Shown: in pieces, positions 1-10,097 of the stretch
Numbering within the stretch: position 1 is the stretch's first letter
Layout of the letters: every line of letters starts with the position of its first letter
Source of the DNA: Methanobacterium sp.
GTDB taxonomy: Archaea > Methanobacteriota > Methanobacteria > Methanobacteriales > Methanobacteriaceae
Reading direction: 5' to 3'
DNA length: 10,097 nucleotides
Assembly: GCA_003166335.1 (NCBI GenBank)
Contig: PMWA01000024.1
Span: 561-10,657, forward strand
The notes under the pieces: generated by a model
Seen by the model: only the letters and a program-made list of their open reading frames with translations
Databases searched by the model: none
Told to the model about the DNA's origin: nothing
Made by a program: the position numbers and the translations under genes

Positions 1-215
1 TCAAGGCTCTCCGCTGCTAATCTAGCTTGCATGGCAATATTGGCTGCACTCATACATCCCGGATTAGTGGGTATTATAGTGATTTTAGCCGTTTTTTCTT
101 CTTCGTTGACTTCAATGTCTCCAACTATTCCCATCTCCACTATACTAATACCCATGTGTGGATCAGGAATTTTCGCTAATGTTTCTCGTATTTTTTCAAC
201 TAATTCTTCAGTCAT
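1..215 (-). CDS. DUF59 / SufT-PaaD-like metal-sulfur cluster biosynthesis protein (3' end truncated by the window edge)
   Basis: Not in the ORF track. Manual translation from ATG at 215: MTEELVEKIRETLAKIPDPHMGISIVEMGIVGDIEVNEEEKTAKITIIPTNPGCMSAANIAMQARLAAESL..., open to the edge. It has the DUF59 pattern (L..I.DP..GISIVEMGIV, then T.PGC). SD-like GAGTGA lies just upstream. Confidence 0.88.
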   Translation of the reverse strand, partial: MTEELVEKIRETLAKIPDPHMGISIVEMGIVGDIEVNEEEKTAKITIIPTNPGCMSAANIAMQARLAAESL

Positions 216-348
216 ATTAATCACTCGTAAATTAATTTAAAATTCAAAATAATATACAAATTTTACATTTGAATTAAGAATGTATTCTTTTATATTCCTA
301 ATATTATATTTAAATTTAATTTTTTTTAGATCATTCCAATTTAGTTAA

Positions 349-1263
349 TTATTTTAACCTATGCCTTATCCTCACTGCAACTCCTTTAATTGCATTTTTC
401 ATCTCCTCACCAGATAAGACAGCTTTACCAACAGCCACCACTTCATCATTCTTTAAAATCACCACCTCATCACGGGGAATAATATCAGAGTCAGCATTAA
501 CAACCCCAGGTGCAAAGATAGTGTTAGTCTTCAAGTCAAAGTCAATTTCAACCAAGTTTTTATTTATACTTTCCTTAACGATGAATCCACCTTTAAGATT
601 AAGAGAATATAAACCAGTTTCATAATGAAATGTTGCTATTTGTTCTCCATCTTGGATTATACGTTTACTAAATCTACCCATCACTCTTGATCCATCAGGT
701 ATTAATGCAGAAGCATCTTCAGTGTTAAACTGATAACATGCAATAGAACGTAACTTTTTCAAATTTCTATTTTTGTCTCTGATTTTCTCATACTTCTTCA
801 ATTCATTTCCCAGATTTTCCATCGATTCATGTGACGTTACTCTGCCATCTTTACAAGTATAAACTGCATCATCTAAATATTCTTCACATACCCTCCTATA
901 ACCACCAGCCACATGGGCAATTACTTGTTTTCCATCCACATATTCAGTTAAACATTTACCTGTGACATCTATTTCCTCCTGGGACCAATCTCCAATAGTG
1001 GAAACATCATAAGATTGTATAGGATAAGTTTGTTCCAGTTCCCTAGGACATATCCCAAAAGGAGAAGTTAAAATTAATTCCTGAAAATTTTTAGTGGCTC
1101 TCATAAATATTCGATGTGATTTAGATTGGGAGTAAGGTTTCCTCATGCTGCAAGGTAAAACTATCACTACTTCACCCTGTGGTTTAATATGTCCCATTCT
1201 ATCCCTCCATCTCCGAACTTCTGGTCTGTAGAGGGATGCTTCAATAGTACATAAAATCTTCAT
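349..1263 (-). CDS. arcS: Archaeosine synthase ArcS-type protein (DUF5591 catalytic region + C-terminal PUA domain), short form lacking the N-terminal TGT-like region
   Basis: ArcS signature PC-x3-KPY-x2-S-x2-H is present as PCSMRKPYSQSKSH (aa 37-50), followed by LTSPFGICPRELE..YP..SYD. The C-terminus is a PUA domain (IFAPGVVNADSDIIPRDEVVILKNDEVVAVGKA...GVAVRIRH). SD GGAGG at 1276-1280. Confidence 0.85.
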   Translation of the reverse strand: MKILCTIEASLYRPEVRRWRDRMGHIKPQGEVVIVLPCSMRKPYSQSKSHRIFMRATKNFQELILTSPFGICPRELEQTYPIQSYDVSTIGDWSQEEIDVTGKCLTEYVDGKQVIAHVAGGYRRVCEEYLDDAVYTCKDGRVTSHESMENLGNELKKYEKIRDKNRNLKKLRSIACYQFNTEDASALIPDGSRVMGRFSKRIIQDGEQIATFHYETGLYSLNLKGGFIVKESINKNLVEIDFDLKTNTIFAPGVVNADSDIIPRDEVVILKNDEVVAVGKAVLSGEEMKNAIKGVAVRIRHRLK

Positions 1264-1372
1264 AGAATATCATTTCCTCCCAAAAAAATTAAATTTTAAG
1301 TTTAATTATAAAAAAACTAATTTGAAGTATATTAATTAAATTTTATTTTCAATTATAACAGATTTTTTCCTA

Positions 1373-2500
1373 TTATTCAAACGATTTAGGTATAGTAAAA
1401 CAGAATTTTGAACCTTTACCCAATTCTGATTCAACCCAAATATCTCCATTATGTCTCTCAACTATCTTTTTACACATAGAAAGTCCTATACCCGTACCGG
1501 GATATTCATTCTTTTCATATAACCTCTGGAATACTTCAAATATTAAATCTTTATGTTGTGAGTCTATTCCAATACCATTATCAATTACCTGAAAAATCCA
1601 TTCATTACCATTATCTTCAGCTTTAACATGAATTTCAGGTGCATCTTCTGCCCTGAATTTAATCGCATTCCCCAAAAGATTTTGGAAAAGTTGAGTAAAC
1701 TGGGATGGATCAACCATAATGGTCGGAAGTGCATCATAAGTTATTCGTGCATTATTCTCCTTTATAGATACTGTCAAATTTAAAATACTTTTATCCAATA
1801 CAGACTCAATATTAACCAATTTAAACGCTTCAACTTTACTGGTATTCCTTGAATATGTTAATAGATCTGTGATTAACTTTTGCATACGTTCAGCGCCATC
1901 AACAGCGTAATAAATATATTCATCAGCATCAGACTCCAATTGACCTTTATAACGCTTTTCTAAAAGTTTAACGAAACTAGTAACCATTCTTAAAGGTTCC
2001 TGCAGGTCATGAGATGCCATATAAGCAAACTGCTCTAATTCTTTATTAGAACGCTTTAATTCCTCAATAAGATTCTTTTTATCGCTTAATGCTATTTTTA
2101 AGTTATCCTCCATTTCTCTGCGCTTAGTAATATCCCTAGCTACATGAACACTTCCCATAACCTTCCCTTTCTCATCATAGATAGGTGATACAGTAACAAT
2201 AAAATAACCACCCAAGTTTTCCTCATAAACCTCAGAACTATGCTCTTTACCATCTTTTAATAGTTTTGAATGTGGACAGAAGTCAGGAGGACAGTTACTA
2301 CCATGTACAGCAGCAAAACACGGAACACCAATACATGATTCTGGTGTAACATCCAAAGTATCAGCCATGGCTTGGTTAACACGAGTAACTCTATGCTCTC
2401 CATCCAATATAGCTATAAGATCAGGGATAGCATCGAAAGTACGCTCCCATTCTTCCCTAATCATTATAAAAGGATTTATTGTCACATTTCCATCCTTCAA
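1373..2500 (-). CDS. Cytoplasmic PAS-domain sensor histidine kinase (PAS-HisKA-HATPase_c, Cph1/bacteriophytochrome-like kinase core)
   Basis: PAS runs from WERTFDAIPD to VHVARDIT. H-box ASHDLQEPLRMV, N-box QLFQNLLGNAIKF, G1 DNGIGID, F-box IFEVFQRL, G2 GTGIGL. No transmembrane segment. The start is uncertain: 2500 is TTG, with in-frame GTG at 2485 and ATG at 2464 as alternatives. Confidence 0.93.
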   Translation of the reverse strand: MKDGNVTINPFIMIREEWERTFDAIPDLIAILDGEHRVTRVNQAMADTLDVTPESCIGVPCFAAVHGSNCPPDFCPHSKLLKDGKEHSSEVYEENLGGYFIVTVSPIYDEKGKVMGSVHVARDITKRREMEDNLKIALSDKKNLIEELKRSNKELEQFAYMASHDLQEPLRMVTSFVKLLEKRYKGQLESDADEYIYYAVDGAERMQKLITDLLTYSRNTSKVEAFKLVNIESVLDKSILNLTVSIKENNARITYDALPTIMVDPSQFTQLFQNLLGNAIKFRAEDAPEIHVKAEDNGNEWIFQVIDNGIGIDSQHKDLIFEVFQRLYEKNEYPGTGIGLSMCKKIVERHNGDIWVESELGKGSKFCFTIPKSFE

Positions 2501-2616
2501 ATTGTTATCTAAGATAAAACATCACTATCCTCAAATTCCCTTTATATTTCAAAAAAATGATTTACTTGTTCAAATAATTAACTATTATAAATTCCTATAA
2601 TTCATTAACTTTATTC

Positions 2617-4119
2617 CTATTGTAAATATTCACCATTCAACCATCTAATTCTACATATGCTGGATAAATCCTTATTTAAAGAGATGATGTCATTTTTATC
2701 AAGTTTATGAACATCATCTTTCCCAACAATACGAGTTAAATTAGCTATCTCTTCTGTTGATAATTCTATAAAATTTGTGAGTCTATTAACCCCTTCTTTA
2801 ATATTTAATTGTTTCATTAGCTGAGGATTTTGAGTGGTGACTCCAGTCGGACATAATCCTGTATAACATATCCGATATTGCTGACAGTTAATAGCTATTA
2901 AAGCTGCTGTACCAATATAAACTGCATCAGCTCCTAATGCTAGGCATTTTGCAAAATCTGCTGATCGAAGCAACCCACCTGATGCTATCAATGATATATT
3001 ATCTTTAACTCCTAATTCAGTGAGGGTTTTGTGAGCTTGTGGAAGTGCAGCGAATATTGGTATACCTACATTATCACGGACGTAGAGGTCTGTAGCACCG
3101 GTACCACCACCAAAACCATCTAAAGCGATATAATCAATATTTGAATCAACCAGCACTTTAATATCGGCCTTAACATCTCCACATCCTATTTTAGCTCCGA
3201 CTGGTGCACCATGGGTAATCTCTCGTAAATATGAAACTTTATCTTTAATATCTTGTTGACTGGTCATATCATAATGATGAGCCGGAGAGTAAGCAGCCTC
3301 ACCTGACTCCAATCCCCTGATCCGTGCCACTTCAGATGTCATCTTTTCTGAAGGTAAATAACTACCTTTACCAGGATATGCTCCCTGTCCAAACCTAATC
3401 TCAACTGCAGCGGCTGATTTAAGAATATCTTCGTCAATCCCGAATCTTCCCGTAGAATATTGTACTATCCTACAATTTAATCCTTCAATTTTCTCTTCCG
3501 AGGTTAATCCTCCTTCACCCGTATTAAATCCTATATTAAGTTTTGAAGATGTCTTAGCTATGACTAATTTCACGTTCTTGGAAACAGCTCCAAAACTTAA
3601 ACCTGAAATCATAATGGGTGAAGACAACTTTAATGGTTTTTTTGCATTGGGACCTAGATTTACAGTAGTATTTACATGTTCTTCTCGATTTAAAGGAATT
3701 TTATTTACTTGTGCTGGTATGAATTGGATGTCATCTAAGGAGAATGGTAGTTTTTTTAATGAACCCATTGAAACTATCAAACTTTCATTGCTTATACTCT
3801 CCTCTTTGATGTCCACGACGGTCTGGTAGAATGATGGGTCTTCTAAAGATTTTCTTTTACGCATAAAAGTGTTACTTTCACCTGTACCTATCTGATTACA
3901 ATAATATAATGATTTTAGTTCATTTTCAAAAAAAACCGGACAAGTATTACAGAGGCATCCCTGTGCTTCAATATCACAGTGACTCACATCAATTCCGCAA
4001 AAAAGAATTTCACCATCACATTGATGAGGATAACTGGGACACAAAGGACAATGACATTCATCTCTATTCTCTTTAGTATCCGAGATTTTAGTCCTTATAC
4101 TTGCCAGTTCTACAACCAT
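2617..4119 (-). CDS. Glutamate synthase FMN-binding (large subunit domain 2, GltB2-like) family protein with N-terminal Cys-rich DUF2769-like domain
   Basis: GltS FMN-barrel motifs: PIMISGLSFGAVS, NTGEGG, EIRFGQGAYPGKGSYLP.EKMT.EVARIRG, SPAHH.D, DGFGGGTGA, ASGGL...DFAKCLALGAD. The [3Fe-4S] loop is C-x5-C-x4-C (CQQYRICYTGLCPTGVTTQNP). Residues 22-74 hold 10 Cys, including two CxCxxCP motifs. Confidence 0.88.
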   Translation of the reverse strand: MVVELASIRTKISDTKENRDECHCPLCPSYPHQCDGEILFCGIDVSHCDIEAQGCLCNTCPVFFENELKSLYYCNQIGTGESNTFMRKRKSLEDPSFYQTVVDIKEESISNESLIVSMGSLKKLPFSLDDIQFIPAQVNKIPLNREEHVNTTVNLGPNAKKPLKLSSPIMISGLSFGAVSKNVKLVIAKTSSKLNIGFNTGEGGLTSEEKIEGLNCRIVQYSTGRFGIDEDILKSAAAVEIRFGQGAYPGKGSYLPSEKMTSEVARIRGLESGEAAYSPAHHYDMTSQQDIKDKVSYLREITHGAPVGAKIGCGDVKADIKVLVDSNIDYIALDGFGGGTGATDLYVRDNVGIPIFAALPQAHKTLTELGVKDNISLIASGGLLRSADFAKCLALGADAVYIGTAALIAINCQQYRICYTGLCPTGVTTQNPQLMKQLNIKEGVNRLTNFIELSTEEIANLTRIVGKDDVHKLDKNDIISLNKDLSSICRIRWLNGEYLQ

Positions 4120-4186
4120 ACTTAAATAACCTTAAAATTTTTTTAGTAAAATATTATAGTTCTATTAACAAAAAAGATATTATAAT

Positions 4187-5944
4187 TTATATAAATCTCC
4201 TGGGATCGGTTTCAATATCCACAATAACTGACTTTTCTGATGCAAGAGCTTTATCAACTGCTCCTGGCAACTCTTCAGGAGTTTTAACCGAAATTCCCAT
4301 CCCACCACAATCTCGTGCATAAGCAGCGAAATCGGGGTTATAAAGTTCAGTTTGCCAGACAGGATATTTCTCCACTTTCTGCTCCTGCATAATCATGCCT
4401 AATTGATGATTATTAAATAGGAATATTTTAATAGGAAGTTCATTTCGGACAGCAGTTAAAAAATCAGCCATAACCATCGAGAATCCACCATCTCCCGTGA
4501 TGCATACCACTTGTCTTTCAGGATAAACTAATTGAGCAGTTAAAGCCGCTGGTAATCCATATCCCATACTAGCTAAGTAACCAGACATGAGTAATGTTTG
4601 GCTTTTCTTCATCCAAAAATTACGTCCAAACCACCAGCAATCCTCGCCGATATCCAAGGTCACAATGGCATCTTCTGCAATTTTCTCATTTAAAACTTTA
4701 ATTATATATTGTGGTCTTACAGGGGTTTTAGTATCGTCAGCTTCTTCATCTAAAAGATCTAACCATTCATTCTTAAGTTTTCTTATCTCCTCTAAATAAT
4801 CATCTCGTTTATTCTCCCGTACCAAGTCAATAATCTCTGGTATTATTTCAGCACTGTTTCCATAGAGTCCAACTTCAACAGGGTATTGTCGTCCGATCAT
4901 TAAAGGATCTATATCTATTTGAACTGCTTTTTTTACAGGCAGATGGGTCATATCCGAGAAGGATGATCCAATAACTATTAGTAAGTCACTGTTCAACACC
5001 AATTCCGTAGCAGCCGTTGATCCGATGTCACCGTGACTTCCCACATAAAGTTCATTATCTTCATCAATAACTCCTTTACCACGGAAGGTGGTAACTACTG
5101 GTGCGGTGATTTTTTCTGCAAGTTCTAGTAAGTTTTCACCTTGAGTGATAGCTCCAAATCCGGATACTATCACTGGACGTTCCGCATTATTTATTGCCTG
5201 AGCTGCTTGAAGTATTAGGAACATGGGTTGGGTTATGGCATTATTAGGGAAACTACCTTCGAAAGGTACTGTTTTAGAAGCGTAAGGCAGTTTTTGAACA
5301 TCATTAGGTATCCCTATATGAGAAACTCCTTTATCTAAAATAGCATGTTTTATGGCGTTAGTTATAAGGGTGGTGGTTTGATCTTCTGACATTAAAACTT
5401 TATTGTAAACTGTCATTGATTCAAAAAAACTTTGTTGATCGATTTCTTGGAATGAACCCGGTCCTATGAGTTGTCTTCGTAGCATTCCAGTCATCGCTAG
5501 TACTGGTGAGTGGTCGAGACTTGCATCGTAAAGTCCAGTGGCGAGATTAGTTGCCCCGGGACCGGCAACAGTAAGACAGGCTGCTGGATGTCCTGTTAGT
5601 TTGCCGTAGGCTGAAGCCATAAATGCAGCAGTCTGTTCATGTCTCACTTGTACATATTGTAGGGCATTGTTTTTTCGCACTGCTTCCAAAACACCTAAAG
5701 AAGAAGTCCCGGGCAAACCGAAAACATATTTAATACCCCATTCCACCATTTGCTCAACCAAAACATCAGATACAGTTGATTCTCCTTCTTTAAACTCCCT
5801 AACCTCTTTTTTGATTAAAATAAAAGTTTTTTTAGGAGAGTTACAAACGGGACATCTCCAGTTATCTGGAAGATCATCAAATTTTGTACCTTCCTTTTCT
5901 TCATCAAATATATAGTTACAGACAGTGCATCTATAATTAGCCAT
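4187..5944 (-). CDS. Rubredoxin-fused thiamine-diphosphate/FAD-dependent enzyme of the pyruvate oxidase / acetolactate synthase family (POX-like)
   Basis: Residues 1-41 form a rubredoxin ([11 protein letters not shown]...[15 protein letters not shown]). Then FGLPGTS, catalytic VRHEQ, GPGATN, FQEIDQ, a central FAD-domain region, and the ThDP/Mg motif GDGGFSM...FNN. SD GAGGA at 5951-5955. Confidence 0.9.
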
Positions 5945-6002
5945 TTAAAATCCTCTACTAGCTTTATTCTATTTTATCTGGTTATATTTATGATTTTCAA
6001 TG

Positions 6003-6010
6003 TTTATAAA
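6003..6010 (-). promoter_or_regulatory. Candidate archaeal TATA box for the rubredoxin-POX / GltB2 unit
   Basis: TTTATAAA (self-complementary) about 60 nt upstream of the ATG at 5944, in the divergent intergenic region. The AT-rich background makes this weak. Confidence 0.35.
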
Positions 6011-6197
6011 AATATCTGATAATTTCGGTGAATATTAAAAGGATAAGTGATAAAATTTTATGTGAGTATGATTAGAAGTTCATGGGAGTTTAATTTTACT
6101 CTATAAATTGAAAAAGGATTTATTTATACTCTTAATTATAATGGATTTTTATTTTTGTCGAATTAATTATAACCTCTGAAATTCAAATAATCTTATT

Positions 6198-6950
6198 ATG
6201 GGTAATTATTACGTCAACGGCAGAGATGGTGAGTATTTCATAACCACTAAATCATATAAAAATCTTTATGCTTCATTTAAAAAACTTAAAATGGGAAAAA
6301 ATAGGATAATGCATGTAATTGGAGCTCCAGGTACTGGTAAATCTACTAATATTTATCATGCTATTAATGAATTGGATTTGAATTTTTATAATGTTAAATT
6401 AGATATTCCTCGACGAGTTATTGGTTCCGGAGAAGTTTTTAATAAAATTTTTGAATGTTTAAAGGATGATTTAGAGTTAGAGTCTAAAAAAGATATTTAT
6501 AAAAGGTTGGGTGAGTTTGATTTGGTTTTAATTGCCGATGATTTCCAAGATGCTCATCGTCAGAATCTTGGAGTTATGGGATTCAGTAAATGGACGGATA
6601 ATGTGGGTTTTAAATCCTTAAAATTTTATTTAATGTGTATTTGGGAATATTTGAATCATTGGAAGGATTTTAAGGATATAAATCTGGTTTTCCAGACTTC
6701 TTGGAGGATTTATATTGGTGGAGTGAAGTATGATTTATTTTCTGATCTTGGAATTTTATCTAGATTCTTAGTTTTCATTCTCAAAAGATTTTTTATTGTA
6801 GTGGAGATTTCATATTCAGAGGAGGAAACTATAAAAATAGTGAAAAACTATAATCCCCATGTTGATGAGAATCTTATTTTAATTTATATTAAAAAATATG
6901 GGCATAAACCTCGTTTTATATGTAATATGTTGGAAAGTGAATTTTTATAA
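6198..6950 (+). CDS. Uncharacterised P-loop NTPase (AAA+/STAND-like, single domain)
   Basis: Walker A hhhhGAPGTGKS (aa 42-49) and Walker B-like LVLIADD. The C-terminal YSEEETIKIV...YGHKPRFI resembles the helical lid / GxP motif of AAA+/STAND ATPases. Confidence 0.75.
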   Translation: MGNYYVNGRDGEYFITTKSYKNLYASFKKLKMGKNRIMHVIGAPGTGKSTNIYHAINELDLNFYNVKLDIPRRVIGSGEVFNKIFECLKDDLELESKKDIYKRLGEFDLVLIADDFQDAHRQNLGVMGFSKWTDNVGFKSLKFYLMCIWEYLNHWKDFKDINLVFQTSWRIYIGGVKYDLFSDLGILSRFLVFILKRFFIVVEISYSEEETIKIVKNYNPHVDENLILIYIKKYGHKPRFICNMLESEFL

Positions 6951-6978
6951 AAAAAATATTTTTTTGGAGATAGCATTG

Positions 6979-6987
6979 ATTTTTTTT
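6979..6987 (+). terminator. Possible oligo-T terminator between the NTPase and UbiA-like genes
   Basis: T9 run downstream of the stop at 6950, with another T7 run at 6959-6965. Archaeal intrinsic terminators are oligo-T tracts. Confidence 0.3.
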
Positions 6988-7020
6988 ATTTAAGAAATTA
7001 TAAAAAAAAGAAGTTTTAAT

Positions 7021-7824
7021 ATGATTAAATCTCTTTTAAAATCAATTCGTATTGGCTGGGCATCTAAAACCCTTAACATGTTCTTATTAGCATTGAGTTA
7101 TGCTTATTTCTCTGGTTTAATTATTAAAAATCCTTATGAAGTATTGGGAGGTTTGATTTTAGTATGTTTATTGTGGGGAGGTCTTTACAGTTTAAATGAT
7201 TATACTGACATTGAATCGGATCGGGAAAATCCAGAGAAGCAGGATAGAGCTTTTATCCAGGAGAAGGTGGAAGAGAAATCTGTGCTTAGTTTTATAGTAA
7301 TATTAATTATTATAGTATTCATAATTTCACTAATCTTCTATTCACTGATTTTTACTTTAATCTTAGGATTAATGCTTTTAAATCAAATTCTTTATACTTT
7401 ACCTCCTTTCAGATTAAAAAACACAATATTAGCCCCTTTCACTAGTACTGCCACTAATTCCGTACTTAGGACAGCATCATGCTGTGTTTTATTAGGTAAT
7501 TTATTCTTAGTACCGTTACCTGTTTATTTTTTCATCTATTTTGCTGGAATGGGTACGTATTCATTATACAAAAATAAAAAAATATTTTCGCAAATCATAG
7601 TCATTTTAGGAGTAATTACTCTTGGTTATATTTTTTATAACGGAGATATGAATCTGATACAATTCGGAGTGGCGATTTTACCTTCATTAATAGCTGCCAT
7701 TCCACTGTACTTATCATTATTCATTAGTAAAGATAAAATGATGCATCTATCAGATGTAATATACCATCAAGTGGCTCTCGTATTCTTTACGATAACAATA
7801 TTTTACTTACTCTTCATAACTTAA
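7021..7824 (+). CDS. UbiA prenyltransferase-superfamily integral membrane protein
   Basis: Multiple hydrophobic helices. First Asp-rich motif YSLNDYTDIESDRENPEKQDR and YTLPPFRLK (Y..PP.RLK) motif. No obvious second DxxxD motif. Confidence 0.85.
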   Translation: MIKSLLKSIRIGWASKTLNMFLLALSYAYFSGLIIKNPYEVLGGLILVCLLWGGLYSLNDYTDIESDRENPEKQDRAFIQEKVEEKSVLSFIVILIIIVFIISLIFYSLIFTLILGLMLLNQILYTLPPFRLKNTILAPFTSTATNSVLRTASCCVLLGNLFLVPLPVYFFIYFAGMGTYSLYKNKKIFSQIIVILGVITLGYIFYNGDMNLIQFGVAILPSLIAAIPLYLSLFISKDKMMHLSDVIYHQVALVFFTITIFYLLFIT

Positions 7825-7886
7825 TAAAAAAAATTAAATTCATGGTAAGTATATTTGAATAATTATTTTGAACCTAAAACACATCT

Positions 7887-7897
7887 AAAAAAAAAAA
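7887..7897 (-). terminator. Oligo-T terminator of the ferredoxin-GGR unit
   Basis: A11 on the plus strand, i.e. T11 on the minus strand, 5 nt after the GGR stop codon, in the convergent intergenic gap. Confidence 0.55.
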
Positions 7898-7902
7898 TTA
7901 TC

Positions 7903-9087
7903 CTAAAATAGTTTGCCAAGTTTCAAAAGAGCCTTAGGAGAAACCTTAACCAGTACCTTAATGATCTCTTTAGTACTTATTCTTTCAAACTCGGTATTCT
8001 TAAAGGCATCAGCTATAGAGTCAAGTTCTTCATCAGATAAATTTAAAAGATAGTTTTTTACTTTCAACTCTTTTTTAAAGGTTTTGACCATCTCCACCTC
8101 ACATTTATCTTGATACTCTTGCAGTCTTTTCTGTGAGTAATTACCTTCCTCTATTGCTGCGGCTGTCACTTCACCGGCAAAAACTCCTCCTTTCATTGCA
8201 CTGATTATTCCCCCCCCAGTTAAGGGACTAACCTGACTTGCAGCATCACCCACTATTACTAAATTATCTGTAACCAGTTTTTTAAGCATACCACCTACAG
8301 GATCTCCACCAATATTTAATTCTACTGGCTGAGCATTTTGAGTGGACGGACAATTACTTACAAATTCCAGTAAATGTTCATAGGCTGTTTTATCAGTTTT
8401 GGTAGTAATTATTCCTAAACCTACATTAGCGATATCATCTCCCTTAGGGAATATCCAAGCGTAACCTCCTGGAGCTACGCTTCCAAAATAAAATTCTATA
8501 GAGTTAGGATCATCCATTTCCACTCTAGCCATCTCAAACTGTGCGCAAGATTCCATATCTTTGGGTTTAAGTGTTGTTTTAAGACCCGCCCACCTTCCAA
8601 CTCGTGACTCGGGACCATCGGCTGCAATCACTATTTTAGTATGTATATCGAATGATTGATCCATACATTCAGCACTGACAATTATACCCTCTTCACTTCT
8701 TTTAAGTCCTGTAGCGATGGTTTTAACCATGATTTCTACACCTGCACGGGCAGCGTTCATAGCCATATGTTTATCGAAAATCTTCCGCTCTAGAATGTAG
8801 CCCGCTTCAGGCAATTTCACTCGTTCCTCGTTTAGCCAAACACTGGTACCGTTGGGTGATATAAACTTCACTCCAGTTAATTCCTTAGCTATCCATCTAC
8901 TACTGGGTTCTATTCCCAGAGTTTTAAGACCTTCCTTTGAAACTCCCTCTGCACATCTTTTAGGAGTGCCGATCTCAGATTTTTTATCAATCATAAGTAC
9001 TTTTGCACCGTTTAAAGCAGCGTGTTTTGCAGCGGATGAGCCAGCGGGTCCTGCACCTATGACTAGGATATCAGTTTCAATTGACAT
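7903..9087 (-). CDS. Digeranylgeranylglycerophospholipid reductase (archaeal geranylgeranyl reductase, FAD-dependent)
   Basis: Rossmann motif DILVIGAGPAGSSAA, PKRCAEG (conserved Cys), GGR motif PGGYAWIFPKG, ANVGLG and VGDAA.QV.PLTGGGI. Length is 394 aa. SD AGGTGA at 9097-9102. A ferredoxin gene lies immediately upstream. Confidence 0.92.
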   Translation of the reverse strand: MSIETDILVIGAGPAGSSAAKHAALNGAKVLMIDKKSEIGTPKRCAEGVSKEGLKTLGIEPSSRWIAKELTGVKFISPNGTSVWLNEERVKLPEAGYILERKIFDKHMAMNAARAGVEIMVKTIATGLKRSEEGIIVSAECMDQSFDIHTKIVIAADGPESRVGRWAGLKTTLKPKDMESCAQFEMARVEMDDPNSIEFYFGSVAPGGYAWIFPKGDDIANVGLGIITTKTDKTAYEHLLEFVSNCPSTQNAQPVELNIGGDPVGGMLKKLVTDNLVIVGDAASQVSPLTGGGIISAMKGGVFAGEVTAAAIEEGNYSQKRLQEYQDKCEVEMVKTFKKELKVKNYLLNLSDEELDSIADAFKNTEFERISTKEIIKVLVKVSPKALLKLGKLF

Positions 9088-9142
9088 TTCAAAAATTCAC
9101 CTTCAAATTAGTTTTTTTATTTTATATAAATATTCTTTTTCT

Positions 9143-9310
9143 TTATTCCTCTTTAGAGAGAGCCTGCACGGGGCAAACCTGTATACATATTCTGCAGTCT
9201 TTACATTCATTTTCATTGAATATTAAGCAAGATTCCCTGACTTCGATAAGTGAACGGGGACATACACCAGCGCATTCCCCACAATACATGCACCATTCAT
9301 TAACTTTCAT
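9143..9310 (-). CDS. 2[4Fe-4S] ferredoxin, 55 aa (probable electron donor to GGR)
   Basis: Not in the ORF track. Manual translation: MKVNEWCMYCGECAGVCPRSLIEVRESCLIFNENECKDCRICIQVCPVQALSKEE*. Two CxxCxxCxxxCP motifs. SD-like AGGTTGA at 9316-9322. Confidence 0.95.
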   Translation of the reverse strand: MKVNEWCMYCGECAGVCPRSLIEVRESCLIFNENECKDCRICIQVCPVQALSKEE

Positions 9311-9571
9311 AATTATCAACCTTTATCCATCATTTATTTATTAACTATCCGATTAACTTTTTTAACACTTTCATAGTATTTATATTCTATAGTGAATATT
9401 TTTTTATTAAATATTAATTACAAATAAAATCGTTGGATTAAGTTTATTTAAGTAAAGTATAAAAAGTGTGAATAATTAAAGGATATTAATTAAATAAAAA
9501 AAATTATTGAATTGTTATTTTGCCCCCTTTATTTGAGTTCTGGAAAGAAAAAATAATGATTTAGGTGAACA

Positions 9572-10097
9572 ATGTTGAAGAATTCAATGGATATAAGAAA
9601 AATAACATTAAATGATAATGAAAATTATCTTATTGACGATCAGCCAGAATTAGATGATGTTTTTAATGATGAAGATGAACAATTAATAATTGTAGATGAT
9701 GTAATAAATTATAAATGGCAGATTGATAATCACGGAATTTTTCAATATGTAAACTCCTCCTTAGAGTGTTCTATAGGATATAATGCTTCAGATATTATAG
9801 GTAAATCTTTTTTTGATTCTTTTGAATTCCTGCATCCTGATGATTTGGAGAAAACTAAATATTTATTCCAGAGATGTGTTACAACCTCATCTCATGAAAG
9901 GATTCACGCTCGTTTTAAACATGCTGATGGTAATTATGTTTTTTTAGAAGTTAATTTAAATCCCATATTAGATGATGAGAATATAGTTACAGGAGTGTTT
10001 TTCAGTTCACATGACATAACAAAGCAGAAGATAATGGAGAAGAAATTACAGGTTAGTCAGGAGAATTTCAAAAGCATTTTTTATCAGTCACCCATAG
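9572..10097 (+). CDS. PAS-domain sensor protein, probably a multi-PAS histidine kinase (3' end truncated by the window edge)
   Basis: Not in the ORF track. SD AGGTGA at 9563-9568, ATG at 9572, open to the window end: MLKNSMDIRK...WQIDNHGIFQYVNSS...GYNASDIIGKSFF...LHPDDLEK...ARFKHADGNYVFLE...PILDDENIVTGVFFSSHDITKQKIMEKKLQVSQENFKSIFYQSPI. This is a complete PAS/PAC, a coiled linker and the start of a second PAS. The output domain is not visible. Confidence 0.88.
   Translation, partial: MLKNSMDIRKITLNDNENYLIDDQPELDDVFNDEDEQLIIVDDVINYKWQIDNHGIFQYVNSSLECSIGYNASDIIGKSFFDSFEFLHPDDLEKTKYLFQRCVTTSSHERIHARFKHADGNYVFLEVNLNPILDDENIVTGVFFSSHDITKQKIMEKKLQVSQENFKSIFYQSPI

Follow-up and report, generated by a model that had tools for sequence, protein, structure and literature searches.

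A Recurrent Gene Pair in Methanobacteriaceae Encoding a Rubredoxin-Headed Pyruvate-Oxidase-like Enzyme and a DUF2769-Headed GltB2-like Flavoprotein

It is not at once apparent what a pyruvate-oxidase-like enzyme and a stand-alone glutamate-synthase-like flavoprotein, each headed by its own N-terminal cysteine module, would do side by side in a methanogen. The two are encoded in a 10,097-nucleotide stretch of DNA from Methanobacterium sp., a methanogen of peat (contig PMWA01000024.1, positions 561 to 10,657), referred to here as the window. A literature search, limited largely to papers outside subscription, found none on the pair, on a rubredoxin-POX fusion, or on a DUF2769-GltB2 fusion.

Results and Discussion

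Organization of the Locus

The oxidase-like gene (gene 1, 5944-4187) precedes the flavoprotein gene (gene 2, 4119-2617) on the minus strand, to which all coordinates below refer. The AT-rich spacer between them (4120-4186) is 67 nt long; its length ranges from 6 to 166 nt in 17 orthologous loci. The description in a first-pass annotation of two co-oriented genes 67 nt apart, each with an N-terminal cysteine module, was confirmed by the open reading frames and Pfam. A TATA-like element at 6002-6017, lying 57 nt ahead of the start of the oxidase gene, is a candidate archaeal promoter; its core recurs in 10 of the 22 upstream regions compared from Methanobacteriota. A search with MsvR-like and NrpR-like box patterns gave no match upstream of the oxidase in the source genome (G000) or in the 22 loci. 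A sigma-70 scan of the window, which does not cover archaeal promoters, returned 18 matches versus 16.7 expected by chance. A single RNA contig (X2, 3856-4369) spans the gap; since its run covers 29 of 30 window bins, X2 may originate from DNA. The gap is left unbridged by each of four runs from four studies, and co-transcription of the pair is only hinted at. There is no gene for a membrane haem partner in the window.

Gene 1 (4187-5944) encodes a rubredoxin-headed, tail-less pyruvate-oxidase-like ThDP/FAD enzyme of 585 residues, assigned from the open reading frame together with profile, structure, and tree comparisons. The rubredoxin domain (residues 3-41, 5822-5938; Pfam E = 1.4e-10, 41.5 bits against a cutoff of 23) contains two CXXC motifs of the one-iron type (Cys6/Cys9 and Cys31/Cys34). 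It is followed by the Pfam domains TPP_enzyme_N (Pyr; residues 57-172, 5429-5776) with the invariant Glu103, TPP_enzyme_M (FAD-binding; residues 246-369, 4838-5209), and TPP_enzyme_C (residues 431-577, 4214-4654) with GDGG at 484-487. The protein therefore has the Pyr, FAD, and PP domains, the catalytic glutamate, and the GDG ThDP motif of a POX-type enzyme. Binding of FAD is predicted from G262, G264, K290, and D344, which are invariant in 58 sequences.

Gene 2 (2617-4119), assigned in the same manner, encodes a DUF2769-headed, Tyr-type GltB2-like FMN/[3Fe-4S] protein of 500 residues. The DUF2769 domain (PF10967; residues 22-74, 3898-4056; E = 1.2e-10, 42.2 bits against a gathering score of 22.8) has exactly ten cysteines, at positions 22, 24, 27, 34, 41, 48, 55, 57, 60, and 74; the Atlas look-alikes of this head are all DUF2769 proteins (score 0.85) and serve as a lead only. 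The Glu_synthase FMN barrel (residues 109-466, 2722-3795; Pfam E = 2.7e-116) matches the fold of GltS in structure searches (Foldseek E = 1e-25 to 1OFE; VIA Z 39.0, rmsd 3.1, 393 residues aligned to 6S6S), in which the barrel fills the match lists, so that they are uninformative on the DUF2769 fold. Within the barrel are a subfamily-specific loop, delimited by alignment (residues 240-256, 3352-3402), and the CX5CX4C [3Fe-4S] motif (Cys412, Cys418, and Cys423; 2851-2886), which every one of 120 close homologues retains.

Distribution of the Gene Pair

A search of 121 genomes of the family found both genes in 46. In 41 of these 46, spanning 9 genera, the genes are neighbors in the same order, and the adjacency is therefore far above chance; in the other five they lie apart. 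Another phylum (251 genomes) contains a reversed-order pair in 8 genomes and a divergent pair in one. The first-pass annotation had named recurrent adjacency as support for a two-gene module, and the adjacency indeed recurs well beyond the source genome. Outside the Methanobacteriota, the Tyr-type gene adjoins the rubredoxin-headed oxidase (RubPOX) gene in 1 of 53 RubPOX loci.

The pair is not obligate, and each gene occurs without the other. Single genes are found in 21 of the 121 family genomes (11 POX only and 10 GltB2 only), and at the same chromosomal site either POX (L046, L096, L190, L191, L197, and L200) or GltB2 (L140, L141, L148-L150, L194, L195, and L198) may stand alone. None of 201 genomes in the sample of the Bathyarchaeia phylum has both genes; the oxidase is alone at the Bathyarchaeia loci, and lone RubPOX genes are also found in Chloroflexota and Bacillota. 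The neighbors of lone RubPOX genes are mostly unrelated to redox. Of 79 loci from metagenomes, many being short, 12 have the oxidase gene next to the GltB2-like gene. Two candidates were set aside: L051, titled Methanomicrobiales and considered as an outside example, has coordinates in genome G153 identical to those in family member G082, and L077, where a GltB2 fragment of 42% identity lies at a distance of about 2 kb, was not scored as a pair.

A new observation is that sdhAB, a rubredoxin-hydroxyacid (rubredoxin-FMN) dehydrogenase, and fumC are confined to family genomes with both genes. All carriers of sdhA (29 of 29), of the dehydrogenase (26 of 26), and of fumC (19 of 19) are among these 46 genomes, with none among the other 75, and accessory genes cluster with one or both genes of the pair in 7 loci. 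The nesting may reflect a shared lifestyle, since 16 of the 46 genomes lack all three accessory genes and related genomes are not independent.

It is conceivable that the two proteins are co-regulated and chemically independent, gathered in an operon of convenience for one lifestyle in air-exposed soil and peat. Separate loss at a common site, the 21 single-gene genomes, the lone RubPOX genes of three other lineages, and the modest adjacency among metagenome loci are in keeping with this explanation. Against it, the same two clades are neighbors in three methanogen arrangements and again as Rieske-headed forms, and the accessory oxidative enzymes occur only where both genes do. We regard independent function as possible, though unlikely.

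Exchange of N-Terminal Domains

The swapping of modules, which the first-pass annotation had also offered as a sign of a functional link, was found as well: the two cores carry rubredoxin, Rieske, CDGSH, or DUF2769 heads, or none. In trees, both cores fall in or beside clades that hold Rieske-headed bacterial and haloarchaeal versions, and on two haloarchaeal plasmids the Rieske-POX and Rieske-GltB2 genes are 1 and 4 genes apart. The tail-less POX clade and the stand-alone GltB2 clade thus appear as one pairing, with interchangeable heads, across aerobes and strict anaerobes. From its position, where ferredoxin, rubredoxin, Rieske, and CDGSH heads sit in related proteins, DUF2769 is a putative electron carrier. 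A Rieske-GltB2-Rieske-POX sequence (P0271) was considered as a Rosetta-stone fusion and rejected, since its GltB2 match ends at residue 396 and is followed by out-of-frame-looking sequence; it counts as evidence of adjacency only.

The first-pass annotation had envisaged a closed circuit from the oxidase through its rubredoxin to the DUF2769, [3Fe-4S], and FMN centers of the partner, and from there to an imine or other acceptor. The two adjacent genes do both encode carriers, gene 2 has intact ligands for FMN and [3Fe-4S], and all 120 close homologues conserve Arg268 and Thr340 (GltS Arg992 and Thr1065). The potential of rubredoxin is about 0 mV and that of GltS-type FMN/[3Fe-4S] centers about -200 mV or lower; rubredoxin would therefore be a poor donor, with transfer uphill. 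Each gene is often found alone, and the 8 reversed-order genomes have no fused head on either gene. Retention of the pairing without any head points to linked chemistry rather than to a head-to-core circuit, and we now consider the closed chain doubtful.

Classification of Gene 1

The highest-scoring NCBIfam model for gene 1 is pyruvate oxidase PRK08611, at 487 bits and under its cutoff of 742; the equivalogs for PoxB (379 versus 792) and SpxB (369 versus 638) also fall short, and many acetohydroxyacid synthase (AHAS) models score close to the POX models. The closest solved relative is Escherichia coli PoxB (TM 0.83 by query, 32% identity). The C-terminal membrane-binding tail is missing: 0 residues extend past the match, compared with 47 in E. 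coli PoxB, 37 in the Bacillus enzyme, and 68 in that of S. meliloti. A tail-less POX clade of 42 rows (support 97) unites gene 1 with Rieske-headed bacterial and haloarchaeal forms.

The scores of the AHAS models, together with three AHAS-like residues (Asn133, Gln104, and Met517), might suggest that gene 1 encodes a carboligase of the acetolactate-synthase type, without a redox role, in which FAD is structural and rubredoxin serves as a sensor or accessory domain. The arginine of RFDDR and the tryptophan of QWQ are functional residues in AHAS. E. coli IlvI has both, whereas gene 1 has GSSFSDM and MQEQ in their place, and its Glu521-Gln522 aligns with the EQ of Lactobacillus plantarum POX. In a FastTree tree, gene 1 is placed with POX, apart from IlvI and three AHAS-like paralogues of the source genome, with a support of 100 and with long branches flagged on the AHAS side. 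An ilvB-ilvN-ilvC-like run, labeled by eye, is already present on contig C119, and the repeated exchange of carriers would be needless for a non-redox enzyme. A carboligase is thus quite improbable.

Classification of Gene 2

The loop of gene 2 differs from loop 4 of GltS (Synechocystis numbering, counted off the alignment) at four positions: Lys972 is replaced by Tyr248, Lys966 by Arg242, Glu975 by Lys251, and Gln978 by Tyr254. Lys972 is a ligand of 2-oxoglutarate in GltS. All 120 close homologues of gene 2 have Tyr at this position, and all aligned rows of large subunits, canonical GltB2, and GlxD have Lys; the Glu1013 position is variable among the homologues.

As the first-pass annotation had noted, GltB1 and GltB3 domains are missing from the window, with no Pfam match to a GATase or GXGXG family in any of the 10 open reading frames scanned. 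They are encoded elsewhere in the source genome, in a gltB1-gltB3-frhB-like-gltB2 cluster on contigs C59 and C55, where the GltB1 and GltB3 genes lie on C59 beside the canonical gltB2; gene 2 is about 40% identical to this GltB2. Trees made with quick and FastTree methods separate the Tyr-type clade from canonical GltB2 and from GlxD, which groups with canonical GltB2, and an AU test (26 rows) rejected a single group of Tyr-type proteins with canonical GltB2 and GlxD (p-AU 0.0007). The Tyr-type clade is sister to the rubredoxin-, Rieske-, and CDGSH-headed GltB2 clade in the 26- and 32-row trees (support 97), a relationship without resolution in the 72-row tree. Because a full cluster exists elsewhere, the trees place gene 2 apart, and the loop lysine is replaced by tyrosine, gene 2 is not the glutamate synthase of the cell, in agreement with the role other than ammonia assimilation first suggested for it. 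That gene 2 is an alternative subunit making glutamate with GltB1 and GltB3 from elsewhere is highly improbable: the fold is shared and the partners are present, but a canonical gltB2 already sits beside them, the loop and the Glu1013 position have diverged, the joint grouping is rejected, and an NrpR-type box is found upstream of amt and not upstream of the pair. Database labels on this family such as 'glutamate synthase' and 'MgsC', the latter given to several homologues in the JGI annotation, are probably wrong.

Redox Context and Proposed Function

The association with redox and oxidant defense in the first-pass annotation has held up. P0127 is a GltB2-rubrerythrin fusion; a rubredoxin-type GltB2 adjoins rubrerythrin at L187; the L265 cluster reads FprA-rubredoxin-2-oxoacid oxidoreductase-DUF2769-RubPOX; and rubrerythrin, peroxiredoxin, or desulfoferrodoxin-N are neighbors at L068, L048, and L030. 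In the source genome, rubrerythrin is matched cleanly twice, free rubredoxins number five, and the acetyl-CoA synthetase N-domain gives three matches, with no match to acetate kinase or superoxide reductase.

The explanation that we tentatively prefer is that the pair encodes two soluble dehydrogenases, arranged in series with respect to carbon and in parallel with respect to electrons, that would feed O2- or peroxide-reducing proteins upon exposure to air. The FMN/[3Fe-4S] protein would run the GltS half-reaction in reverse, converting an amino acid or related acid to a 2-oxo acid; the tyrosine in place of the loop lysine suggests that a substrate other than glutamate may be used. Electrons would leave from FMN through [3Fe-4S] to DUF2769. 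By analogy with the chemistry of its family, the ThDP/FAD enzyme would oxidatively decarboxylate a 2-oxo acid (pyruvate or another) to a carboxylate or acyl-phosphate and CO2. Since there is no C-terminal membrane tail, the electrons from its FAD would pass to its own rubredoxin and not to quinone. From both heads the electrons would go on to rubrerythrin, FprA-type proteins, or free rubredoxins as sinks.

A bolder reading, to which we give little weight, is that an entire oxidative branch, soluble and independent of quinone, operates in air-exposed Methanobacteriaceae, and that DUF2769 represents a new class of iron-sulfur electron carrier. The Tyr-type GltB2 would convert glutamate or hydroxyglutarate to 2-oxoglutarate, and rubredoxin-POX would convert the latter to succinate and CO2. 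Anchor-less SdhAB, FumC, and the rubredoxin-headed hydroxyacid dehydrogenase (malate to oxaloacetate) would follow, each step passing single electrons to rubredoxin or DUF2769. If true, a methanogen would burn its own pool of organic acids and scavenge O2 once H2-driven methanogenesis stops.

The locus provides concrete, soluble, and expressible candidates for the supply of electrons to rubrerythrin/rubredoxin-type O2 defense in soil and peat methanogens, a supply that matters when air shuts down hydrogenases and methanogenesis. It also gives a first functional hypothesis for DUF2769.

Comparison with Known Systems

Gene 1 shares the three-domain ThDP/FAD fold, the catalytic glutamate, GDGG, and the FAD motifs with PoxB (3EY9/3EYA), Corynebacterium glutamicum PQO (9EV3-9EV6), and L. 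plantarum POX (1POW), and the EQ pair with the last of these. It differs from them in its N-terminal rubredoxin, missing tail, separate clade, scores under the NCBIfam cutoffs, and the replacement of the POX His by Asn and of Phe by Met. Gene 2 has the FMN barrel and [3Fe-4S] cysteines of Synechocystis Fd-GltS (1OFD/1LLW), the Azospirillum enzyme (1EA0/6S6S), and the archaeal split GltB2, and keeps the equivalents of GltS Gln969, Arg992, Lys1034, and Thr1065. Unlike these proteins, it has no adjoining amidotransferase or GXGXG domain, carries DUF2769 in place of a ferredoxin head, and belongs to a distinct clade.

GlxD/MgsC, subunit C of N-methylglutamate synthase, is likewise a stand-alone GltB2-type FMN protein, with 35% identity to gene 2, but it keeps the loop lysine, lacks the CX5CX4C motif, and is encoded beside glxB and glxC. 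Measured against the one annotated GlxD used as a reference (glxBCD of a Rhizobium etli plasmid, L272), gene 2 has neither the linkage nor the grouping of MgsC/GlxD. The type 5 CDGSH proteins combine CDGSH with a glutamate synthase FMN domain (PMC3174974), and passages of that paper on them give no function or POX partner. They resemble gene 2 in having an iron-sulfur head on a stand-alone GltB2 core and are placed in the sister clade, but have a Lys-type loop and a CDGSH head.

The closest parallel to the pair as a whole is that of the Rieske-GltS-like and Rieske-PoxB-like proteins, for which no published account was found. These have the same two cores, belong to the same tail-less POX clade and the sister GltB2 clade, and are encoded by neighboring genes. 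The pair in the window differs in having rubredoxin and DUF2769 heads rather than two Rieske domains, a Tyr-type loop, a strictly anaerobic host, and the accessory sdhAB, fumC, and hydroxyacid dehydrogenase genes.

Gene Pair and Its Surroundings

The window is an AT-rich part of a 2.49-Mb Methanobacteriaceae genome (G000) that is 99.4% complete. The pyruvate-oxidase-like (POX) enzyme is encoded on the minus strand at 5944-4187 and consists of 585 residues, with a rubredoxin domain at residues 3-41 and three ThDP-enzyme domains. A spacer of 67 nt separates this gene from the second (4119-2617, minus strand), whose product of 500 residues contains a DUF2769 domain with ten cysteines, a glutamate synthase FMN domain, and a CX5CX4C motif. 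The open reading frames, spacer, heads, and core domains of the two-gene module were all recovered as the first-pass annotation had described them. The AlphaFold models are confident (pLDDT of 88.8 for the oxidase and 87.8 for the FMN protein), and their best structural matches are E. coli PoxB and the GltS FMN domain, respectively. The pair is real and conserved; no description of it was found in the literature searched.

A 304-residue protein of the ArcS C-terminal type (DUF5591-PUA) is encoded at 349-1263 and an Fe-S assembly (MIP18-like) protein at 3-224. The gene for a PAS histidine kinase (1373-2500) separates the pair from the ArcS-like gene in close relatives only. The block at 6198-9319, which flanks the same site in many Methanobacteriaceae, encodes a divergent P-loop protein whose AAA matches are all weak (6198-6950), a UbiA-family prenyltransferase (7021-7824), a geranylgeranyl reductase (7903-9087), and a small ferredoxin (9143-9319).

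Part of the window was found in 20 peat metatranscriptomes from 17 studies, and contigs from seven runs cover parts of both genes. In three runs from three studies, contigs end at 5918, 5936, and 5947, at the start of the oxidase gene and below a TATA-like element (6002-6017) found again in 10 of the 22 upstream regions compared; these ends hint weakly at a candidate transcript start. One RNA contig extends from the oxidase gene to 4127, 8 nt short of the FMN-protein start codon.

Recurrence of the Pair

The distribution was determined in 121 Methanobacteriaceae genomes using E ≤ 1e-100 for the oxidase and E ≤ 4e-150 for the FMN protein of this type (Tyr-type), weaker matches being other paralogues. 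The oxidase was found in 57, the Tyr-type protein in 56, and both in 46, leaving 11 genomes with the oxidase only and 10 with the FMN protein only. The adjacency that a gene-neighborhood check had been proposed to reveal does recur: 41 of the 46 genomes, from nine genera, have the window gene order, and in five the genes lie apart. The intergenic gap is 6-166 nt in 17 loci. In a second sample, 251 genomes from the phylum of G154 (a record titled Methanocellaceae), the oxidase was found in 54, the Tyr-type protein in 16, and both in 12; the pair is divergent in G154, and eight related genomes have the reversed order, neither head, and gaps of 169-655 nt. A convergent acylphosphatase gene stands just 3' of the oxidase gene in these headless pairs (L252-L259; Pfam-checked in L254), which would agree with acyl-phosphate as the product or may be coincidental.

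Across 80 oxidase loci, some with short flanks, the partner is adjacent at 19 of 27 from Methanobacteriota versus 1 of 53 others, and 12 of the 79 FMN-protein loci from metagenomes have the oxidase upstream. In the phylum of a Bathyarchaeia record (201 genomes), the oxidase occurs in six, the FMN protein in one, and both in none. Either gene may stand alone at the same chromosomal site ahead of the ArcS-like gene, and the lone-gene loci and genomes count against an obligate link. Locus L051 (G153) comes from a record titled Methanomicrobiales, and its coordinates are identical to those of a Methanobacteriaceae genome among the 121; the title is probably wrong.

ThDP Enzyme

In POX enzymes, FAD is the cofactor through which a 2-oxo acid bound to ThDP is oxidized. 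Among 58 oxidase sequences there is no variation at the catalytic Glu103, in the GDGG motif, or at the FAD-domain residues, and Glu521-Gln522 align to the EQ pair of L. plantarum POX. The oxidase resembles AHAS at Asn133, Gln104, and Met517 but lacks the AHAS arginine and tryptophan motifs; that it is a non-redox carboligase is very unlikely. In a tree of 50 rows, 42 form one clade that includes the oxidase (support 97), with PoxB, the POX of Lactiplantibacillus, Bacillus, and S. meliloti, and AHAS outside. The heads within this clade are one or two rubredoxins, a Rieske domain, or none. The chain ends 0-4 residues past the core in five clade members checked, versus 37-68 in three POX references checked. 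By sequence, the oxidase is a member of a tail-less POX-like clade, and it reaches none of the NCBIfam equivalog cut-offs. As the electron exit, an N-terminal carrier has apparently taken the place of the membrane tail.

FMN Protein and Glutamate Synthase

A second GltB2 in G000 is ~40% identical to the window FMN protein. Contig C59 carries a GATase gene, a GXGXG gene, an FrhB-like gene, and the N-terminus of a canonical GltB2 that apparently runs off the contig end; the body of a canonical GltB2 is on contig C55, ahead of amt- and glnK-like genes. We infer that these contigs join in one canonical split glutamate synthase cluster (GATase, GXGXG, FrhB-like, ferredoxin-GltB2; C59:1-3148 and C55:690-4002), the identical four-gene order being unbroken in locus L189. 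Its FrhB-like subunit suggests F420 as the donor. An NrpR-type operator pattern is located upstream of the amt gene at C55:2571, and none was found upstream of the oxidase gene in G000 or in 22 related loci. The GltS mechanism has been described, together with the splitting of the archaeal ORFs (PMC8097209).

By Synechocystis GltS numbering, counted from the alignment, Gln969, Arg992, Lys1034, Thr1065, and all three cluster cysteines are conserved in the window FMN protein, in which Lys972 is replaced by Tyr, Lys966 by Arg, Glu975 by Lys, and Gln978 by Tyr. We take Lys972, Arg992, and Thr1065 to bind 2-oxoglutarate in GltS. Tyr occupies position 972 in 120 of 120 close homologues, and Lys is found there in large GltB, canonical GltB2, GlxD, and the rubredoxin-, Rieske-, and CDGSH-headed forms; 150 distant representatives have 75 Lys, 9 Tyr, 14 gaps, and 52 other residues. 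The Tyr-type proteins form a clade of their own (21 of 72 rows, support 99). In the phylogeny against true archaeal GltB2 and GlxD that the first-pass annotation had called for, they stood apart, their grouping with canonical GltB2 and GlxD being rejected (AU test, 26 rows, p-AU 0.0007). The trees of 26 and 32 rows place the carrier-headed Lys-type clade as their sister (support 97), a fork left open in the 72-row tree. The window FMN protein is not the glutamate synthase of the cell: the canonical cluster elsewhere, the Tyr for Lys972, and the separate clade uphold the earlier view that it does not serve ammonia assimilation, and a role as an alternative GltB2 is hardly credible.

Other GltB2 forms were observed. 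Extra paralogues in the family (L184:2605-5189, L186, and L188) comprise a 620-residue polyferredoxin-GltB2 and a 415-residue form, each behind a GXGXG-type gene; the flanks examined contain no GATase gene. In a mostly DUF2769-less Tyr-type subgroup (L145-L147, L152-L155, L161, L165, and L168), GEGG reads GED and the Arg992 position is altered; these proteins possibly use another substrate or are degenerate. DUF2769-GltB2 is also found on bacterial-looking contigs (L126, L130, L132, L135, L136, L138, and L144), where its neighbors are lgt, cupredoxin, DsbD-like, and heavy-metal ATPase genes; in four of the seven the linker contains a short inserted peptide.

Exchange of Heads

In a scan of 46 of the 150 representatives, stand-alone GltB2 cores were found with ferredoxin, rubredoxin, Rieske, CDGSH, or DUF2769 heads and, in one case, with a C-terminal rubrerythrin. 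Rieske-POX and Rieske-GltB2 genes are one and four genes apart on two haloarchaeal plasmids, and three other plasmid regions have only one of them; these Rieske proteins belong to the POX clade of the oxidase and to the sister GltB2 clade. With several head types on both cores, the module swapping anticipated as support was indeed encountered. A 1195-residue record with both Rieske proteins in tandem was rejected as a frameshift artifact by appearance. The fused forms include a GltB2-rubrerythrin protein (P0127) and a CCG-rubredoxin-GltB2 protein (P0135), and a rubredoxin-type GltB2 adjoins rubrerythrin at L187:2843-5100. The CDGSH-GltB2 fusion has been published as type 5 CISD, with no function given in the portion available (PMC3174974). 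Two works mention DUF2769, one as a small heat-stress protein in M. mazei (PMC12704099) and the other as an unassigned structural cluster (bioRxiv 10.64898/2026.04.01.715805).

Accessory and Oxidant-Defense Genes

At seven loci (L045, L113, L116, L117, L119, L179, and L196), one or both genes are clustered with some of the following: a class II fumarase (above the cut-off), an SdhA/FrdA flavoprotein and its Fe-S subunit, a rubredoxin-headed FMN hydroxyacid-dehydrogenase-like protein, and small DUF2769 genes. No membrane anchor gene was seen beside the SdhA/FrdA and Fe-S genes at these loci. Four accessory genes precede the oxidase in the same orientation in L045. The fumC-sdhA-sdhB-rubredoxin/FMN hydroxyacid dehydrogenase cluster was located at L045:787-7764, in L113 and L196, and in G000 at C103:1-3613 and C48:17058-18449, likewise with no anchor gene seen; in G000 a more distant flavoprotein and Fe-S pair is on C53 and C76. 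Every carrier of sdhA (29 of 29), rubredoxin-FMN (26 of 26), and fumC (19 of 19) in the 121 genomes belongs to the 46 with both genes. No carrier occurs in the 21 one-gene genomes or in the 54 without either gene, and all three accessory genes are missing from 16 of the 46. Because related genomes are not independent, the Fisher values (3e-7 to 3e-4) overstate the association.

Oxidant-defense genes adjoin a minority of loci, most of the 91 neighbors scanned being unrelated: FprA-type and rubredoxin (L265), rubrerythrin (L068 and L187), peroxiredoxin (L048), desulfoferrodoxin-N (L030), and methionine sulfoxide reductase (L051). G000 encodes rubrerythrins, free rubredoxins, and acetyl-CoA synthetases but gave no match to acetate kinase or superoxide reductase. 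Seven DUF2769 matches were found in G000. At C66:1193-4136, a small DUF2769 gene is followed by ORFs labeled by eye as arsenate-reductase-, glutaredoxin-, and ferredoxin:thioredoxin-reductase-like and by a second FMN hydroxyacid dehydrogenase; at C9:1283-4242, three tandem rubredoxins precede ferritin-, peroxiredoxin-, and superoxide-dismutase-like genes (also by eye). Rubredoxin-based defense in methanogens is mentioned in the available parts of two papers, which do not mention the window enzymes (PMC12904285, PMC3146512).

Proposed Function

Rubredoxin is a donor to rubrerythrin and flavodiiron proteins, and the isolated GltS alpha subunit can oxidize glutamate with artificial acceptors. We tentatively propose that the pair comprises two dehydrogenases that act in sequence on carbon while passing on electrons in parallel. 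An amino or hydroxy acid would be converted to a 2-oxo acid and this to a carboxylate and CO2, with both enzymes discharging electrons to O2/peroxide sinks. That the two are independent, co-regulated enzymes is rather doubtful. The closed circuit of the first-pass annotation, from the rubredoxin of the oxidase to the FMN of its partner, is unlikely; this transfer would be uphill, and the headless pairs and lone genes are left unexplained, so the two-dehydrogenase reading is favored.

Both cores are of known kinds, and neither qualifies as a member of its named family. We therefore class the pair as the anaerobe form of a carrier-headed POX/GltB2 pair that is widespread, distinguished by its Tyr-type active site and by a nested set of oxidative enzymes.
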